Origin: a virus
Strand: one strand, 5' to 3'
Virus record (IMG/VR): IMGVR_UViG_3300037337_000170
Coordinates: 1 to 64,000 of that record
DNA: 64,000 nt
The notes beneath the pieces were generated by a model. It was given only the letters and a program-made list of their open reading frames with translations. It searched no databases and was not told the origin of the DNA. Numbering within the stretch: position 1 is the stretch's first letter; the number at the start of each line of letters is the position of its first letter. The position numbers were made by a program, and so were the translations under genes. Of this stretch, positions 1 through 64,000 are shown piece by piece.

Positions 1-564
1 TATTGTAATTATAATGAACTTGAGTTATATACGAGCGGTCTTATTCCCATTGTAAAAGAAGTTCTGGACAACACATCTACCATTCAGGAGATTGCAGCGG
101 CAGTAAAACTGTGGGATGATTCTGAGGGTGTGGTAATTACCTTTGATAGTGGCTTCCGAGTTAAAATCAAAGCGGACCAATACGTTCTATTACACCGAAG
201 TCTCGATGTAATTCAGCATGAAAAGAATGTTCTTGAGCTTATTCTGACCAATAAGCTTGATGATCTGCTACCCCTTGTATCTGAAGATCGAAAGATGCGG
301 CTTGTAAATTATGAAAAGTCAGTCCGTAATAGTATTAGCAAGCATATCCTAGAGATTGAGGGTTTATACAAATCTCAGAGTTTTCAGACTGATAAAGAGT
401 TTGCGATGTGGGCTAAGCAAAATTCACTTTACACCAGGTTCTTGCTTCTTCGACATAAAAAAGGAGCTAGTGGTTTTCTAGAATATCTAATCAAGAATTG
501 TTCTACAGGCACGACTGTAGAATACATTCGACACTTTATCGGACCTAGCTTTAGGGAATTCTAA
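1..564 (+). CDS. rnlA: RNA ligase 1 (T4 Rnl1-like), 5' end outside the window
   Basis: Frame open from base 1; nucleotidyltransferase motifs IV/V: SEGVVITF...RVKIKADQYVLLH. Confidence 0.75.
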   Translation, partial: YCNYNELELYTSGLIPIVKEVLDNTSTIQEIAAAVKLWDDSEGVVITFDSGFRVKIKADQYVLLHRSLDVIQHEKNVLELILTNKLDDLLPLVSEDRKMRLVNYEKSVRNSISKHILEIEGLYKSQSFQTDKEFAMWAKQNSLYTRFLLLRHKKGASGFLEYLIKNCSTGTTVEYIRHFIGPSFREF

Positions 565-818
565 TGTTTAAATTTGCAGGCTACCTTGTGTATGACAATA
601 TGGTGAGGGTAGTTAACTACTCTGCCAGAAAAACTGAGGCTGTAGCATTTTGTGTGGCCAGCGGTTTACCGGAAGCCAATATCCGTAGAATTTTTGTTAA
701 GGATACAATTAATGCGGGAAAACCGATGGTCTCGGATATTGCTAATATCGGCCCGAAAATTCTTGAGCCCAACGAATATGGGCTCTTGGTTCCGATCACG
801 AAAGAAGAAAATGTTTGA
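564..818 (+). CDS. hypothetical protein
   Basis: 84-aa ORF, TAATG-coupled to upstream gene. Confidence 0.6.
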   Translation: MFKFAGYLVYDNMVRVVNYSARKTEAVAFCVASGLPEANIRRIFVKDTINAGKPMVSDIANIGPKILEPNEYGLLVPITKEENV

Positions 819-1425
819 TATTAATACCTTTGGTCGAACTCCTGCCGCACATTATTTGGCGCGGCGTTTAGTTGAGCTCGATAACAAAAAATTAACACGA
901 TCATGTACAGTTCGCATTAATGCCTTTAATACAAATGTGGCTGGTATCGTGTCGGCTGTTGGTTCTGAGAGTATGGATGCAAAAGTAGCAGCAAATCTGT
1001 TACGACTCTTGCGTGAGGAAGCTACCAAACTTGAACTAACTGTTGGTGCTGTCGGTCCAGATGAATTGATGTTTGTCGATAACTTACTTCGAAATGTAAT
1101 TATCGGCCACATTAAGAGTGCAATGCGAAAAGTAGCCGTTATGCGAAAAATCGAAAATGGCTCGAAAGATCTTAATACCGTTATGAAAAAAGGTTCCCGA
1201 GTAGTTTCTGGTCTACATAATGTAGACATTGATTACTACATTATGAGTTATCATGCCGGCTATATGGACTATAGTGCATATTCATTTGGATCATTGCCAG
1301 ATGTTTTTTACCCAGTAAAACCTTCTATTTCCGAGATCGAAGATCCTACAACTCCAGAGCTACTATACAGCCGATCAATTAACCGCTGCATCCGCCAAAA
1401 CAAGGAATGGACAAATGGGCTATAA
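811..1425 (+). CDS. hypothetical protein
   Basis: Probable start ATG 811 (MFDINTFG) overlapping the upstream stop. Confidence 0.6.
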   Translation: MFDINTFGRTPAAHYLARRLVELDNKKLTRSCTVRINAFNTNVAGIVSAVGSESMDAKVAANLLRLLREEATKLELTVGAVGPDELMFVDNLLRNVIIGHIKSAMRKVAVMRKIENGSKDLNTVMKKGSRVVSGLHNVDIDYYIMSYHAGYMDYSAYSFGSLPDVFYPVKPSISEIEDPTTPELLYSRSINRCIRQNKEWTNGL

Positions 1426-1660
1426 AATGGGCTATAGTTTTCAAGTGACAGGGTACTACACAGTTAAAAAAGATGGAAAATATCCATGGCCATGTAAAGC
1501 AGACACGAATAGATTGTTTAATTTATACACAGATGATATTTTCTGCAAAATGCCAGATGGAAATTATTCTAAACAAACTGGACTTGGAACATTCGGTCAT
1601 GTGTTAACTGATGATGAGATTATTTTTCACCCAGGCAGCCACGGTCTGCAAATTCTATAA
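1415..1660 (+). CDS. hypothetical protein
   Basis: 81-aa ORF in operon, AAGGA upstream. Confidence 0.5.
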   Translation: MGYKMGYSFQVTGYYTVKKDGKYPWPCKADTNRLFNLYTDDIFCKMPDGNYSKQTGLGTFGHVLTDDEIIFHPGSHGLQIL

Positions 1661-1675
1661 GAAATGGACAAACTC

Positions 1676-1807
1676 ATGAACTTTAATACCTATAAAAATA
1701 CAATCACCGACAATGTGGTATTTGCGAATAGTGCGGATTCTGATAAAGAAAAGCAATATTGCTTCAAAGAACTTTCAAAAGTTCTACCATTTAAGGATAT
1801 CAAATGA
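1676..1807 (+). CDS. small hypothetical protein (43 aa)
   Basis: Fills the gap between ORFs; stop overlaps next ATG (ATGA). Confidence 0.35.
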   Translation: MNFNTYKNTITDNVVFANSADSDKEKQYCFKELSKVLPFKDIK

Positions 1808-2142
1808 GCGATAAAACTGATTTAGCCGTTGTTATTGCCGACTACTTTTTCATTACTGTTTATAAGCATGATAATGAGGGAATTACCACATATAATCCTG
1901 CAGTAGGATTAATTGCGAATGACACACCGGATAATGTTTTAGTTGTCACAAATATTATTAACGAGGATATTGATGAGGCGATTAAATCAGCACTTACAAT
2001 TGCCGTACTTTTAGCAGATGGCTTTAGCAATTCGATTACTATTTCTGACGATAGTGATGAAACTTTTACATATGAAAAAACAATTACTGACCTTCTGTAT
2101 CAGGGTAATGTCAGTTTTGAGCATTCAAAACTGCTACACTAA
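1804..2142 (+). CDS. hypothetical protein
   Basis: 112-aa acidic ORF with SD AAGGA. Confidence 0.6.
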   Translation: MSDKTDLAVVIADYFFITVYKHDNEGITTYNPAVGLIANDTPDNVLVVTNIINEDIDEAIKSALTIAVLLADGFSNSITISDDSDETFTYEKTITDLLYQGNVSFEHSKLLH

Positions 2143-2217
2143 ATAATTTTGTTGCTCATATGGGCCTTTCGTGGGTTGAGTAAAGGTAGCGGAACTTGGC
2201 GGTTCGCGGCTGCCATC
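2140..2217 (+). ncRNA. candidate structured RNA/leader, copy A (TAAATA late-promoter core plus two hairpins)
   Basis: TTGCTCA..TGAGTAA and GGTAGC-GAAC..GTTC-GCTGCC stems; homologous with compensatory changes to 29432-29508. Confidence 0.6.
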
Positions 2218-2238
2218 TAGTTGTATTAAGGAATTACT

Positions 2239-2517
2239 ATGCCAACATGGGACAAAAAATGCAATGACTGTGATGAACTTTTTGAAGTTCGCTGTCGTAT
2301 TGCAGAAAAAGATGAACTAAAGGAATGCCCATATTGCGGCGGAACAGATTCAACATATATGTTATCTGCTCCAACTTTATCACGTCATTCAGAAAGACTA
2401 ATGACTCATAAGGCTGATACTGGCGGGTTTGGCCAAGTACTCTCCCGTATAAGCGAACGCCATGCTAGGACCAATTTGGCGACTGGGCGTAATAGTGGAG
2501 AACTCGCAATGGATTAA
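2239..2517 (+). CDS. FmdB-family zinc-ribbon protein
   Basis: MPTWDKKCNDC...CPYCG, two CxxC motifs. Confidence 0.75.
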   Translation: MPTWDKKCNDCDELFEVRCRIAEKDELKECPYCGGTDSTYMLSAPTLSRHSERLMTHKADTGGFGQVLSRISERHARTNLATGRNSGELAMD

Positions 2518-2545
2518 AAAAGGCCAGATCGATCTGGCCCCTTTA
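2517..2545. terminator. bidirectional intrinsic terminator
   Basis: Perfect palindrome GGCCAGATCGATCTGGCC flanked by A/T runs between convergent genes. Confidence 0.7.
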
Positions 2546-2547
2546 GT

Positions 2548-3357
2548 TTACACCATTTTTAATGATTCTCTTCTGGCCTGAATTTCAGCAAATCGTTCCT
2601 CGGCTACTAGAAACTCGCGAACCAACCCTGATCTAACAATATCTTCAATACCGAATGTGACTCCTCTAAATGATGGAATCATTTTTAGAATTTCCAAAAA
2701 TTCTGGTAAGCCCGATATATCAGTCTTTCTGTACAATAGATCACTTTGTTTGGTATCACCACATGCAAAATATTTGCAGTTATTGCCAGCGCGTGTAATA
2801 CAGCTTGACAATTCTTGAAAATTAAAGTTTTGGATCTCATCCATTACAACAATACAATCCTTGAAGGTAAGTCCGCGAACGAATGAAGTAGAAACAAATT
2901 CGATAATACCAGATTCCTTTAGCTTTTCATATTGACCAGAGCGGGTAAAGATATCATCACATAACTGTTTATATGGCAGTTCATAAATGGCGATTTTTTC
3001 TTCCACAGTACCTGGTAGGTGACCAATTTCTCGCAACGGTGCAGTTGATCTAATAATAATTAGTTTCTTAAAAGGTGTTTCGCCGGATAGAATCTCCTGA
3101 AGTGCAAGATAGACTGCTAGGAATGTTTTACCTGTTCCAGCCGATCCAGTTAGAACCAGTGAGTTACCACCTTGTTGGTAGGCTTCAAATACTCTTTCCT
3201 GTGCGTATGTTTTAGGATGAATATTCTTCAGATCATGGGTAGTAAACTTTTTTCTGGGTGTTTCGTATGAAACTATAGCCTCTGTTTTTGTTCGGACTGT
3301 TTCCTCGAATCGGTCATATCGAGTGCGTTTACTAAATGTCTGAGATTTTCTTGCCAT
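2548..3357 (-). CDS. phoH: PhoH-family ATPase
   Basis: GSAGTGKT Walker A, IGHLPG, FVRGLT, DEIQN, GDTKQSD, DIVRSGLV. Confidence 0.92.
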   Translation of the reverse strand: MARKSQTFSKRTRYDRFEETVRTKTEAIVSYETPRKKFTTHDLKNIHPKTYAQERVFEAYQQGGNSLVLTGSAGTGKTFLAVYLALQEILSGETPFKKLIIIRSTAPLREIGHLPGTVEEKIAIYELPYKQLCDDIFTRSGQYEKLKESGIIEFVSTSFVRGLTFKDCIVVMDEIQNFNFQELSSCITRAGNNCKYFACGDTKQSDLLYRKTDISGLPEFLEILKMIPSFRGVTFGIEDIVRSGLVREFLVAEERFAEIQARRESLKMV

Positions 3358-3395
3358 AAGTTTCCTTCTGTTATTAAACCAAACTATCTACCGAC

Positions 3396-4004
3396 CTAAT
3401 CCTTTAAAATTTTTATTGCAATGTCATACCTAGCCAGTCTGTCATTCAAACCATTTTTCCCCCCATTTATTCTTCGGGTGAGAAGAATCATGTCGGTTAT
3501 GCTATTTAACTTATTTTTATTCCAGAACCATAGGGCAGCCTGTAAACCCATATCTGGTAAACGTACAAATTCTGGATTGGCAATTAGCCGTTGATCCTTA
3601 AATAGATCCTCACTACATTCGAGAAAATTACTTTTACCGGTTAACTGAAGGGGTCCAGCTCCCCTGAATTTCCATCCATCGCCGGATGCCTCACTACCAT
3701 TACTCATTCGATTAGCATATACACGATTGGCGATTCGTTGGGGTTGGCGAGCATATTGAATCGCGAGATCGTGATCGAAATACTTACCAAAAGTTTTTAA
3801 TAGACCTGGAGCCGAATAGTTAAGATTCTCAGTTAATGTATTAAGATCCGCAGATTCGTGACCAAGCTGGGCTAGAAATCTAGATATTTCTTCGGGGCTA
3901 TCTATTCCAGCCGCTGGCAAATACTTATTAAGAAGAACTGTCCATCCTATAATATCATTACATGTGGGTAAGATACTTTGTAGTTGTTCAAATTTAATTT
4001 CCAT
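3396..4004 (-). CDS. GH19 chitinase-like endolysin
   Basis: FLAQLGHES, ENLNYS, FRGAGPLQLTG, INGGKNGL; late promoter just upstream. Confidence 0.88.
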   Translation of the reverse strand: MEIKFEQLQSILPTCNDIIGWTVLLNKYLPAAGIDSPEEISRFLAQLGHESADLNTLTENLNYSAPGLLKTFGKYFDHDLAIQYARQPQRIANRVYANRMSNGSEASGDGWKFRGAGPLQLTGKSNFLECSEDLFKDQRLIANPEFVRLPDMGLQAALWFWNKNKLNSITDMILLTRRINGGKNGLNDRLARYDIAIKILKD

Positions 4005-4016
4005 AGAAGCCTTATT

Positions 4017-4682
4017 ATGAAACCTAAACTATTTATACCTTACGATATCGCTAAGATAAAGCAGATTAATGGCCCCGAAGGACGCTTATACGAAACCCCA
4101 TCTGGTGCAAAATATCCAAGTATAACTACAATTCTTGGAATCGAATCTATTCAATACATTACTGAATGGCGGAATCGAATTGGTCATGCCGCAGCCAATG
4201 AGATTAGCAGAAAGGCCGCGAGTAGAGGAACTATAATTCATAAAGCATGTGAAAAAATGATAGTCGGCGAACAATATGAATGGGGAATGTTTGATGCGGG
4301 TAATCGTGAAATGTTTGAGTGTCTAATACCCGTCATTGAGTCTATTGAGGAAGTACATGCAATGGAAACTAAGTTATACTCTGATAGGTTAGAAACTGCT
4401 GGTACAGTCGATCTTATTGCGCGTATAGACGGCGAATTAACAATACTGGATTGGAAAACATCTACGCGATATAAAACGCGGGATGATATTCATAGTTATT
4501 TTACACAAACTGCCTATTATGCATATGCATTTTTTGAACGCACAGGAGTTCTTGTCCCGAATATTACTATTGCAATGACTGTTCAGGATATTGGGCTAGT
4601 CGTGTTCAAGGAGAAAGTAAAAACCTGGCTGCCCGCCTTCTTGGCCACGCGGGAAAGATTCCGAGCGCTCAAGGGCTTTTAG
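4017..4682 (+). CDS. PD-(D/E)XK exonuclease
   Basis: YPSITTILG, RGTIIH, AGTVDL, ILDWKTS, Q..YYA motifs. Confidence 0.85.
   Translation: MKPKLFIPYDIAKIKQINGPEGRLYETPSGAKYPSITTILGIESIQYITEWRNRIGHAAANEISRKAASRGTIIHKACEKMIVGEQYEWGMFDAGNREMFECLIPVIESIEEVHAMETKLYSDRLETAGTVDLIARIDGELTILDWKTSTRYKTRDDIHSYFTQTAYYAYAFFERTGVLVPNITIAMTVQDIGLVVFKEKVKTWLPAFLATRERFRALKGF
4030..4037 (-). promoter_or_regulatory. T4-type late promoter for endolysin-phoH
   Basis: TATAAATA on the minus strand about 25 nt before the endolysin ATG. Confidence 0.7.
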
Positions 4683-4687
4683 TACAT

Positions 4688-4716
4688 TTTACTTTTATTC
4701 CTTGGTGTGGTATAAT
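4688..4716 (+). promoter_or_regulatory. early promoter cassette
   Basis: TTTACT-N17-TATAAT with extended -10 TGTGG. Confidence 0.85.
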
Positions 4717-4738
4717 AACTTATCAACACGGAAATACC

Positions 4739-4945
4739 ATGAAATCACAACACAACAGCGCCCTTGTAAACCGTCTTCACAACAAGCTTACGGCCCTCGA
4801 GAAAGAGCTCATCATAAACCAGGATGACCTGGGTAACGCCATGGATCGTGGTGACGCGGATGCACACACCAATCTTCACGGAAGATCTCTGGAAATTCGT
4901 GAAGAATACCAAAAGATCATCCTCCGACTCAACAACATGGTATAA
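4739..4945 (+). CDS. hypothetical early protein
   Basis: 68-aa ORF directly behind early promoter. Confidence 0.6.
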   Translation: MKSQHNSALVNRLHNKLTALEKELIINQDDLGNAMDRGDADAHTNLHGRSLEIREEYQKIILRLNNMV

Positions 4946-4950
4946 TCAAA

Positions 4951-5181
4951 ATGTTTACTAGCAACCTTACTCAAGAATTCCAAGAAACCGTCAACGCGCT
5001 GACTGACTCCACTCATGCAGTTTATGGCAGTCATTCCTACTCCTCGGGTTATTTTGGGTCTCAGGTTGTGCAGATGTTCGAGATGCTTTCAAAAAAGCAA
5101 AAGCAGAATCTTATCGATTCAGTTGGAAAAACCAAAGACATGTATGTGAAACGGGCCCTAGAACTGGCGGAAGCAAGGTAA
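4951..5181 (+). CDS. hypothetical early protein
   Basis: 76-aa ORF in operon. Confidence 0.6.
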   Translation: MFTSNLTQEFQETVNALTDSTHAVYGSHSYSSGYFGSQVVQMFEMLSKKQKQNLIDSVGKTKDMYVKRALELAEAR

Positions 5182-5185
5182 CATC

Positions 5186-5470
5186 ATGAACAACACCACC
5201 GAATACACAGTACAAGTCGATGCACACAAAACCCAGTGGTTCCTGAATGGTAAGCGCCACCGTACCGAAGGACCAGCTATTGAGTATGCTGCTGGCTCCA
5301 AGATGTGGTACTTGCATGGCGTACTCCATCGGACCGATGGACCAGCTATTGAGTATGTCGGCGACAAGGAGTGGTACTTGAATGGTAAACTCCATCGTGC
5401 CGATGGACCAGCCGTTGAGTATACCAATGGTCACACGGAGTGGTACTTGAATGGTGTGAAAGTAACTTAA
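5186..5470 (+). CDS. MORN-like repeat protein
   Basis: Three W(Y/F)L(N/H)GxxHR(T/A)(D/E)GPA(I/V)EY repeats plus a partial fourth. Confidence 0.75.
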   Translation: MNNTTEYTVQVDAHKTQWFLNGKRHRTEGPAIEYAAGSKMWYLHGVLHRTDGPAIEYVGDKEWYLNGKLHRADGPAVEYTNGHTEWYLNGVKVT

Positions 5471-5493
5471 CAACAACTTCCTGTGGTTTAAGT

Positions 5494-5522
5494 TTTACTT
5501 TTATCCTGAGTCGTGTTATAAT
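5494..5522 (+). promoter_or_regulatory. early promoter cassette
   Basis: TTTACT-N17-TATAAT. Confidence 0.85.
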
Positions 5523-5555
5523 AAACTCACACCACAACAAACCCATTTAAATAAA

Positions 5556-5651
5556 ATGAACAATCTTCGAATCTTTATTAAATCCTCTATCATCAGCTGT
5601 CTTGCTACTCTGGCGATTCTTGGTGTCACCCTCCTTATCTTCATGGAGTGA
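5556..5651 (+). CDS. small single-TM membrane protein (31 aa)
   Basis: MNNLRIFIKSSIISCLATLAILGVTLLIFME behind promoter. Confidence 0.5.
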   Translation: MNNLRIFIKSSIISCLATLAILGVTLLIFME

Positions 5652-5655
5652 TCTT

Positions 5656-5733
5656 GTGAATGATTTTATGTACGCGGTAGCCACAGTTCTTATCTTTGCT
5701 TGCATCGGTGTGATGTTGGCTCTAGGAATGTAA
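5656..5733 (+). CDS. small single-TM membrane protein (25 aa)
   Basis: GTG start after GGAG; hydrophobic; stop abuts next ATG. Confidence 0.45.
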   Translation: MNDFMYAVATVLIFACIGVMLALGM

Positions 5734-5934
5734 ATGAAAAACTTCTTTGAAACCCTAAATGCTGCCCTCGAGTCAGAAAACTTGCTAGACGCATGGGAAA
5801 TGCATTACTCACCCATTGCTTATAACGAGACCAGAATGTGGACATGGGATGACGGTTCAAAGAACGGACATTTTGTCAGTATCTACAGAAACGAAAATGG
5901 AAAATATGAACGCGCCGTTCATTACAAACGCTAA
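5734..5934 (+). CDS. hypothetical protein
   Basis: 66-aa ORF. Confidence 0.6.
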   Translation: MKNFFETLNAALESENLLDAWEMHYSPIAYNETRMWTWDDGSKNGHFVSIYRNENGKYERAVHYKR

Positions 5935-5946
5935 CTTGAAATAATT

Positions 5947-6306
5947 ATGACAGAGATAAAAATTGTGTACGGAGTGTACTCTAACAGTGACCTAAACGAA
6001 GGTCGGGGTATGGAAATAAGAGTTGGTACATACCAGAATCTGGCCACCGCAGTTCGACTCGCTAAAAACCGAGGGCCACAAGGGAGTAATGCGGAAATTA
6101 GAGAAGTAAAGGTTTATCACTTCAAAAATGATCTGTATTTACTTCCAAAAGATCTTTTCGAAGTTACCAAACCTTCGCTAGAGGACAGTAAGGTCCCAGA
6201 TAAGGAAGTTAAGCAACTAGCTTATCATTTCGCCCGAAAAAGGGCCTCCGATCTTGGATTAAGTGATTATGACTTGAAAATTATTAGTCAAGGTGCTCCA
6301 GAATGA
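5947..6306 (+). CDS. hypothetical protein
   Basis: 119-aa ORF. Confidence 0.6.
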   Translation: MTEIKIVYGVYSNSDLNEGRGMEIRVGTYQNLATAVRLAKNRGPQGSNAEIREVKVYHFKNDLYLLPKDLFEVTKPSLEDSKVPDKEVKQLAYHFARKRASDLGLSDYDLKIISQGAPE

Positions 6307-6527
6307 ATTGTTGCAATGAATACGGTGACTGCGTACGCAGCCGCTATTGTCCAGTAATGCCGAACCCCAAAGCCGAGGCCGACCCCGGGCAAAAACCATT
6401 AACAGTCGATCAAGTATGGGAAAGCGATAAAATTATGGCATGTAACGCTATGACAGGAGCCGGAATATCCATGGACCTGATAATGGAAATAGTAAGAGCA
6501 GTCGAAGGCATACACAGAATTGGGTAA
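6303..6527 (+). CDS. hypothetical Cys-rich protein
   Basis: MNCCNEYGDC..YCP; ATGA overlap. Confidence 0.55.
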   Translation: MNCCNEYGDCVRSRYCPVMPNPKAEADPGQKPLTVDQVWESDKIMACNAMTGAGISMDLIMEIVRAVEGIHRIG

Positions 6528-6549
6528 ACATAAAACGTAAAGAATAGCA

Positions 6550-7089
6550 ATGATACTAACAGATGAAGCTGTTAGCCATATTCTCAACTGCACCTCAGAA
6601 CTGAATCGGAGAATTGAAATGAGCAACAAACCCTGGCCCGAATGGAATCAAGACATTGAACGAGGGAGAGTCATGAAACACGAACTGTCACCACTGCCGA
6701 CACGTCCATCAACCATGTTCAAAGACCCGACTGGTGGGATTTATCTGTATGACAGGCTGACGATGGACAAGCAAGCCTTCGCCTACGCCAAGGTGTGCAT
6801 TGAGCCGTTGCAAGCACGCATCGCAGAGCTTGAGGTGCAGCTTGCCCATCTCACCGCATCGCTTGAAACAGTCAGCGCGGCGTGCATCGTGCTCAAGCAG
6901 CAGCAGCAGCGCGAAGGATGGGCAAAGCTTGCCAGCGGGCAGGGGCCTGTAGCAGAAATTACTAACACTGACTCAACTGGTGGTTACGTTAATTGGCTAC
7001 TGCATCAAGGCGCCCCCATTAAGATGGGTGACAAGCTATTCACCCACCCAGCATCAGACAAACAGTCACTGAGCGAAATGGTGGGTTGA
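6550..7089 (+). CDS. hypothetical protein, GC-rich and possibly chimeric
   Basis: 179-aa ORF; true start uncertain (several ATGs). Confidence 0.5.
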   Translation: MILTDEAVSHILNCTSELNRRIEMSNKPWPEWNQDIERGRVMKHELSPLPTRPSTMFKDPTGGIYLYDRLTMDKQAFAYAKVCIEPLQARIAELEVQLAHLTASLETVSAACIVLKQQQQREGWAKLASGQGPVAEITNTDSTGGYVNWLLHQGAPIKMGDKLFTHPASDKQSLSEMVG

Positions 7090-7131
7090 AATCTGCCGTA
7101 ATTGAGTGAGTGGCGCACCGGTAAGTAAAAT

Positions 7132-7160
7132 TTTACTTTTATTCTGCGGTGTGGTATAAT
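7132..7160 (+). promoter_or_regulatory. early promoter cassette
   Basis: TTTACT-N17-TATAAT. Confidence 0.85.
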
Positions 7161-7185
7161 AAACATATACCAACCAAGGATCATC

Positions 7186-7761
7186 GTGCAAAATGTCATT
7201 CACCACCCGGCTGCATATGAAGCCGCCACCAAGCGTCGTATCATTCAAAATGCTTCCATTACATTTTTTAAAACTGTAGTCGATGCCCAGGCTTTGGTGG
7301 CATTTATGTTTGACTCGGAGTATCGCGGCGATCAGTTCATGGCGTCCCTGGTAGCTGCCTACGCCAACTTCGGTAAATTGACCGAAAAACAATGTCAGGC
7401 TATCCGCAACTCTATGGTGCGGCAGGCTGAATACAAAATTGCCCGGGATGCTGCAATTCTGAAAAAGAATGAGGGCCTTAGCTATATTGCCTCTGTTGGT
7501 GATAAAAAAGTAGCTATTAAACTCACGGTCAAAAAGATCGTCCAGATTCAGGGCGCTTCTTTCTCTTACTACGATTCAGGTGTTTCTAACCTGTATATCT
7601 GCGAAGATGCTGCCGGCAACAAGATTACCTACATCGGCAATTCTGAAATGCCCAAGGAAGGCGAAACCGCGGATATTCTTTGCACGATTAAGGCCCACAA
7701 AATCTACAATAATGCCAAGCAGACTGTAATCAACCGTCCTAAGCTTGTTTCCGCCCCCTAA
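7186..7761 (+). CDS. hypothetical early protein, possible C-terminal OB-like beta domain
   Basis: GTG start with AAGGA SD behind promoter. Confidence 0.65.
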   Translation: MQNVIHHPAAYEAATKRRIIQNASITFFKTVVDAQALVAFMFDSEYRGDQFMASLVAAYANFGKLTEKQCQAIRNSMVRQAEYKIARDAAILKKNEGLSYIASVGDKKVAIKLTVKKIVQIQGASFSYYDSGVSNLYICEDAAGNKITYIGNSEMPKEGETADILCTIKAHKIYNNAKQTVINRPKLVSAP

Positions 7762-7777
7762 ATTTTTGGAATATTAT

Positions 7778-7912
7778 ATGGTAGTTTTTTTCGCTTTCTT
7801 TATTTGTATAGCATTAGGAGCCCCCTGGTGGGCATTTGTTATCGGTTTTTTTTGTTTCATGATGGATGGATTTCTTTGTTTCATGATGGATGGAATATGG
7901 GATAATATATGA
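7778..7912 (+). CDS. small membrane protein (44 aa) with internal 24-bp duplication
   Basis: MVVFFAFFICIALGAPWWAFVIGFFCFMMDGFLCFMMDGIWDNI. Confidence 0.5.
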   Translation: MVVFFAFFICIALGAPWWAFVIGFFCFMMDGFLCFMMDGIWDNI

Positions 7913-8250
7913 TTTTTGGAAAAACTATTTCAGAAAAGAATGAAGCAATTCAGCGAGACTTAAAAAACCGAGCTCACGGTTTCCGTAGATTTGTACTTTT
8001 TGATAAATTAGCTGACGACCGTTGGGTATTTTTTCAACATGTTTGGACTTACGAAGATATGATTTTTGAGTCCGACAAACTTAACTATAGATGTCATATC
8101 GGGAAGGGGATTTATGCACCCGATATGCGCCGCAATTATACCGAAAAAAATAATCTTCATATGAAAATTTCATATACCAAAGCAGATGAAACTTTTGAAA
8201 AATTGACGATGAACCATTTGCTTGCCAGTATACGATCTAAAAATTCATAA
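7909..8250 (+). CDS. hypothetical protein
   Basis: 113-aa ORF. Confidence 0.55.
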   Translation: MIFGKTISEKNEAIQRDLKNRAHGFRRFVLFDKLADDRWVFFQHVWTYEDMIFESDKLNYRCHIGKGIYAPDMRRNYTEKNNLHMKISYTKADETFEKLTMNHLLASIRSKNS

Positions 8251-8281
8251 GTATGTATGCTTAACCTATTTTGGAGCACAT

Positions 8282-8734
8282 ATGAAAAGGACAACTCTTC
8301 TCATCATCGGTTCGTTGGTGTCTGTAACAATATCGACAGCGAATGGAAACCCAAAAAAAGAACACAGTTCCGAACTATCAGCTGAGCTTAGATGTATGGA
8401 ACTTAATCTTTACCACGAGGCTCGGGGTGAGTCTAAGGCCGGCATTCTGGCCGTTGGCCATGTTACTTTAAATAGAGTATCTGATCGTAGATTTTCTAAT
8501 ACCATATGTAACGTAGTTTATCAGAAGCACCAATTTTCATGGGTACGCACCAAGAAAAAAGCAAATAAAACAAAAGTTCCCAAACGTATCAGAGAAATCA
8601 CATATAAATTAGTAGTCCTAAAAACATATAAGGATAACACAAAAGGATCATTATTTTTTCACAATCATACCGTTAACCCTGCATGGGGCAAAAAACCTAG
8701 AGTTGTGATCGGTGAACATATTTTTTATAGGTAA
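8282..8734 (+). CDS. SleB-like cell wall hydrolase (Hydrolase_2)
   Basis: Signal-like N-terminus; NLYHEARGE, VTLNRV, QFSW, IGEHIFY. Confidence 0.88.
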   Translation: MKRTTLLIIGSLVSVTISTANGNPKKEHSSELSAELRCMELNLYHEARGESKAGILAVGHVTLNRVSDRRFSNTICNVVYQKHQFSWVRTKKKANKTKVPKRIREITYKLVVLKTYKDNTKGSLFFHNHTVNPAWGKKPRVVIGEHIFYR

Positions 8735-8737
8735 TAT

Positions 8738-9304
8738 ATGGCAAAATCAAAAAAAATCGAACTAGAAGAATTAGAGCCGACAGAGAAATTTGGTCCGGCT
8801 CTTTTGTTTTCAGATATTACAGCAGATTCTGCCCTAGAAGTAGTCCAATGGATTGTGGCAATGAATATGCTAGATAATCCACCTAAAGATTTATCTTTAA
8901 TGATTAACTCCGAAGGCGGTGACTTAGCAGCAGGCATGGCAATTATTGAGGCCGTCATTGCATCTAAAATTCCCATTAAGACATATGGTGTTGGTCAAAT
9001 CCAAAGTGCTGGACTATTAATTTTTATGGCCGGAGCCAAAGGTCATCGAACCATCACCCCCACGTGCATGGCAATGACTCATCATTTTAATACAGGCTCA
9101 GAAGGATCATACTCAGAATTAAAAAATCTGCAAAAGGAATACGATAGGTTAGATTTAATGATTCTTGATCATTATATTCAACACACTGGACTAGATGAAG
9201 ATACCATTCGTAGTTTCTTAGTAACTGACCATGATGTATATCTATCTCCAGAACAGGTAGTAGAATTCAACTTAGCCGACCGAATTGGTAGGCTGGAGTT
9301 CTAA
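8738..9304 (+). CDS. clpP: ClpP-like protease subunit
   Basis: INSEGG, GQIQSAGLLIFMAG (Ser), MTHH (His), DVYLSPEQ. Confidence 0.85.
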   Translation: MAKSKKIELEELEPTEKFGPALLFSDITADSALEVVQWIVAMNMLDNPPKDLSLMINSEGGDLAAGMAIIEAVIASKIPIKTYGVGQIQSAGLLIFMAGAKGHRTITPTCMAMTHHFNTGSEGSYSELKNLQKEYDRLDLMILDHYIQHTGLDEDTIRSFLVTDHDVYLSPEQVVEFNLADRIGRLEF

Positions 9305-9876
9305 TGGCAAAGATTATCTTTATTCATGGCTTGAATTCGAGCCATCTATCCTTTAACTATATGATTCAGAATTATAGTGAAAATGGATCGACGGTTAACT
9401 ATAGCTCTAGACAGCCTCTACGTCTTTCTATTGAGGAAGTTCTTAAACAGATTCCGAAAAAGGAACCGGTTATTCTTGTGGGCCATTCTCTTGGTGGGGT
9501 CATTGCAATGAATATTGCCCATCTTAGACTTCGTAATATCGAAAAAGTAGTTACAATCTCCTCCCCACTCGGGGGATCGAAGTGCGCAATTTATGCTCAG
9601 TGGGCTCTACGTTCTTTAGAGGTCTTGCGGGATCTGGTCCCTTCCTCAGTCTATATCAAGCCGCTCTCTAACCTGCCTGCTCCGTGCCCAGTTTTGTCGA
9701 TCTATAGCACGTCAGGATCGCTGCCTACTGCGTTTGAGCCAAACGACAGTGTGGTAACCGTGGCTAGCCAGAGAGCGATGCTACACGCGCGCCAAGTAGA
9801 GGTGAAAGCAAACCACTTTGAGGTTCTCATGCACCCAGACACGATCAAGTTGCTAAAAGACTTCGTGGCAGAATAA
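9304..9876 (+). CDS. alpha/beta hydrolase (lipase/esterase-like)
   Basis: FIHGL, GHSLGG, NDSVV, NHFEVL. Confidence 0.85.
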   Translation: MAKIIFIHGLNSSHLSFNYMIQNYSENGSTVNYSSRQPLRLSIEEVLKQIPKKEPVILVGHSLGGVIAMNIAHLRLRNIEKVVTISSPLGGSKCAIYAQWALRSLEVLRDLVPSSVYIKPLSNLPAPCPVLSIYSTSGSLPTAFEPNDSVVTVASQRAMLHARQVEVKANHFEVLMHPDTIKLLKDFVAE

Positions 9877-9877
9877 C

Positions 9878-9906
9878 TTTACTTTTATTCTATACTGTGT
9901 TATAAT
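9878..9906 (+). promoter_or_regulatory. early promoter cassette
   Basis: TTTACT-N17-TATAAT. Confidence 0.85.
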
Positions 9907-9931
9907 AAATTCTTAATAACGAAAGCTAAAC

Positions 9932-10144
9932 ATGACATCTGAATTTAAAATCCCGGGCCTTCAAATTCCATATGAAGTTGCTGATTTAATTACTCTTGAA
10001 ACTCTCAAAGCTAGTCGTGCACTTCTTAAAAAAGATATGAAGGGCCATGAGAAGGAAGCTTCCTATATGCACCCCGAGGATTATGCTAACAACAAAAAAT
10101 ATATAAAGGCAATTAATCTTCTCATTAAATATTATGGTGAATAA
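9932..10144 (+). CDS. hypothetical protein
   Basis: 70-aa ORF behind promoter. Confidence 0.6.
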   Translation: MTSEFKIPGLQIPYEVADLITLETLKASRALLKKDMKGHEKEASYMHPEDYANNKKYIKAINLLIKYYGE

Positions 10145-10284
10145 TGATTTATGTAATTATCTATCAGGCCCTAGTTCTAGGTGGCACTGGATATGCTGTG
10201 TTCGGATTAGGGCACAGTGGTTGGTGGTTTTTACTAGCCTATTTTCTTAGTACCGAAATGCCTAAACCACAAGGCTGGAAATAA
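10144..10284 (+). CDS. small membrane protein (46 aa)
   Basis: TAATG-coupled on both sides; hydrophobic with SGWWFLLA. Confidence 0.55.
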   Translation: MIYVIIYQALVLGGTGYAVFGLGHSGWWFLLAYFLSTEMPKPQGWK

Positions 10285-10796
10285 TGAACTTCTATATTCC
10301 GGGATTGGGTTCTGGTGCTGAATCATCAACATTAAAAAAATATCAAAAACATATTGATATTTCTATACTGAAATATAATGCACTTGATCCCATTGAATCA
10401 CTTACCACAATGGCAGATTATCTTATGGATAAATGCCCAAGTAGTAATCACATTAATATCTTTGCTTCAAGTCTCGGTGGGTGGTATGCTGAAAAGCTAG
10501 CAGGTTTAATTCCCTGTTCCTTATTTCTTTATAACCCAAGTACCGACCCTGCTAACTCGTTACTAAAATATGGTATCGACCCAACTATTACAGCCGAATA
10601 TGACAAACTCGAAGAACTAGCTCCGACTAATCGAACTGTTTGTGTTTGTACCGATGATACCACGGTGCACCCTGAGTTAGCCCTAAACCTTTATAAAGAC
10701 TATAATCTTATTATCAGTTCTGGCGGCCATCGTATGACTGATACCAATATAAATAAACTTATTACAGCATACCATTACGAGCAGACACAACTATGA
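10284..10796 (+). CDS. YqiA/YcfP-like esterase
   Basis: YIPGLGS, ASSLGGWYA, LYNP, GGHRM. Confidence 0.75.
   Translation: MNFYIPGLGSGAESSTLKKYQKHIDISILKYNALDPIESLTTMADYLMDKCPSSNHINIFASSLGGWYAEKLAGLIPCSLFLYNPSTDPANSLLKYGIDPTITAEYDKLEELAPTNRTVCVCTDDTTVHPELALNLYKDYNLIISSGGHRMTDTNINKLITAYHYEQTQL
10748..10755 (+). promoter_or_regulatory. T4-type late promoter
   Basis: TATAAATA 37 nt upstream of ORF 10793. Confidence 0.6.
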
Positions 10797-11386
10797 GCTT
10801 CAGAGACTTTCTTTCAGAATCTTATTATAACTATCTGCCTAATAACAAGGATAAGAAAGAAAAGGATGCTGTGGTCATTCATAAAATGATTCATGATGCA
10901 TATGTATCTCAGGGCGGTAACAAAAGTCCCGAATTAGCTACACCAGAGTCGATGGTTAATGAAATTCCATTCTGGAAAGTAAGTAAGAATGGCGGAACCA
11001 TTACGGCAGTCGCATTATATATTGATGGTGGTAAAGGCCGTAAACGAATTGCAATTGCATCGGACGGTTCTGAGCATGGCAAAAAAGCATTAGGTAAGAT
11101 CGTAAGCGATGACCTAAAACAGGAACGTGCTCATGCCGAGGTTAGTGGTAAATCCCTTTCCTTTTTGAAGAAACAGATTGATTTAAAGAATTATGTGCAC
11201 AGTTTCGAAGATGCTAAAGCATATCATGCTAGTAAGGACAAAACTGTAACCAAACCAGAAGATACTGACCCTGAGGTAGTTCGACACCCCGAACTGAAAA
11301 ACAATTTCTACGTTCGGATGATCGCCGGGCATGCTCATACCAAACTCATGCTGGGTACGCTGGGCACAAAAATAGTCGACATGTAA
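10793..11386 (+). CDS. putative internal head protein
   Basis: N-terminus MSFRDFLSE resembles the T4 capsid-targeting sequence; late promoter upstream. Confidence 0.6.
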   Translation: MSFRDFLSESYYNYLPNNKDKKEKDAVVIHKMIHDAYVSQGGNKSPELATPESMVNEIPFWKVSKNGGTITAVALYIDGGKGRKRIAIASDGSEHGKKALGKIVSDDLKQERAHAEVSGKSLSFLKKQIDLKNYVHSFEDAKAYHASKDKTVTKPEDTDPEVVRHPELKNNFYVRMIAGHAHTKLMLGTLGTKIVDM

Positions 11387-11389
11387 AAT

Positions 11390-11418
11390 TTTACTTTTAT
11401 TCCAGGTTGTGGTATAAT
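11390..11418 (+). promoter_or_regulatory. early promoter cassette
   Basis: TTTACT-N17-TATAAT. Confidence 0.85.
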
Positions 11419-11455
11419 AAACACATACCATCCAACACCCACTAGGAAAAATAAA

Positions 11456-11611
11456 ATGTTTTTAGTCTTCAAATGCCGGCATGATCTTTTCTTGGAGCCA
11501 AAGCAACTGATCGCAGAATTTGAAACAGAAGAAGAAGCTCGACAGTTCGCAAGCGACATGGAACAAGCCAGTCTGGATATTTTCACCTGGTTCGATTTCA
11601 TCGAAGAGTAA
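11456..11611 (+). CDS. 51-aa acidic early protein (paralog family, copy 1)
   Basis: MFLVFKCRHDLFLEPKQLIAEFETEEEARQFASDMEQASLDIFTWFDFIEE with own promoter, SD and terminator. Confidence 0.75.
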   Translation: MFLVFKCRHDLFLEPKQLIAEFETEEEARQFASDMEQASLDIFTWFDFIEE

Positions 11612-11636
11612 AAAAGGAGACCTAGGTCTCCTTTTA
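11611..11636. terminator. bidirectional intrinsic terminator
   Basis: AAAAGGAGAC-CTAG-GTCTCCTTTT palindrome. Confidence 0.8.
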
Positions 11637-11696
11637 AGTTACAGCTAATCAAACCAAGTTACATTACGAACAACCAGCAACTGGGGTACATAGTCT

Positions 11697-11730
11697 ATTA
11701 TATCCAGAAAAACTTTTCCCCGAAATAAAC
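11697..11730 (-). promoter_or_regulatory. class-2 promoter (GTTTATT-N21-TATAAT)
   Basis: Same architecture as 11742 and 33937. Confidence 0.5.
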
Positions 11731-11741
11731 TTCACTTTTTT

Positions 11742-11775
11742 GTTTATTATAGTCACACGACAATAATGGTATAAT
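11742..11775 (+). promoter_or_regulatory. class-2 promoter for deaminase-primase-nrd operon
   Basis: GTTTATT-N21-TATAAT-AGAC with extended -10 TGG. Confidence 0.6.
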
Positions 11776-11791
11776 AGACCATGGCCCACAA

Positions 11792-12178
11792 ATGATCCTC
11801 TCTGCTTTTGATAACAAGATCTTGAAACAACTCATGCTTATGTGTGAGGATATCCCCAGAGTAGGCTCTGGTCGATTAGCTGCTTGTATTGTCTTGAAAA
11901 AGGGCATTGTCGCGTTTGGTATAAACTCTACCAAAACTAGTACCCTAATGCACTTCTTCAATAAACATCCTGAGGCAGTTCAAATTCATGCCGAGATTGC
12001 TGCCATCCATAATGCTAGGAAACGCCTATCGGATAAGGACCTGAGTAAGTCAACCCTCTACATTGCACGAACTAAGATCGTTGATGGAATTACAGTTTCT
12101 GGCCTTGCTGCTCCATGCTGTGGTTGTGCAAGAGCTATCAAACACTTTGGAATTAAACACGTGGTATACACTGAATAA
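11792..12178 (+). CDS. cytidine/dCMP deaminase-fold protein
   Basis: HAE...PCCGC zinc-binding deaminase motif. Confidence 0.8.
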   Translation: MILSAFDNKILKQLMLMCEDIPRVGSGRLAACIVLKKGIVAFGINSTKTSTLMHFFNKHPEAVQIHAEIAAIHNARKRLSDKDLSKSTLYIARTKIVDGITVSGLAAPCCGCARAIKHFGIKHVVYTE

Positions 12179-13200
12179 TGTCATCTCTAATTATTGATAA
12201 AAAATATGTTGGATTTATTTCCTCTAGGCTAAAAAATGTAACTTATAAAGGCGCTGGTAATGTTCTTGCCAGCTTTACTCATAGTTGCGAGCGATCTGAC
12301 TCCAGAAAAAAGCGCGGCCACTTTCTACTCTATCCAGATGGCGTTTTTATGCGCTGCTTCAATTGCAGTGAATCCCTGCCATTATCCAAGTTTATTCAAG
12401 ATATTGACCCATCATTATATCGAGGGTATTGTCTTGAAAATTTTAAGGAAGGTATCTGGGAATCAAAGAATGACTTTAAGCAACCTAACCCCGAACCTAT
12501 CAAAAAAGAGGAAACTACTCAGACTAAAAATCATTTTACAGATCTAATCTCATACGCATCCTTACCTCCCGGCAATCCGGCTCTTAAATATATTTCTAAT
12601 AGGCAGATACCAGAAGCTAGATATAAAGAACTATACCTGGTCCCAAAATTCTATAAATGGGCTTCTAGAATTGATCCTATTTTTGAAAAGTTCAAGACTG
12701 ATGTTCCGCGACTGATCATTCCCTGCTATGATTCGTCCAAAAAGTTATTAGGTTTCACATGTAGGGCATTCGGTAAGGAGCTGCCTAAATATATTCATCT
12801 TAGAATCGACAAGGAACAAGAGTTCATATATGGTCAGAATCATGTCGATATAAATAAGACCCTACTGGTTGTTGAGGGTCAACTTGATAGTTTATTTCTT
12901 GATAATTGTCTGGCAATTGGAAGAGCAGATTACAAATCAAGGTTCCTTGAAACTCACAAACATAATGTAATCATCATACCTGATAATGACTTCCGCAGAA
13001 ATCTTCACGTGTGTAACCAACTGAAAAAAGCTATTTCAAACGGTTTCACAATATGTATTCTTCCCGATTCGTGGAAAAAAGATATTAATGATATAGTGCG
13101 AAGCGGTATTACAGCGCGTGAAATTGAGCAATATGTATTTAAAAACAAAAAGAGTGGGGCAGCAGCTCTGCTAGAACTTGCACTGGAAAAAAGATGCTAA
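12178..13200 (+). CDS. gp61: DNA primase (T4 gp61-like)
   Basis: CFNC Zn domain, PRLIIP, CRAFG, TOPRIM VVEGQLDSLFL, PDND, KDIND. Confidence 0.9.
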   Translation: MSSLIIDKKYVGFISSRLKNVTYKGAGNVLASFTHSCERSDSRKKRGHFLLYPDGVFMRCFNCSESLPLSKFIQDIDPSLYRGYCLENFKEGIWESKNDFKQPNPEPIKKEETTQTKNHFTDLISYASLPPGNPALKYISNRQIPEARYKELYLVPKFYKWASRIDPIFEKFKTDVPRLIIPCYDSSKKLLGFTCRAFGKELPKYIHLRIDKEQEFIYGQNHVDINKTLLVVEGQLDSLFLDNCLAIGRADYKSRFLETHKHNVIIIPDNDFRRNLHVCNQLKKAISNGFTICILPDSWKKDINDIVRSGITAREIEQYVFKNKKSGAAALLELALEKRC

Positions 13201-13553
13201 TGGAAAGATATAAGGAAAATAATTGGATTAAAATAGGTAGTCTTGGGGATCGTCGAACAATAGACATTAACGCAGATACATATATGGACTGGATTAACAA
13301 TGATCTATTCTTTGTTAATCTCTATAGAATCGCCAAAGATCTTGGTCCTATAATTCCATTTGTTATATTAGGTGATCCAGATAATCAGGATACTGTAATG
13401 GATAAATTACTATCCATGCAGAACAAACTCATTGTCGGAGATGTTGTGGTAGAATTCATTAAATCATATCACATAAAGCCTATCGAATCCCCGATTGCGG
13501 AATACCTAACTGATGAGCCTGAACAAGTATTACCCAAAAGAAAGAAAAAATGA
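13194..13553 (+). CDS. hypothetical protein
   Basis: 119-aa ORF overlapping both neighbours. Confidence 0.6.
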   Translation: MLMERYKENNWIKIGSLGDRRTIDINADTYMDWINNDLFFVNLYRIAKDLGPIIPFVILGDPDNQDTVMDKLLSMQNKLIVGDVVVEFIKSYHIKPIESPIAEYLTDEPEQVLPKRKKK

Positions 13554-15805
13554 TTAAAGTTATTATCAAGCGCAACGGTACAAAAGAAGATTTTAATCCG
13601 TCCAAAGTTAACATGTGGGGTGAGTGGGCCTCAAAAACCCTGGGGGGTTATGTAGATTGGTCATCAGTTGTAATTGAGGCAGTCAATATCTGTCCTGTAG
13701 AATGCACCTCTCTTGAGCTACAGAAAAAGCTAATCGAAGCATGTCTAAACAAAAAAACCTGGGAATACAATCGTATGGCCGGGCGCCTATATACCGCCCT
13801 AATCGACCGGGAACTTTACCCCGCCGGTAAGCCAACCATTAAGCAGGTCCATAAGGCCCTATTTGATGCTGACATTATGGCTGAGTTAAACTATAGCAAT
13901 GATGAATACTCTGAAGCTGAAAAGATCATTAACCATAAGCTTGATCTAAAATACCCCCATTACCAACTAAACCAGATTCGTTATAAGTATGCGCTTAGAA
14001 ATAAGATAGCAAAAAAAGAGTATGAGTCAGCACAATTTGTGTACATGCGAATGGCCATGGCTCTAGCAGAAAATGAGGCAGTCGATAAGATGATTCATGT
14101 CAAAAAATGGTATGATCACTTTTCGCAGGGTCGAATTAATGCACCTACACCTAACTATGTCAATCTAGGTACCAAGCTAAATGGCTATGCCTCTTGCTGC
14201 GTATATACAACAAATGATACAGCTGCAAGTCTTGCCGCCGGAGATCACATCGCATATATGATGACCTGTGCAAGTGCAGGTATTGGAACCCACCTAAAAA
14301 CTCGATCTTTAGGTGATGCAGTTCGTAGTGGAGTTATTCAACATCAGGGTAAGTTGCCATATATTCGGGCAATGGTAGGTGCTATTGGCGCCAATTTACA
14401 AAATGGTCGCGGTGGTGCTTCTACAATGTTTTATAGCGCATATGATCCTGAGGTAGAGGTGATTCAAAAGTTGCGCCACCCAATGTCTGTAGCTACAAAG
14501 AAAATTGATGGGTGTCATTACTCGTTTAGTTCCAATCGGACATTTGCAAGAAAGGTTGCTCGTAATGAGGAATATGCACCGTTTTCCTATGCCGGTAATG
14601 CTGAACTGTATGAAGCCCAATATGATAGCGATCAAGCCAACTTCGAAGCATTGTACTCGGTCTATGAAAAAACCGCGCCATTTAAACTAAACGCCAGGGA
14701 AATTGCTATTGGTGTATTGACTCAATCATATGAAACCGGGGTGCAGTATTTGTTTATGACTGACGCGGCAAATAAGCATACTCCATTCAAACAGAAAATT
14801 TATAGTTCCAACTTGTGTGCGGAAATTGCAATTCCTACAGCTGGTTTTGAGTCTGTGGCTGATCTATATAGTGACTATAAAGAGGGTGACGGCGAAATTG
14901 GTTTATGCTCATTGGGTGCGGTGGTGGTGTCTAATATCGAGTCAGATGAGCAATATGCTGACGCAGCATATTATGCACTAAAAATGATTGATGTTTGTAT
15001 TCATAAATCAGATTATGCATTCAAAGCATTAGCTCATACTGCAAAGGCCAGACTGTCCGCTGGTGTTGGTATGATTGGTCTTGCACATTTACTCGCTAAA
15101 GAAAATAAAAAGTATGATGATCAGGATGGCCGAGATTTTATTCATACACTATCTGAAACTCATATGTGGCATTTAATCAATGCCTCATTAAGACTAGGTA
15201 AGGAACTAGGTAATGCGCCATGGATGCATAAAACCAAATGGGTAGATGGCTGGTTACCAACTGATACATATGAAAAGCGTGTAGATGAATTAGTCACTGT
15301 TGAAAATAAGCGTGATTGGGAATTCTTACGTTCTGCCATTGTAGCAAATGGTGGAATTAGAAATTCCGTATTGAACGCGCACATGCCCGCTGAATCGTCA
15401 TCGCTCGGGTCAGGTACCACCAACGGACTCTATCCTATTCGTGAGCTTAACATTATGAAAACCACGGATTCTTCTGTTCCTAACTATTGGTGTGCTCCAG
15501 AAGGCTCAAAATTAAAGCATAAATATCAGTCTGCCTGGGGTATTTCTACCACTGATATGATTAAGGTTTATGCCATCATTCAGAAATGGACCGATCAGGG
15601 TATCTCTGCTGATTTATTTGTCAAAATTTTAGGCGAACAAAAGATTACATCTTCAGAAATGATTAAGGATTATCTTGACATTGTCAAATACGGGCTTAAG
15701 AGCAGATATTATATTAATAGTAAGACCAGTAATGGAGTCAATCTAGACACTGGCGAAAACGCGCTAAGCTCTGAATCAGAGATATGCGAATCGTGTAGTT
15801 TGTAA
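13550..15805 (+). CDS. nrdA: class I ribonucleotide reductase alpha subunit
   Basis: ATP-cone start (VIIKRNG), ASCC, SNLCAEI, MPAESSS, KSRYY, C-terminal CESC. Confidence 0.95.
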   Translation: MIKVIIKRNGTKEDFNPSKVNMWGEWASKTLGGYVDWSSVVIEAVNICPVECTSLELQKKLIEACLNKKTWEYNRMAGRLYTALIDRELYPAGKPTIKQVHKALFDADIMAELNYSNDEYSEAEKIINHKLDLKYPHYQLNQIRYKYALRNKIAKKEYESAQFVYMRMAMALAENEAVDKMIHVKKWYDHFSQGRINAPTPNYVNLGTKLNGYASCCVYTTNDTAASLAAGDHIAYMMTCASAGIGTHLKTRSLGDAVRSGVIQHQGKLPYIRAMVGAIGANLQNGRGGASTMFYSAYDPEVEVIQKLRHPMSVATKKIDGCHYSFSSNRTFARKVARNEEYAPFSYAGNAELYEAQYDSDQANFEALYSVYEKTAPFKLNAREIAIGVLTQSYETGVQYLFMTDAANKHTPFKQKIYSSNLCAEIAIPTAGFESVADLYSDYKEGDGEIGLCSLGAVVVSNIESDEQYADAAYYALKMIDVCIHKSDYAFKALAHTAKARLSAGVGMIGLAHLLAKENKKYDDQDGRDFIHTLSETHMWHLINASLRLGKELGNAPWMHKTKWVDGWLPTDTYEKRVDELVTVENKRDWEFLRSAIVANGGIRNSVLNAHMPAESSSLGSGTTNGLYPIRELNIMKTTDSSVPNYWCAPEGSKLKHKYQSAWGISTTDMIKVYAIIQKWTDQGISADLFVKILGEQKITSSEMIKDYLDIVKYGLKSRYYINSKTSNGVNLDTGENALSSESEICESCSL

Positions 15806-15823
15806 AAATAAATTTAAGGAATT

Positions 15824-16921
15824 ATGGAAGTTTTTAATGAAGATAAGACCATTGAGTCTTACATGGAATCTAAGTCACCATTATTTTTTGGTGCGGCACC
15901 TGGCCTTTTTAATACCGCGCATAAACCATACCCTAAGATTTGGGGACTGTATAAATTAATGAAATCTTTAGATTGGGAAGAGACCGAGTTCGACTTTACC
16001 CAATGCAATATGGATTTTAATAACTGTTCGAAGTCAGTTTATGATATGATGATCCGAACACTGGCCTGGCAATGGGAAGCAGATTCTGTTGCTTCTCGTT
16101 CAATTGCGCCTCTGCTGGCGCCATTTATTACTGATAGTTCACTATGGGCAGCATATCAGAGGGTTAGTGACAATGAGGTTATTCATTCAGCAACATATTC
16201 TGAAATTATCCGAACCTCATTCAATGACCCAGAAAAGGTTTTTGCTGATATTCTAAGTGTTCGTGAATCCATCATTAGAATGAATACAGTCAATAAGGTA
16301 TTTTCTAAGTTATATAAAACCAGTCACCAGTATGCACTAGATCGTAATTATACTGATGATGTGTATGATGACCTATTCATGGCAATTGTCGCACTTCTAT
16401 TATTAGAACGTCTTCAATTCATGGCTAGTTTTAGTATTACATTTGCTATTTGCAGTACAGGTCCATTTCAATCTATCGGTAAGGCAGTTCAAAAAATTGC
16501 CCAGGACGAATTAGAAGTTCATTCAGAATTAGATAAGGAAGTGTTAAGGGTTGAACTAGCGACAGAACGTGGTAAGGCAGCATACAAAAGACTGAAGCCA
16601 AGAATTGAGGAATTAGCCAACGAGGTGGTAGCTTCAGAATTAAAATGGGTTGAGTATCTATTCAGCGAAGGCAGAGAACTGGTTGGTGTAAATGCCAATA
16701 CAGTATCTGCTTGGGTACTTTATAATGCCAAGGAAGTATTTCAGTTTCTTGATGTAAAATCAGAACACAAGTTTCCAAAAACCAATCCTATGCCCTTCAT
16801 GGAAAACTGGATTAATATTGGTAATACACAACCTGCTCCGCAAGAGCAGAATGCAAATGCATACAAGGTAAATGTTCTTGTGCGCGATGATAGTCAGACA
16901 ACCTTTGAAACGGACTTTTAA
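15824..16921 (+). CDS. nrdB: class I ribonucleotide reductase beta subunit
   Basis: ADS, NEVIHSATY, LERLQFMASF, QDELEVH. Confidence 0.95.
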   Translation: MEVFNEDKTIESYMESKSPLFFGAAPGLFNTAHKPYPKIWGLYKLMKSLDWEETEFDFTQCNMDFNNCSKSVYDMMIRTLAWQWEADSVASRSIAPLLAPFITDSSLWAAYQRVSDNEVIHSATYSEIIRTSFNDPEKVFADILSVRESIIRMNTVNKVFSKLYKTSHQYALDRNYTDDVYDDLFMAIVALLLLERLQFMASFSITFAICSTGPFQSIGKAVQKIAQDELEVHSELDKEVLRVELATERGKAAYKRLKPRIEELANEVVASELKWVEYLFSEGRELVGVNANTVSAWVLYNAKEVFQFLDVKSEHKFPKTNPMPFMENWINIGNTQPAPQEQNANAYKVNVLVRDDSQTTFETDF

Positions 16922-17172
16922 TGTACACTGTTATTTCAAAACCAAATTGTGGGTTTTGCGTTAAGGCTAAAAATCTTTTGTTTCTTAAAAATATTGACTA
17001 CAAGGAACTTCACATTGAAGTTGGGCAGGACAAGGATCTTACTCAATCATATATTGCATTAAGTCACGCCAAGTTATTAGCCCCCTCGGCTAGAACTGTC
17101 CCTATTATCCTAAGAGACAATAAATATATAGGTGGTTATACTGAACTTGTTGAACTATTAACAAGCGCCTGA
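16921..17172 (+). CDS. nrdC: glutaredoxin
   Basis: CGFC, TVP, YIGGY. Confidence 0.88.
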   Translation: MYTVISKPNCGFCVKAKNLLFLKNIDYKELHIEVGQDKDLTQSYIALSHAKLLAPSARTVPIILRDNKYIGGYTELVELLTSA

Positions 17173-17174
17173 AC

Positions 17175-17198
17175 AAAGGGATCTTCGGATCCTTTTTT
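17175..17198 (+). terminator. intrinsic terminator
   Basis: GGGATC-TTCG-GATCCT followed by T-run. Confidence 0.85.
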
Positions 17199-17237
17199 AG
17201 TTTGTTAAATAGGTTGACTTAACAAACAAGGCTATAT

Positions 17238-17390
17238 ATGTCACAAAAAATTACTTTCGATTGCTCCAATTGTGAAACCCGAGGAACTATTAGACTCGGA
17301 GACGACTTCGATGATGCTAAAGTTACAGTGTGCCCAGTCTGTGGTGACCCATTAGATCTTGATGATGGGGATGATGATTTAGATGAGTGA
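17238..17390 (+). CDS. small zinc-ribbon protein with acidic tail (50 aa)
   Basis: CSNC...CPVCG...DDGDDDLDE; AAGG SD. Confidence 0.7.
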   Translation: MSQKITFDCSNCETRGTIRLGDDFDDAKVTVCPVCGDPLDLDDGDDDLDE

Positions 17391-17853
17391 GCCCGGTTGG
17401 ATCTATAATGGTGTACCATTCGATGATTCACTGATACCCGAAACTGCACTTGGTTTTATCTATAAAATAAGCCGAATTTCCGACGGTAAAGCCTATATCG
17501 GAAGAAAGTTAATATACTTCAAGAAAACATCGGTTAAGACTCTCTACCGTAAACTGAAAAGGGGTGAAACCGGTAAAGGCCAGAAGTATAAGAAAAAGAC
17601 CACTAGTTTAGTTCATTCGGATTGGCGTGAATATTGGGGCAGTTCTGAACGCCTAATTGCTGATATTGAGCTATTAGGAATAGATAATTTTAAGCGTGAG
17701 ATTTTGTTCTTCTGTAAAAGCAAGGGAGAGTTGTCGTACACGGAAGCTAGGACCCAGATGGACCTGCGGGTGCTTGAGAACCTGGACCAATTCTACAATC
17801 GTCAGATTATGTGCCGGATCAACTGGATTCATGTGGCCAAACTAGGCGTGTAA
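17383..17853 (+). CDS. GIY-YIG-family nuclease
   Basis: GFIYKI...AYIGRK, YWGSS, FKREIL, FYN. Confidence 0.75.
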   Translation: MSEPGWIYNGVPFDDSLIPETALGFIYKISRISDGKAYIGRKLIYFKKTSVKTLYRKLKRGETGKGQKYKKKTTSLVHSDWREYWGSSERLIADIELLGIDNFKREILFFCKSKGELSYTEARTQMDLRVLENLDQFYNRQIMCRINWIHVAKLGV

Positions 17854-17856
17854 AAT

Positions 17857-17885
17857 TTTACTTTTATTCTGTGGTGTGGTATAAT
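17857..17885 (+). promoter_or_regulatory. early promoter cassette
   Basis: TTTACT-N17-TATAAT. Confidence 0.85.
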
Positions 17886-17922
17886 AAACACATACCCCCG
17901 ACAAGACCACCAAGGAAATAAA

Positions 17923-18078
17923 ATGTTTTTAGTCTTCAAATGCCGCAACGATCTTTTCCTAGAGCCAAAGCAGTTGATCGCAGAATTTAGTACCTAAGAA
18001 GAAGCTCGACAGTTCGCTAGCGACATGGAGCAAGCCAGTATGGATATTTTCACTTGGTTTGAGTTCGCCGAAGAGTAA
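17923..18078 (+). pseudogene. near-identical duplicate of 11456-11611 with nonsense codon
   Basis: Same length; codon 25 is TAA (17995-17997) where copy 1 has GAA. Confidence 0.8.
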
Positions 18079-18083
18079 ATTTT

Positions 18084-18248
18084 ATGTATAAATTATTAAA
18101 AGAAATCTATAGCAATGATAAAAATTACCGCATTGAATTTGTTATGTTTTATCTAACCCGGTCCGAAGCCCAACAAGCTGCTGATCGTTTGAATAATGGC
18201 GCAACTTGTGCAGATAATGACTTTTATTATGTGGTAGAAGTAGAATGA
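18084..18248 (+). CDS. small hypothetical protein (54 aa)
   Basis: MYKLLKEIY...YLTRSEAQQAADRLN...; ATGA overlap with next gene. Confidence 0.55.
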   Translation: MYKLLKEIYSNDKNYRIEFVMFYLTRSEAQQAADRLNNGATCADNDFYYVVEVE

Positions 18249-18607
18249 ATTTCTTTCAAGAAACTACAGTTTGGGATGGCAACGGTAAAAATCATATTTA
18301 TTTGCTTACCCAGGATAAATCCAAGATGATCGCTTTTGTTTCATCTGGCCAAACAGAAGTAAAAACTTTTAAGAAGCCAATTCCATTCTACGTTCGTGGT
18401 AGAACTTTTGTTCAAGTGCAGAATACCTTCGGCTACAAACTTCCAGATTCTGAACCGACTGCCAAGATCATGGGTAGCAAAGGAGCTGTATATCATGTTA
18501 CCAAGAAAAATGGTGTTCTCCGTTGCAGCTGCCCAGGCTTTGTTTTTCGGGCCAAGTGCAAGCACACAGAAGAAGGTGGTTTACTTTTATCCAACCTTGT
18601 GGTATAA
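18245..18607 (+). CDS. SWIM zinc-finger protein
   Basis: GSKGAVYHV...CSCPGFVFRAKCKH. Confidence 0.75.
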   Translation: MNFFQETTVWDGNGKNHIYLLTQDKSKMIAFVSSGQTEVKTFKKPIPFYVRGRTFVQVQNTFGYKLPDSEPTAKIMGSKGAVYHVTKKNGVLRCSCPGFVFRAKCKHTEEGGLLLSNLVV

Positions 18608-18608
18608 T
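18580..18608 (+). promoter_or_regulatory. early promoter cassette
   Basis: TTTACT-N17-TATAAT. Confidence 0.8.
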
Positions 18609-18634
18609 AAACTCATACCAAACAAGGATTCAAA

Positions 18635-18808
18635 ATGACCAAGACTTCTAAAATCCCCGCCCAGAAAAATATGATGGATCAATTCCAGATCAACTATATT
18701 CCTGGCGGGATGAGCCTGAATCATAACGGATGGTGGGTGTGCCTTCGTGTTACTGATCGGGACGGAAGCACATTTGACTATCCCATCAAAATGATCCGTA
18801 AGGATTGA
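18635..18808 (+). CDS. small hypothetical early protein (57 aa)
   Basis: AAGGA SD behind promoter; ends just before the next cassette. Confidence 0.6.
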   Translation: MTKTSKIPAQKNMMDQFQINYIPGGMSLNHNGWWVCLRVTDRDGSTFDYPIKMIRKD

Positions 18809-18814
18809 CACTGG

Positions 18815-18843
18815 TTTACTTTTATTCCTGGGAGTGTTATAAT
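18815..18843 (+). promoter_or_regulatory. early promoter cassette
   Basis: TTTACT-N17-TATAAT. Confidence 0.85.
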
Positions 18844-18972
18844 AAACTCATACCAACCAAGGATTCAAAATAACCCTAGTCCCCGAAATCTCCGCACCTT
18901 CTAATCAAAGCATCGAAAATAAGACCGCTGAGCAGCTTAACCAGGTCATGCGTGACTCTCTCATGACACAGC

Positions 18973-19103
18973 ACCCGACCTAATCGTTGGAATAATAATG
19001 GTTTCGAATGGAAAAAGCAATTAGGAATGTATTTGTTAATGGCGAACTTATAAACAAATCTACATTCGAAGAAGTCCGAGCAACCGCAGCATCTTACCTG
19101 TAA
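18973..19103 (+). pseudogene. nadV: C-terminal remnant of nicotinamide phosphoribosyltransferase (NadV/NAMPT)
   Basis: AIRNVFVNGELINKSTFEEVRATA resembles the NAMPT C-terminal signature VF.NG.L....TFEEVR. Confidence 0.55.
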
Positions 19104-19111
19104 GGATCAAT

Positions 19112-19456
19112 ATGTCAAAATATACTATTTCCTCTATTCAAGAACAAATTGAAAAGCAATCTTCTATTATGGAGGAGTTAAAACTTCGTCTAGAAGCATT
19201 AAAAAAAGAATCCCCAGAGGAGGATTTAGCCAGAGAATTACATTCTCTGCTATGTACGGCAAATCACATAGATGGTTGTGGTTGGTTCCATGAAATTAAA
19301 AATAATAAAGATAACTCGGGTAGTTATGCCAAAGATAACTGGGATGGTTATGCCCATGGGAAGTACTTAGGTAAGGCAAAAAAGATTATTCACAGGTGTA
19401 ATGAACTTAATATCTCCACCAATGAAGCGCTATCTATGTGTGCATTAGTGAGATAA
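19112..19456 (+). CDS. hypothetical protein
   Basis: 114-aa ORF with AAGGA SD; C..NH.DGCGW motif. Confidence 0.65.
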   Translation: MSKYTISSIQEQIEKQSSIMEELKLRLEALKKESPEEDLARELHSLLCTANHIDGCGWFHEIKNNKDNSGSYAKDNWDGYAHGKYLGKAKKIIHRCNELNISTNEALSMCALVR

Positions 19457-19466
19457 GTATAAAATA

Positions 19467-19567
19467 ATAAAAAAATATGATACCTTAGTTTTTATTTGTA
19501 GATGCCAACCGGTTCATAATGCTTTGAGGATCACGCTGAAATTAAGATGTGGGCGTTAGGCCCGTAA
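19467..19567 (+). pseudogene. natV: internally deleted NadM-Nudix (NatV) NMN adenylyltransferase remnant
   Basis: (ATA)KKYDTLVFICRCQPVHNA joined out of frame to FEDHAEIKMWALGP*. Confidence 0.65.
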
Positions 19568-19570
19568 GAT

Positions 19571-19599
19571 TTTACTTTTATTCCTAGGTGTGTTATAAT
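19571..19599 (+). promoter_or_regulatory. early promoter cassette
   Basis: TTTACT-N17-TATAAT. Confidence 0.85.
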
Positions 19600-19625
19600 A
19601 AACACATACCAACCGAAAGACCAAA

Positions 19626-19781
19626 ATGTTTAATGTTCAACGATGTGTTCAAGATTATGACGAGGTGTACAAAAACACCGTCGCCGAATTTCCTACAGAA
19701 GAGGAGGCAGATGCATTTGTAGAGCAAGAAGAAGCTTCGTCACCCTGGAGAGATGTTTGGTTCGAAGTTTTTGAAGAGTAG
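19626..19781 (+). CDS. 51-aa acidic early protein (divergent paralog, copy 3)
   Basis: MFNVQRC...VAEFPTEEEADAF...WFEVFEE aligns without gaps to 11456-11611. Confidence 0.7.
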   Translation: MFNVQRCVQDYDEVYKNTVAEFPTEEEADAFVEQEEASSPWRDVWFEVFEE

Positions 19782-19782
19782 G

Positions 19783-19811
19783 TTTACTTTTATCTAAGCT
19801 TGTGGCATAAT
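19783..19811 (+). promoter_or_regulatory. degenerate early promoter cassette
   Basis: TTTACT-N17-CATAAT. Confidence 0.65.
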
Positions 19812-19845
19812 AAATGTGTACCAACCAACTCCATTAGGAAACAGC

Positions 19846-20063
19846 ATGATTACTGACTGCTCAAAAGATCACATGTCCGGCAGGTCATGCTCGTATTTGA
19901 TAGAGAAACTCCGACCGCTACTGAGATTGATACATACTGTATGAAGAATTATGGGTTCTCCCCCAAAAGCACTATGCTGATTGAGTCAAATATTGGTTTT
20001 GGTGGATACCCTAACCCCGGCAGAATCTACTGCCATCCCCGTTGCAACTATTTTCCGGAATAA
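19846..20063 (+). pseudogene. possibly frameshifted hypothetical gene (or 58-aa ORF from 19887)
   Basis: SD-linked ATG 19846 is out of frame with the long frame ending at 20063. Confidence 0.35.
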
Positions 20064-20065
20064 AC

Positions 20066-20519
20066 ATGACCACTGACCAACTCTTGGATTCGTTTGCCGA
20101 CTTTCTGGCCCGCGATGAAGCCTCCACTCGGAGCTACGCACACCTTACCCGCATCGAAGCCCTTAAGGTATTCACTGACAATCTGAGCCAGAGTGATTCT
20201 GCAAAACTCTATATTGCAGTTCTCGATGAGTTCCCAGATTTTATGACGCCAACCTTGGTGGCCCCATGCCGTCTTGTCGGCTCATATTATGCTCCAGGAA
20301 AATCTGGATTATAAAGCTTGGCTAAACAGGTCCTTCAAAAAGTGCGTGCTCCGGGTGAATCAAAAAGAGTTTGATAAAATTGCTCTTCTCCCGAGTGTTT
20401 ATCTGGGACATGAAAATACCACTTTGGGAGGAAAAAAGTCTTGTGCAGTTGTCTGCCCATCGATGGCAGTCACGCCAAATGTTCTAAAATTTGCTAAACT
20501 TTGAAAACCTAAAATATAA
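20066..20519 (+). pseudogene. Pth2-like (peptidyl-tRNA hydrolase II fold) gene, frameshifted and with a nonsense codon
   Basis: KLYIAVLDEFPDFMTPTLVA/HAVLSAH...SFKKCVLRV is broken by an extra C at 20262-20265; KL*KPKI ends in TAATG coupling to pnuC. Confidence 0.55.
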
Positions 20520-21124
20520 TGGACTACTTTACTTGGACCCCTCTTGAGACTTTTGCGATTGCCTTTACTACTGCATGTATTTTCCTGGCTGGTAAGAACT
20601 CTATTCATACCTGGTGGGTCGGTATTATCGCCTGCGTGCTTTTTGGTACTCTTTTCTACTCAGTTCAACTATACGCCGAAGTTCTACTTCAGGTATTCTT
20701 TGTCGGAACAAGTTTGATCGGTTGGTATATCTGGCGAAAATGTGGAGTAAATGTCACTCCGATTGTCAGAACAAGCCGACAAGTTCTCTTGATTTACTTT
20801 GTTGCGGCTCTATTGGCAGCTGGCGCATACGGATTGATCCTGCATGAATTCACTAACGCATGGGCGCCATTCATTGATAGCGGTGTATTAACCTTCAGTA
20901 TTCTTGCGCAGTATTTGCTAATGACGCGACGGCTGGAAACATGGTACTTTTGGATTTTCGTGAACATTCTATCTGTGCCATTGTACTTCAGTCGAGAACT
21001 TTACATGACTGCTGGTCTGTATTCAGTCTTTTTGGTACACGCTATCTGGGCAGCAGGCCACTGGAAAAAGCAAATGGAGACGCGTTCAAAGGGCGTTGGT
21101 TCGCCGAGGCACATTGAGAAATAA
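20519..21124 (+). CDS. pnuC: nicotinamide riboside transporter PnuC
   Basis: Multi-TM protein; LQVFF..GWYIW, PFIDS, AQYLL.RRLETWYFWI..N. Confidence 0.92.
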   Translation: MDYFTWTPLETFAIAFTTACIFLAGKNSIHTWWVGIIACVLFGTLFYSVQLYAEVLLQVFFVGTSLIGWYIWRKCGVNVTPIVRTSRQVLLIYFVAALLAAGAYGLILHEFTNAWAPFIDSGVLTFSILAQYLLMTRRLETWYFWIFVNILSVPLYFSRELYMTAGLYSVFLVHAIWAAGHWKKQMETRSKGVGSPRHIEK

Positions 21125-21126
21125 AA

Positions 21127-22107
21127 ATGTATAAACTTGGGTTAGTTGTTGGAAAATTCTGCCCGCTTCACCTTGGGCACAAGTATGTTATTGATACAGC
21201 CTTTGCTCAGAGTGAAAAAGTAGTAATTATCTCCTACACAAGCAAAAATTACTACCCTGCCGCCAATCGGCGTCTCTGGCTCGCCTCCACGTACCCAAAA
21301 GCAATCGTAATCGTGCCAGAATCTGGGTTCCCTGCCGACAATGCACATGAAGATATTCATCGTCACTATTGTGCTCAGTTATTGCTATCACTAAATCTAG
21401 AACCAGGTGCTGTATTTGGTAGTGAAGATTACATATTGGGCTTTGCAGAATATCTCTGTGGTTACTTTGAAAAAAACGGTGACAGGACCAAAGTTAAGCC
21501 CGTTCTCGTGGACGTAGATAGGCTGCGCTTTCCTATATCGGGAACAGCCATTCGACGTGGTAGTGCGTTAATCGAGGATTGGACTGATCCTATTGTTTAC
21601 ACGACACCAGCAAAGAGAATTTTGTTGATCGGCGGGGAAGCATCAGGAAAAACAACTCTGGCCCGGGCCCTTCTTCGAGCTCGGGGGGCATGGGGAATGG
21701 TAGAGGAATTTGGACGGACCTACGGGGAAGCAACCGATCAGCAATACACATTTTCCTCGATGTCACACATTGCAAAAACCCAGGTTAAGGATGAGGAAAA
21801 TCACATGCTATATTACCAACACACCGTTATTGTGTGTGATACTTCTCCTCTGGTTACCAAGTTTTACAGCCAGAAATGGTTTGGTTCGGTCGATCCTATG
21901 CTAGAGATTCTATCTCTTAGGAAATATGATTATGTATTTCTTACCCATCGAGATTTTGAATACAAACAAGAGATCGGTCGTTCTGGTGTCGAGTTCGCCG
22001 AAGAGCAAGAAACCTTTTATATGAAAAAACTTCGGCAACCATGGACTGATCTTTATGGCACCGTTGCCGAGCGGGTCGCAAAAATTCTAAAGGAAATAAA
22101 ACTATGA
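21127..22107 (+). CDS. nadR: NadR-type bifunctional NMN adenylyltransferase / NR kinase (no HTH)
   Basis: GKFCPLHLGH, ISGTAIR, GGEASGKTTL, EFGR, CDT. Confidence 0.9.
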   Translation: MYKLGLVVGKFCPLHLGHKYVIDTAFAQSEKVVIISYTSKNYYPAANRRLWLASTYPKAIVIVPESGFPADNAHEDIHRHYCAQLLLSLNLEPGAVFGSEDYILGFAEYLCGYFEKNGDRTKVKPVLVDVDRLRFPISGTAIRRGSALIEDWTDPIVYTTPAKRILLIGGEASGKTTLARALLRARGAWGMVEEFGRTYGEATDQQYTFSSMSHIAKTQVKDEENHMLYYQHTVIVCDTSPLVTKFYSQKWFGSVDPMLEILSLRKYDYVFLTHRDFEYKQEIGRSGVEFAEEQETFYMKKLRQPWTDLYGTVAERVAKILKEIKL

Positions 22108-22340
22108 AATCATTGTCATTCCGTATTCTCAACTCTGTAGACCAGGCATCACCATGGGTAATCAAGGAAGTTGAAAAGATGGAAACCTTACTCAAGGAAG
22201 CACATAGCTCGCTGTCTGTATGCACCATCGATGAAAGAAACATTTCCTACGGGCCAGCGTACAGCCTTGCTGTAGAGGACCGCGCGAGAGTGCTAATAAA
22301 GATCCGTAGACAATTTTATACGACAGAGGATAAACAATGA
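22104..22340 (+). CDS. hypothetical protein
   Basis: ATGA-coupled ORF. Confidence 0.55.
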   Translation: MKSLSFRILNSVDQASPWVIKEVEKMETLLKEAHSSLSVCTIDERNISYGPAYSLAVEDRARVLIKIRRQFYTTEDKQ

Positions 22341-22543
22341 ACACAAACTTACAACGCCATGCATTTAATGCAGGAATACGAATTGATGCCTTTGGTTCGC
22401 CGGTGGTGGATCGACAAGAAATGCTAGAAGAATTCGTGAAAAATATTCTGGCCGATCTCGTTGAGGATCTGCCGCGACCGGCAAGTATGCAAGTGACTAT
22501 TTCTGCCCTCAGGTTCGGAATTAAATTGAAAGAAACAAAATGA
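22337..22543 (+). CDS. hypothetical protein
   Basis: ATGA-coupled ORF with GAGGA SD. Confidence 0.55.
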   Translation: MNTNLQRHAFNAGIRIDAFGSPVVDRQEMLEEFVKNILADLVEDLPRPASMQVTISALRFGIKLKETK

Positions 22544-22968
22544 AAACTACTACTATTCCCTTTGGTTACCGATTGACAATTATGTCGTGGGAAAATGATG
22601 GCGATAATCACGCAAATAAAACTATATCAGGGCTTGGCTCAGAAATGGCCCATTTCTATGTAGGATTAGCTCAATTGTGTGAAGAAGGATGGGGTAATAT
22701 GTATGACCCAAGTGAACCAGAGCGTGTCGAGTTTAATGCAGCTTGCGTTAAAATGGTTCGTGAGAAATTAGAAGCTTTTAAATTACCTGTTCATTGGAAA
22801 GATTTTGACGATGAAAAAATAAAAGATATGTGTAATGATGCTAAGGATACTTTGGGTTTGGTCAGTTGCGACTACTTCACTCGTGTGACACAGTCTATTC
22901 TAGTCGAATACTTACCAAATACAATTGTGCTTCAAAATGTCACTGATGAATTTTTAGCCGCACCGTAA
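22540..22968 (+). CDS. hypothetical protein
   Basis: 142-aa ORF, SWENDGDN motif. Confidence 0.65.
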   Translation: MKTTTIPFGYRLTIMSWENDGDNHANKTISGLGSEMAHFYVGLAQLCEEGWGNMYDPSEPERVEFNAACVKMVREKLEAFKLPVHWKDFDDEKIKDMCNDAKDTLGLVSCDYFTRVTQSILVEYLPNTIVLQNVTDEFLAAP

Positions 22969-22970
22969 AT

Positions 22971-22999
22971 TTTACTTTTATTCTGGTCTGTGGTATAAT
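22971..22999 (+). promoter_or_regulatory. early promoter cassette
   Basis: TTTACT-N17-TATAAT. Confidence 0.85.
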
Positions 23000-23043
23000 A
23001 AATTACGAACAAAAAACCACCCCTTTAATACTTTTAAAATATT

Positions 23044-23394
23044 ATGAAAATTGTGATCAATACCTGCTATGGCGGCTTCGGGCTTTCAATTGAAGCCCTC
23101 TATGAACTCTATTTAAAAGGGTGTCCGATTGTTGAAGATGTGCGCAAACAGGCAGTTGGAGACAATCACACAGACGAAGTGATTCCATTCAATAATTTTT
23201 TGGCATCATTTAGCAATTGCCACGAACTCCGTGGCCACCCTGATTTAATCGAAATCGTAGAGAAATTGGGTGTAAAGGCGAATGATATGCAAGCATGCTT
23301 AAAAGTCGTGGAAATTCCAGATGATGTCGAATGGATTATCACCGATTATGATGGTGTGGAAACAATTGAAGAAGCCCACCGTATTTGGAACTAA
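23044..23394 (+). CDS. conserved phage protein of unknown function
   Basis: KIVINTCYGGFGLS...LKVVEIPDDVEWII.DYDG.E motif familiar from phages. Confidence 0.7.
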   Translation: MKIVINTCYGGFGLSIEALYELYLKGCPIVEDVRKQAVGDNHTDEVIPFNNFLASFSNCHELRGHPDLIEIVEKLGVKANDMQACLKVVEIPDDVEWIITDYDGVETIEEAHRIWN

Positions 23395-23615
23395 ATAAAA
23401 TGCAAAACAAAGAAAATACTCCCGGCTTCGTGCCGGGATTGGATTACTGTGCTCTTAATGTACGAGTGAATTCCTTGCTAATGGAACTGTCCGAAGTTCA
23501 GAATAAGTTTCCTCCGGGAAGCAATACATGGTACGATGCGGCAAATTGCCGATACCAACTCGGTAAAGTACAAGATCACATTCTTCGCGTTCGCGGTATT
23601 CAGGGCAACTCATGA
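23385..23615 (+). CDS. hypothetical protein
   Basis: 76-aa ORF overlapping neighbours. Confidence 0.5.
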   Translation: MELNKMQNKENTPGFVPGLDYCALNVRVNSLLMELSEVQNKFPPGSNTWYDAANCRYQLGKVQDHILRVRGIQGNS

Positions 23616-25474
23616 AAAAAGATCTACAGCTCTACTTCGATGCCAAAAGTGCCTATTACTCCGGCGAGCCTATTCTTTCGGATTACGAGTTTGACACGCT
23701 AGAAGTTGAGTTGGCAAAAACCAACCCCGATATTCTAAAGCGAGTTGGTTTTAATGATCGCACCGGAGCAGAAAAACTACCTGTTATGATGGGCTCTCTG
23801 GATCAACTCCACAATCAAAAAGAATGGGTAAACTGGAAAACTAAATTCCCAGGCGAGCTTGGCTTTGTTATTACCGAAAAAATTGATGGTAACTCTTGTC
23901 TGATGCAATATAAAAATGGAATTCTAGTCAACTCATGGTCACGCGGCGACGGTGTATCAGGCGCATCTAACATTCGACATACAAGCAAAATGCAATTGCC
24001 ACAGTATATAGAAAGCCGGTTCACTGGGTTTATTCGCGGTGAACTTGTAGTTCCTACTGCTGATTGGAAAAATCTACTTTCAGAAGCAGACCGTGATTAT
24101 GCCAATGCCCGCAACTTTGTAGCTGGTTTTCTTAACAAGACAGAAGGTCAAAAAGAACTTTACAAATACTTTGTTTTTGTCGCATTCGAGTTGATTAATG
24201 ACCAAAAGCTTTCAAAGACTCAACAGTTACAATTGATGAACCTCTATGGCTTCGATACACCAGAATACAGCCATATCTCAGAAACTTGTTCTTATGCCGA
24301 TCTGGAAAAGTTCATTAGCAAAATGTTGCAAGATAGTAAATATGAACTAGACGGGCTTGTGGTAGAGGTCGAATCTGCAAAATATCGTATTTTTACCCCT
24401 ACTGAAGATGACCTAAATCCACCATTTTCAGTTAAGATCAAGCTTGTCTCCGAGGGTGTAGAAACCACTATTCGAGAAATTGAGTGGTCTGCATCGAAGG
24501 ACGGTCTACTTAAGCCAGTAGTTCTAATTGAGCCTGTTCAATTAGACGGTGTCACTATTTCAAGATGTACGGCATATAATGCCAAGTTTGTAAAGGATAA
24601 CAAACTTTGTCCAGGGTCTATCATTAAAATTGTTCGCAGTGGGCAAGTAATCCCGAAAATTGTTGGGTTTATCAGTTCCGGTATCGACCTTGAGCTATAC
24701 GATGAATGGTTCTATTCTCAATTTGATGATAATGTAGAGTGGAATGAGACAAAAGTCGATCTAATTCATGCCTCTGGGGCAGGGTTAATGGCTCAGAAAG
24801 TCAAACAACTTGAATACTTTTTTCATAAACTGGAAATCGACTTCGTTGGTCCTGGCGCAGTTTCAAAGTTAATCGAAGCCGGTTACATTGAACCCACACA
24901 AATTATTACTAATCAGTCCATATTGAGAGATGTAATTGGCGAAAATGGTCGTAAGGCAGAACTGATTATGAATAAAATTCTAACCAGTGTAACTCCACAA
25001 CGACTATTCGCAGCACTAGGTGTATTCGGGCGCGGGATGGGTGAGCGAAAACTAAAGGTCCTATTCACTCGATTCTCGGTCGAAGAAGTTCTTGGTGGAA
25101 AACTAACAGAGAGTCAATTGTGCCAACTAGATGGCTTCGATGTCAAATCAGCAAAACTTATTATGCTGAATGCATTTAAAGCCCACACAGTATATTCGCA
25201 GATTAAATCATCGGTTACTTTCACGGTCGATAAACTTGAAACTAAAGGTTCGGGCGCATTCAATAATCAGATTCTGGTTGCTACCGGGGTACGGTTGTCT
25301 CCCGAGTTGATCGAGAAAATTCAGGTCCTAGGCGGTACGGTAACAGATGCATTTAACAAATCAACAACAATGTTGATCGCTAAAGACCCGAGCTCGACTT
25401 CAGGTAAAATGGGAAAGGCCAAAGCTATGGGTATCAAGGTTATTAGTTTGGCACAACTAATGGAGATGTTATGA
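23612..25474 (+). CDS. ligA: NAD-dependent DNA ligase
   Basis: Ia domain YY..EP.LSD.EFD, MGSL, EKIDG, SRGDG, RGE, NARN, DGLVV, OB (RSGQVIP), HhH, BRCT. Confidence 0.93.
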   Translation: MKKDLQLYFDAKSAYYSGEPILSDYEFDTLEVELAKTNPDILKRVGFNDRTGAEKLPVMMGSLDQLHNQKEWVNWKTKFPGELGFVITEKIDGNSCLMQYKNGILVNSWSRGDGVSGASNIRHTSKMQLPQYIESRFTGFIRGELVVPTADWKNLLSEADRDYANARNFVAGFLNKTEGQKELYKYFVFVAFELINDQKLSKTQQLQLMNLYGFDTPEYSHISETCSYADLEKFISKMLQDSKYELDGLVVEVESAKYRIFTPTEDDLNPPFSVKIKLVSEGVETTIREIEWSASKDGLLKPVVLIEPVQLDGVTISRCTAYNAKFVKDNKLCPGSIIKIVRSGQVIPKIVGFISSGIDLELYDEWFYSQFDDNVEWNETKVDLIHASGAGLMAQKVKQLEYFFHKLEIDFVGPGAVSKLIEAGYIEPTQIITNQSILRDVIGENGRKAELIMNKILTSVTPQRLFAALGVFGRGMGERKLKVLFTRFSVEEVLGGKLTESQLCQLDGFDVKSAKLIMLNAFKAHTVYSQIKSSVTFTVDKLETKGSGAFNNQILVATGVRLSPELIEKIQVLGGTVTDAFNKSTTMLIAKDPSSTSGKMGKAKAMGIKVISLAQLMEML

Positions 25475-25644
25475 GTCAAGAAGCAACAGAATTTCTCTGC
25501 CATGTGTGTAATGAGTGGATACCTAAAACCAGTTACAAAACCCATGTGCTGACTCATTATCGAGAATCAGACTTTATCTTTCCTGTCACTGTCGAGGATA
25601 TGAAGCGTCGCTTTGAGCCTCTTGGCTACTACACCGAGCGATAA
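25471..25644 (+). CDS. small C2H2-type zinc-finger protein (57 aa)
   Basis: FLCHVC-x11-HVLTH; GGAG SD; ATGA overlap with ligase. Confidence 0.6.
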   Translation: MSQEATEFLCHVCNEWIPKTSYKTHVLTHYRESDFIFPVTVEDMKRRFEPLGYYTER

Positions 25645-25698
25645 TTTATTTTTGCTTACTAAGTACTAGGATAAAATATAGTATACAAGGAAACAAAA

Positions 25699-26664
25699 AT
25701 GACAGAACCTGTTCAGACAAAATACCCAATTTATGTAATTTCAAAATCCAGAGCCAGTACCTTATGGACTGTTCGTACACTTGAAGAATGCGGCTGCACC
25801 AACTATCGATTGGTAATTGAACCGCATCAATACGAAGATTATAAAGTAGGTATGCTTGAGCGTGGCTTTGATCCTGCTAAACTTCTTCTATTACCTTTCA
25901 GTAACCTAGGGCTTGGTAGTATTCCAGTTAGAAATTGGGTCTGGGAACACTCAATTTCCTTAGGTGCTAAAAGGCATTGGATTCTTGACGATAATATGCG
26001 ATATTTTTATCGGGTATATCGTAATACTCGAATGCGTGTTAAGTCTATGATCGCACTTAAAGTAGCAGAAGATTATAGTGACAGATTCACCAATGTTGCT
26101 ATGAGTGGACTGAACTATCACTTTTTCGTGCCTAATTTTCTAAATAAAGAGCCAGCCTACTTTAATACCAGAATTTACAGCTGTATTCTACTAGACAATA
26201 CCATTGACGAACGCTGGCGTGTACTTGAGTGGGATGGAAAGCCTGCGCCGTTCAATGAGGATACTGATCTATCTTTACAGATTCTGAAAAAAGGTTACTG
26301 TACTATTCTACTAAACTCTTTTACTGTTGGCAAGGCCGGCACACATACAATGAAAGGTGGTAATACTGAAGCAGTTTACAAAGTTGGTAACAAAGAAGAA
26401 TTTGATAATCGGTATTCATTTGTAGCATCACTACATAAAGCACATCCAGATTGTGTAACCATCGCCCAAAAATGGGGGCGTCACCATCATCATGTGGATT
26501 TCAGTCATTTTATGAAACATAATAAATTAATCCTGAAGCCAGGTCTAACTTGGCCAGAAGTCTATGAGCATAAACTAAAACTGGTTAAACTGGATGATCC
26601 AAAAAACATGATGGGATCCTATACTGACGCTACAATATCGGATGTTCGTATTGACTTGGAATAA
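25699..26664 (+). CDS. GREB1-like / TET-associated GT-A glycosyltransferase
   Basis: YPIYVISKSR, RNWVWEHS, HWILDDN, NTRIYSCIL, NEDTDLSL, GGNT. Confidence 0.82.
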   Translation: MTEPVQTKYPIYVISKSRASTLWTVRTLEECGCTNYRLVIEPHQYEDYKVGMLERGFDPAKLLLLPFSNLGLGSIPVRNWVWEHSISLGAKRHWILDDNMRYFYRVYRNTRMRVKSMIALKVAEDYSDRFTNVAMSGLNYHFFVPNFLNKEPAYFNTRIYSCILLDNTIDERWRVLEWDGKPAPFNEDTDLSLQILKKGYCTILLNSFTVGKAGTHTMKGGNTEAVYKVGNKEEFDNRYSFVASLHKAHPDCVTIAQKWGRHHHHVDFSHFMKHNKLILKPGLTWPEVYEHKLKLVKLDDPKNMMGSYTDATISDVRIDLE

Positions 26665-26667
26665 ACT

Positions 26668-26949
26668 ATGACTAATGCCTTATCAGAATATATCGGTGTC
26701 GAGGAAAAACTTGACCCAACCAGTTATCATGCCTTTCCAGAATATGATCAGCCTAAATATGATGCGCCGTATATTTTAGAAATCCAAATGGATACTGAGG
26801 CCGATCTCAAAAAGTTTGTTGAACTGGTTGCTGTTGGCTCTGAGTCAATTCTTGATGATGGAGCTAGATCAGTAAAATGTATCTGGTACCCTAAGTTGTT
26901 TACAGGTGAACGCGGCTCTAATGCTCAGTATATTTGGGTGTTAGTCTAG
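26668..26949 (+). CDS. small partner protein of GREB1-like glycosyltransferase
   Basis: PEY.Q...PY...TE.D..KF..L...K.IWYP pattern I recall from genes beside such GTs. Confidence 0.6.
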   Translation: MTNALSEYIGVEEKLDPTSYHAFPEYDQPKYDAPYILEIQMDTEADLKKFVELVAVGSESILDDGARSVKCIWYPKLFTGERGSNAQYIWVLV

Positions 26950-27032
26950 GCTATCTTGCTCACATAAAAATCTAATTCTAATGTGGATTTACCTACCCAA
27001 TTTTCACCTAGAATAACCAATAAGGAAATAAT

Positions 27033-27260
27033 ATGCTATTTGATGAACCAGAAGATAATACTAAACCTTCACCCCATATCGACCGAATGCGTCGTGGCGA
27101 GGGTCGATTTGTTATGGTCCGCTTTCGAAACAAGGCAGACCTGGACAAATTTGCTGATATCCTAGAAATTCCACATATTAAAGCCTTCAAAAAAGGCTCA
27201 CATAAGATTAAATGGTCTGCTGATACTCAGAAAAATAATCCACTAGGCGACTTCATGTAA
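27033..27260 (+). CDS. small protein related to 26668-26949
   Basis: VMVRFRNKADLDKFADIL resembles LEIQMDTEADLKKFVELV. Confidence 0.55.
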   Translation: MLFDEPEDNTKPSPHIDRMRRGEGRFVMVRFRNKADLDKFADILEIPHIKAFKKGSHKIKWSADTQKNNPLGDFM

Positions 27261-27261
27261 G

Positions 27262-27290
27262 TTTACTTTTATTCATGAATATGTTACAAT
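27262..27290 (+). promoter_or_regulatory. early promoter cassette
   Basis: TTTACT-N17-TACAAT. Confidence 0.75.
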
Positions 27291-27314
27291 GACCCTTTAT
27301 AAAATAGAAATAAC

Positions 27315-28157
27315 ATGAAAAAAAACAACGCAAATATCGGAATCGTGGGCTATGGCTTTGTAGGAAAGGCAATTGCACACGGCTTTATTGGCTGTGATCC
27401 GGTGATTGCCGATCCAGCTTTAGGTACCTCATGTAAAGATTTAGTCGTGGCAAACATTAAGTTTGATGCGATCTTTATCGCAGTTCCTACTCCCATGGGT
27501 GAGGATGGTAAAATTGATTCTAGCATTGTCGAAAAGGTGCTAGAAGAACTTAAGGATCTAGATACCTTATTGGTTCTAAAGTCAACAGTCACACCAGACA
27601 TCATCAAGGTATTGGCAGAAAAATACAGCAATTTTGTGTACAACCCAGAGTTTCTAACTGAAGCCAATGCACTAAAAGATTTTGTAGATCCTATCATGCA
27701 TGTAATGGGTGGTAGTTGGGAAAATTGTAAAGATCTAATGGATATCTACGATGACTATTCGGAGTGTAAAAAAGGCTGTCGAATTCTCTATATGACTGCT
27801 GTTGAGGCTTCGTTTGTAAAATATACAATGAATTCATTCCTAGCAGCCAAGGTCCTGTTCTTTAATCAGATCAACGAATTGTGTTCAAAACATTCTGCTG
27901 ATTATAATAGAGTAATTGAAGCAGTAGGAAATGATCCGCGTATTGGTAAGAGTCATACAATGGTTCCCGGGCCCGATGGGCGGCGCGGCGCCGCCGGCCC
28001 CTGTTTTTCTAAGGACAGTTCGGCATTCATTCACTTTTCAAAAAATAAGTTGAGTATCCTAAGAGAAGCTTGGAACTATAATGTAGATATTCGTAACAAT
28101 TATGGCGAGCCGCTGCCCCGTGAAGTAGAACAACATGTCTCATTCAATAAAATTTAA
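27315..28157 (+). CDS. ugd: UDP-glucose/GDP-mannose 6-dehydrogenase family (short form)
   Basis: GYGFVG, AVPTP, KSTV, NPEFL, KY..N.FLA.K, DPRIG, GPCF.KD. Confidence 0.88.
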   Translation: MKKNNANIGIVGYGFVGKAIAHGFIGCDPVIADPALGTSCKDLVVANIKFDAIFIAVPTPMGEDGKIDSSIVEKVLEELKDLDTLLVLKSTVTPDIIKVLAEKYSNFVYNPEFLTEANALKDFVDPIMHVMGGSWENCKDLMDIYDDYSECKKGCRILYMTAVEASFVKYTMNSFLAAKVLFFNQINELCSKHSADYNRVIEAVGNDPRIGKSHTMVPGPDGRRGAAGPCFSKDSSAFIHFSKNKLSILREAWNYNVDIRNNYGEPLPREVEQHVSFNKI

Positions 28158-28178
28158 GATGGTGTGGTAAAAAACAAT

Positions 28179-28197
28179 TGCCCTTCGGGGCATTTTT
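28179..28197 (+). terminator. intrinsic terminator
   Basis: TGCCC-TTCG-GGGCA followed by T-run. Confidence 0.8.
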
Positions 28198-28360
28198 AGT
28201 TGGCTTTTGCTATTAATCTATGTACAAAGAGTTACACCGAGTAGGTCAGTGTTTATTTCCCGCCCCCGGTTTCACGATTATAATAGATTATAAAATCAAG
28301 TTGTTCGGTAAGTAAGTTCATATAGCTAAGTCTGTGGCTACGTCTAGGATTACCACAGAC

Positions 28361-28389
28361 TTTACTTTTATTCTGTAGTGTGTTATAAT
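28361..28389 (+). promoter_or_regulatory. early promoter cassette, antisense to the endonuclease gene
   Basis: TTTACT-N17-TATAAT followed by AGGA and ATG but only a 5-codon ORF. Confidence 0.8.
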
Positions 28390-28413
28390 AATTTTTTAGG
28401 AAAAAATATGCAA

Positions 28414-29451
28414 CTAGAGTTTTAAGTTAGAATACTCTTCTTTTGTTAGAGTATAAAAACCTATGTCTCTATATGTTTTATCCTTAAGTTCTTCAAAGGT
28501 ATAATTTGATAGAAGATATTCTGATCTATTATAAGTTATTTTACATATTTTTCGATCACATTTGACACACCAATATCTAAGTTGCTGTATTATCTTGCCT
28601 GGCTCGAAATTATCTGTGGTATCTGTGATACCAAATGGGGTATGAAACCAGTACTTGAAACTCGGGTTTCTATGACCAATACTTGAGCCAGTCAATTTTT
28701 TAGTTGCTGAAACTTTTGCACCAGTGCCAGCTGGTTTAGGAACCCCTTTAAGGGCTTTAGAGATTTTTAATCTAGAAGCAGGAATCTGTGATACATTTTT
28801 GACACCATATTTTAAAATTATATTTTTCTCAAATTTTAGTTGAATGACTGGTGATTTCATGGCATTGTTAACTCCATACCTTTCTAAATTAGTTTCTTCC
28901 GCTTTTGATTTGAATTCAGGTACCTGAAAAGGATTTTCAAACCCATACCTTTCTAAATTAGTTTCTTCTATTTTTTGTTTAAATTCTGGTACTTGACCCG
29001 GATTTGCAAATCCGTATCTTTTTAAATTGGTTTTCTCAATTTTTTGTTTAGTTGATTGTAATTTCATACCATCTGTAACACCATATTTTTCTAACATTAA
29101 ATCTGAAAAATATTTTGTTCCGAATGCCATATGACCAAAATTGTTGTGTCCATTCAACCAGTCATCTGATCCCGCGCAATCATTCTTCTGAAGAAATAAT
29201 GATTCGTAATCTAGAACATTTATACCACATTCCTCTTTAGTAAGTATCTGAACTACTTCGAATGATTCTAATCCACTGTGTTGTATAAGAGCTTTAACCT
29301 TTGTAGAAGATGTTTGATAGCCATCTTCTGTCATAAAAGTATCTGGATAACAACCAACGGCCCATTTAGCTCCAGCATAAAGTTTTTGAGACTGAATGTG
29401 TCTAATAACATAAAAATATGGAGTGCGCTGATAAATAATTTTGCTGGACAT
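28414..29451 (-). mobile_element. free-standing GIY-YIG-like (Seg-type) homing endonuclease gene
   Basis: YFYVI..KLYAG N-terminus, about 5 repeats of ETNLERYG.ENP.Q.PE.K, NUMOD3-like RLKISKALKG; opposite strand and AT-rich. Confidence 0.75.
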
Positions 29452-29508
29452 AGTAGCCTTTCTGGGTTAGTCTAGAGGTGATAGATGTTAGAGCATCGTG
29501 ATCACCAT
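29432..29508 (+). ncRNA. candidate structured antisense RNA, copy B
   Basis: TAAATA then CTGGAC..GTCTAG and GGTGAT-GATG..CATC-ATCACC stems; covaries with 2140-2217. Confidence 0.6.
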
Positions 29509-29509
29509 T

Positions 29510-29538
29510 TTTACTTTTATAACAAGATGTGTTATAAT
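29510..29538 (+). promoter_or_regulatory. early promoter cassette
   Basis: TTTACT-N17-TATAAT. Confidence 0.8.
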
Positions 29539-29569
29539 TTATTTATGTAAATTTTATTTTGAAAAACTT

Positions 29570-30436
29570 ATGGAACACATTAAGAATGTACTTTGTCTCG
29601 GTGGAGCCGGTTTCATTGGCTCTAATCTCTGTGCTCGTCTAATATCTGAAGGCCATAATGTTTTAAGTGTGGATAATTATTCTACAGGAACTAGATTAAA
29701 TCATGTTCCTGGTGTTGGGTATTGCAATATAAACACAAAGGATATTCATGATCTTGAGTTTAAACCAGACTTGATATTTCACCTAGCGGAATATGCCAGA
29801 GTCGAGCAATCATTCAGTGATATGCGAACTGTATGGGATTCTAATTCAACTGGCACATTTGAAGTCTTAGAATATGCCCTTAAACATAATGCCAAACTCG
29901 TGTATGCTGGATCATCAACTAAGTTTGGTGATATTGGGGCCAATTCTTCTCCATACGCATTTACAAAAGCGAAAAATACTGAATTGGTAAAAAATTACGG
30001 TTCTTGGTATGGTCTAAAATATGCTATTACCTACTTCTATAATGTGGTAGGTAAGAATGAGATTGCAGATGGTAAATATGCCACTGTGATTGCAAAGTTT
30101 GCCAAACTATACTCAGAAGGTAAATCTTTACCAGTTACATTACCAGGAACTCAAAAACGAAACTTCACCCATGTGGACGATATTGTCGATGGGTTGATTC
30201 TAGTTGGGGCCCATGGTTACGGAGATGGATATGGTATCGGTGCACCTGAAGCATATTCTATTATTGAAATCGCGGATATGTTTGGTCTCGATATTGATTA
30301 TCAGCCCGAGGTTCGTGGTAATAGAATGGCTGCAGAACTAATGACTACCCTGACCGAGGAGTTAGGTTGGAGTGCTAAACGTAGCATTAAGGATTATATT
30401 GCTCGACTAGTCGCAAAGGATTTTGATAATGTCTGA
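29570..30436 (+). CDS. NAD-dependent nucleotide-sugar epimerase/dehydratase (extended SDR)
   Basis: GGAGFIG, FHLA, YAGSS, PYAFTK (YxxxK), RNFTHVDD; start at MEHIK. Confidence 0.9.
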   Translation: MEHIKNVLCLGGAGFIGSNLCARLISEGHNVLSVDNYSTGTRLNHVPGVGYCNINTKDIHDLEFKPDLIFHLAEYARVEQSFSDMRTVWDSNSTGTFEVLEYALKHNAKLVYAGSSTKFGDIGANSSPYAFTKAKNTELVKNYGSWYGLKYAITYFYNVVGKNEIADGKYATVIAKFAKLYSEGKSLPVTLPGTQKRNFTHVDDIVDGLILVGAHGYGDGYGIGAPEAYSIIEIADMFGLDIDYQPEVRGNRMAAELMTTLTEELGWSAKRSIKDYIARLVAKDFDNV

Positions 30437-30740
30437 TGCTCTTTATTCAGTAGGTTATGGGTATCATACTTCTGTGTGTCGTATCAATAAAGCTCTAAAA
30501 AAGAAAATTTTCAAAGGATATTTTCTTTTAGTCACCGAGTTAGATGCAGATCAGAAAAAGACAATTAATGATCTGAATAATAAATTAAACTGGGAATACG
30601 GTAGATTTACTGATGCTTTACCTGACCCATTTACTGGTCAACTGATCAAACGTATTCGCTGGTTGACCTCGGCTCCGATACCAGCCCACGCTAAGGAAGC
30701 TGTATTCCGTGTCGAGTTGTGGGGACCTGGTAAGGTGTAG
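30423..30740 (+). CDS. hypothetical protein
   Basis: 105-aa ORF ending at the next promoter. Confidence 0.55.
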   Translation: MIMSDALYSVGYGYHTSVCRINKALKKKIFKGYFLLVTELDADQKKTINDLNNKLNWEYGRFTDALPDPFTGQLIKRIRWLTSAPIPAHAKEAVFRVELWGPGKV

Positions 30741-30743
30741 AAT

Positions 30744-30780
30744 TTTACTTTTATTCTGTGGTGTGGTATTATACCACACC
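30744..30780 (+). promoter_or_regulatory. early promoter cassette with palindromic -10 region
   Basis: TTTACT-N17-TATTAT; GGTGTGGTA-TTA-TACCACACC inverted repeat. Confidence 0.75.
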
Positions 30781-30808
30781 TACCAACCAACACCCACTTG
30801 GAAACATC

Positions 30809-31069
30809 ATGAACTTCGACTCTTACACTTACAAGCTCCGCTATCCAATGGGTTCGGCTCATGTGGTTAAGGAAACTAAAATAGCGTACCGAGCTGAGAC
30901 TACTCGCCTTCGCGAAAAATTCAAGAATGACCTCTTCGATGATCTTGGAATTTCCGATCACCCAAAGCGGGAACGTCTTTTCGAACTTGCCCAGGAACGT
31001 GGTGACGATAACGGGCTTGAATATGTGTATAACGCAGCTCTCGACCTTCTTGACCTGATAGATCTTTAA
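30809..31069 (+). CDS. hypothetical early protein
   Basis: Start MNFDSY behind promoter. Confidence 0.6.
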   Translation: MNFDSYTYKLRYPMGSAHVVKETKIAYRAETTRLREKFKNDLFDDLGISDHPKRERLFELAQERGDDNGLEYVYNAALDLLDLIDL

Positions 31070-31070
31070 T

Positions 31071-31099
31071 TTTACTTTTATTCTGTGGTGTGGTATAAT
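31071..31099 (+). promoter_or_regulatory. early promoter cassette
   Basis: TTTACT-N17-TATAAT. Confidence 0.85.
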
Positions 31100-31104
31100 A
31101 ACTT

Positions 31105-31278
31105 ATGAAAACACAAAAACCCATCTACCAGGATTTTAAAGTCTGGATACAAGATACTGACGGCTCTGAGAGACTTGGTGGAACTATTTGGGCGAAAGGT
31201 AAAGGACATGCTATAGCCCAATATTGCCGGCGGGGAGAGAAATTGAAAATTCTCTCGGTTGAAGCAGTATCAGTATAG
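31105..31278 (+). CDS. small hypothetical protein (57 aa), probably leaderless
   Basis: ATG 5 nt after the -10; ORF exactly fills the space between two cassettes. Confidence 0.55.
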   Translation: MKTQKPIYQDFKVWIQDTDGSERLGGTIWAKGKGHAIAQYCRRGEKLKILSVEAVSV

Positions 31279-31279
31279 A

Positions 31280-31308
31280 TTTACTTTTATTTTAGTCTAT
31301 GATATAAT
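31280..31308 (+). promoter_or_regulatory. early promoter cassette
   Basis: TTTACT-N17-TATAAT. Confidence 0.8.
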
Positions 31309-31331
31309 AACCTATCAAATCGAAAAACATC

Positions 31332-32384
31332 ATGCGAAATTTCTTCTCTTACCCATCCACCGGTCAATTTGCTAATGCCATTCGCCACACAAAGGACAAG
31401 TGTCGCTTCGAAGGTCTAACGGACTCTGGTGAGCCTATCTTCAATAACAAGCCTCTTCCAAAGGTTTTGTACCGCGGGACGGTAAAATTGCATGGCACTA
31501 ATTCGGGAATTGTGCTTGATCTGTATACCGGTGATTTCACATTTCAATCTCGTGAACGTGTCCTAACCATCGAGCAGGATAATGCTGGTTTTATGCTTGC
31601 CCAGCTGGCAAATCTAGATGTTCTGAAGACCATCTTTGCTAAGCTGAATAAACATGTAAATCCTGATGCAACTAAGATTGTTCTATTTGGTGAATGGTGT
31701 GGTGGGAATATCCAAAAGGGTGTTGCCATTACCGGTCTCTCAAAAATGATGGTAATGTTTGGCGTCAAGGTAATCATGCCCAAGAAAGATGGTTCGGATG
31801 ACTACTGGCTCGATGATCTGATTCTAGGGGAAGTGGGTAATTATCCAGAGAGCGGTATTTACAGCATCCTACATTTTCCTACATATTTCTTGGAAATCGA
31901 CTTCGAGCGTCCTGACCTAGCTCAGAATGAACTTGTGAATCTGGTCACCGCCGTTGAAAATAGTTGCCCCGTAGGTGTGGCTTTTGGTGTGGATTCTACA
32001 GGTGAAGGTCTGGTCTGGAAGCCACTGTTGAACGGCGGCGACCCTGGTACCTGGTTCAAAAGCAAGGGATCAAAACATTCTGCTTCCAAGGTCAAGACAA
32101 TATCGGCTGTTGACTCAGAAACTTTCGACACAATCAACGACTATGTTGAAATGTTTGTGACTGAAAACCGTCTTGAGCAAATGTTGGATGTTATGGTTCG
32201 TGAGAAGCTCCTACCTTTCGATATGAAGTCTATGGGGACATGGATCCGAATGGTTTTTCAAGATTGTATCAAGGAATCCCAGGAAGAACTGGTAGCTAAT
32301 CAACTTGACCCTAAGAAATTAGGTGGTCCAATTGCCAACGCTGCCCGCCGTTGGTATATTAATAAAGTCAATTCTACAGTATGA
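31332..32384 (+). CDS. RNA ligase 2 family (Rnl2)
   Basis: KLHGTN motif I, QSR, FGEWCG..IQKGV, GEGLVW, FKSK, VTENRL. Confidence 0.85.
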   Translation: MRNFFSYPSTGQFANAIRHTKDKCRFEGLTDSGEPIFNNKPLPKVLYRGTVKLHGTNSGIVLDLYTGDFTFQSRERVLTIEQDNAGFMLAQLANLDVLKTIFAKLNKHVNPDATKIVLFGEWCGGNIQKGVAITGLSKMMVMFGVKVIMPKKDGSDDYWLDDLILGEVGNYPESGIYSILHFPTYFLEIDFERPDLAQNELVNLVTAVENSCPVGVAFGVDSTGEGLVWKPLLNGGDPGTWFKSKGSKHSASKVKTISAVDSETFDTINDYVEMFVTENRLEQMLDVMVREKLLPFDMKSMGTWIRMVFQDCIKESQEELVANQLDPKKLGGPIANAARRWYINKVNSTV

Positions 32385-32524
32385 TACTTAAGGCGGTTTT
32401 GGTTGTTTACATTGCGATCATAATAGTTTTTAATGCGTCCCTAAGTACACTACTGGCATCAATCCTACCAATCTGGGGTGCATATCTAATAATTGAATAT
32501 TTTATAAAGGAAAATTTTTCATGA
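32381..32524 (+). CDS. small membrane protein (47 aa)
   Basis: ATGA overlaps on both sides; hydrophobic. Confidence 0.5.
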   Translation: MILKAVLVVYIAIIIVFNASLSTLLASILPIWGAYLIIEYFIKENFS

Positions 32525-32661
32525 TTTATTACCGAGAATGGCAAACAGAAAAACCTAGTAAAAGTTTAATCTTCGTTTCATCCGAACGTAAATTTTACTA
32601 CTATTATTCTGGTTGGTTTCTATTTTGTTTTATTCCTCTCTATATTAAACGTGTTGGTTAA
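32521..32661 (+). CDS. small hypothetical protein (46 aa)
   Basis: AAGGA SD; GWFLFCFIPLYI; TAATG coupling. Confidence 0.5.
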   Translation: MIYYREWQTEKPSKSLIFVSSERKFYYYYSGWFLFCFIPLYIKRVG

Positions 32662-32918
32662 TGATTAATTTCTCTGAAATCGAAAAAAATATTCTGTATA
32701 AACGGTATACAGAACCTACATATGTGGATGACGTAATTGCTCAACTGATGAATTATAAAAGGCAGCTAGATTATAATTGCCATCGCTTTATTGACCAATA
32801 CGGCCCAAAAGTCGACTCAGAAACCCCAACCAAATATACCAAATTTCTAAAAAACCAAAATGAAGAATATTCATCAATTACCCGGTTACTCAGAGTCATT
32901 GCAGCGTATGAAAAATGA
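32661..32918 (+). CDS. hypothetical protein
   Basis: 85-aa ORF. Confidence 0.55.
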   Translation: MINFSEIEKNILYKRYTEPTYVDDVIAQLMNYKRQLDYNCHRFIDQYGPKVDSETPTKYTKFLKNQNEEYSSITRLLRVIAAYEK

Positions 32919-33201
32919 AACCTTTGTAGTAATGACCCCTGAGGTTTTTGCTGGTGGCGAGGTTAAAATGACCGATAACATTCTTTTCAAGACGGCTTCA
33001 GATTTTAGTCAATTTGTTGAGACTGAAGCCAATAAACAAGATATGTCTTGCACCGATGTGATTCTTGCATATTGTGACTCTAAAGATATTGATCCTGATG
33101 CTATCGCAAAGCTAGTAAATAGCTCACTAAAGGGCAAACTAGAAAACGAAATGATTCAGAGCGGCTTAATGAGCGCCCACAATACACTAGACAACTTCTA
33201 A
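32908..33201 (+). CDS. gp33: late transcription coactivator gp33
   Basis: FSQFVE...DVILAYC...DIDP..IAKLVN.SLKGKLE.E; synteny with gp59 and gp32. Confidence 0.8.
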   Translation: MKNETFVVMTPEVFAGGEVKMTDNILFKTASDFSQFVETEANKQDMSCTDVILAYCDSKDIDPDAIAKLVNSSLKGKLENEMIQSGLMSAHNTLDNF

Positions 33202-33205
33202 TAGT

Positions 33206-33778
33206 ATGAATGGATTTGCACTGTGGAAGATTCATCGGGCGGTAGGCATGCACTTCACCGATAAGAATTATGACCTATTCAAATATAACGGTCGGTTCAA
33301 TCGGGATAATGAATATGCCTTTGGAAAAGTATCTCGCCGGAATACCTATGAGTTTATGTCTTCAAAGTTTGAGCGTCCTTATGACTCGGTAGAGTACTTT
33401 GTTTCAAACTTAATCTATACCTCTTCGGACGAAGCATTTACTGCTACTGCATGGGATAATAATAAAAGGTGGATCCGGGAAAAAGAATCCTTAACCAAAC
33501 TCATCTCAGATGACCTAGAGAAGTTAGACTTTGAGGTTGACTTGCATGATGAAACTATGCCAAATCTTCTGAAGATGATTGTGTCAAACCAGATTATCCC
33601 ACAGACCGCAGTCGCTTTAAATGAGATAATTCCATTCTTGGATGAATGGAATTCTAAAGTTTATTTTGGGTTCCACCAAAATGTAGTAAAATTGTCCAAG
33701 TTGTCCCGCTTTTGTAAGTACAACAAGTCCCGTATCGAATCCATTATCCTAGAGAAAACAAGTGAAAAATCGTCCTGA
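33206..33778 (+). CDS. gp59: helicase loader gp59
   Basis: HFT..NYDLFKYNG motif; synteny. Confidence 0.85.
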   Translation: MNGFALWKIHRAVGMHFTDKNYDLFKYNGRFNRDNEYAFGKVSRRNTYEFMSSKFERPYDSVEYFVSNLIYTSSDEAFTATAWDNNKRWIREKESLTKLISDDLEKLDFEVDLHDETMPNLLKMIVSNQIIPQTAVALNEIIPFLDEWNSKVYFGFHQNVVKLSKLSRFCKYNKSRIESIILEKTSEKSS

Positions 33779-33935
33779 ATTCAAATCCGCAGAGCATCGC
33801 CGTGAAAAGATTACTGAACATAGTAATCTGGAAAGTCGAAAGTCTATCCGTGACAAACGGTTTTATGTTATTGATGATGACTATGAAATTTATCAGTTGA
33901 TGTCAGATGAAATTAAGGACGATGAAAAAGAATAA
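33762..33935 (+). CDS. small hypothetical protein (57 aa)
   Basis: GTG start; basic N-terminus, acidic C-terminus. Confidence 0.4.
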   Translation: MKNRPEFKSAEHRREKITEHSNLESRKSIRDKRFYVIDDDYEIYQLMSDEIKDDEKE

Positions 33936-33936
33936 A

Positions 33937-33990
33937 GTTTATTTTTATATTTTAAGAGCCATGGTATAATTGACTCAAGGTGTATAAATA
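33937..33990 (+). promoter_or_regulatory. class-2 promoter plus late promoter for gp32
   Basis: GTTTATT-N21-TATAAT (33937-33970) and TATAAATA (33983-33990). Confidence 0.7.
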
Positions 33991-33994
33991 AAAC

Positions 33995-34040
33995 GACTAC
34001 CACAACCATCCTGGTCGGTAGTTTATCCAGGTCCTTGTGG
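33995..34040 (+). promoter_or_regulatory. gp32 leader H-type pseudoknot (putative autoregulatory operator)
   Basis: GACTACC/GGTAGTT stem with loop CCTGG pairing to downstream CCAGG. Confidence 0.6.
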
Positions 34041-34079
34041 CCTACAACAATAGGTACTTAATGTACCGGAAAGAAACTC

Positions 34080-34973
34080 ATGTCCTTATCAATTGCAGAC
34101 CTACGCGCTCTACGCTCTAAAGGTTTCGGTGATGTAACCGCCGCATTAAACAAAAAAAGTGAATATGCCAAGGATGACGAAGGCTACTTTAAATTAACGG
34201 CTGACAAGGCTGGTAATTCCTCTGCTGTCATTCGATTCCTACCTAAGCACGTCGATGATGAACTACCTTGGGTCACATACTACACCCATGGTATTCAGGG
34301 TGACAATGGCAAATGGCTAATCGATAATTGCCCAACCTCTATTGGTCAACCATGCCCCGTCTGTGAAGCCACCCGCAAACTATATCAGGGTTCTGAGGAT
34401 GATAAAAAAATTGGTGCAAAGCGCAAACGCCGCCAATCTTATGTAGCCAACGTGTTGGTTATTTCTGACCCAAAAAATCCAGAAAATAACGGAAAGGTTG
34501 CTCCATTCAAATTCGGCAAAAAGATCTTTGAAAAGATGATGGGTGCAATTCAACCAACCTTTGAAGATGATACCCCAGTTAATATCTTCGATCTTTGGGA
34601 AGGTGCTGCATTCAAACTACGCATGCGTAAAGTAGAAGGTTATCCTAACTACGATCAGAGCAATTTTGAGTCGCCATCTGAAATTGCTGATTCCGATGAT
34701 GCTATTCTAAAGATTATGAATCAGGTTACCTCTCTGCGTCCTATTATAGCACCTTCTAATTTCAAGTCATACGCTGAACTAGCAACTAAACTAGCCAGTA
34801 TTGATGCAGATGGCGGTGGCGGTTCGACCGCAGAAAAGATTGTTGAACAGATGCGCTCTGAGCCAACCAAACCCGCTAAGGCTATTGATACACCTGCTAA
34901 GACTGCACCTTTGTCAGCTGTTGATGAAGATGAAGATCTAAATGCATATTTTGCAAGTATGGCAAAAAGCTAA
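34080..34973 (+). CDS. gp32: single-stranded DNA-binding protein gp32
   Basis: AVIRFLP, H..Q...W.IDNC...CPVCE, KFGKKIF, NYDQS.F, acidic tail. Confidence 0.95.
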   Translation: MSLSIADLRALRSKGFGDVTAALNKKSEYAKDDEGYFKLTADKAGNSSAVIRFLPKHVDDELPWVTYYTHGIQGDNGKWLIDNCPTSIGQPCPVCEATRKLYQGSEDDKKIGAKRKRRQSYVANVLVISDPKNPENNGKVAPFKFGKKIFEKMMGAIQPTFEDDTPVNIFDLWEGAAFKLRMRKVEGYPNYDQSNFESPSEIADSDDAILKIMNQVTSLRPIIAPSNFKSYAELATKLASIDADGGGGSTAEKIVEQMRSEPTKPAKAIDTPAKTAPLSAVDEDEDLNAYFASMAKS

Positions 34974-34984
34974 GTTGTAAAAGC

Positions 34985-35006
34985 TACTGGGTCAGGTGAC
35001 CCAGTA
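34985..35006 (+). other. stem-loop downstream of gp32
   Basis: TACTGGGTCA-GG-TGACCCAGTA without a U-tract. Confidence 0.5.
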
Positions 35007-35032
35007 ATTCAACCCCTACTTTGAACTTAACA

Positions 35033-35197
35033 ATGAATAATCAAGAACTTATTACTGAACTAGAATTGATGTACAAAAAACTAATTAGTCTAGGAAGTTA
35101 TGATAGAGCGCAGGCAGTGTTACTGAAACTTTCTGACTTAAAAACTCAGAATGAATCAAGTACTACTATTGACGGTAAAATTATCCTACTAGGATAA
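35033..35197 (+). CDS. small hypothetical protein (54 aa)
   Basis: ORF ends right before a terminator. Confidence 0.45.
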   Translation: MNNQELITELELMYKKLISLGSYDRAQAVLLKLSDLKTQNESSTTIDGKIILLG

Positions 35198-35200
35198 ACC

Positions 35201-35222
35201 AGGGAGCTTCGGCTCCCTTTTT
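35201..35222 (+). terminator. intrinsic terminator
   Basis: AGGGAGC-TTCG-GCTCCCT followed by T-run. Confidence 0.88.
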
Positions 35223-35256
35223 GTTATGGTAAATACAAAAATATTTTATATAAATC

Positions 35257-35799
35257 ATGCTACCATCATTCAGTTACAGTAATATCGACGGCATAGGCCC
35301 TATTGTTGATGATATGTTAGAAACTATTATTGACCCACTAGAACTAGCCTTGTATCTGCCGTCTGTACTTTATGCTGATTACTTTTCTATTGACATTACT
35401 GTAAATGTAATATACTTTGACGAAGTGTTGGGGACTAGGGTTTTACCAGCCAAGATTGTTGAGGTTAACCCAATAATCGGATTAACAGCCGTTATTAATT
35501 CTAATGTAATCACACTTAGTGGTAATCATATTTCTAGCTTTGATGATAATTATATTTTTATTGATAATCCTAAATATGTTATCAATAGAAAGGTCGACAA
35601 GGTGCGAAGCCTTATAGAATATATAATGCCACCTGATATATTACAACTTATACCGCTACCATTTACCATAACAATGCCATCTAGTCCCTTTGGGTCAGGA
35701 CCAGAAACCACCATTCATACAGAATTATATCAGTGGGTATATTGGACTGTATTAGAGGCTGAAAAAAATATTAAACTATATGTGTCGGAAGGATTATAA
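35257..35799 (+). CDS. hypothetical (probable virion) protein
   Basis: 180-aa ORF coupled to the PAAR gene. Confidence 0.6.
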   Translation: MLPSFSYSNIDGIGPIVDDMLETIIDPLELALYLPSVLYADYFSIDITVNVIYFDEVLGTRVLPAKIVEVNPIIGLTAVINSNVITLSGNHISSFDDNYIFIDNPKYVINRKVDKVRSLIEYIMPPDILQLIPLPFTITMPSSPFGSGPETTIHTELYQWVYWTVLEAEKNIKLYVSEGL

Positions 35800-36107
35800 T
35801 GCCTGCTATTTCCCGTCAAGGTGATTCCGTCATGAGTCCAGACGGAGCCAGAAGAAAATGTAGATCACCAATGAAAACCTCTGTGGACGAGGTGAATACG
35901 GTAAATGTATTTGCAAATGGTATTCTTATAGTCGCCGCTGGCGACCAAATAGCCGCACACCCTAAGGCAGGATGTTCACCCGATGAATCTACTCTTTCAG
36001 TAAACTCGACCACAGTCTTTATTGGAAATGACGGAGTAGGCAGAATCGGTGACAAATATGGCAATAATACAATTACACAAGGTAGTTCGAATGTTTTTGC
36101 CGGTTAG
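35799..36107 (+). CDS. PAAR-domain spike tip (gp5.4-like)
   Basis: MPAISRQGD, NVFANG, H, TVFIG..GVGRIGD, GSSNVFAG. Confidence 0.85.
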   Translation: MPAISRQGDSVMSPDGARRKCRSPMKTSVDEVNTVNVFANGILIVAAGDQIAAHPKAGCSPDESTLSVNSTTVFIGNDGVGRIGDKYGNNTITQGSSNVFAG

Positions 36108-36108
36108 A

Positions 36109-38142
36109 TTAAATCATATTGTAACGTAGACTCTGCATTATAAAAGGGTCCTGATTTCTTATCGCAGTTCTCTCTTTTATTTCAGTACTATTATTGACAT
36201 TGGACACGGGAGCATTCACTATGTTTGTGGCTGCTCCTGTATTAGTTTGCTCTCTGGCATTTTCGATAGCCATACTATCTGCGGTTATTGAATTTGCTAC
36301 AGCAGTTGGTGCAATAGATTTTTTGCCAATCAGTAGTACTTCATTTGCATTTAGGCTATCGGCTAATGTCACTGGATCAAGTTTTTTATTATCTATCTTG
36401 GCTAGATCCGCACTCCTCAAAGAAGGGACGGTACCAACAGGTTGCTCAGACCCCCGTCCAGTCAACTGGTCGAAGTTCTCATATAAACCCATCGCACCAC
36501 CGGCAAGCCCGCCTACGCCTGCGCCTACAGCGGCTCCGACTGGACCTAGCATACTTCCTAACATGGCGCCGGTGCCGGCAAAACTAACTGCCTGTGAGCC
36601 GATTCTTGCACCTGCTGCTGATTTATTATATCCAGCATCCTCAAGAGCATTCCCCCCAGCATTTAAGGCCGCGCCACCTAACATTCCCGCAATTCCGCCT
36701 GCTGCTCCCCGAAGTAGACCTGGGGCATTTGCGGCTACACCTGACTTTATTCCAGTAAATGCCCTAGAAAGTCTTGAGCTAACTGGCGCTGGTTGAGCCC
36801 CCGGTAATTGAGCGGGACCTGGTATAGATGGTGCTGATGATGGTCGTCTCGTATCAGAATTCGATGATGGCACTCCTGCCATAGGCGGTGGAGCTGGCGA
36901 TTGAATTCCAGAATTCGATGGTAGCACTCCTGGTAATTGAACAGGACCTGGTATAGACGGTGGTGCTGACTTTATTGTAGATGGCACTACTGGAGAGCGT
37001 CTGGTATTAGAATTCGACGGCATCGAATTCTCAATATCTGGTAATTGAACAGGACCTGGTATAGATGATGCTGGACCTGATGGGCTTATTCTAGGTGATG
37101 ACGGTGCACCAGGCGATCTATTTCCGCGCGATCTATTGCTTGGTTGTCTTCTTGTTCTTTGTTTTCTTTCTGGGCTACTATCTATTAAGGAGTCTACTAA
37201 CGAGCCTGAGCCAGATATATTAAACGTGTTAAAAATCTGAGATACATCTTGGTCGAATAGTGGTTCATTTTTTTTAGCCTCTAATCTTTCTTCCTCGGCA
37301 ATTAATTCGTTTGTTTTTGCAATAGAATTAATATCGGATGCTCTATTCTGTGGCGGCTGAGTGTTAATACCTGCCCCTACTATTTTTTTAAGTTCTATTA
37401 ACTGTTGTTCTAATAATGTTTTTAGTGGAAGTATGTCAATATTGCCAAGCGCGCTACTAGAATTACTTACTGGTGCTAGATTAGTGCTAGAATTGGTATT
37501 AGTTACTGGTGCTAGATTAGTGCTAGAATTGGTATTAGTTACTGGTGCTAGATTAGTTACTGGTGCTAGATTAGTGCTAGAATTACTAGAATTGGTGCTA
37601 GAATTAGTTACTGGTGCTAGATTAGTGCTAGAACTAGTTATTGTATTAGATGGTATACTAGATGGTGTTATGGCAAGTCTATCAGACTCTTGTGAGATAG
37701 CATTGGAAACAGAAAAATTATTACTTGTGTTACCTAATACGGGTCTTAAATTTGCCGGCGACTGTCCCTGTTGATTGGTCATCATTCCAGATAAACCAAC
37801 AGGGTTATAGTTATTACCAATAGTAGAACCTATGTCTGCTGCTACTCTAAGCCTAGATAACTCATTTGGACTCTTTTGTCCGAATGAAGTTTTAAGATTG
37901 CTGGAAAGTCTTTCTATTGCTGTAATTAAAAGATCTTTTTTCCTTAACTCATCTTTGGCCAGCAGTAACACCCTTTCCTCAATCGCCAATTGCCTATCCC
38001 TAAAAAACCCAGTTTGAGTATTTTCAGAAGTTTCATTGTCATTATTTGCTATCGGCTCAGATAGATCCCCCTGTGCTAAGAGTGCGGGGTTCTGTATTGC
38101 AGAAATTAAATCTGGATTTTTTGGTCTGTTATCTTGAATCAT
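36109..38142 (-). CDS. baseplate hub / tape-measure-like protein (gp29-like)
   Basis: Follows gp26-gp51; low-complexity repeats, Gly-rich hydrophobic segment, C-terminal NIVNAP..N.N. Confidence 0.65.
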   Translation of the reverse strand: MIQDNRPKNPDLISAIQNPALLAQGDLSEPIANNDNETSENTQTGFFRDRQLAIEERVLLLAKDELRKKDLLITAIERLSSNLKTSFGQKSPNELSRLRVAADIGSTIGNNYNPVGLSGMMTNQQGQSPANLRPVLGNTSNNFSVSNAISQESDRLAITPSSIPSNTITSSSTNLAPVTNSSTNSSNSSTNLAPVTNLAPVTNTNSSTNLAPVTNTNSSTNLAPVSNSSSALGNIDILPLKTLLEQQLIELKKIVGAGINTQPPQNRASDINSIAKTNELIAEEERLEAKKNEPLFDQDVSQIFNTFNISGSGSLVDSLIDSSPERKQRTRRQPSNRSRGNRSPGAPSSPRISPSGPASSIPGPVQLPDIENSMPSNSNTRRSPVVPSTIKSAPPSIPGPVQLPGVLPSNSGIQSPAPPPMAGVPSSNSDTRRPSSAPSIPGPAQLPGAQPAPVSSRLSRAFTGIKSGVAANAPGLLRGAAGGIAGMLGGAALNAGGNALEDAGYNKSAAGARIGSQAVSFAGTGAMLGSMLGPVGAAVGAGVGGLAGGAMGLYENFDQLTGRGSEQPVGTVPSLRSADLAKIDNKKLDPVTLADSLNANEVLLIGKKSIAPTAVANSITADSMAIENAREQTNTGAATNIVNAPVSNVNNSTEIKERTAIRNQDPFIMQSLRYNMI
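36803..37066 (-). repeat. three dispersed SIPGP(V/A)QLP coding repeats
   Basis: GGTAATTGA(A/G)C(A/G)GGACCTGGTATAGA at about 36803, 36931 and 37039. Confidence 0.8.
37452..37640 (-). repeat. tandem 18/36-bp coding repeats (STNLAPVTN)
   Basis: Repeated AGATTAGTGCTAGAATT and TTACTGGTGCT units. Confidence 0.85.
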
Positions 38143-38143
38143 A

Positions 38144-38320
38144 TTAGCTCTGCAATTTTTGTTTTTTCTCTTCTAGATATTGTTTCAATAATATAACATA
38201 AACTTCCCGTTCATAAGGAATCATGCTGTTTAGATCGCCCATTGTATAACCGTGGTGTTGCATTAATGCAAAATTCATCTGAAGATGATTAATAAGGTTA
38301 TCAGAACTAAGGCATATTAA
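38144..38320 (-). CDS. gp51: baseplate hub assembly chaperone gp51 (probably entered by -1 frameshift)
   Basis: LICLSSDNLINHLQMNFALMQHHGYTMGDLNSMIPYEREVYVILLKQYLEE; absent from the ORF track. Confidence 0.8.
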   Translation of the reverse strand, partial: LICLSSDNLINHLQMNFALMQHHGYTMGDLNSMIPYEREVYVILLKQYLEEKKQKLQS

Positions 38321-39024
38321 AAAAAATTATTAAGACCCCGTAATGTCTTTTTATGCTCAGTTTTACAACTGGGGCAGGTCCAGTCGAATGAAAGTCTGGT
38401 TTCCGGCATAGAATCAAAGAAACTTGCTAGCTTATTATATTGAGCAGTAGTGAACTTCTGTACAAACTTTATCATTGTCTCACGAGACTCTTCTTTGGCA
38501 TGATATTGATTATCACCATCGAATGCGGTTTCGATTGAAAGGGCTACCAACTGTAATTTTGTAGCGTCTGCATCGTCTCCGTCTACAACAGTTGTTGTCA
38601 TTTCTTCTAGTGATGGATATCTCATTTTTACCGCTAGAGTTGTAGTCAATTTGATAATCTTATTATGATCGGGCGCAGTATATACCTCTACTTTTTCTAG
38701 GGGAATAGAAATAGGTGTGGCCTTCTCACATGCTGGGCATGTAATTTCTATTAGAGATTCTTCTCCAATAGATTTCATTCTAATCTTAACAAAAAGATAT
38801 TCGATATCAAATGTGGTGAGATTTTCTGTAGCCGATAAAGGTTGAATACATGCCCTAACCACCGCACCAATGGTATTCACCATGGTAACAACATCTTCAG
38901 ATTCTTGGGCACCTAGCAGAGAACGCTCTTCTGAAACCAAAAACGGTCTAAAACTAACTCTTTCGTTGGTCGATGGAATGACACAACCATATATTGGTGT
39001 TGTTACAATATTTAAAATACTCAT
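38317..39024 (-). CDS. gp26: baseplate hub subunit/chaperone gp26
   Basis: FRPFLVSEE, FDIEYLFVKIR.KSIGE, two CxxC, ends LRGLNNFF. Confidence 0.9.
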   Translation of the reverse strand: MSILNIVTTPIYGCVIPSTNERVSFRPFLVSEERSLLGAQESEDVVTMVNTIGAVVRACIQPLSATENLTTFDIEYLFVKIRMKSIGEESLIEITCPACEKATPISIPLEKVEVYTAPDHNKIIKLTTTLAVKMRYPSLEEMTTTVVDGDDADATKLQLVALSIETAFDGDNQYHAKEESRETMIKFVQKFTTAQYNKLASFFDSMPETRLSFDWTCPSCKTEHKKTLRGLNNFF

Positions 39025-39425
39025 GATTTAGTTTCCTTGTTTGATAGGAGTGCAGATAATTCGGCTGTGGTACCACTGAATACAATATTGTTAGTAGTAC
39101 TGTTATTCTGAACGGCTTTTGTTATTCCAGCCAGAGAAGTCAGCTTTTGTTCCATGGCATGCATTGCCATTATTTTACTATTTAAGTCTGCCATTGTGGA
39201 CATTAATGTGGCTACTACTTCAAAAGCTTTAGGATCTTCTGCTGCAATTGCTACACTTAATGCTTCCCGAAGGGCTACTCCACCTACCTCTAGTAGATCT
39301 TTTATATTAGACCGGGATTCTGCACTATCAGTTACTACTGTGGCATTAACATCATCACGAACCGCCGGAGTAAAATTATATTTGACTGGATTGACATTAA
39401 ATGTCGAGGATAGTGTGTTTTTCAT
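39021..39425 (-). CDS. terminase small subunit-like (gp16 family)
   Basis: SR.NI..LLE.G...EDPKAFEV...TNNIVFSGTTAEL. Confidence 0.7.
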   Translation of the reverse strand: MKNTLSSTFNVNPVKYNFTPAVRDDVNATVVTDSAESRSNIKDLLEVGGVALREALSVAIAAEDPKAFEVVATLMSTMADLNSKIMAMHAMEQKLTSLAGITKAVQNNSTTNNIVFSGTTAELSALLSNKETKS

Positions 39426-40744
39426 AGACCGTCCAAATTGGATAATTCCGATGCAGTATTGTTAATATTATTACTATGAATACCAATTATGTTACCTAAT
39501 CTGGCCAGTGTATCAGAAACAGCCCGTGTAGCACCTGGTAAGGCTTCAATAGAGTTGGAAATGACTGTTAGACCTGTATCAATCCCAATCATACCAGTGC
39601 CCATACCAGTTAGACTACCAGTAACATCACCTAATTTAATTAAAGGCTTGTTCAATTGTGCACTTGCCCCTAGTAATTGACTAGAAACCTTTGATAACCC
39701 AGAATTCTTAATACCTAATGCATTGGCAAGACTATTTAATTGATTCGTAGTATTAGCAATACTGTTAATTGATCCTCGTAGAGCAGCGGCGGGAGCAGTT
39801 AATTGCTGAAGATTTTTACCTAACATGGCTAAATTTCCACCAAACTCACCGAAACCAGTACCTAGTTTTCTGGTGATAGTAGATAACTCTATAGATCCTG
39901 ATCTGGGGCCCTGACCTGGTATAACAATATTTGATTCTTTAATTGCGTTAACACATGAATTCACTTCTGATAATATATTGCCTCCAATTGTTGGTCCATT
40001 CTGTGCCATGGCGGCACCTATACCTAAAAATGGATTTGAATTAAATAGATTAGTAGCATCTGATAAGGCTGTACTTATCGAAGTAGGTAAAGATAGACCT
40101 ATGTTTGAAGCAAATGAGGCTAGACCACCAACATTTAAACCACGTGCTATTCCAGTAAAATTACTTAGTCCTTCATTAGAAAGTCCGCCTAATGATGATG
40201 ATAATTTTTTCTGTATGGAACTTTGCGGATCCTGGCTATTATTACTCCACCATTTATATTGAATGGTGACATTTAGCTTTAATGGGCTATGATCTGAGTA
40301 GGATAGAGATATATCTGAGACTGTTTTAGGGAATGCTTCATGAAGTACCACACTGTATACTTCCTTACCAGCCCTATCCTGCAAAATGATTTTAAGTGGT
40401 TTAACATAATCCCTATAAAACCCAGCAGTTCTATCAATGGGTTGATATACCTGATTCATCCAATTACGAAAGTATGCTCTGGTATCAAAATTGCCAGTCA
40501 AATAGAATGATAATGACACCGGTGGATATGTAATGCCATAGGAATATTCGGTCACCTCACCAAAAGCCCTTAACTCAGAAGTCATTATATTAATACCTGG
40601 TAATGCGGCCATTTCGCAAAGCATTGATACTTCAGTGGTGCCAGTTGAACCTACTGTAGGTAGAATGATAGAAAAGTGAGAACCACCTAAAATACCCTGG
40701 CTTTTTACTGTGCCAATAAATTCGTTATATGATGCATATGACAT
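39422..40744 (-). CDS. gp54: baseplate tail-tube initiator (gp54-like) with long C-terminal extension
   Basis: Tube-fold motifs LCE.AALPG, F..WM, LHEAFP..VS.I.LS..., VTIQY.W. Confidence 0.7.
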   Translation of the reverse strand: MSYASYNEFIGTVKSQGILGGSHFSIILPTVGSTGTTEVSMLCEMAALPGINIMTSELRAFGEVTEYSYGITYPPVSLSFYLTGNFDTRAYFRNWMNQVYQPIDRTAGFYRDYVKPLKIILQDRAGKEVYSVVLHEAFPKTVSDISLSYSDHSPLKLNVTIQYKWWSNNSQDPQSSIQKKLSSSLGGLSNEGLSNFTGIARGLNVGGLASFASNIGLSLPTSISTALSDATNLFNSNPFLGIGAAMAQNGPTIGGNILSEVNSCVNAIKESNIVIPGQGPRSGSIELSTITRKLGTGFGEFGGNLAMLGKNLQQLTAPAAALRGSINSIANTTNQLNSLANALGIKNSGLSKVSSQLLGASAQLNKPLIKLGDVTGSLTGMGTGMIGIDTGLTVISNSIEALPGATRAVSDTLARLGNIIGIHSNNINNTASELSNLDGL

Positions 40745-41334
40745 TAAAATTTACCTCTTGAATCTTTCCAAACACTTTTTGCAGAAGACTTTTGAAAGCT
40801 ATGAAATGGGAGTATACTTGCGGTATACCAATCCTTGGTGGCTATTTCCATAAAAGGTGATCTAACTTGATCGATCAAATATGATTTGATACATGCCTTA
40901 GCAGGGCCTAATTTAGCCACACTTTTAATTAGACCCCAATCATATTGCATTTTAGCCCTTGGATTATTGATATTCATGCCGGTGGTTTTTATTAGCGCCT
41001 TTAACAATTCGAACCGTATAGGGTAGTCAAGATAGTGTAAATTCAAACCGATAAAGTGTGTGGCTGATTTATCGTATGGCAGTATTAAAGGAAATGTATC
41101 ATAATACGGTAAGGTTTCCTTGGTTTTTGGATCATAAAGAAATGCATACATTCTACCGGGTACTATAACATTGGTCAAACCTTTACTCTCGGAAATAAGT
41201 GTATTGGGTTTTATTTTCTGCTTATTAATACCAGCAATCTTTTCATTAAACCATGCAGAACTATTTTTTATTTCTGATGGTGTTACTCTATATAGATCAA
41301 AAGCCGTTTGTTTTTTATCTTTTTCCATCAGCAA
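40744..41334 (-). CDS. gp2: DNA end protector gp2
   Basis: YDPKTKETLPYYDTFPL, GLNLHYL, IKSYL..QVRS. Confidence 0.9.
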   Translation of the reverse strand: MLMEKDKKQTAFDLYRVTPSEIKNSSAWFNEKIAGINKQKIKPNTLISESKGLTNVIVPGRMYAFLYDPKTKETLPYYDTFPLILPYDKSATHFIGLNLHYLDYPIRFELLKALIKTTGMNINNPRAKMQYDWGLIKSVAKLGPAKACIKSYLIDQVRSPFMEIATKDWYTASILPFHSFQKSSAKSVWKDSRGKF

Positions 41335-41765
41335 TTCAATTCTTTTTCTGTTAGAATAATAAAGACCATATTATTCTTTACACACCAAGCCTCCGCAGCC
41401 TTCCATTTGGAACTATTGACCGCGTAGGTCTTAGTAGCCTCAAGTAGATATTTGGTCTTTCGTATATTGGCGGGCGGTATGGTTTCCTTAAACGGTTTAA
41501 TCTCGGCTACATAACGAGTCACAACTCCGGCATTGTCTTTTATTTCCATAATAATATCTGGAAAATAACGATGTATCTTATTGTCGACGGGGGATAAATA
41601 CGGGATTACAAGCTCTTCACTTACCCATTTTATTACCTGTGGATTTCTATCACACCAATTAAACATCTTTACCTCCCACGAACTACGGGCTATAATTTTT
41701 TGATAATCGCCGATGTATTTTTCTGGATTGGTGGGAGACCATAGTCTTGGTTTAGGGCGTGCCAT
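41328..41765 (-). CDS. gp4: head completion protein gp4
   Basis: NPEKYIGD, RSSWE, W.SEE..IPY.SP.D...HRYFPD, EIKP, N..KWKAA. Confidence 0.92.
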   Translation of the reverse strand: MARPKPRLWSPTNPEKYIGDYQKIIARSSWEVKMFNWCDRNPQVIKWVSEELVIPYLSPVDNKIHRYFPDIIMEIKDNAGVVTRYVAEIKPFKETIPPANIRKTKYLLEATKTYAVNSSKWKAAEAWCVKNNMVFIILTEKELNC

Positions 41766-41774
41766 ATTGTCAGA

Positions 41775-41792
41775 TATAAATAATTATTTATC
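41775..41792. promoter_or_regulatory. divergent late promoters
   Basis: TATAAATA on + (41775-41782) and GATAAATA on - (41785-41792) between gp4 and gp48. Confidence 0.65.
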
Positions 41793-41809
41793 TACCTATA
41801 AAAATAAAC

Positions 41810-42883
41810 ATGGCAACCCAAGCAGACAGAAATCGTATTACATCGCTAAGTGACTTCAGCGATTCCAATGGTAAAAAATACGATATTACCAATCACTCAT
41901 ACCCAGAGGATATTGAAGGTTCTGCCCAATACGGTTCCCATAAGGTGGTGTTTTTTATTAATGTACCTGTAGGTAGTAGACAGGCTAGAGGAGCCGCCGG
42001 GGCATTCGGTGTCGGTTCGTCTCTATTTGATGTACCCTTAGAAGATCAAAGAAGACTAAGTGGGCTCAGTACAATAACTGCAGGTCTTGGTTTAGGAAGA
42101 ATAGCTGGCTCTATTGGTGGATCAGTGACGGCCGATTCTAGTACCACAACAGGTATTTTAGATGCGGATAAATCAATCGGGTCCGATTCGATGAAGCGGT
42201 TGACGACGGCGATTTGTTTACATATGCCTAACTCTCTTAGAACCAGTTGGGGTGTTCAGTATGGTGAAACAACAGCAGAAGATTTCGCCATGAATGCCGC
42301 AGAGGGTGTGGCCGGTGTTGGTGCTTTGATTGGTGGTGCTGCTACCATGGCAGGTAGCTCGCGGTTTTCCAATGCGGCGGTTGGTGTTGCTGGTATTGCA
42401 GCTGGTGTTACTGCTGGACTATCAATAGCTAAAAAAATAAGTAATAATTTATATACTCAAATCGCCACTAAAACAACCGCATCTAATGCCAAATCTGAGC
42501 AATTGTTTAAACAGGTTACGTTTAGAGAATTTGAATTTAGCTATAGCTTTTTTCCAAAAAGCGCTACAGAGGCAGAAAACGTATTAAAGATTATTAGATC
42601 ATTTAGACATCATATGCTACCAGAATTCAAAAATAATACCGAATTCATGTTTATCTATCCATCCCAGTTTAATATTAAGTACTATTTTGGTTCGATTGAA
42701 AACCAAAATATTGAAAAACAAATGACTGCAGTTCTTACACAAATGTCTGTTGACTATACCCCCAATGGTCAATTCACGACATTTGCCAACGGTGCGCCGA
42801 CACAGATTAATATGGCATTGAATTTTAGGGAAATTGGAATTACCACCAAGGAAACAAGCCCAGCAGATTCGGTTGGTATCTAA
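41810..42883 (+). CDS. gp48: baseplate tail-tube cap gp48
   Basis: ICLHMP, EQLF..V.FREFEF.Y.F.PKS..EA, YPSQF.I, VDYTPNG, F.E. Confidence 0.88.
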   Translation: MATQADRNRITSLSDFSDSNGKKYDITNHSYPEDIEGSAQYGSHKVVFFINVPVGSRQARGAAGAFGVGSSLFDVPLEDQRRLSGLSTITAGLGLGRIAGSIGGSVTADSSTTTGILDADKSIGSDSMKRLTTAICLHMPNSLRTSWGVQYGETTAEDFAMNAAEGVAGVGALIGGAATMAGSSRFSNAAVGVAGIAAGVTAGLSIAKKISNNLYTQIATKTTASNAKSEQLFKQVTFREFEFSYSFFPKSATEAENVLKIIRSFRHHMLPEFKNNTEFMFIYPSQFNIKYYFGSIENQNIEKQMTAVLTQMSVDYTPNGQFTTFANGAPTQINMALNFREIGITTKETSPADSVGI

Positions 42884-42892
42884 GGTTAAATC

Positions 42893-43426
42893 ATGAGTTA
42901 TTTTCAGAACTTTCCAAAAATATTTTATCAGTTCAATGTAGGCAATAGGTCAGAACTAAAAATAATTACCGACCTAGCATTTAATACCAGAGTCCGGGAC
43001 GATATTCTTGAAAATATAGATATTTTCAATGAGTTGTTTATCAAAGAAGGTGATACACCTGAGATTATCTCTGAAAAATTATATGGGACACCGCTGTATC
43101 ATTGGGTGGTTATGCTAGCCAATAATATGTTGAGTATGGAAGATTTTCCAATAGGTGGACTAGAGTTAGAAGAGTATACATTTAAAAAATACCGACTTAC
43201 GCCTAATGATGACAAACAGACTGTTCTAACTTCAAGAAAAATGTTATTCGGTCAACCGCTGACTTGGGACTATAAAAATGATATTCGCGCCGAGGACGAA
43301 CCATTTACCAGAAGCGTTACCAATATTGAATACGAACTCTATCTAAACGAGAGTAAGAAAAAAATTCGTGTAGTAAGTCCACAGATGATAGAGCAAGTAG
43401 TTTCCCAATTTAATAAACTATTTTAA
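42893..43426 (+). CDS. gp53: baseplate wedge gp53
   Basis: YFQNFP, GDTPEIISEKLYG...HWVVMLAN, NE.K..IRV. Confidence 0.9.
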   Translation: MSYFQNFPKIFYQFNVGNRSELKIITDLAFNTRVRDDILENIDIFNELFIKEGDTPEIISEKLYGTPLYHWVVMLANNMLSMEDFPIGGLELEEYTFKKYRLTPNDDKQTVLTSRKMLFGQPLTWDYKNDIRAEDEPFTRSVTNIEYELYLNESKKKIRVVSPQMIEQVVSQFNKLF

Positions 43427-43442
43427 TAAAGATTGAGTTACA

Positions 43443-44720
43443 ATGGAGACCATATTATCCCAGGCTGGCCTTATCACAGTAGAAGAATGCATGATCCTAA
43501 AGCCAGGGCAAGATGGTGTGAATATCATTCAGCAATTGGCCTCAATAACTTTATATGAGGATTTGTATTCACCGTTTATTACTGGTCAGGTCATATTATC
43601 AGATACCGGCGATATCCCTAATCTTATCGGGCGTGGCGGCAAGGATATTCTTAAATTAAAATTATATACTCCTACCATTAATAAGGAGAACTATATTGAA
43701 GCCTTTTTTATGATTTATAAAATCGGTGATAGATTTAACTCCGCAGAAAGGTTTCAGCATTATACTCTTTTCATTGTGTCAGAAGAATACTTTCAAGACA
43801 CATCTAAAAGAATAAGCAAAACCTATTCTGATAATGCTAATAAGATTGTCAGCAATATATTGACAGATACCTTGAGCTCAACAAAGAAGTTTAATACTAC
43901 TGGGGATTCAAGTGTAATCAAATACACATCTAACTTTTGGAGCCCATCAAAGAATTTTAGATACATTACAGATCATGCAGTAGATGATAAAGGGTCTCCG
44001 TCTTTATTATTTTTTGAAAATAGATATGGCTTTAATCTCCACTCCCTAGATCACCTAATTGACAAGACAAATAGCCCACCGATTCAGAGTTTTATGAGCT
44101 CAGATTATTCAATAAACATGGAAAGTAATTCCGACAATCAGTTATCATATGGTCAGGCTCAACGAGATCCATCCAAGGATTTTCAAATCATACAAGATAT
44201 TAGAGTCGACAAGATTTTTAACTTTTTTGATGATTACGCCGCTGGTATGATTAAGACAAAGATGTATAGTCATGACATAAGCACCAAGAGATTGAATATT
44301 AAAAAATATGAGATGATTCAGGATACTGGTCCTAGACTTAATACCAATAGACCATACAGGGACGAAATTGTTTCTAACGTGGATCCTGTACTGATGTTTA
44401 TGACACAGCATAACAATTCACATGACAAAGGCGATTCTACGGATTTTAATATTAAACAGAAACGCATTATCAGACTAAGACAAATGTATTCTCAGACTAT
44501 TGAAATAGATGTTTTCGGCAGAACAGATTATACAGTAGGCAAAAAGGTAAATGTTTTTGTTAATCGATTAGTCCCTCTTATCAAAACCGACACTGAGGAT
44601 GACTATACAGATAAGATTTATTCCGGTGTGTATATTATTACGGCTATTACCCATAAAATAAATAGAGATCGACACCTGTGTGTGCTTGAGTTGAGTAAAA
44701 ATTCCACGGATCTAATGTAA
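43443..44720 (+). CDS. baseplate hub (gp27-like)
   Basis: LYEDLYSPFITG, FFENRYGF, SGVYIITAITH; lies between gp53 and gp5. Confidence 0.75.
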   Translation: METILSQAGLITVEECMILKPGQDGVNIIQQLASITLYEDLYSPFITGQVILSDTGDIPNLIGRGGKDILKLKLYTPTINKENYIEAFFMIYKIGDRFNSAERFQHYTLFIVSEEYFQDTSKRISKTYSDNANKIVSNILTDTLSSTKKFNTTGDSSVIKYTSNFWSPSKNFRYITDHAVDDKGSPSLLFFENRYGFNLHSLDHLIDKTNSPPIQSFMSSDYSINMESNSDNQLSYGQAQRDPSKDFQIIQDIRVDKIFNFFDDYAAGMIKTKMYSHDISTKRLNIKKYEMIQDTGPRLNTNRPYRDEIVSNVDPVLMFMTQHNNSHDKGDSTDFNIKQKRIIRLRQMYSQTIEIDVFGRTDYTVGKKVNVFVNRLVPLIKTDTEDDYTDKIYSGVYIITAITHKINRDRHLCVLELSKNSTDLM

Positions 44721-47251
44721 TGAAAAGTTCAAATGTATACTATGGGGTAGTAGAGGAAAGAACCGAGGACCCGCTAAAATTGGGTCGCTGTAGGGTTAGA
44801 ATTGTTGGGGTACATACAGAGGATAATACCATCCTACCGACCAAGGATCTACCGTGGGCGTATCCAATGATGCCGGTTAATTCTGCCTCCATGAATGGTA
44901 TCGGATACAGTCCCACTGGTATATTAGAGGGCACCTGGTGCATTCTGATTTTTAGAGATGCCGAACAACAGCAACCTATTATAATTGGAACTATCGGTGG
45001 CATACCTGAAGCAGATGCCCCAACAGAAACAGCTTTCGTTACTGAAGCCCAACCTGTAACAACTAGACCAGCATCTGTTACAACTGGTTCAGGTACAGTA
45101 CTTACTGACTCATCTGGTAATCCAGTTCTTCAAGGTGAGGAAAATAATCCCAGTGCATCTGAACGCCCTGCCACAGTTCCAGCACCAAACAAACCTGCGG
45201 CTGCGTCTATTGCAAAAAAAGCCGGAGCAATGAAGACTTCACAAGCTGGAATTGATATTATCATCTTTGAAGAAGGTATTAGTAGTCTAGTAAAAGGAAG
45301 AAACCGGGCAGTAAAAAAATATCCCTCTGACGATACTTTACTATATGCATATCTTGATACCAGAAATATTTGGACAATTGGTGTAGGTTCTACATTCATG
45401 CTTGATATGTCTCGCGTCAATGAGAATAGTGTGGTAACTGTATCTGTAGCAAAGCAAATGTTACAGGTACACTTATTAAATGAAGTAGAAATTCCTCTTA
45501 ACAGAAATATTAAAGCACCTGTTACTCAGGATATGTTTGATGCCATGGCATCTCTAGCCTATAATATGGGTGTATATGGTTGGATGAGGTCGGCCGCATT
45601 CAGTTCATTAAATGCAGGAAAATATGAGGAGGCTGCAGCCTTAATTCCAAGTACACGAACTGGTGGTGGGAACGGTCCAAGAAGGATACGAGAGGCCGCG
45701 CATTTTCGGGCTGGGGGTATACCCAATAAACAGAATGGTATTGATCAGGTTGCACCGACATCAGAAACTGCCGCAGTTTCTCAAGATTCTGGCGCAACGC
45801 AGAACACTGCAGTTCGACCTACTCCAGTAACAAAACCAGTTGAATCTAATCAAAACACTGTTAGCAGTCAGACCTCGGCTAACCCATCAAATGCTAGTGG
45901 AGGTACCTGGGAAGGTTTTAAAGATCCAAACAAAAAATACCCAATGGCTGAATGGTTAAATGAGCCCGATACCCATAGGCTAGCAAGAAACGAAGATATC
46001 GATAAAACAGTAGTCTATACCAAAGAGGCAGCAAGGGCCCGCGGAGTTGTATCGGCTGGGACTAGTTGGACTCAACCTCCGATTCCATATAATGCAAAAT
46101 ACCCTTATAACAATACATACGTTACTCAATCTGGTCATATTGATGAATGGGACGATACTCCAGGCAATGAAAGACTTCATAGATATCATAACTCTGGTAC
46201 CTATGAGGAAATAGATGTTAATGGAACCAGAGTTACCAGAATAATCGGTGATGATTATGAAATCTTAGAGCGACATGGTAATATATTAATTAAAGGTAAT
46301 TGTAATGTCACCATTCGCGGCAATAGTAATATTAGAGTAGATAATAATGCAAACATTGAGGTAGGTGGTAATTCGCATACATCGATTCATGGTAATTGGG
46401 ATTTAGGTGTTAGTGGTAATATTAATATTAATGCCGGTGGTGTGATTGCATTAGACGGTTCTAATATCCATCTTAATTCGGGACTTGCAAAGGTTGCCGC
46501 AAAAGGTGCTGGTGCTCAGGCCGCGCCAGAATTCTCAGAATTAAGCACTCCTAGTCGACATGAAGATGTCAAGTCTGCGTATGATTCACCCGAGGACGGC
46601 GACAATACAGAATTCCTTAATACGCAGATCGCATCGGGAAAAATTTCAGAGGAAGACGTGGCAGCAAAAACAGTAACCGTGGAAGAAACAGCGGCACCTA
46701 AACCGCCGATTCCAACAAAACCATTACCGCAGGGATGTGAGGGTCTGACCCTGCCATTTAATTCCAATACCAGGCTATCCCCAAATTATACTATGGGTGA
46801 CTTTATTAGAGAATCTACTGTAGCCAGAGGTATACCTAGCGCGCCCCAGGCCGGGTTTTCTACATTAGAGCTTGGCTGTAACATGAAGTTTATTGCCACC
46901 AACGTGGCCGAAATTGTTAAGGCTCGTTACCCTAATATGAAGATAAATAGTTGCTTTAGGTCGGCTGCAGCCAATAAAGGACTAGCTGGAGCATCATCGA
47001 CTTCTAAACATATGTCGGGTTTGGCCTTAGATATGGGCTTTATTGGTTTCGATAATAAGCAAAAATATGAAGCAGCAATTGAAATTCAGAAATTGTTACC
47101 TGACTATGACCAAATTATTCTAGAATACTCTGGCAGAAGTTGCTGGATCCATGTCGGTTTAAATAAAGGTAAGAATAGAAGAGTTATTCTTACCATGGAT
47201 GTAGGTAAGGGTGGAAGGACAATTCGGGATAAATTTGTTCTATTAGGTTAA
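44720..47251 (+). CDS. gp5: baseplate spike gp5 with lysozyme and C-terminal M15 peptidase domains
   Basis: OB-fold DPLKLGRCRVRI..H...LPWA, GH24 YLD..IWTIG, YPYN..T.SGH, beta-helix, SCFRS...SKH..GLALD...WIHV. Confidence 0.9.
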   Translation: MKSSNVYYGVVEERTEDPLKLGRCRVRIVGVHTEDNTILPTKDLPWAYPMMPVNSASMNGIGYSPTGILEGTWCILIFRDAEQQQPIIIGTIGGIPEADAPTETAFVTEAQPVTTRPASVTTGSGTVLTDSSGNPVLQGEENNPSASERPATVPAPNKPAAASIAKKAGAMKTSQAGIDIIIFEEGISSLVKGRNRAVKKYPSDDTLLYAYLDTRNIWTIGVGSTFMLDMSRVNENSVVTVSVAKQMLQVHLLNEVEIPLNRNIKAPVTQDMFDAMASLAYNMGVYGWMRSAAFSSLNAGKYEEAAALIPSTRTGGGNGPRRIREAAHFRAGGIPNKQNGIDQVAPTSETAAVSQDSGATQNTAVRPTPVTKPVESNQNTVSSQTSANPSNASGGTWEGFKDPNKKYPMAEWLNEPDTHRLARNEDIDKTVVYTKEAARARGVVSAGTSWTQPPIPYNAKYPYNNTYVTQSGHIDEWDDTPGNERLHRYHNSGTYEEIDVNGTRVTRIIGDDYEILERHGNILIKGNCNVTIRGNSNIRVDNNANIEVGGNSHTSIHGNWDLGVSGNININAGGVIALDGSNIHLNSGLAKVAAKGAGAQAAPEFSELSTPSRHEDVKSAYDSPEDGDNTEFLNTQIASGKISEEDVAAKTVTVEETAAPKPPIPTKPLPQGCEGLTLPFNSNTRLSPNYTMGDFIRESTVARGIPSAPQAGFSTLELGCNMKFIATNVAEIVKARYPNMKINSCFRSAAANKGLAGASSTSKHMSGLALDMGFIGFDNKQKYEAAIEIQKLLPDYDQIILEYSGRSCWIHVGLNKGKNRRVILTMDVGKGGRTIRDKFVLLG

Positions 47252-47261
47252 TAAATAAACT

Positions 47262-47645
47262 ATGAAAGCAATATACTCTGATATAGATTTTAATTTTTTA
47301 CCTAATCCTTTGACTGGGGATATTGGTATTAAAACAAATGAGTCTGCTGTAAAATCTGCCATTAAGACCTTGATACTTACGAACTATTTTGAAAAACCAT
47401 TTCATAGTGAAATAGGCTCACCGATTCGTAGTCTGTTATTTGAAAATATTACTCCCCTGTTGGATATTACTATCAGAGAGGCCGTTTCCGGTCTAATAAA
47501 AGAATACGAACCCAGAGTCGATCTTAATAATGTTACTGTCGATGTATCACCAGATAACAATAGAATGTTTATCGGTATTACATTTACTATAAAAAATACA
47601 CTAGAAACAAGTAGTATGGAAGTCATTCTAACCAGGACTCGATAA
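47262..47645 (+). CDS. gp25: baseplate wedge gp25
   Basis: YSDID..F..NP, EKPF...GS, YEPRV. Confidence 0.92.
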   Translation: MKAIYSDIDFNFLPNPLTGDIGIKTNESAVKSAIKTLILTNYFEKPFHSEIGSPIRSLLFENITPLLDITIREAVSGLIKEYEPRVDLNNVTVDVSPDNNRMFIGITFTIKNTLETSSMEVILTRTR

Positions 47646-47648
47646 GAT

Positions 47649-49424
47649 ATGAAAGATAATAAAAAGATTCAGACCACAGAACTAGACTTTGATGCTATTG
47701 TTACCAACATTAAAACATTTCTGTCTGGTCAGGAAGTTTTTAAGGATTATAACTTCGAGGGCTCTGCTCTTAATACCCTAATCGGTGTACTAGCCTATAA
47801 TACTCACTACAACGGTCTTACCACTAACTTTGCCGTTAATGAGATGTTTATGGATTCGGTCTCAAAGTATTCCAGCGCGGTTTCACTGGCAAAAATGATG
47901 GGGTACACCGCCAAGAGTATTCTATCACCTAGGGTAATGGTAGACATATTAATAACAGACCCTGAACTAAGTCCTGCACCTATTCTAACTATTCCTACTG
48001 GAACTAGATTTAGTACATCGATTAATAATGTATTATACTATTTTAATACCAGACTTGATTCTAGTGCCGAATTATTTCAGGGTACCTATTCTTTTACTGG
48101 TATAGAATTAATAGAAGGTGAGCAGAGATCAGTAACCATTCCAGTAACCAATAATTCTTACTATGTTGTTCCATCATTGAAGGCTGATATGTCAAGCCTA
48201 TCAGTAAGGGTTCAGTCTGGGTCTACCTTTACCAGATATAACCTAGCAGATGGTGTATTATCAATTACCCCTACATCTAAAACATTTTTTCTAAAGCAAA
48301 GAGAAGATTTGTATTATGAACTATCATTTGGTGACGGCATTATTGGTGTTGCATTAAATGTAGGTGACAATGTCATAATGTCATTTACGGATAGTAATGG
48401 GCCAGAAGCCAACATGGCAAGTACCTTTACATATTCGGCAGGCTTTAGAGGAGAGCTATTCTATGATGTCACCCTCTCCACTTCTAATGATGGAGCCTCT
48501 GGTGGAGCAGTTCAGGAAACATTGGCTTCTATAAAGACAAATGCGCCTAGAACTTTTATAACACAGAACAGAGCGGTAACTGCCTCTGATTATGAGGCCT
48601 TAATTCGATCCATTAACAGTAACATTGAGACCGTAAGGGTCTGGGGTGGACAGGATAATATTCCGCCTATTTTCGGTAAGGTGTTTATTGCGGTTAAGCC
48701 TTTTAATGGTGAGATTGTTTCTGAGTCAGAAAAGGCCCTATTATTGAACAGTATCTTACAGAAACGAAAGGTAGTAACAGTCTCTCCGGTAATTGTAGAT
48801 CCCGAATATCTACGAATTGAATTTACCAGTAGCATACAGTATGACCCACTGGTTTCCAGATTCAATTCTGGTCAACTTGAAACTATTATCCGTAATAGTA
48901 TAGTAGAATATGCAAATACTCTTAATACATTTGACTCGACATTTAGATACTCTGCATTAACTTCTAGAATTGATGCCTCGGACGTAGGTATCATTAGCAA
49001 CCTGTCTACCATTAGGGTTAGAAAACCGGTGCGTGTCTTGTTTAATACCAATAACACATATACCACGCTGTTCAATAATCCTATAAGAAATAGTCCAGGA
49101 AATACCACCTTTTTAAGTACAAGATTTTTTGTCAGCAGTGTGGTCAATCGTTGTTATATCAAGGACGACGGCAGGGGCGTCTTGGAATTATATTCAGAAG
49201 ATTTTAGTGGGATCGCAACATATGTACAGGACATTGGATCCATAGACTATATAAAGGGGTCTGTTATTATACCCCAACTTAATATTGTCGGCCTCTATGA
49301 TCCTGAACTTGAGTTTGTATTTCAACCAGAAATAAATGATATTATTCCTAAGCGACAATATATTATAACTCTACCCACAGAGTTGACCTATATCCGCGTG
49401 GTGGCGAATAGCACTGAAACATGA
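47649..49424 (+). CDS. gp6: baseplate wedge gp6
   Basis: LDFD, FKDYNFEGS, LAYNTHYN, QNRAVT..DY, WGG. Confidence 0.93.
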   Translation: MKDNKKIQTTELDFDAIVTNIKTFLSGQEVFKDYNFEGSALNTLIGVLAYNTHYNGLTTNFAVNEMFMDSVSKYSSAVSLAKMMGYTAKSILSPRVMVDILITDPELSPAPILTIPTGTRFSTSINNVLYYFNTRLDSSAELFQGTYSFTGIELIEGEQRSVTIPVTNNSYYVVPSLKADMSSLSVRVQSGSTFTRYNLADGVLSITPTSKTFFLKQREDLYYELSFGDGIIGVALNVGDNVIMSFTDSNGPEANMASTFTYSAGFRGELFYDVTLSTSNDGASGGAVQETLASIKTNAPRTFITQNRAVTASDYEALIRSINSNIETVRVWGGQDNIPPIFGKVFIAVKPFNGEIVSESEKALLLNSILQKRKVVTVSPVIVDPEYLRIEFTSSIQYDPLVSRFNSGQLETIIRNSIVEYANTLNTFDSTFRYSALTSRIDASDVGIISNLSTIRVRKPVRVLFNTNNTYTTLFNNPIRNSPGNTTFLSTRFFVSSVVNRCYIKDDGRGVLELYSEDFSGIATYVQDIGSIDYIKGSVIIPQLNIVGLYDPELEFVFQPEINDIIPKRQYIITLPTELTYIRVVANSTET

Positions 49425-51037
49425 CCTATCTAGCCGCTAATATTAAAAAGAATATTCCCGAGAACATTCGGGAAGAATACCCTCTATTTGTCTCTTTTAT
49501 ACAAGAATATTATAATTATCTTGAGACCATAGACATTGATCTATTTTCCATCAAGGATATTGATCTTGTTGATGACAGATTCATTGAATTCTACAGAAGG
49601 GATTTTGCAGCAGGTCTTCCCAACCTAGATTCTATTAATATTAGAGAGTTTTTACGACACGCAAAGGAGTTCTATGCGTCTAGAGGTTCACCAGAATCTT
49701 TTGCATATCTGTATAGAATAATTTTTAATGAGGAAATACAGTTTGAATATCCCGGTGATAGCATGCTACGTGCATCGGCCGGAATATGGGATCAAGAGTA
49801 TTTTATTGAAATTGAAACCCAGTACGGAACATTTGATCCTGATTTACCAATTGTTTATGAAATAAAACTAGATAACCTAAAATATACGCTGGTGCCGGTT
49901 AGGTACGAGCAGGTTGGTAATATTTTAAGATTATACATAGGCGCCAATACTCGTTATGCTGCAACAGGAGTTATCACTCAGACTGTTGATGACATTATTT
50001 TATACTCCGGCAATCATGTGCCTTGTGTTTCTGGCATTGAAATAGTTTCTGGTGGTGCTGATTGGAAAATTGGTAGTCTTATAGTAATTCCTGGTTCAGA
50101 CCGTGATACATATGCCAGAGTAACAAAGGTAAATGGTTCTGGTGCTATTACCAAACTTGAAACTATTAGTTTCGGTATGTATCACGTGCAGGGACAATTA
50201 TACACTGTTTCTCCGTACAAATATATTCCTATTGGCACTGCCGTTGAATATTCGGTTACTGGTGGCGGTCCATTTAATCACTCTCTAATAATCCAAGATG
50301 TCATCTATGATATTAATGAAACAGTAAATGCTGTAGTAGACCTTGATACATTTGCAGAAGGTGGATTCCCTTCAGTAGGCCCGCCTTATGCCATTAGAGG
50401 ATATTTTGGAGAAACATCCTTGCTAGCCGAGGATATCTCTGATAGTGATGTAATAACAGATTTTGATCAAGAAGGTGGTATCTCTCTAGGGCAATGGCTG
50501 ACCTCAAGGGTAACAGTTAGATTACTTTATGCCCTTTCATCCAAGAATAGGGGCACCTGGAAAAATGATGATGGGCAGGTTTCACATGATTCCTACAGAC
50601 TACAGGATAACTTCTATTATCAGGTATTTTCTTATATTATTGCATCCAAAGTAAATAGCCCACTTCAAGATAGAATGATCAAGCTTGCCCATCCGGCAGG
50701 TATGAAATATTTTAAGAAATTAGACCTAAGAACAGATATTGATTTTGCTGCTGAAATTACCAGGATTCTATCAAAAGAGACAATCTATCTATTTGATGAA
50801 ATTCTAGTAGAGTCCTCAATAAATAAACTTATAGCAAAAACACTTGATGATTCTATTAGTGCAGTAGATGTTATTACTGGTAAAATTGTCGATAAGCAGT
50901 TACTAGGTGATACACAGACAATAATTGATGGAACTACAAATACAATTATAAATCATTATTACGTTGAAGAAACCGACGAACCTGATTATTGGGATTTTGC
51001 GTATACCACAAATGATGTAACCTTGGAAATAACATGA
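49421..51037 (+). CDS. baseplate wedge subunit (gp7-like)
   Basis: F..F...YY, KEFY.SRG, LQDNFYYQVFSY, HPAG. Confidence 0.75.
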   Translation: MTYLAANIKKNIPENIREEYPLFVSFIQEYYNYLETIDIDLFSIKDIDLVDDRFIEFYRRDFAAGLPNLDSINIREFLRHAKEFYASRGSPESFAYLYRIIFNEEIQFEYPGDSMLRASAGIWDQEYFIEIETQYGTFDPDLPIVYEIKLDNLKYTLVPVRYEQVGNILRLYIGANTRYAATGVITQTVDDIILYSGNHVPCVSGIEIVSGGADWKIGSLIVIPGSDRDTYARVTKVNGSGAITKLETISFGMYHVQGQLYTVSPYKYIPIGTAVEYSVTGGGPFNHSLIIQDVIYDINETVNAVVDLDTFAEGGFPSVGPPYAIRGYFGETSLLAEDISDSDVITDFDQEGGISLGQWLTSRVTVRLLYALSSKNRGTWKNDDGQVSHDSYRLQDNFYYQVFSYIIASKVNSPLQDRMIKLAHPAGMKYFKKLDLRTDIDFAAEITRILSKETIYLFDEILVESSINKLIAKTLDDSISAVDVITGKIVDKQLLGDTQTIIDGTTNTIINHYYVEETDEPDYWDFAYTTNDVTLEIT

Positions 51038-51483
51038 TAAACGAAAACATTAAAGCAATAGGTACTCTTAGACTAACCCTAACTGATAAGGGTGAAAATG
51101 TTAAGATTGACCGTTGTGAGGATAATATTATTACTACTATAGGTAAGTCGTATATTGCTCAGAGAATTTCCCTTAATACAACTCCTTTAATGGGGTGGAT
51201 GGCTATAGGCACATCTAATACTGTAGAGTCTGCCGGTAATACCCAGCTTGGTGCAGAACTCCCAGGAAGCCGCCAGGTAGCAGTACCATCAAGTAATAAT
51301 AACGTAGCAAACTTTACAAGTGTATTCTTACCTGGTATTGGTACAGGTGCTATTGTAGAAGCTGCTGTTTTTAATGACGCCCTATTTAATTCTGGTATTA
51401 TGCTAAATCGAGTAACCTTTGCAGTAATCAATAAAGACGCAGCAGATACACTTACCATCTCATGGAATATCACAGTAGCATAA
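51034..51483 (+). CDS. baseplate/tail-collar-like structural protein
   Basis: MAIGT, F.PG.GTGAI.EA..FN, I.K...DTLTI.W. Confidence 0.7.
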   Translation: MINENIKAIGTLRLTLTDKGENVKIDRCEDNIITTIGKSYIAQRISLNTTPLMGWMAIGTSNTVESAGNTQLGAELPGSRQVAVPSSNNNVANFTSVFLPGIGTGAIVEAAVFNDALFNSGIMLNRVTFAVINKDAADTLTISWNITVA

Positions 51484-51484
51484 T

Positions 51485-53557
51485 ATGCCAATTGTAACTC
51501 TACCTGGTGCAGCAATTGCTGCCGCAACCGATTTTGTCAATAGTATTCAATTGAATAGAGAAATTTACCATTTATATTTTGGTAAAATTGATAGTTGGGA
51601 TAATCAGCTAGATACACCTGGGTCAGAGATTTCAAATCTAGTCACAGAACGGGAGGTCAGAAATAATATGGTATACCTTCGTCGGGTAATGCCAGGCGAG
51701 ATTTCCATGTGTGCTCAAAAGAATGAATGGGCACAAGCACCTGAGTATAAAGTATATACTCAGTGGGATGATATTCTGCCAAATTCTATTAATGACTATC
51801 ATGTAGTCAATTCTAATTTTCAGGTCTATAAATGTCTGGATAATAATAACGGTGCATTATCAGAAATTGAACCTGCAGGTGGTTTCTTTGTTCCAATTAC
51901 TCTAGCCGATGGGTATATCTGGAAATATATGTACACTATTCCAGTGGCAAAACGTAAGCGGTTTAATAGTCTGGATAAAATGCCGGTACAGACCGCCTTG
52001 TCAGAAACATTCTACAGCCAAGGAACTATAGGTGCTATTAACATTTTAGACAGTGGCACAGGTTATCCTAATTTACCTATTACAACATTGAGATTAGATG
52101 GTACAACTACCGGGTCGGGACTAGATGCCGTAATTACCCAAGTCGACCAGTACGGTGGTATTACTCAGATTACTATTAACGATGGTGGTGGGAATTATAC
52201 TTCACTAAACTTAGAGACCAGTGGAATCGGAGCATCAGCCGTACTTGTGCCAACGGTTGTATCAGGAGTTATAACTGACATTACCATAACAGCAATGGGT
52301 TCTAACTACGTGATTGGAGATACTATTACCTCATCTGTAGGTGGCGCAATATTGTTACCTGTAATTGATCCTGTTTCTGGTTCGATTGTTTCAGTTAAAG
52401 TAATTAACGCCGGCAAAGGTTATGTTGGTGCACCAAATGTTATTATCGAGGTAGAGCCAGGATATAGTACAGGAACCGGCAAGTACCCTGGCAATTCCGG
52501 TGCTATTATAGTATTGAATATGCTTGATGGTGAGATTGATACTATTTCAATCAATGATCCTGGTTTGGATTATGTTAAGGATAATGCTACAAGTATTTTG
52601 GTTGTAGGTGATGGAACTGGAGCAGAATTAATTCCTATTCTTGATTCGACTGGAGCAGTTGTAGAAATCTTTATTAAATCCGGTGGTACAGGATATACCT
52701 TTGCTAATGCAAATATATCTGGCATAGGCGGTTCGGGTGCATCTATTTCCATAAACCTAAATGATTCTGACATTGTGTCGGATCAGTCTATTGTAGAGCA
52801 ATCTGCAATAGATGGTGCTATTCATAATATTGTCCTGATTACTGGTGGAGTTCTTTATACAAGCCAAACCAATATAACCATATCGGGTGATGGTATTGGA
52901 TGTATAGCAGTCCCTATTATAGACCAAGGTATTATTACCAAAATAAGTATTATTGCACCTGGCACCGGATACACCCGGGCAGTTGTTACGATTAATGACC
53001 CTACAAGAAATGATCCTAGTAATACATTACAATTTGCAACTGCTAGGGCAATTTTAGCGCCTGCAGGGGGGCATGGTAGAAATGCCGTTAGGGAATTAAG
53101 AGTAGATTCGGTTTGTATTTCAGCAGTTCTTCAGGACATACCAGAATTTAAATTAATCTCTCAGGATTTCAGACAGTACGGTCTTACTAAAAATATTAGA
53201 AAATCTAATACCAACAAAAGATTGACAGCTTTAAGTAGTTACGAAGCTATTATAACACGGTTCGAAAATACTGTAGACCTATTACCAGATATGGTAATTC
53301 AAAATAATATTAACTTTTTTAAGGTGATTTATATAGATGGAAAAACTGTACATCTAATACCACTAACCAGGAAACCGGTTTCCCCAATTGGAATATTAAG
53401 AACTGCTGATTCAGTATCCTCATGGAGTTGTTCTGCCATATTAACATACCCAACGACTGATCGTTATACAGGTGATTTACTATTTGTTAGCAACGAGGTA
53501 CCATTCATAGTGGATGAGGTGCAAGGTATAAATATCAAAACATATCTAAAATTTTGA
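51485..53557 (+). CDS. gp8: baseplate wedge gp8-like protein with inserted repeat domains
   Basis: VYKCLDNN, DGYIWKYMY, GHG.NA..EL, FRQYGL; repeated I...G.GY modules. Confidence 0.8.
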   Translation: MPIVTLPGAAIAAATDFVNSIQLNREIYHLYFGKIDSWDNQLDTPGSEISNLVTEREVRNNMVYLRRVMPGEISMCAQKNEWAQAPEYKVYTQWDDILPNSINDYHVVNSNFQVYKCLDNNNGALSEIEPAGGFFVPITLADGYIWKYMYTIPVAKRKRFNSLDKMPVQTALSETFYSQGTIGAINILDSGTGYPNLPITTLRLDGTTTGSGLDAVITQVDQYGGITQITINDGGGNYTSLNLETSGIGASAVLVPTVVSGVITDITITAMGSNYVIGDTITSSVGGAILLPVIDPVSGSIVSVKVINAGKGYVGAPNVIIEVEPGYSTGTGKYPGNSGAIIVLNMLDGEIDTISINDPGLDYVKDNATSILVVGDGTGAELIPILDSTGAVVEIFIKSGGTGYTFANANISGIGGSGASISINLNDSDIVSDQSIVEQSAIDGAIHNIVLITGGVLYTSQTNITISGDGIGCIAVPIIDQGIITKISIIAPGTGYTRAVVTINDPTRNDPSNTLQFATARAILAPAGGHGRNAVRELRVDSVCISAVLQDIPEFKLISQDFRQYGLTKNIRKSNTNKRLTALSSYEAIITRFENTVDLLPDMVIQNNINFFKVIYIDGKTVHLIPLTRKPVSPIGILRTADSVSSWSCSAILTYPTTDRYTGDLLFVSNEVPFIVDEVQGINIKTYLKF

Positions 53558-53600
53558 TACAAAATAATATTCTTACTGTCAGAACCGCAATTAAAGTCTA

Positions 53601-56600
53601 ATGAAAACATATTCAATACCCCCATATTTCGACGACTTTTCTGAAGATAAAAACTTTCAGCAGATTCTGTTTAAACCAGGCTTTGCTGTACAGGCACGTG
53701 AGCTTACTCAACTTCAGACAATTCTTCGTGGTCAGATTGAAAAATTCGGTAATCATATTTTTCAACAGGGTTCTGTTGTAATTCCAGGAAATTCTAGGGC
53801 AGAGTTAAATATACCTTATGTAAAATTACAACCGACCTTTAACTCTGTTAATATTGATTCAAAGGCCTTTGACGGTCAAACCGTTATTGGCGCGTCTACA
53901 GGCATTGAAGCCATAGTTAAGACCACCGCTGGCGCGACATTATCTGATCCAGATACTCTGTACATTGTGTATACAAAAGGCAGCAATGGTCTTCCGTCAA
54001 ATGAGTTTGAAACTTCAGAAGAAATATTTGTAAAATCAAGGCCAAATATCAGAGCCACATTGTTAGAGACTGACTCCACTGGCTTTGGAGCTCTGGTATA
54101 TGTTAACCGTGGTGTCTATTTTGTTAATGGGTCATTCGTGTTGGTAGATCAGCAGGTTGCTATTCTTTCCAAATATACCACGACACCATCTGCTTCAATC
54201 TTACTTAAGATTGTTGAAACCTTAGTCGAATCCGATACCGATGAATCTTTGTTGGATCCTGCCAATGGGTCATTTAACTATGCAGCACCAGGTGCTGATC
54301 GAGTAAAAATATCACTAGAGCTGGTTGTTCTTCCTCTGACCGCACCAATTTCTAGTGATTTTGTACAAATTATGAAATACCAAGACGGTATTTTATTAGA
54401 GCAGAGTAGACACCCAAAGTATAATGAATTAGAAAGATCATTGGCACGGAGAACTTTTGATGAGTCGGGAAATTACATCTCATTTGGCTATAGTCCCAGA
54501 GTAACAGAAGATTTTAAGTCCCGATATAATAATGGGCATAGTCTATCTGGCTCTAAGGATAGAATTGCGACAAAAGTTACAAATGGCAAGGCATACATAC
54601 AGGGCTTTGAAGTCGAGACCTTAAATGAATCTGTAGTCATTATTGATAAGGCACGTACCTTAGATCATATAGAGTCCCTACCAACCGTTAGTATGGTTCC
54701 AAGCTTTGGGCAGTATCTATTTGTTACTGACTTGACTGGTATGCCAGACTTTCGGGGCAGAGAGAATATTGATCTTTTCAATGCTATTTCGACACTTGGT
54801 GATAAGGTAAAGATAGGATCTGCCACGGTAATTGCGATTGATTATCATGAGCCAAATACCACAACAAGTAATGCAATCTACAAGCTATTTGTTTCCGATA
54901 TCCTAATGACCGCCGGTGGGATTAGTTCGGTTGGTTCGGTTGGGTTTTCTGGTGGCAAAGCCGAGGTGCTGCATAAGGTTACAGCACGGGCTACCGGTTT
55001 GGATTTTATTCTTGGTGAAATCGTATCGTTCGGTTCTATCAGACGTGCTACCGTTGGGAAATGGGACCGTTCAACTTCGTCATTGTATCTACTTAAGCAT
55101 CTGAATACATTAGAGATCCCAATTATAAATGATGGGCTTACCGCGCCATCCGGTGCATCATCTGTTGTTCAAGATAAGACGATTGTTGGATCATATCTAT
55201 CAAGTAGCCCAATTATCAAACTTCCGACGACAAATGCTTTTGAAGTTAAAACTGGCGCAGGCACTGTTGACATATCCTATAAAGTTTATAGAGAAGTCAC
55301 AATTGCGACTAATGCATCCGGGGCCGGAACCGCTACTGTTTCTGGGTTAACTATAGACCCAATCGAGGCTGGCAACTTCATTATCTCCAGCGCCTCAGGC
55401 ATTCTTTCTAATTCTATTGCGACATTATCCAATAATGGTCTGTCCATATCGATTACCGATGGTCCGGTCTCAGGTACGTTGAGAATCGTATGTGCCGGAA
55501 CAAAACTTAACCAGAGCGCTAGAAGCAAGGTATTCGTCTCATCATTCTTTCAGACAGGACTAACCCCGGCAAATATTGTACAACTCAATAAAGCCGATGT
55601 ATATCGAGTAATATCCGTTGTCTCGACTATTGACGGTGATGTGACTTCTCGATTTACTCTTGATAATGGGCAGAGGGATTTTGCATATCTACGGGGCAGA
55701 CTAAATTTAAGGGGAACTCTTCCAGCTGGTACCTTGACTGTAACATATAGCTATTTTACACATTCGGGTTCTGGCGACTATTTCTCTGTTGATTCTTATG
55801 CATTATCGGGTCTACCTGATTACTATGACAATATCCCAATTTATATTTCGAATAGTACCTCGGAGAGTTTTGATCTCCGTAACTGTCTTGACTTTAGAGC
55901 TAGAATCGGGGATAACGGCACATACACAGCCGGTAGCGCCGCGCCTCTAGATCTGGTTCAAGTCGACTCTCGTATAACTACATCAATGAGAATATATGTC
56001 GGAAGAATAGACAGTGTTATTGTTGGAAAAAGCGGTATTGTTGAGGTCTTACGCGGTATTCCAAGTCTGAGACCAGTTGCCCCCAGTATAAATGATGATA
56101 GTATAAAAATGGCCGAGATTACCATTGGTCCATATACTAAAAGCTTAGAATCCGTTAATGTAAGAATCCTTAATAATAAGGTCTACACTATGCGGGATAT
56201 TGGGCTAATGGAGAAACGAATCAACAATGTAGAGAAGTATGCACAGATTACACATGAGGAATCTTTGCTTCTGAATACAGAGGTTATAGACGCGGCATCT
56301 GGCTTAAATAGATTCAAAAGCGGGTATTTAGTCGAAAATTTCAATAATCTAGATATAATTGCTGACTTTTTTCGCCCTGGGTTTACCGTGACCTATACTA
56401 TAGCTGGTGAGATTACTGCAGCTACAGAGCAGCATGAAACTAATCTTCAGGTGGTTTCTACTACAGGGCGGCTATATGGTGCCCTTACCAATGGATATAT
56501 TACGGCTAATTTTACAGAAGTTGAATTTTGTAAGCAACCAGTTTCGACAAAGATTACCAACATCAATCCATTCAATGTTGTATCATGGGTTGGAAAATTA

Positions 56601-56912
56601 AGTTTGGTCCCATCACTCCAAACCTTTACTGATATTATTGTCCTTCCACCTTTGTTCAACCATGTGACCAATGTTATAGTCAATACTGTGACAAATGTTA
56701 TAACGACTGAGGTGATCAATGTAATAAATCAGACGGTAGATGTGCCTCGTGCATGGGGTTGGGAAGCGCCACCGGGTGCAATAGTGTCTTTTGGCGCCTT
56801 AAGCGATGTTGAGACTACTTTTTTGGAGATAATTAATGTCCCTAGTACTCCACAGGTATTTAATCAGCTTTCAATTGCGTTCACCCGAGACGGATGGCGC
56901 CCACGGATTTGA
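53601..56912 (+). CDS. large virion protein, DUF4815/VrlC-like N-terminal part
   Basis: PYFDDF, LFKPGFAVQARELTQLQ, APGADR, LARRTFDESG, LDNGQRD, YTMRDIG..EKRI. Confidence 0.8.
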   Translation: MKTYSIPPYFDDFSEDKNFQQILFKPGFAVQARELTQLQTILRGQIEKFGNHIFQQGSVVIPGNSRAELNIPYVKLQPTFNSVNIDSKAFDGQTVIGASTGIEAIVKTTAGATLSDPDTLYIVYTKGSNGLPSNEFETSEEIFVKSRPNIRATLLETDSTGFGALVYVNRGVYFVNGSFVLVDQQVAILSKYTTTPSASILLKIVETLVESDTDESLLDPANGSFNYAAPGADRVKISLELVVLPLTAPISSDFVQIMKYQDGILLEQSRHPKYNELERSLARRTFDESGNYISFGYSPRVTEDFKSRYNNGHSLSGSKDRIATKVTNGKAYIQGFEVETLNESVVIIDKARTLDHIESLPTVSMVPSFGQYLFVTDLTGMPDFRGRENIDLFNAISTLGDKVKIGSATVIAIDYHEPNTTTSNAIYKLFVSDILMTAGGISSVGSVGFSGGKAEVLHKVTARATGLDFILGEIVSFGSIRRATVGKWDRSTSSLYLLKHLNTLEIPIINDGLTAPSGASSVVQDKTIVGSYLSSSPIIKLPTTNAFEVKTGAGTVDISYKVYREVTIATNASGAGTATVSGLTIDPIEAGNFIISSASGILSNSIATLSNNGLSISITDGPVSGTLRIVCAGTKLNQSARSKVFVSSFFQTGLTPANIVQLNKADVYRVISVVSTIDGDVTSRFTLDNGQRDFAYLRGRLNLRGTLPAGTLTVTYSYFTHSGSGDYFSVDSYALSGLPDYYDNIPIYISNSTSESFDLRNCLDFRARIGDNGTYTAGSAAPLDLVQVDSRITTSMRIYVGRIDSVIVGKSGIVEVLRGIPSLRPVAPSINDDSIKMAEITIGPYTKSLESVNVRILNNKVYTMRDIGLMEKRINNVEKYAQITHEESLLLNTEVIDAASGLNRFKSGYLVENFNNLDIIADFFRPGFTVTYTIAGEITAATEQHETNLQVVSTTGRLYGALTNGYITANFTEVEFCKQPVSTKITNINPFNVVSWVGKLSLVPSLQTFTDIIVLPPLFNHVTNVIVNTVTNVITTEVINVINQTVDVPRAWGWEAPPGAIVSFGALSDVETTFLEIINVPSTPQVFNQLSIAFTRDGWRPRI

Positions 56913-57067
56913 CGTATGGCCCACATTTTTTCTTGATATAGTGACAACATTAATCAAATTAACAGATTACACGCTACGAGAAAAATTAAATCTCGTAGAG
57001 CAATGCCAAAGACATCTTTAATAAAGTGTTAGGTCAGTTTTATTTCAATAGATAAAACTAACTTAAT

Positions 57068-57075
57068 TATAAATA
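57068..57075 (+). promoter_or_regulatory. late promoter
   Basis: TATAAATA 26 nt before ATG 57102. Confidence 0.75.
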
Positions 57076-57101
57076 AAATACATGAGAAAACAAGGACGAA
57101 C

Positions 57102-59624
57102 ATGGCAACTAGAACAGTAGACACTCTAAGTTTAGACGGTATAGCCGGCGGCTTTTTTATTCAGCCGGATAGTATTCGTTTTGAGGTAGCTGAAGCCAGA
57201 CCTAAGACCCGATTGTTTGCATTTTTCGATGGCGTTAGTGTGGCTGCAGCCATTACCCCAGAAGGCGGCATTAGAGGTGGGAATGTTGTTACAGATGCTC
57301 AGGGAACTGCAACTGGTATTTTTAACATTGAGGCATTCACCTACAATACGGGAAGAAAAATATTAAAATTTCAGGATAGCCCGGTATTCACCTCTGATAC
57401 AATTATCGGATCAACAGTCAGCAGCGCTGAAGCAGATTTTATGAGCACTCGTGTTCAGAGGACACTGCAGGATACTATTACTGTGGTCACGGATGTATTC
57501 CAGACCAATGTGGTTGATGTTCAAAACTTTGTTAATATCGATCAATTAAATATAATCGAAAATAACGTGATCGGCACTCTAAACATTCCTGTGGTGGCCG
57601 AACTCGCCGTTCCAGTGGTCGCTGCTCTAGGTGATCCACTTGCCCAGTCTTTTTTCACATACGGTGTTAAAGGTGGCTGTGCTATTACGAAAATTGATAT
57701 CTATTTCGCAACAAAGGATGAAGAGTTGCCGGTTATTCTTGAACTTAGAGAATTGACAAATGGATATCCGGGCCCTAAGTTGATTGATAGATTATCATGG
57801 GTTTCTCTAGAACCAAGTCAGGTGCTTCTATCTGATGATTCCTCCTTAGCTACACCCTTTGAATTTTTCCCGGCCGTGGTGTTGGAGGAAAATAAGGAGT
57901 ACTGTTTTGTTCTAAAGACGAACTGCGATACATACAACGTTTGGACAAGCGTTCTTGGCGAACTATCTGTAGAAACTGGGTTAAAGGTATTTGAACAGCC
58001 ATTCATTGGCTCTATGTATAAGTCGGAGAATAATATCACATGGGTCACTGATCCAACAGAAGATATTAAGTTCACGATGTACAAAGCTGAGTATGATACG
58101 GTCAATCCAGCAACCGTTATAATGAGAGCAAATTCTAGACCAGTCCTATTGAATGGTACTAGATTTAGAGTAACGGCAGGTTCTACACTGGTTAGATTAA
58201 ACTGTGGCTACAAGCATGGGCTTAGGAATAATGACTTTCTGAATCTTTTTTCTCCCACGGGTCTGTTTCGTGGAATTCCAAGTGCTTCATTGAATGGAGA
58301 CTTTGCCGTAACCGTAATTAATGAATATGTTGTTACTTTCATTAGCCCCACAGCGGCGACCTCTACCGGCACATTAGCAACACCAGGATTAGTGAATGCT
58401 ATTCAGGTTGACTCAGGCGGCACAAACTACATAAGTCCAGTTATCTCCTTTGCTAGCAGTACTGGTACAGGCGCGTCGGCAACCGCTGTTGTTACCGCTG
58501 GTGTAATTACCCAAATCAATATAACAAACTCAGGTACTGGGTACCTATCGGCCCCAACAATAAGTGTTACCGATAGTACAGGCATCGGCGCTTTATTATT
58601 TGTTATCAGTGAGGCACTATTTACTATATCGACAAATAGGATTACTAATGATTATAGAGTCATAAGTTCCTTTGCTGAATCACCAAATACTTCTATAACA
58701 ACCAACATTAGTACTACATCATCCGAATATAGTATATTGGATGATGTCAACTACACTCAGGGGACATTCTATAGCCCCAAGATCCCAAGTATCCTGGTGT
58801 CGGCAACAAATGCCAATACATATCTGTCCAATCAGACTCCCCTATCTGTAAATGTAAATCTATCTACATCCAACAAAAATACGTCCCCGATTTTTGCACT
58901 GACAGAAAGACCAAGATTAGCCACATCGGCATTTATCATCAACAACCAGACCCCCATAGAGACCCTGACTGCGACTGAGGGCTATGGTACTGTAACAGGT
59001 TTGGTTTCTGGAAAATTGAATATAACCAATCCAGGTGCAGGTTACCTTACCGCGACAGTTACAATATCCGCACCCGATGTATCGTTCGGGATACAGGCAA
59101 CTGCAACTGCAACTATCACGGCAGGGTCTATCACTGATATTACTATTGATAATCCTGGGATTGGGTATGTCACACTCCCAACTGTAACCATTACTGGAAC
59201 CGGAACTATAACCGTAATCGCTGCATCATCTGCCAACCTAACTCCGTTCAATACAGAAGTACTTCCTGGTCACGGTACAGCAGAAAGTCGATATTTCACC
59301 CAACAAATTAACTTAGAGACAGTATCTACTGGTGTTCAAATTATTTGCGCTGCATACTCTGAGCTTGAAAGCAATTTTGACTTCTATATTAGGACCTCGT
59401 TGTCCTCGGAGGAAACCTCTCATGCTGGATTAAACTGGATGATGTTAAAGTGTGATGTTGAAAGAAACCTATCAACCTTTGATGGCGAATATTTGGACTA
59501 TACATTTTTTGCAAATAACATCAAGCCGTTTGATGTCTATGATTTGAAGATAGTAATGCGTAGTACCAACCGGGTTAAGGTGCCTAGGATTAAGAATTAT
59601 CGTACCATTATATTAGCCACATGA
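57102..59624 (+). CDS. large virion protein, VrlC-like C-terminal part
   Basis: PKTRLFAFFDG, DPLAQSF, GSMYKSEN..TW, EDIKF, F...D.KIV. Confidence 0.75.
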   Translation: MATRTVDTLSLDGIAGGFFIQPDSIRFEVAEARPKTRLFAFFDGVSVAAAITPEGGIRGGNVVTDAQGTATGIFNIEAFTYNTGRKILKFQDSPVFTSDTIIGSTVSSAEADFMSTRVQRTLQDTITVVTDVFQTNVVDVQNFVNIDQLNIIENNVIGTLNIPVVAELAVPVVAALGDPLAQSFFTYGVKGGCAITKIDIYFATKDEELPVILELRELTNGYPGPKLIDRLSWVSLEPSQVLLSDDSSLATPFEFFPAVVLEENKEYCFVLKTNCDTYNVWTSVLGELSVETGLKVFEQPFIGSMYKSENNITWVTDPTEDIKFTMYKAEYDTVNPATVIMRANSRPVLLNGTRFRVTAGSTLVRLNCGYKHGLRNNDFLNLFSPTGLFRGIPSASLNGDFAVTVINEYVVTFISPTAATSTGTLATPGLVNAIQVDSGGTNYISPVISFASSTGTGASATAVVTAGVITQINITNSGTGYLSAPTISVTDSTGIGALLFVISEALFTISTNRITNDYRVISSFAESPNTSITTNISTTSSEYSILDDVNYTQGTFYSPKIPSILVSATNANTYLSNQTPLSVNVNLSTSNKNTSPIFALTERPRLATSAFIINNQTPIETLTATEGYGTVTGLVSGKLNITNPGAGYLTATVTISAPDVSFGIQATATATITAGSITDITIDNPGIGYVTLPTVTITGTGTITVIAASSANLTPFNTEVLPGHGTAESRYFTQQINLETVSTGVQIICAAYSELESNFDFYIRTSLSSEETSHAGLNWMMLKCDVERNLSTFDGEYLDYTFFANNIKPFDVYDLKIVMRSTNRVKVPRIKNYRTIILAT

Positions 59625-59842
59625 TAAAAATTAAAGATGAGCTGGGTAATGTAGTTCCTGGTATTTTAAGAGACCCAAGAACACATGCACTTACCAATAT
59701 CAATAAGTTACAATATCAGAGTTGTTTGGCGTCTCAGTTGAGAATTACCCAAGAAAAAAATGATATAAGTAATATGAAAAACGAAATTGTAGAAATAAAA
59801 TCTCTACTATTAGCACTACTGGACAAACTAAATGCCAACTAA
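59621..59842 (+). CDS. small coiled-coil protein
   Basis: RDP.T.A..N...EIKSLL..LL. Confidence 0.65.
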   Translation: MIKIKDELGNVVPGILRDPRTHALTNINKLQYQSCLASQLRITQEKNDISNMKNEIVEIKSLLLALLDKLNAN

Positions 59843-60044
59843 TATAACATATCGAACAAGTGTTAATCCAACTACACCCACCTCTATTACTGCGGCTGGT
59901 GTGCCGTTAACGCATATTCAGGTGGACGGTAATTTTAAATCATTATCAGATGCAATTGATTTAAAGGCTTCTCAAGCAGATGTAAATAATTCGGTTTCAA
60001 CAATTTCCGGAGATGCCATTGCATTTGCAATCGCGCTAGGATAA
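59832..60044 (+). CDS. small fibre-associated protein
   Basis: PLT..QVDGNF; ends AIAFAIALG. Confidence 0.65.
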   Translation: MPTNITYRTSVNPTTPTSITAAGVPLTHIQVDGNFKSLSDAIDLKASQADVNNSVSTISGDAIAFAIALG

Positions 60045-60053
60045 GGACTAAAT

Positions 60054-60380
60054 ATGGCTTCAGTTTTCAAATCAAATGCAGTAGTTACGGTTGGTGTTAC
60101 TCCTGTAACAGCCTATACTGCTCCGGCAGCAACCACGTCTACCGTAATCGGAATGAGTGTGGCTAATACATCGGGTGTTGGCATTACAGTTGATGCTACC
60201 CTAACAAAAGACTCTGTTGTAGCCTTCCTAATTAAAGGTGCTCCGATTCCGGTTGGTGGTGCTCTTGTTATTATCGGCGGCGACCAAAAGACTGTACTAG
60301 AGGCAGGTAATCTTATTAGTATTACCTCAAGTGTTGCAGCAAGTTGCGATGTGATTACTTCTGTTCTGGAGCTAACATAA
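60054..60380 (+). CDS. virion structural protein
   Basis: YTAPA.TTS.VIG..VAN...K.VLE.G...SVLE. Confidence 0.7.
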   Translation: MASVFKSNAVVTVGVTPVTAYTAPAATTSTVIGMSVANTSGVGITVDATLTKDSVVAFLIKGAPIPVGGALVIIGGDQKTVLEAGNLISITSSVAASCDVITSVLELT

Positions 60381-60381
60381 T

Positions 60382-60897
60382 ATGGTCACGAGAGTTAATT
60401 CTGGTGGCATTTTAGATGGTTCTGTTAGCACAGATAAAATTATTGATAACTCTGTTACCAGTAATAAAATTGCCGATGGGTCAGTCACCTCAGCGAAATT
60501 ATCTAGTACAGCAGTAGCAGATAAACTAGGGTATACACCACAGGTGCCACTTGTTTCTGGCACTAACATTAAGACAGTTGGTGGTGTATCAATACTTGGC
60601 TCTGGTAATATAACTGCTGGTACTACCGTTGCTGTAGTTTCGGGCACTACCCAGGCAGCAGTTGCAGGAACTCATTATGTCCTCACCAATGCTGCGACTA
60701 CAACTGTGACACTCCCAAGTAGTGCTGTTTCCGGTGATGTAGTTGCTATTACCGTTAGAAATGGTCTATATACTAATTCTATTCTTAACAATGGTCTAAG
60801 AATAATGGACTTGCTTGAATCTTTAATTATCAATCAAAATAATGCTAGCTTCTCTCTTGTGTATGCTGATGCTACACGTGGCTGGGTTTTAACTTAA
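60382..60897 (+). CDS. tail-fibre-related protein
   Basis: I.D.SVT..K repeats, SGTNIKT module, TVTLP...GD...Y.DATRGW. Confidence 0.7.
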   Translation: MVTRVNSGGILDGSVSTDKIIDNSVTSNKIADGSVTSAKLSSTAVADKLGYTPQVPLVSGTNIKTVGGVSILGSGNITAGTTVAVVSGTTQAAVAGTHYVLTNAATTTVTLPSSAVSGDVVAITVRNGLYTNSILNNGLRIMDLLESLIINQNNASFSLVYADATRGWVLT

Positions 60898-60909
60898 TAA
60901 GGAAACAAA

Positions 60910-61533
60910 ATGAGTTCATTGTCACAATTCGTTGGTCTATATGCTGGTGGTATCGGTCCTGGTGCCGCTGGTCGCCCAATTAGAACACAACGCTTTCTTA
61001 CTAGCGGTACCTTTACGCCATCTGCTGCCCTTATTGCCGCAGGTGGCAATTGTTACGCATTAGTTGTTGGGGGCGGTGGTAATGGCGGCGCCGCCGGCGG
61101 TGGCGGTGGTGCCGTTGGCGGCGGCGGCGGCGGATCTGCCGGCGGTTTTATTGAGGGACCATTGAATATTATTGTTCCTACTACAGTTACTGTGGGTGGT
61201 CCCGGTGGCACAAGTATTCTTTTATTGCTATCTGGTCTCGGCGGTACTACCGGCGGTGTGGGCAGTTTCGGCGGCGGTAATGGCGTAGGAGCTACGGGGG
61301 GTTCCGGTGGAGGTGCCAGTGCCGTTTCCTTGGGTATTGGTGGTATTGGTGGTACCGGCGGCCTTGGTGGTGCGGGAGCAGGAGTTTCCGGCGGCTTCGG
61401 AGGCGGCGCCGGCGGAGCCAGTACGTCAAGCTCCGGCGGTGGAGGTGGAGGTGGAGGTGCTAGTGCCGGCGCCCCCGGCACCCCCGGTGGCGCCGGCTCC
61501 TCCGGTTATGTACAAATTTGGTGGCAAGAATAA
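60910..61533 (+). CDS. glycine-rich adhesin-like protein
   Basis: FLTSGTFT, VVGGGG.GG, poly-Gly, G.SGYV.I.W. Confidence 0.7.
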   Translation: MSSLSQFVGLYAGGIGPGAAGRPIRTQRFLTSGTFTPSAALIAAGGNCYALVVGGGGNGGAAGGGGGAVGGGGGGSAGGFIEGPLNIIVPTTVTVGGPGGTSILLLLSGLGGTTGGVGSFGGGNGVGATGGSGGGASAVSLGIGGIGGTGGLGGAGAGVSGGFGGGAGGASTSSSGGGGGGGGASAGAPGTPGGAGSSGYVQIWWQE

Positions 61534-61545
61534 AGAGAGCTTAAT

Positions 61546-62031
61546 ATGATTTTTGCGCTTATAAAAAATAACAAAGTCGACAATATTATTGCCGCAGATC
61601 AGATCTTTGCCGATAGCTTATTAAGTGACTATCAGGCAGTTGTTCAGTCAGATACAGCACAAGTAGGTTGGGAGTGGGACGGCACTTCAATTGTTACTCC
61701 ACCAGCACCTGAGCCGGTGATCATGCCTATGCCTGAACCGTCTAGATTAGTTACCAGACTAGCTTTCCGTAACCGCTTTACTCTCGCCGAAAAGATGGCA
61801 CTAGAATTAGCCGGACTAGATAACCCAGCCTCCACAATCGCAGAACGAACTAATGCTGCTGCACTTCGTATCAATCAGGCCGATCTTGCCGCTGCTACGT
61901 TTGTTGATCTTGCCCGCGAAGATACTCGCAATGGTGTACTCAGCCTGGAAACAGTTGGTCTACTAGACGCAGGTAGGGCACTAGAAATCTTAGATACACC
62001 TGTTACTGAACTAGAAAAGTTCGTTGGTTAA
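61546..62031 (+). CDS. tail-fibre assembly-like protein
   Basis: FALI....V.NII.AD, GW.WDG, TRLAFRNRFT.AE. Confidence 0.65.
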   Translation: MIFALIKNNKVDNIIAADQIFADSLLSDYQAVVQSDTAQVGWEWDGTSIVTPPAPEPVIMPMPEPSRLVTRLAFRNRFTLAEKMALELAGLDNPASTIAERTNAAALRINQADLAAATFVDLAREDTRNGVLSLETVGLLDAGRALEILDTPVTELEKFVG

Positions 62032-62036
62032 CCGAT

Positions 62037-62044
62037 TATAAATA
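62037..62044 (+). promoter_or_regulatory. late promoter
   Basis: TATAAATA 15 nt before ATG 62060. Confidence 0.75.
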
Positions 62045-62059
62045 ACCCAAAGGAACTTC

Positions 62060-62653
62060 ATGGCATATATCGGTAATCAACCATCAAGTGGTGCATTCAG
62101 AAAACTAGACACTCTGGTATTCAATGGAAGTACGGCTACATTCGGGCTTATAGCTGGTGGAGTTGCTGTATCACCAGGTACGGCAACCAATCTAATTATC
62201 AGTCTTAATGGTGTGGTACAGGAGCCTGGTACTTCATATGATGTTTCTGGTTCTAATATCACATTCAGTTCGGCGCCAGGTGCGGGGTCTACATTTTTCG
62301 GGGTTCAACTAGGTTCAGTAGGTACTGTTAACATTGTTACTGATGGTTCTATTACCGCAGATAAGCTAAGCGTAACCCCGATTCCAGTAATCAAAGGTGG
62401 TACCGGTACGGCATCATTGACAGGGCTTGTAAAAGGTAACGGTACTGGTGCATTAACAGAGGCAGTATCTGGTACTGATATCAAGACTGTTAACGATGTG
62501 CCTGTTCTTGGTTCTGGTAATATTACAGTGCAAGTACCATTGGTTTCTGGTACTAACATTAAGACAATCAATGGAGTCACATTACTTGGCTCAGGAAACT
62601 ACGAGATAATTTCAGGCTCGGATATTGCCAATTATATGGCAGGAATAATTTAA
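62060..62653 (+). CDS. tail-fibre-related protein
   Basis: MAYIGNQP, SLNGVVQEP..Y, ITFSSAP, two SGT.IKT modules. Confidence 0.7.
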   Translation: MAYIGNQPSSGAFRKLDTLVFNGSTATFGLIAGGVAVSPGTATNLIISLNGVVQEPGTSYDVSGSNITFSSAPGAGSTFFGVQLGSVGTVNIVTDGSITADKLSVTPIPVIKGGTGTASLTGLVKGNGTGALTEAVSGTDIKTVNDVPVLGSGNITVQVPLVSGTNIKTINGVTLLGSGNYEIISGSDIANYMAGII

Positions 62654-62662
62654 GGGAACAAT

Positions 62663-63061
62663 ATGGCTTCAACGGGTAATTATGCATCAACACCTAGAAC
62701 CGGTGTAGTTGTAATCGATACGGCAAATACAGCAAGGGATGGTACCGGTACTCTAGGCACTGTTCTATTAGCGCCAGCATCTGGTTCTAGAATTGATGGC
62801 CTTGATATTCAGGCAGTTGGTACAACCACTGCCGGTATGGTTCGCTTGTTTGTTCACAATGGAACTACGGCATTTCTGCTGACAGAAATTCCTGTGATCG
62901 CGGTCACACCAGGTGCTGCGATTCCAGCTTGGTCTGTGCATTTGAGTACAAATAGCAATCCTAATTTTCCGATTGTCCTAGGTTCTGGCTTTAGTCTTCG
63001 TGCATCAACAAATAATGCTGATGCCTTCAATATTATTACCACCCAGGCAGGAGACTTCTGA
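62663..63061 (+). CDS. virion/fibre-associated protein
   Basis: 132-aa beta-rich ORF in the fibre operon. Confidence 0.65.
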   Translation: MASTGNYASTPRTGVVVIDTANTARDGTGTLGTVLLAPASGSRIDGLDIQAVGTTTAGMVRLFVHNGTTAFLLTEIPVIAVTPGAAIPAWSVHLSTNSNPNFPIVLGSGFSLRASTNNADAFNIITTQAGDF

Positions 63062-64000
63062 TGAACAAAGGTACATACGGTTATTCCCTTCCACCGAATC
63101 AATCCACGCGGGTTGCACCGCCTGAGTGGCGTAGTTCTGAATTTATAACAGCAACTGTCTCCGGCAAGATTGTGCCGCAGAACGTCTTTCAGATCAAAGT
63201 TGATGTTGTTAGCGGGGCAGGTGGTGGGGCTAGGTTCGGCGGTATCGCTACAGGCGGCGGCGGCGGCGGGTATGGGTCTGCAATTATTGATGTGATACCC
63301 GGGCAACTGCTGCCTACTATTACCGTTGGGATGGGTGGTACTGCGCAACTTTCAAGTAACATAGCAGGCAATGCCGGTGGTACATCCAGCTTTGGCACGC
63401 TTATCAGCGTAACCGGTGGGGCAGGTGGATTAGTACAGGCCAATGCTGCAGCTACGCTTGCTGGTGGTGCAGGGGGTATACCAACGGTTGCCGCCGGTTT
63501 GCGGGGGGCTGTTGCTTTTGCTGGCGGTGCTGGCGGCGCGAAAAGTGGGACGTCCCCAAGCTCGAGCCTTGGTACCGGTGGCGGTGCCATGGGGTCGGCT
63601 CTTGGAGTTGGCGGTGCTGGCGGCGCAGTGGCTTTAAACGCTAATAATGGACCTCAAGTAACAGGCGGCGGTGGTTTGGCAGGTGGGAACGGTGGGGCAA
63701 TAGTATCAACCTCTGCGGGTAACAACGGAACGGGCGGCGGTGGTGTGCGGTTTAGCGGTGGTGCTATTGCAAATGGCAGCACAGCAGGCGGCTCTGGCGG
63801 CGGGGGTACAGCAGGCAATGGGCAGACTTGCCTCGGCTCATCTAGCGCCAGTGGGTCTGGAATACTTGCTACCGCTGCATTAGGCAATAATACGGGAGCG
63901 AATGGGACCAATGGGCACACTAATGCAGTCTCGATTGCACAGGTACTCACCGGCAATCTTTATTCCGGTAGCGGCGGTGGTGGCGGCGGCATGGGCAGCG
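63061..64000 (+). CDS. glycine-rich adhesin-like protein, runs off the window end
   Basis: Frame open from ATG 63061 to the end; VP.NV..I.V..V.GAGGG, GGTSSFG, poly-Gly. Confidence 0.75.
   Translation, partial: MNKGTYGYSLPPNQSTRVAPPEWRSSEFITATVSGKIVPQNVFQIKVDVVSGAGGGARFGGIATGGGGGGYGSAIIDVIPGQLLPTITVGMGGTAQLSSNIAGNAGGTSSFGTLISVTGGAGGLVQANAAATLAGGAGGIPTVAAGLRGAVAFAGGAGGAKSGTSPSSSLGTGGGAMGSALGVGGAGGAVALNANNGPQVTGGGGLAGGNGGAIVSTSAGNNGTGGGGVRFSGGAIANGSTAGGSGGGGTAGNGQTCLGSSSASGSGILATAALGNNTGANGTNGHTNAVSIAQVLTGNLYSGSGGGGGGMGS

What the first reader, a model, noticed from the sequence alone, without database searches (positions are those of the whole stretch)
2139..2217. Two-copy covarying structured RNA tied to the start of a homing-endonuclease gene (copy A, orphan)
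Seen: this intergenic stretch aligns with 29432-29508. Both begin TAAATAATTTTG. Hairpin 1 is TTGCTCA/TGAGTAA here and CTGGAC/GTCTAG there, around a shared GCCTTTC(G)TGGGTT core. Hairpin 2 is GGTAGC/GCTGCC plus GAAC/GTTC here and GGTGAT/ATCACC plus GATG/CATC there, each with a 6-nt loop and ending CCAT. The stems differ in sequence but keep pairing. Non-canonical pairs are G-U on + and A-C on -, which favours a + strand RNA. On the - strand this copy has GAAAGG and MSNKII-stop, matching the MSSKIIY start of the 28414-29451 endonuclease. Inference: a regulatory RNA module that travels with this endonuclease family, left here after the nuclease gene was lost and now serving as late promoter/leader of the FmdB gene. 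I do not recognise it as a described family.
Basis: partly seen in the sequence, partly recalled or inferred. Interest (0 to 1): 0.85.

Follow-up and report, generated by a model that had tools for sequence, protein, structure and literature searches.

The report
Orphan antisense cassette of homing endonucleases
This 80-base stretch is the leftover head of a lost selfish nuclease gene: a portable two-hairpin control cassette found at the start of many unrelated nuclease genes in uncultured T4-like phages. Its conserved fold fits the strand opposite the gene, so it probably makes a small antisense RNA.

Summary
Window 2139-2218 and 29431-29510 are two copies of one structured element (covariance-model scores 95 and 93 bits).

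It is not a two-copy oddity. I collected 30 distinct copies from uncultured phage contigs. No Rfam 15 family reached its gathering score anywhere in the window, and three blastn searches of GenBank phage records found no related copy.

In the 24 copies examined, every one overlaps the start codon and ribosome-binding site of an opposite-strand ORF with a shared N-terminus. All 14 long ORFs tested hit PHROG families, 12 of them homing or HNH endonuclease families. Copy A keeps six codons and is a relic. It sits where two relatives carry a permuted tmRNA gene.

The fold is selected on the strand opposite the nuclease gene:
- G·U versus A·C pairs are 80 to 5.
- That strand folds better in 30 of 30 copies.

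ATAAATA, the core of the T4-type late promoter, lies six bases before hairpin 1. A TATAAATA-type box for the nuclease gene faces it just beyond hairpin 2.

Best reading: a roughly 70-nt cis-antisense RNA that restrains the nuclease. No RNA data exist.

This scan has reported the same cassette before on other genomes. Dassa et al. 2009 described hairpins upstream of such genes and read them on the sense strand.

The parts
2139..2218 (+). Copy A, the orphan cassette. It holds promoter-like CTAAATA (2139-2145), hairpin 1 and hairpin 2. The TAA stop of the upstream 112-aa gene (2140-2142) lies inside it.
   Evidence: CM R1 95.2 bits, E 1e-20 (it was a seed of the model). 21 of 21 pairs form on the + strand: 17 Watson-Crick and 4 G·U.
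2152..2183 (+). Hairpin 1 of copy A. The outer stem is TTGCTCA/TGAGTAA and the inner stem is GCCT/GGGT. It holds the complements of the start codon (CAT, 2157-2159) and of the Shine-Dalgarno sequence (CCTTTC, 2165-2170).
   Evidence: The third outer pair is G·U in 30 of 30 copies.
2185..2214 (+). Hairpin 2 of copy A: GGTAGC-G-GAAC, loop TTGGCG, GTTC-GCG-GCTGCC. There is a 1-nt bulge on the 5' side and a 3-nt GYG bulge on the 3' side.
   Evidence: The same architecture recurs in all aligned copies.
2139..2159 (-). Remnant of the endonuclease gene: ATG plus five codons and a stop (MSNKII*), preceded by GAAAGG.
   Evidence: The intact gene in L039 starts MSNKTIY and has a near-identical hairpin 2.
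29431..29510 (+). Copy B, the cassette on an intact endonuclease gene. GATAAATA lies at 29430-29437, hairpin 1 at 29444-29475 and hairpin 2 at 29477-29506.
   Evidence: CM 93 bits. MFE -24.4 kcal/mol, z -3.4, 0 of 200 shuffles as stable.
28414..29451 (-). Homing-endonuclease-like gene, 345 aa, starting MSSKIIY.
   Evidence: Pfam DUF7487, 9.8e-26. PHROG 3339 and 12131, both 'homing endonuclease'.
29540..29547 (-). CATAAATA, the candidate late promoter of the endonuclease gene.
   Evidence: It is one of only 4 NATAAATA on the - strand of the 128.6-kb record, against 38 on the + strand. The perfect TATAAATA sits at the same relative place in copy C.
29510..29538 (+). Early promoter TTTACT-17-TATAAT carried by the inserted cassette. 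It directly follows hairpin 2 and precedes the epimerase gene.
   Evidence: (family D10). It is 88% identical to the one behind copy C in another phage.
28416..29599 (.). The insertion relative to endonuclease-free relatives: endonuclease gene, cassette and second early promoter.
   Evidence: L009 (96.5% identical flanks) and L008 align to window 28101-28415 and resume at about 29600 (29564 for L008), with nothing between.
28361..28389 (+). Original early promoter of the epimerase gene. It is now cut off from that gene and points antisense through the endonuclease gene.

Best explanation
**What it is.** Copy A and copy B are members of a portable control cassette of about 80 bp. The cassette sits on the 5' end of free-standing homing-endonuclease genes in a group of uncultured T4-like phages.

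**Layout, read on the strand opposite the nuclease gene:**
- (N)ATAAATA, the core of a T4-type late promoter, lying in codons 5-8 of the nuclease
- six bases
- hairpin 1, which contains the complements of the start codon and the Shine-Dalgarno sequence
- one base
- hairpin 2, with a GYG bulge
- an A/U-rich tail, which in most copies is the reverse complement of the nuclease's own late promoter TATAAATA

**Shown.** The fold is conserved by compensatory change, and selection acts on the strand antisense to the nuclease gene.

**Inferred.**
- Late in infection the two facing promoters fire.
- The antisense one makes a stable RNA of about 65-75 nt, beginning one base before hairpin 1.
- This RNA pairs with the leader, ribosome-binding site and first codons of the nuclease mRNA and holds nuclease synthesis down. 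Polymerases from the two facing promoters may also interfere with each other.
- The many G·U pairs let the antisense RNA fold tightly while the complementary mRNA leader stays open.

**Copy A.** It is a relic. A nuclease gene once stood there and was deleted up to codon 6, with 7 bases of overlap (TAAATAA) at the left junction. The nuclease's own promoter is gone. Whether the relic still does anything, for example as a structured spacer or leader in front of the zinc-ribbon gene, is open.
For: **Family.**
- A model built from A, B and C found further copies. Two pattern scans of viral contigs and one of metagenome contigs, each followed by the model, gave 30 distinct sequences.
- Viral scan 1: all 8 new loci were model-positive. 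Viral scan 2: 10 of 13 new loci. Metagenome scan: 16 of 45 loci.

**Covariation.** 95.2% of cells are paired, 14 of 21 pairs have double changes, and 0-2 of 500 shuffles reach the observed measures.

**Strand.**
- G·U 80 against A·C 5 over 30 copies. Hairpin 1 alone gives 70 against 3.
- One G·U pair is invariant, 30 of 30.
- The antisense strand is the more stable in 30 of 30 copies, mean -21.5 against -13.6 kcal/mol.

**Link to nuclease starts.**
- All 24 copies examined have an opposite-strand ORF start inside hairpin 1. Fifteen of these ORFs are at least 200 aa.
- All 14 long ORFs tested hit PHROG families, and 12 hit families labelled homing or HNH endonuclease.

**Antisense promoter.**
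- ATAAATA is exact in 23 of 30 copies at a fixed distance from hairpin 1. Only one copy (J) was found solely through a pattern that required TAAATA.
- The Ile-Tyr codons over it are ATT-TAT in 24 of 25 copies. Elsewhere in the same ORFs ATT is 155 of 374 Ile codons and TAT is 216 of 305 Tyr codons.
- The box keeps its place in copy K, where the start codon has moved.
- T4-type late promoters span -13 to -6 and the first T is poorly conserved (passages read in PMC1524935). That puts +1 at the base just before hairpin 1.

**Own promoter rather than read-through.** In 3 of 22 copies both neighbouring genes lie on the nuclease strand, yet the cassette is intact.

**Facing promoter.** 25 of 30 copies have a TAAATA-type box within 14 nt after hairpin 2, and 12 of these are perfect TATAAATA.

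**Relic status of A.**
- Six codons remain.
- L039 carries an intact gene starting MSNKTIY with a near-identical hairpin 2.
- Relatives L003 and L004 have a permuted tmRNA gene at this site instead.
- The shared TAAATAA marks the left junction.
Against: - No transcript has been seen. No RNA run was listed for this phage, and no cultured phage with the cassette turned up in three blastn searches.
- Most antisense boxes are GATAAATA (11) or AATAAATA (8). Only 3 of 30 are TATAAATA. G at the first position is not covered by the passages I read.
- The simple terminator scan did not call hairpin 2. The scan requires a stem without bulges and hairpin 2 has two, so termination there is unproven.
- In 19 of 22 copies the next gene downstream lies on the element strand, so read-through RNA or a leader role is possible.
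- Hairpin 2 can fold on either strand (G·U 10, A·C 2).
- The alignments used for the counts were fitted to a model built on this strand, which leans the counts towards it.
- At least two related nuclease genes in the fetched loci lack the cassette.
Confidence: 0.55

Rival explanations
1. The hairpins act in the nuclease mRNA itself, on the sense strand, as translational control. This is the model for I-TevI, segB and Aeh1 mobE: a hairpin hides the ribosome-binding site in long early transcripts, and a late promoter gives a shorter, translatable RNA. Dassa et al. 2009 read the hairpins upstream of metagenomic endonuclease genes this way.
For: - A TATAAATA-type box on the nuclease strand abuts hairpin 2 in most copies.
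- The start codon lies in the stem of hairpin 1.
- Hairpin 2 is almost all Watson-Crick and can fold on both strands.
- The paradigm is established for T-even phages and Aeh1 (passages read in PMC2988022; PMC2677866).
Against: - In hairpin 1, G·U 70 against A·C 3 means the sense strand carries mismatches, including an invariant A·C in the outer stem.
- The sense strand is less stable in 30 of 30 copies, with mean shuffle z of -1.1 against -2.3.
- On the sense strand the Shine-Dalgarno sequence sits in the loop, not in a stem.
- The late promoter lies upstream of hairpin 2, so late transcripts still contain all of hairpin 1. The bypass logic of I-TevI does not apply.
Confidence: 0.13
2. The fold works within the phage's own + strand messages. 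It could be a terminator or insulator at the end of the inserted cassette (PeSL-like stem-loop plus early promoter), an RNA-stabilising or processing site, or a late promoter with a structured leader for the next gene. The last is the first reader's idea for the zinc-ribbon gene behind copy A. On this view, pairing with the nuclease mRNA is a by-product.
For: - In 19 of 22 copies the next gene lies on the element strand, often 20-60 nt away. For copy A the distance is 21 nt.
- In B and C, and by a looser pattern in six other copies, an early promoter follows hairpin 2 within 0-55 nt, as in terminator-promoter cassettes (PeSL passages read in PMC4122927).
- The orphaned promoter at 28361 must send RNA antisense through the nuclease gene into the element.
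- Both stem substitutions seen in copy A's lineage keep pairing on the + strand as wobble pairs.
Against: - Hairpin 1 is always placed exactly over a nuclease start, whatever the downstream gene is.
- Three copies have no co-oriented neighbour at all.
- The conserved ATAAATA at a fixed distance is not needed for a terminator.
- Hairpin 2 was not called a terminator by the simple scan.
Confidence: 0.22
3. The cassette is only a DNA-level recombination module, or shared ancestry of nuclease 5' ends, and has no RNA function. The hairpins would be fortuitous or serve single-stranded DNA.
For: - The cassette is mosaic and moves between unrelated nuclease genes and sites.
- Conserved promoter cassettes are proposed to mediate shuffling in T4-like phages (PMC4122927).
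Against: Compensatory changes in 14 of 21 pairs, 95% pairing, and a strong strand asymmetry of wobble pairs are not expected from shared ancestry or double-stranded DNA function.
Confidence: 0.06

Closest known systems
RBS-sequestering hairpins with late promoters of T-even and Aeh1 homing-endonuclease genes (I-TevI, I-TevII, I-TevIII, segB, mobE). Passages read in the review PMC2988022.
   Same: Both are phage homing-endonuclease genes with a TATAAATA late promoter and a conserved hairpin region around the ribosome-binding site. The presumed purpose, restraining or delaying nuclease synthesis, is also shared.
   Different: In those cases the hairpin is in the mRNA and hides the RBS, and the late promoter sits so that late RNA lacks one arm. 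Here the fold is selected on the opposite strand, the RBS complement is near the top of hairpin 1, the late transcript contains the whole region, and a second promoter box faces the first.
Hairpins in the 5' untranslated regions of free-standing GIY-YIG and Vsr-like endonuclease genes in GOS 'fractured gene' loci (Dassa et al. 2009, PMC2677866; passages read).
   Same: These are metagenomic phage-like endonuclease genes. Hairpins occur upstream of the start in 15 of 16, and TATAAATA in 10. Two conserved motifs pair in the stem, and one locus keeps the hairpin after losing the endonuclease, like copy A.
   Different: The authors read the hairpins as sense-strand translational hairpins and did not consider strand asymmetry, an antisense promoter or an antisense RNA. 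I could not compare sequences, because figures and supplements are not held. Identity with this cassette is therefore likely but not shown.
CfrI, a cis-antisense RNA of about 225 nt in cyanophage S-PM2. It runs antisense to the homing-endonuclease gene F-CphI and to psbA (Millard et al. 2010; I saw only what the reviews PMC2984593 and PMC12197685 say of it).
   Same: It is an antisense RNA opposite a free-standing homing-endonuclease gene in a T4-like phage.
   Different: It is a different RNA. The model finds nothing at that locus in S-PM2: the best match is 18.8 bits inside a structural gene. CfrI is about three times longer, links to psbA, and its function is unknown.
Small cis-antisense translational repressors: IS10 RNA-OUT/RNA-IN, P22 sar/ant and R1 CopA. 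These are recalled from established knowledge. sar (68/69 nt) and OOP (77 nt) are listed in a table of PMC12197685.
   Same: Each is a stable stem-loop RNA of about 70 nt, made from a promoter inside or just beside the 5' end of the target gene. It faces the target's promoter and is complementary to the target's RBS and start.
   Different: There is no sequence or structural homology. Here both promoters would be phage late promoters, the cassette is shared by several nuclease families, and no transcript has been observed.
PeSL (promoter-early stem-loop) cassettes of T4-like phages (PMC2839356, listing only; PMC4122927, passages read).
   Same: In copies B and C, hairpin 2 is followed at once by a conserved early promoter. 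The window holds more than a dozen copies of that promoter cassette.
   Different: PeSLs are terminator-promoter units between early genes. They have no nuclease start, no hairpin 1 and no facing late promoters. Copy A and most other copies lack the early promoter.

Membership tests
Any Rfam 15 family | Match at or above the family's gathering score | tested here: not met
   There were 0 matches in the whole window. Around A and B the best matches below gathering score 17 bits or less, against thresholds of 33-80.
T-even/Aeh1 RBS-sequestering hairpin with late-promoter bypass | A stable hairpin on the mRNA strand that pairs the Shine-Dalgarno sequence | tested here: not met
   The sense strand folds at a mean of -13.6 against -21.5 kcal/mol and is weaker in 30 of 30 copies. 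Hairpin 1 has G·U 70 against A·C 3 on the antisense strand. The SD lies in the loop region.
T-even/Aeh1 RBS-sequestering hairpin with late-promoter bypass | A late promoter placed so that late transcripts lack one arm of the RBS hairpin | tested here: not met
   The nuclease-strand TATAAATA lies beyond hairpin 2. The predicted start falls in the outer arm of hairpin 2, and hairpin 1 is wholly included (the -13 to -6 rule comes from PMC1524935).
T-even/Aeh1 RBS-sequestering hairpin with late-promoter bypass | A T4-type late promoter upstream of the endonuclease gene | tested here: met
   25 of 30 copies have a TAAATA-type box within 14 nt after hairpin 2, and 12 are perfect TATAAATA. Copy B has CATAAATA 30 nt away. 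Copy A has none.
Cis-antisense translational repressor (RNA-OUT, sar, CopA type) | A promoter on the opposite strand within or beside the 5' end of the target gene | tested here: inconclusive
   The motif is present: ATAAATA in 23 of 30 copies at a fixed distance, with codon choice ATT-TAT in 24 of 25. Promoter activity was not tested, and the first base is mostly G or A.
Cis-antisense translational repressor (RNA-OUT, sar, CopA type) | A stably folded antisense strand complementary to the RBS and start codon | tested here: met
   Covariation, wobble-pair asymmetry and folding energies all support it. Hairpin 1 contains the complements of SD and ATG.
Cis-antisense translational repressor (RNA-OUT, sar, CopA type) | A discrete short transcript with a defined 3' end | not testable with these tools
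   No RNA run was listed. The simple terminator scan did not call hairpin 2.
CfrI of cyanophage S-PM2 | Sequence and structure similarity to the S-PM2 locus | tested here: not met
   Running model R1 over the whole S-PM2 record gave one match of 18.8 bits (E 0.08), inside a long structural gene.
PeSL terminator-early-promoter cassette | A stem-loop directly followed by a conserved early promoter | tested here: inconclusive
   It is met for copy B (promoter at 29510-29538) and copy C. A looser promoter pattern also matched 5-55 nt after hairpin 2 in six other copies. It is not met for copy A or for 15 of the other 23 copies examined.
GOS endonuclease 5'-UTR hairpins (Dassa et al. 2009) | The same conserved motifs in the hairpin stem | not testable with these tools
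   The motifs are shown only in a figure and a supplementary figure, which are not held. The text description fits.

The most novel reading that the evidence does not exclude
The cassette is a self-contained, portable safety catch for selfish nucleases. Two facing late promoters about 75 bp apart produce the nuclease mRNA and a fully complementary small antisense RNA of about 70 nt. G·U pairs, including one invariant pair, are used so that only the antisense partner folds. Because the unit is modular, it has been recruited by at least five nuclease families. Relics such as copy A would persist because the phage has taken them over as a late promoter plus structured leader for its own genes, here the zinc-ribbon gene. 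That would make dead homing elements a source of new phage regulatory RNA.
Probability: 0.2. Interest if true: 0.7.

Novelty: new variant of a known kind. Interest (0 to 1): 0.55.

Why it matters
Homing endonucleases are dangerous guests, and how phages and the elements themselves keep nuclease output low is known only for a few T-even cases, all explained by hairpins in the mRNA.

A conserved, mobile cassette whose fold is selected on the opposite strand would add antisense RNA control to that picture. It would explain the unexplained hairpins seen upstream of metagenomic endonuclease genes since 2009, and it would give Rfam a new phage RNA family.

The cassette also marks nuclease starts and their relics. 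That helps annotation: copy A shows that a nuclease once sat where relatives keep a tmRNA gene.

The claim is directly testable with a cloned cassette in T4-infected E. coli, because the promoter boxes are of T4 type.

Tried and rejected
**Near-identity searches of GenBank phages.** Megablast of 3 kb around A and 2.5 kb around B gave no match.

**blastn of three cassette copies against GenBank phages.** This gave one chance-level match and otherwise none. No cultured phage with the cassette is known to me from these searches.

**Protein route to more copies.**
- The search for related loci with the window's endonuclease gave none.
- The same search with an alignment of two GIY-YIG-like proteins returned only their own contig plus one fragment.
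- tblastn against phages found only distant endonucleases, below 60% identity and with no full-length match. I did not examine their upstream regions.

**First strict DNA pattern.** It gave 0 hits.

**Prokaryote genomes.** 31 pattern matches, 0 confirmed by the model. These were chance matches.

**RNA evidence.** No RNA holder was listed.

**Terminator scan.** Hairpin 2 was not called in B or D. The scan needs an unbulged stem, so this decides nothing.

**A long-range helix between AUAAAUA and the UAUUUAU tail, closing a three-way junction.** It is possible on paper. It is all A-U, shows no informative variation, and competes with the promoter reading, so I set it aside untested.

**K-turn reading of the GYG bulge.** Rejected by eye, because there are no tandem G·A pairs. 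This rests on recall, not on a tool.

**Pfam on three partner proteins.** No family at E 0.01. Calling them GIY-YIG or HNH from motifs is my own reading.

**Other limits.** R-scape is not available. Supplements and figures of PMC2677866 and PMC1524935 could not be seen and may hold the motif sequences and promoter lists.
Full report
**1. The observation**

The two stretches exist as described. An ungapped alignment shows the shared TAAATAATTTTG, the GCCTTTC..GGGTT core and two hairpins whose stems differ but still pair. The repeat finder lists them as a two-copy family (D19).

The + strand folds at -23.5 kcal/mol (A) and -24.4 (B, z -3.4). The - strand folds at only -9.7 and -12.3.

On the - strand copy A reads GAAAGG, then ATG and five codons to a stop (MSNKII*). 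Copy B covers the start of the 345-aa ORF at 28414-29451 (MSSKIIY). That ORF carries Pfam DUF7487 and hits PHROGs labelled homing endonuclease.

**2. The genome**

The window is the first half of a 128.6-kb uncultured virus record. The record has many copies of one early-promoter cassette, TTTACT-17-TATAAT. Notes on the same genome mention gp32 and nrdAB. It has no near relative among GenBank phages.

**3. Relatives define what was inserted**

- *Site B.* Contigs L009 (96.5% identical) and L008 align up to window 28415 and resume at about 29600 (29564 for L008). In them the promoter at 28361 stands directly before the epimerase gene. The nuclease gene, the element and a second early promoter (29510-29538) are therefore one insertion of about 1.18 kb. 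The epimerase N-terminus next to the insertion resembles that of L008, not L009, which is what co-conversion during homing would give (inference).
- *Site A.* L005 is the same phage (99.4%). L003 and L004 (about 72-79% identical flanks) carry a permuted tmRNA gene between the 112-aa gene and the zinc-ribbon gene (ARAGORN; Rfam RF04321 at 110-112 bits). ARAGORN finds no tmRNA anywhere in the window's 128.6-kb record.
- *Left junction of A.* The A/L003 homology runs through TAAATAA and the A/B homology begins at TAAATAA, so the junction has a 7-base overlap.

**4. A family, not a pair**

L010, a more distant relative, holds a third copy followed by the same early promoter, on the start of a different nuclease gene.

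A covariance model built from A, B and C then found two more copies, including one on an HNH-type gene.

Pattern scans followed by the model gave these yields:

| Scan | Pattern matches | Confirmed by the model |
|---|---|---|
| Viral contigs, pattern 1 | 10 stretches | all 8 new loci |
| Viral contigs, pattern 2 | 20 stretches | 10 of 13 new loci |
| Metagenome contigs | 45 stretches | 16 loci |
| Prokaryote genomes | 31 stretches | 0 |

Pattern 2 did not require TAAATA.

After removing identical rows there are 30 distinct sequences. blastn of three copies against GenBank phages found nothing related. Rfam 15 has no match.

**5. Structure and strand**

On 24 distinct rows, 95.2% of cells pair and 14 of 21 pairs show changes on both sides. 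There are 102 such cells against 31 in shuffles, and 0-2 of 500 shuffles reach the observed values. Sliding the partners by 1-3 columns drops pairing to 30-50%.

Pair counts over the 30 copies on the element strand:

| Helix | Watson-Crick | G·U | A·C | Other | Gap |
|---|---|---|---|---|---|
| All 21 pairs | 518 | 80 | 5 | 21 | 6 |
| Hairpin 1 | 232 | 70 | 3 | 19 | 6 |
| Hairpin 2 | 286 | 10 | 2 | 2 | 0 |

One G·U pair in hairpin 1 is invariant, 30 of 30. An A·C on this strand would be a G·U on the nuclease strand, so selection for pairing acts on the strand antisense to the gene.

The same strand is the more stable in 30 of 30 copies, mean -21.5 against -13.6 kcal/mol.

Caveat: the alignments were fitted to a model built on this strand. 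The stems are almost gap-free, which limits the bias.

**6. Link to nuclease genes**

In all 24 copies examined, an opposite-strand ORF starts inside hairpin 1. Its start codon lies in the 5' arm and its Shine-Dalgarno complement lies near the top. The N-terminus is of the type M-(S/T)-(S/N)-x-x-I-Y.

- Fifteen ORFs are at least 200 aa.
- Seven ORFs are under 60 aa, including copy A. Several of these are followed by longer same-strand ORFs, so they look like decaying genes.
- All fourteen long ORFs tested hit PHROG families. These were 314; 655/12434 (HNH); 10820 (HNH); 3339/12131; and 15526/10829 (unknown function). Twelve hit a family labelled homing or HNH endonuclease.
- At least two related nuclease genes in the fetched loci have no cassette.
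- In the window's own record, B is the only gene of these families.

**7. Two facing promoter boxes**

On the nuclease strand, a TAAATA-type box lies within 14 nt beyond hairpin 2 in 25 of 30 copies. Twelve are perfect TATAAATA, six are NATAAATA and seven keep the TAAATA core. In B (CATAAATA) and C (TATAAATA) the box lies 30 nt further out, beyond the early promoter.

On the element strand, ATAAATA is exact in 23 of 30 copies, always six bases before hairpin 1. The preceding base is G in 11, A in 8 and T in 3.

This conservation is not just protein conservation:
- The Ile-Tyr codons over the box are ATT-TAT in 24 of 25 copies. Elsewhere in the same ORFs ATT makes up 41% of Ile codons and TAT 71% of Tyr codons. 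The copies are related, so this is not an exact probability.
- In copy K the start codon has moved, but the box keeps its distance from the hairpin.

T4-type late promoters span -13 to -6, and the T at -13 is poorly conserved in T4-like phages, with A or T common (passages read in PMC1524935). The predicted start is therefore the base just before hairpin 1.

In the whole record NATAAATA occurs 38 times on the + strand and 4 times on the - strand. From the base composition printed in that call I estimate about 31 and 26 by chance. The box thus seems to be avoided where it would fire against the genes. This is my arithmetic and inference.

**8. Read-through or own promoter?**

In 19 of 22 copies the next gene lies on the element strand, so the nucleases mostly sit backwards in phage operons. 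RNA from upstream genes must then cross the element.

In 3 of 22 copies both neighbours lie on the nuclease strand and the cassette is still intact. That favours a promoter of its own.

Whether transcription stops after hairpin 2 is unknown. The tail is A/U-rich, but the simple terminator scan did not call it.

**9. Mechanism**

*Shown:*
- a conserved fold on the antisense strand over the nuclease's translation start
- promoter-type boxes facing each other across it
- mobility of the unit among nuclease families and sites

*Inferred:*
- An antisense RNA of about 65-75 nt is made late in infection.
- It pairs with the leader and first codons of the nuclease mRNA.
- This lowers nuclease synthesis. 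Collision between the facing polymerases may add to the effect.
- The wobble pairs keep the antisense RNA folded while leaving the mRNA leader open.

No RNA data could be obtained.

**10. Copy A**

Copy A keeps both hairpins intact (21 of 21 pairs). It has lost the gene beyond codon 6 and the nuclease-strand promoter, and its own box reads ACTAAATA.

Its nearest intact relative is in L039. That gene starts MSNKTIY, has a near-identical hairpin 2, and sits at a different genomic site.

Both stem substitutions seen in A's lineage give wobble pairs that still pair on the + strand: A against L039 in hairpin 2, and L005 against A in hairpin 1. This is a weak hint of continued constraint.

Whether the relic now serves the zinc-ribbon gene, 21 nt downstream, cannot be told.

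**11. What is known**

- *T-even and Aeh1 nuclease genes.* They are controlled by mRNA hairpins that hide the RBS, with late promoters that bypass them (PMC2988022, passages read). The present cassette fails two defining features of that scheme.
- *Dassa et al. 2009.* They reported hairpins, often with TATAAATA, upstream of 15 of 16 metagenomic endonuclease genes, and one locus that kept the hairpin after losing the gene. They read them as sense-strand hairpins (PMC2677866, passages read). This is probably the same element, but I could not compare sequences.
- *CfrI of S-PM2.* It is an antisense RNA opposite a homing-endonuclease gene (reviews), but it is not related by the model.
- *PeSL cassettes.* They explain the stem-loop plus early promoter seen behind B and C, but not hairpin 1 or the facing late boxes.
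- *Literature searches.* Searches for antisense RNA together with homing endonuclease, bacteriophage and late promoter returned only the cyanophage papers.
- *This scan.* Earlier notes describe the same cassette on other genomes, with the same antisense reading. I saw them only after reaching mine.

**12. Verdict**

The module reading and the relic reading are supported. The antisense-RNA mechanism is the best-supported explanation but has no transcript evidence.

It is a new variant of known kinds, namely cis-antisense control and nuclease 5' control cassettes. It is not in Rfam, it is partly foreshadowed in print, and this scan has already met it on other DNA.

Noticed in passing
L003:5098-5463 and L004:6300-6607 (relatives); the corresponding site in the window is 2143-2238: Two relatives carry a permuted (two-piece type) tmRNA gene between the 112-aa gene and the zinc-ribbon gene. 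Rfam gives tmRNA_permuted at 110-112 bits and beta_tmRNA at 95-101 bits, and ARAGORN reads the tag AKTKTRVNANATQSDEFFALVA in L003. The window's phage has the cassette relic there instead, and ARAGORN finds no tmRNA in its 128.6-kb record.
   Followed up: partly
window 28361-28420 and 29570-29600: The nuclease cassette was inserted within the first codons of the epimerase gene. The old promoter, SD and ATG CAA remain as a 5-codon ORF and now point antisense through the nuclease gene. The epimerase's new N-terminus (MEHIKNV..) matches that of relative L008, not L009, as expected from co-conversion during homing.
   Followed up: partly
whole record G000 (window = 1-64000): NATAAATA occurs 38 times on the + strand and only 4 times on the - strand. 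By my estimate about 26-31 are expected by chance per strand, so late-promoter boxes seem to be purged from the strand opposite the genes.
   Followed up: partly
L043, L042 (two copies), L049, L048:2833, L046:4338: These cassettes are intact, but the ORFs behind them stop after 17-51 codons. They are often followed by a longer same-strand ORF, so nuclease genes appear to decay faster than their cassette.
   Followed up: no
L025 around 17606 and L122 around 1275: Related nuclease genes (starting MNNKTIYYIYAYLR.. and MTPAEILHIL..) have no cassette match by the model. The first has a different GC-rich hairpin upstream of its start.
   Followed up: no
window 4685-32617 (family D1-D10): More than a dozen copies of a 40-60-bp early-promoter cassette (TTTACTTTTAT..TGTGGTATAATAA) head the early genes. 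This resembles the PeSL cassettes described for T4-like phages.
   Followed up: no
L005:5140-5219 against window 2139-2218: The near-identical relative (99.4% over 900 nt) has 2 of its 5 differences inside the 80-nt relic. One of them turns a C-G pair into U·G.
   Followed up: no

Follow-up and report, generated by a model that had tools for sequence, protein, structure and literature searches.

The window analysed here, a stretch of 64,000 nucleotides, comes from an uncultured, T4-like phage. At positions 25699-30436, it carries a compact cassette composed of a glycosyltransferase (GT), two small ORFs designated sp1 and sp2, and two sugar-nucleotide enzymes, a short dehydrogenase and an SDR. 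According to the best reading, to which we assign a probability of roughly 0.55, this cassette makes an activated sugar and glycosylates the phage DNA. The sugar would probably be acidic. This reading follows from the association of sp1 with TAGT-family transferases and from relatives in which the dehydrogenase-SDR pair lies beside orthologues of dCMP hydroxymethylase and DNA alpha-glucosyltransferase (alpha-GT).

Layout of the cassette

25471..25644, + strand: 57-aa ORF between the ligase and the GT gene
25699..26664, + strand: GT-A glycosyltransferase of the TAGT family (Pfam PF20691), catalytic subunit, 321 aa, without N-terminal extension
26668..26949, + strand: sp1, 93 aa, pI 4.4, free-standing copy of the N-terminal module (~80 residues) of single-chain TAGTs
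27033..27260, + strand: sp2, 75 aa, basic (pI 9.4), second, shorter sp1 paralogue without the W..MPEF part
27262..27290, + strand: phage promoter motif (TTTACT-N14-TGN-TACAAT), located 25 nt before the dehydrogenase ATG 27315
27315..28157, + strand: short UDP-sugar 6-dehydrogenase homologue, 280 aa, PF03721 and PF00984 only, with a conserved tail of ~45 residues
28179..28192, + strand: terminator-like hairpin and T run just 3' of the dehydrogenase stop, conserved in L005 and L004
28361..28415, + strand: orphaned copy of the SDR promoter (28361-28389) and start of the original SDR frame (ATGCAACT at 28408-28415)
28414..29451, - strand: homing endonuclease gene, 345 aa, DUF7487 (E 1e-25), phrog_3339 and phrog_12131 (homing endonuclease)
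29510..29538, + strand: the promoter motif once more, located 32 nt before the SDR start codon ATG 29570
29570..30436, + strand: nucleotide-sugar enzyme of the extended SDR type, 288 aa counted from ATG 29570, PF01370 (E 4e-40)

The preliminary description had placed five co-oriented genes directly after the DNA ligase. All five plus-strand ORFs are present in the ORF list at the positions it gave, in the order TAGT GT, sp1, sp2, dehydrogenase and SDR, and the upstream neighbour is an NAD-dependent ligase (23612-25474). The 57-aa ORF intervenes after the ligase, whose stop overlaps its start. It has a zinc-finger-like CxxC...HxxxH pattern, as read from the sequence, and shows 89% conservation in L004 and L005, but matched no PHROG family; whether it is a cassette member is uncertain. 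Replication genes surround the cassette, which uses the phage's own promoter motif. In relatives, the cassette site is the PolB-Dam-UvsX interval. The window phage has no sugar genes there; its block adjoins the ligase instead.

The early promoters proposed before the dehydrogenase and epimerase genes were both recovered: With up to one mismatch allowed, the window has 17 matches to TTTACT-N14-TGN-TAYAAT, always on the + strand, compared to 0.17 expected. The same search found no site directly before the GT gene. Both the L004 alignment and the position of the promoter make ATG 29570 the most likely start of the SDR, rather than GTG 29498.

The cluster had been described as co-oriented. Its genes are borne out, but the homing endonuclease gene on the minus strand splits the dehydrogenase from the SDR. 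It is missing there in L004 and L005, which are the two closest relatives and in which the cassette genes are contiguous too. ATGCAACT corresponds to the 8 bases with which the SDR reading frame originally began, and in the alignment with L005 the equivalent promoter and ATGCAACT continue straight into the SDR gene. The orphan promoter with ATGCAACT at 28361-28415 is thus, on alignment evidence, a remnant of the endonuclease insertion. GC content falls to 0.338 in 28001-30000. The endonuclease is a recent insertion and no functional part of the pathway.

The transferase and its split-off module

The family assignments made earlier hold in Pfam: TAGT for the GT, UDPG_MGDP_dh for the dehydrogenase and PF01370 for the SDR. 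The cassette transferase is a TAGT-family GT-A enzyme. It matches PF20691 with E 1.1e-27 and 97.7 bits (cut-off 27.5), and its residues 9-221 span profile positions 1-205 of 205. In addition, it matches phrog_842 (1.3e-32). R78, D97-D98-N99 and N186-E187-D188-T189-D190 are invariant among 24 homologues. T-even records are not among the 23 tblastn matches of the window GT.

Sp1 and sp2 had been described as two small partners. They indeed travel with the GT, but instead of accessory proteins of unknown nature they represent a split-off module of the transferase itself. Neither matched a Pfam, PHROG or NCBIfam family. They are paralogues of a module of ~65 residues (BLASTP between the two, E 5e-4), and sp2 aligns within the sp1 family; its profile match in the window (1.7e-19) includes sp2 itself as one row of that profile. 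With the sp1 profile, and by BLASTP too, fused TAGTs are matched at their N-terminal ends (L031 residues 21-76, E 1e-14; Aeh1p093 residues 14-96, E 1e-13). On this evidence, both small proteins are homologous to the N-terminal part of TAGTs that consist of a single chain. An sp1-like ORF was found in 40 of 46 GT-seeded loci, either just up- or downstream of the GT or fused to it.

Always accompanying a TAGT, the module comes as a protein of its own, as the N-terminal part of the TAGT chain, or joined to a ParB_N or HNH domain. The sp1 profile search yielded 2579 representative clusters at E<=0.001; among the best 150, 122 have at most 133 aa and 28 are longer. Twelve of these 28 were read. Seven look by eye like ParB_N-sp1 fusions, one is an HNH-sp1 fusion as far as the sequence alone can be read, and three comprise two tandem sp1 repeats followed by a TAGT/GT domain (P0289, P0309, P0264). 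The ParB_N part was checked for P0306 (PDB ParB/Spo0J/Noc, E ~1e-3) and P0380 (Atlas ParB_N clusters, 0.95-0.96). All 80 loci seeded with such fusions contain a TAGT domain, in 78 as a separate downstream ORF and in two as a fusion. The distance is within ~150 bases in most of the 78 and up to ~1.6 kb in a few. PF02195 is also carried by some fused TAGTs (P0167, P0170). Because the module bears a ParB_N or HNH domain in other viruses and is encoded beside a TAGT there, it would connect the transferase with domains that handle DNA.

The AlphaFold model of a natural sp1-TAGT fusion (pLDDT 88.6, pTM 0.87) has the segment equivalent to sp1 packed onto the GT-A core. There, residues 11-80 have scores of 83-96 although they form little secondary structure, whereas sp1 modelled alone reaches 50.6. 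Sp1, and perhaps sp2, may therefore be pictured in the model as a strap-like subunit bound to the catalytic GT.

Acceptor base and target of the sugar

A hydroxymethyl-pyrimidine had been assumed as acceptor, with a hydroxymethylase or a TET plus methyltransferase to be sought elsewhere in the genome. The searches did not bear this out. PF00303 and PF02511 had no match in the whole record of 128,647 bases (128.6 kb). PF12851 had none either; this profile matched in no genome searched, so its silence is no valid negative. Pfam scans of 105 further ORFs contained neither a 2OG oxygenase nor a C5-methyltransferase among the matches listed (at most 25 families per scan, with one list giving 25 of 30). 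A near-identical contig extends the sequence by 9.3 kb on the upstream side, and no acceptor-base enzyme was found there either. PF00303 was absent from all seven other sp1-TAGT records searched (G001-G004, G006-G008), among them two rated complete, G002 with direct terminal repeats (100%) and G007 (192 kb, CheckV 100%) with the same four genes. A gene similar to that of the T4 dCMP hydroxymethylase (gp42) was found neither in the window nor in any of the 46 GT-seeded and 80 ParB-sp1-seeded loci. In the dehydrogenase-seeded set, the profile count was 0/28 for sp1-bearing loci versus 14/53 for the others. Fused TAGTs also occur in the Aeromonas phages Aeh1 and 65, both of which stand without gene 42 in Table 4 of PMC2993671, the part of that source considered here.

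DNA as the target is nevertheless plausible, because the partner module is fused to ParB_N/HNH elsewhere and the dehydrogenase-SDR pair adjoins gp42 and alpha-GT orthologues in relatives. What does not stand with it is the acceptor-base enzyme, which was not found in the record. This failure would fit a different view, in which the cassette glycosylates a non-DNA target (a phage or host protein, a virion component, an envelope polysaccharide or an LPS precursor) and blocks superinfection or alters host physiology. Protein glycosylation has been reported for GREB1, a eukaryotic relative. In Vibrio phage 1.076.O, the TAGT is located between portal and head-morphogenesis genes. Furthermore, Foldseek placed a fused TAGT closest to the protein/polysaccharide GT-A enzymes POMGnT1, heparosan synthase and TarP, but with TM <= 0.43 these are generic fold matches only. 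The accessible text of PMC7029224 interprets UDP-glucose 6-dehydrogenases and GTs of pelagimyophages as O-chain/LPS genes. Against such a target argue the ParB_N/HNH fusions with their constant TAGT neighbour, the surrounding replication genes and the position of the sugar enzymes in relatives. In addition, no cassette protein has a hydrophobic segment, and the block contains no membrane segments, flippase or lipid-carrier genes. We consider a non-DNA target rather unlikely.

Linkage of the transferase and the sugar-nucleotide enzymes

GT, sp1, SDR and dehydrogenase follow each other without an intervening gene in many contigs, e.g. L146-L149, L178 and L188. Of the 81 dehydrogenase-seeded loci, 28 have a TAGT according to tblastn and 31 according to the profile search; 16 of them were read as having the GT no further than ~3 kb from the dehydrogenase and without an intervening primase. 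A nucleotide-sugar SDR adjoins the short dehydrogenase in 67/81 loci. A gp42 orthologue occurs in 14/81, 1-2 kb from the pair (L160 vs 1b49, E 1.5e-67). In TAGT-less relatives, the SDR and dehydrogenase genes directly follow a homologue of the T4 DNA alpha-glucosyltransferase (L191 vs 1y6f, E 1e-44).

It is improbable, in our view, that GT-sp1-sp2 and dehydrogenase-SDR are independent modules in a shared variable island, with the GT using a host UDP-sugar and the pair altering the nucleotide-sugar pools of the host as auxiliary metabolic genes. Such independence would fit the 53/81 loci with the pair and no TAGT (tblastn) and the UGDH count of only 13/46 in GT-seeded loci (tblastn; many of these loci have short flanks). 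It would also fit phage C48C1, which has SDR and short dehydrogenase and no TAGT match, and the lone dehydrogenase between primase and UvsX in loci such as L197, L204 and L224. However, both units were relocated together beside the ligase in the window phage, they are gap-free in the contigs named above, and an alpha-GT-type DNA glycosyltransferase fills the position adjoining the pair in L191 and L184, where the TAGT is missing. Similarly, the available part of Pyle et al. (bioRxiv 10.1101/2023.12.21.572611) describes most GT-A enzymes of epimerase-paired clusters as inactive without the epimerase. One cassette of GT, sp1, SDR and dehydrogenase is therefore supported.

The short dehydrogenase, the SDR and the sugar donor

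The preliminary description named a UDP-sugar dehydrogenase. A homologue with the catalytic residues is present, but it is atypical because the UDP-binding domain is missing. The protein comprises the NAD-binding (N-terminal) and central catalytic domains of UDPG_MGDP_dh, followed by the tail of ~45 residues where the UDP-binding domain would be expected. Its match to TIGR03026 stays below the cut-off (135 against 189.8 bits). PF03720, the C-terminal UDP-binding domain, left one trace of 12.5 bits elsewhere in the record (7474-7722). NPEFL.E, K169, N173, C230 and D234 are invariant in 25 sequences. The alignment with solved UGDHs, all of which have the UDP-binding domain, extends as far as the catalytic Cys region. 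The best 120 homologues are all short (220-287 aa). By these comparisons, the enzyme is a member of a conserved ~275-aa form without UDP-binding domain and retains the catalytic residues of UDP-glucose 6-dehydrogenases. Homologues are also encoded by phage SP-15 and by Vibrio phage Kuja, the latter with two TAGTs.

The SDR has an epimerase-like active-site region (GSSTKFGD and YAFTK), and no NCBIfam equivalog reaches its cut-off. Among solved structures, a dTDP-Glc 4,6-dehydratase-like protein, GalE and UXS1 are its closest relatives, with practically equal scores (E ~2e-21 to 6e-21). Either a uronate or a pentose donor had been envisaged. The former is plausible by analogy, since phage clusters of GT-A and epimerase made hexuronic-acid-5hmC (Pyle et al.). 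A pentose is disfavoured, because the SDR has Thr where human UDP-xylose synthase (UXS1) aligns Glu in 'STSEVYGD'.

As a quite improbable variant of the main reading, the conserved novel tail, the missing PF03720 and the intact catalytic residues could mean that the short dehydrogenase, instead of acting on a UDP-sugar, oxidises the hexose at C6 once the GT has linked it to the polymer, so that the uronic acid arises after transfer; yet a full-length three-domain dehydrogenase (388 aa, PF03720 present) takes the equivalent place in L007, L009, L010 and L011 beside the same SDR type (53-57% identical to the window SDR), which suggests that the two forms are interchangeable, and the frequent SDR neighbour fits a soluble UDP-sugar pathway.

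In the favoured DNA glycosylation pathway, the short dehydrogenase would oxidise a UDP-hexose to a UDP-hexuronate, which the SDR would epimerise, in the simplest case from UDP-GlcA to UDP-GalA. The GT would then transfer the sugar to a nucleophile on the phage DNA after replication. There, it could shield the DNA from restriction enzymes and CRISPR nucleases.

Comparison with known systems

Subclass II phage DNA-hypermodification clusters encode a GT-A and a sugar epimerase beside a C5-methyltransferase and 5mYOX/TET, and phage GT-A enzymes with or without epimerase produced hexuronic-acid-5hmC in E. coli, as stated in the accessible sections of Pyle, Lund, O'Toole and Saleh (bioRxiv 10.1101/2023.12.21.572611). 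The same sections report that ~65% of ~25,000 GT contigs have no nearby 5mYOX or ThyS. As far as these sections go, a GT-A DNA-type glycosyltransferase and a nucleotide-sugar SDR are common to these clusters and the window; the active-site pattern is R...DDD...EDY/F there and R...DDN...EDTD in the window GT. In contrast, neither a methyltransferase/5mYOX pair nor a ThyS homologue was found in the window phage, which brings its own short dehydrogenase and has a transferase split from its N-terminal module, with the module present twice.

The T2/T6 beta-glucosyl-HMC-alpha-glucosyltransferase is a DNA-directed GT-A in T4-like phage, and the T6-type second-glucose enzyme is assigned to Pfam TAGT, as is the window GT (PMC13390438; PMC2993671, both in their available parts). 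In T2/T6, a second glucose from host UDP-Glc is added onto alpha-glucosyl-5hmC, which needs gp42 and alpha-GT (same sources); neither was found in the window phage. The environmental T4-pathway relatives L160, L184 and L191 share the short dehydrogenase and adjacent SDR with the window, in their case in the PolB-UvsX island. They employ an alpha-GT homologue of the GT-B type together with a dCMP hydroxymethylase, whereas the window phage has the sp1-TAGT and no hydroxymethylase in the available sequence.

TET/JBP-associated glycosyltransferases and the base J glucosyltransferase (JGT) are GT-A enzymes that glycosylate hydroxymethyl pyrimidine in DNA. Unlike in JGT/JBP systems, a JBP/TET-like oxygenase was undetected in the window phage by PF12851 searches, which had no positive control. 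Phage GT-A enzymes are structurally linked to JGT, according to the accessible text (bioRxiv 10.1101/2023.12.21.572611).

Bacillus phage SP-15 has hypermodified DNA, as mentioned in the available part of PMC5977210. It encodes a UDP-glucose dehydrogenase homologue 28.9% identical to the window dehydrogenase over residues 7-211, and tblastn with the window GT gave no TAGT match in this phage. The modified base of SP-15 bears glucuronate-derived groups. Its base pathway, in which a dihydroxypentyl-uracil derivative replaces thymine, differs from the window system.

Organization of the cassette

All five + strand ORFs of the preliminary description are present, and Pfam recognizes the upstream DNA ligase as NAD-dependent. 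A homing endonuclease gene on the opposite strand splits the block:

25699-26664, + strand, glycosyltransferase (GT), 321 aa; TAGT PF20691, 97.7 bits (cut-off 27.5); phrog_842
26668-26949, + strand, small protein sp1, 93 aa
27033-27260, + strand, small protein sp2, 75 aa
27315-28157, + strand, short UDP-sugar dehydrogenase, 280 aa; PF03721, 51.6 bits; PF00984, 61.6 bits
28414-29451, - strand, homing endonuclease, 345 aa; DUF7487; phrog_3339
29570-30436, + strand, extended SDR, start probably ATG 29570; PF01370, E 4e-40, 138.1 bits (cut-off 20.9)
4688, 5494, 7132, 9878, 11390, 17857, 18580, 18815 and 19571, + strand, promoter motif sites (examples)
22971, 27262, 29510, 30744, 31071 and 31280, + strand, promoter motif sites nearer the cassette

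The first protein, described earlier as a TET-associated GT-A enzyme, matches the TAGT family over the whole profile: GT residues 9-221 span positions 1-205 of 205 (98.6 bits in a genome-level search). The GT-A acidic motifs D97-D98-N99 and E187-D188-T189-D190 show little or no variation among 24 homologues and 42 fused homologues. GT and SDR sit in one block, a pairing that recurs in 18 of 46 IMG/VR loci collected with the GT as query (GT-seeded loci). GT, sp1, SDR and dehydrogenase are contiguous both here and in the two closest relatives, L004 and L005, whose GTs are 93% and 99% identical to that of the window. Here the cassette adjoins the ligase, and the PolB-Dam-UvsX interval (118.6-123.5 kb), its site in the relatives, contains none of these genes.

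Judged by its genes, the source phage is a distant T4-like myovirus. The 128,647-base IMG/VR record, whose opening 64 kb form the window, is about 73% complete according to CheckV. It encodes gp6-type baseplate wedge, tail tube and gp5-like hub proteins, gp32, gp44/45/62 and gp46/47-like proteins as well as PolB, UvsX, a DnaB-type helicase, RegA and ribonucleotide reductase. The gp6 homologue shares just 36% identity with its counterparts in Methylophilales phage Melnitz and pelagimyophages. A megablast of the cassette region against the cultured-phage collection returned no DNA-level match, and Rfam and tRNA scans of this region returned nothing. A NadR-like protein is encoded near the ligase (21127-22107), and a PnuC (NMN transporter) protein is among the 32 ORFs scanned within 130-21124. 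Two deaminase-family proteins are encoded at 11792-12178 and in another locus (L139:6905-7342); thymidylate synthase is absent from the available sequence. A MazZ-like dATP/dGTP diphosphohydrolase N-terminal domain (PF18909, E 5e-31; genome 95.3-115 kb, L051) raised the idea of 2-aminoadenine DNA, which is not indicated because a PurZ-type adenylosuccinate synthetase (PF00709) has no match in the record.

Promoters had been proposed before the dehydrogenase and SDR genes, and motif sites lie at both places (27262 and 29510). The motif TTTACT-N14-TGN-TAYAAT occurs 17 times in the window at <=1 mismatch, compared with 0.17 expected. All sites (consensus TTTACTTTTATTC..TG(T/G)TATAAT) are on the + strand and within the first 31.3 kb. 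A generic sigma-70 scan was not above background (29 versus 24.9 in shuffles); only the recurrent specific motif is significant. Since no motif directly precedes GT, GT, sp1 and sp2 are presumably transcribed from farther upstream.

In L004 and L005, the dehydrogenase is followed by a promoter and the SDR gene without endonuclease. In the window, the free-standing endonuclease sits precisely where the SDR gene begins, and the promoter is doubled (28361-29569). After the upstream copy (28361-28389) comes ATGCAACT, which matches the first bases of an L005-type SDR gene and abuts the endonuclease stop. The downstream copy (29510-29538) leads into an SDR 5' end resembling the L004 allele. By this comparison, the endonuclease is a recent insertion; the doubled promoter and mixed flanks look like the outcome of intron-less homing in which neighbouring sequence was co-converted.

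The sp1 module and its probable link to DNA

Neither sp1 nor sp2 has a family in Pfam, PHROGs or NCBIfam, and Pfam at E<=1 across the sp1 homologues yielded nothing meaningful. The two are weak paralogues of each other (BLASTP E 5e-4; family alignment). With an sp1-family profile, an sp1-like ORF was found in 40 of the 46 GT-seeded loci. Counted per GT ORF (some loci have two), it is located just downstream in 46 cases, just upstream in 24 and fused in 3; of the 17 GTs without it, several are at contig ends or are second GT paralogues. The profile also matches the N-terminal 60-100 residues of longer TAGTs from cultured phages, namely Aeromonas phage Aeh1 (E 1e-13), Paraglaciecola GD1 and Vibrio phages Kuja and 1.076.O, and the N-terminus of a fused TAGT in L031, an IMG/VR phage with terminal repeats (E 1e-14). 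The fused form makes up a very large family, at least 7996 proteins having it at E<=1e-10 (among 8000 candidates scored). By these alignments, sp1 and sp2 are a split-off part of the transferase.

For one fused TAGT, AlphaFold yielded a model with pLDDT 88.6 and pTM 0.87, in which residues 11-80 (83-96) contain only two short helices; we interpret this segment as a strap that packs on the GT-A core. Modelled alone, sp1 reached a pLDDT of 50.6, too poor for a fold search, which is expected because such a piece would need its partner. Predicted GT-sp1 complexes (0.76, 0.72 and 0.73, with 0.58 for an unrelated-partner control) were counted neither way. In Foldseek searches of the PDB, the fused model found only generic GT-A matches (TM <= 0.43) and no close solved relative, and the matches did not identify its N-terminal module.

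Other TAGT arrangements were encountered. A 585-aa TAGT with a C-terminal SAM-methyltransferase-like domain (PF13489, E 5e-5) is encoded at L043:689-2446, also in L044 and L045, and is followed by an overlapping SDR gene; its product may be a methylated sugar. Two TAGT paralogues are present in many loci (L023:9233-10096, L019, L170:8020-8856, L182, L186) and likewise in Vibrio phage Kuja (L002:6251-8939), which suggests di-saccharide modifications. In the 48-kb Vibrio phage 1.076.O (L055:6534-7703), the fused sp1-TAGT is located between portal and head-morphogenesis genes, an unusual setting for a DNA-modification enzyme. One further protein, P0332 (423 aa), resembles sp1 at residues ~95-135 and 357-420; the ~220 unrelated residues in between may be an intein or an endonuclease insertion in an sp1 gene.

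A search of 1.84 billion representatives with the sp1 profile returned 2579 clusters (50% identity) at E<=0.001, 496 of them at E<=1e-10, so that sp1 is a very common small module accompanying TAGT transferases in these data. Among the best 150 of the 2579 clusters, 122 are 65-133 aa long and 28 are longer. Twelve longer proteins were read: seven have a ParB-like N-terminal region by eye (P0306, P0353, P0377, P0380, P0302, P0341, P0314), one shows a motif resembling HNH (by eye only), in three a TAGT follows a tandem pair of sp1 repeats, and one has no clear make-up. The two-copy layout of the tandem proteins is the same as that of the separate sp1 and sp2 genes in the window. P0306 matches ParB/Spo0J/Noc structures (E 0.001-0.007), and in the Atlas P0380 lies closest to clusters of viral ParB_N proteins (0.95-0.96). 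No ParB_N domain is present in the genome of this phage.

Contigs seeded with ParB-sp1 proteins contain a TAGT domain in 80 of 80 loci, in 78 as a separate downstream ORF and in two as a fusion; the seed match reaches the ParB-like part in 52 of the 80. The two ORFs are mostly ~150 bases or less apart, in a few cases up to ~1.6 kb. In these data, the sp1 module was never seen without a TAGT. Based on the 80 loci and the fusions, the module repeatedly joins DNA-handling domains to TAGT. These ParB_N and HNH fusions are the strongest, albeit indirect, argument that the system acts on DNA. The favoured reading, to which we assign a probability of roughly 0.55, is that a TAGT of two or three subunits glycosylates the phage DNA after replication, with a phage-made hexuronate-type donor. 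Another target of the cassette than DNA is considerably less probable, since the sp1 module brings ParB_N and HNH domains to the TAGT. The module may explain how TAGT enzymes assemble on, or are aimed at, DNA.

The acceptor and the alternation with gp42

It had been suggested to look elsewhere in the genome for a source of hydroxymethyl-pyrimidine. None was found in the 128.6-kb record with PF00303, PF02511 and PF12851, about 37 kb of the genome being outside the available sequence by the CheckV estimate; the PF12851 (TET/JBP) model matched nothing in any genome searched, so its negative result is weak. The proposed DNA sugar-hypermodification pathway is partly supported: its gene families are upheld, and its hydroxymethyl-pyrimidine acceptor found no support. 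Neither the genome nor two flanking contigs yielded a tblastn match to the relatives' orthologues of the T4 dCMP hydroxymethylase gp42. One near-identical contig extends 9.3 kb past the record start and encodes a second deaminase, RNase H, Rnl1 and an AAA protein, no hydroxymethylase being found in this extension; the other reaches ~1.4 kb past the opposite end with small ORFs only. Pfam matches listed for 105 other ORFs outside the structural region include dCMP deaminase, a D12 adenine methyltransferase and the MazZ-like diphosphohydrolase; among these (up to 25 families per scan, once the best 25 of 30), there is neither an oxygenase nor a C5-methyltransferase. The sole DNA methyltransferase seen is of the D12 N6-adenine type and encoded near PolB. 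A 308-aa conserved gene between GT-sp1 and dehydrogenase in relatives was considered as acceptor maker and rejected, as it is primase-like (phrog_9765).

PF00303 is also absent from all seven other sp1-TAGT records searched (G001-G004, G006-G008). Two of them are rated 100% complete: G002 with terminal repeats and the 192-kb G007 with GT-sp1-SDR-dehydrogenase. The family was found in both gp42-type records (G005, G009). A PF00303 protein, synthase or hydroxymethylase, is present in four of five cultured fused-TAGT phages (Kuja, GD1, henriette and Aeh1). Aeh1 and 65 are listed among the phages without gene 42 (Petrov et al., PMC2993671).

A set of 81 loci was collected with the dehydrogenase alignment as query (a single-protein query yielded only four). 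A gp42 profile, narrow enough to miss distant thymidylate-synthase relatives, matches in 14 of these 81 loci, in 0/46 GT-seeded and 0/80 ParB-sp1-seeded loci, and nowhere in the window. By profile count, all 14 are among the 53 loci without sp1, versus none of the 28 with sp1. Where TAGT is replaced, a full-length gp42 orthologue (223-226 aa, E 1.5e-67) is located 1-2 kb upstream and adjoins a deaminase-like gene. L191 encodes, immediately upstream of SDR-dehydrogenase, a homologue of the T4 DNA alpha-glucosyltransferase (alpha-GT; E 1e-44), which shares 34% identity with a related protein in L184. L206 (7158-9280) and L216 (7226-9264) encode a distant TAGT-like protein (E 4e-8 and 1e-10 with the TAGT profile), followed by a 402-405-aa protein whose similarity to the C5 cytosine methyltransferases HhaI and HaeIII is weak (E ~1e-3); both genes adjoin gp42, SDR and the short dehydrogenase.

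In the PolB-UvsX island, dehydrogenase-SDR joins either gp42 and alpha-GT or sp1-TAGT, never both. In part of the T4-like phages, gp42 and alpha-GT neighbours place dehydrogenase-SDR within bona fide hmC-glycosylation clusters; the window phage is among those that combine dehydrogenase-SDR with sp1-TAGT. Three islands between primase and UvsX (L160:6247-9038, L184:6094-9027, L191:6059-9028) carry gp42, a deaminase-like gene, the alpha-GT homologue (L191 and L184), SDR and short dehydrogenase, which suggests hmC bearing a sugar other than glucose. In L160, the place of alpha-GT upstream of SDR is taken by a 363-aa protein that is unrelated to it and has no relative in the PDB.

This mutual exclusion, together with the two complete sp1-TAGT genomes devoid of a thymidylate-synthase-family gene, allows a bolder and rather unlikely proposal: sp1-TAGT might glycosylate DNA self-sufficiently, without any hydroxymethyl or hydroxy pyrimidine made by the phage. 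Whether free, doubled or attached to ParB_N or HNH, the sp1 module would bind the GT-A core and bring GT to DNA. The phage-made hexuronic acid would then be transferred to a canonical base, or the acceptor would come from enzymes of a family so far unconnected with DNA modification.

Proposed donor synthesis by the short dehydrogenase and SDR

That the GT and dehydrogenase-SDR units are two unlinked modules is improbable, though some counts point that way. By tblastn, the 81 dehydrogenase-seeded loci have an adjacent SDR in 67 cases, TAGT in 28 and sp1 in 26 (by profile, TAGT in 31 and sp1 in 28), leaving 53 without TAGT. It is present in 9 of 23 loci showing both PolB and UvsX (own count), and phage C48C1 has SDR and the short dehydrogenase with no TAGT match. 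Against this stand the contiguity in the window, L004 and L005, the displacement of the cassette as a block to the ligase site, and 16 of the 81 loci in which, by reading, GT(-sp1), SDR and dehydrogenase lie within ~3 kb without an intervening primase.

The assignment of 27315-28157 as a UDP-sugar dehydrogenase stands: the protein contains the NAD-binding domain and the central domain known from the UDP-glucose/GDP-mannose dehydrogenase family. Homologues share invariant GxGxxG, NPEFL.E, K169, N173, C230 and D234. The protein aligns to solved UDP-glucose dehydrogenases (UGDHs) through the catalytic Cys region and ends ~50 residues past the Cys. Pfam detects no C-terminal UDP-binding domain (PF03720) in it, and the only separate PF03720 match in the record is one of 12.5 bits in an unrelated ORF (7474-7722). 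With TIGR03026 it scores 135 bits, under the cut-off of 189.8. The protein thus appears UGDH-like at the active site, yet a non-canonical family member. A truncation caused by the endonuclease can be ruled out: a terminator-like hairpin directly follows the stop codon, endonuclease-free relatives have the same length, each of the best 120 homologues likewise has just these two domains and a length of 220-287 aa, and the tail (..REx.EQH..FNKI) is conserved among homologues. In L007, L009, L010 and L011, the usual 388-aa three-domain dehydrogenase adjoins an SDR 53-57% identical to that of the window, from which we infer that both forms do the same job. The short dehydrogenase would then be a widespread phage form working without the usual UDP-binding domain. 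Oxidation of the sugar after its transfer, which would suit a dehydrogenase lacking this domain in a record that encodes no separate one, is improbable given the three-domain enzyme in the same place in these four loci.

The SDR was correctly placed in its family, with its start amended. It contains GGAGFIGS (Rossmann GxxGxxG) and YAFTK (YxxxK), ties between a 4,6-dehydratase-like protein, GalE and UXS1 (E 2e-21 to 6e-21) and passes no NCBIfam equivalog. In the UDP-xylose synthase/UDP-GlcA decarboxylase subgroup, the Glu of the S-T-S-E-V-Y-G stretch has an active-site role. The SDR reads GSSTKFGD where human UXS1 has ASTSEVYGD; Thr stands opposite Glu and the acidic pair is absent, which we take to resemble 4-epimerases. 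This speaks against the pentose donor considered earlier, and UDP-hexuronate 4-epimerization would be the simplest proposal.

Comparison with known DNA-glycosylation systems

Sugar-coated DNA is a main route by which phages escape restriction enzymes and CRISPR nucleases, and a source of DNA-marking tools. The locus also calls for caution when such dehydrogenases and transferases are annotated as LPS genes in marine T4-like phages. A literature search of limited scope yielded no description of the sp1 module in its split or duplicated state or fused to ParB_N or HNH, of the short dehydrogenase form or of the alternation between gp42 and sp1-TAGT.

In phage clusters reconstituted in one preprint, a GT-A with a partner epimerase puts hexose, HexNAc or hexuronic acid on 5hmC, and ~65% of ~25,000 GT contigs have no nearby 5mYOX or ThyS (Pyle et al., bioRxiv 10.1101/2023.12.21.572611). 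Its subclass II shares with the window a GT-A beside a sugar epimerase, and differs in having C5-methyltransferase and 5mYOX neighbours, none of which were found in the window phage (by a weak PF12851 search). Of two further sources, one files the T6-type second-glucose transferase under TAGT (PMC13390438), and the other derives 5-hydroxycytosine acceptors also from thymidylate-synthase homologues (PMC13326640). The genomic link to TET/JBP or another 5-hydroxymethyl pyrimidine source, expected of the TAGT family, was not encountered in the 128.6-kb record. T-even phages glucosylate hmC with gp42 and alpha/beta-glucosyltransferases, whereas the window phage has no PF00303 match. Nature provides a clean contrast, the same sugar-supply genes with gp42 and alpha-GT or with sp1-TAGT and no known base-activating enzyme, which makes the acceptor question directly addressable.
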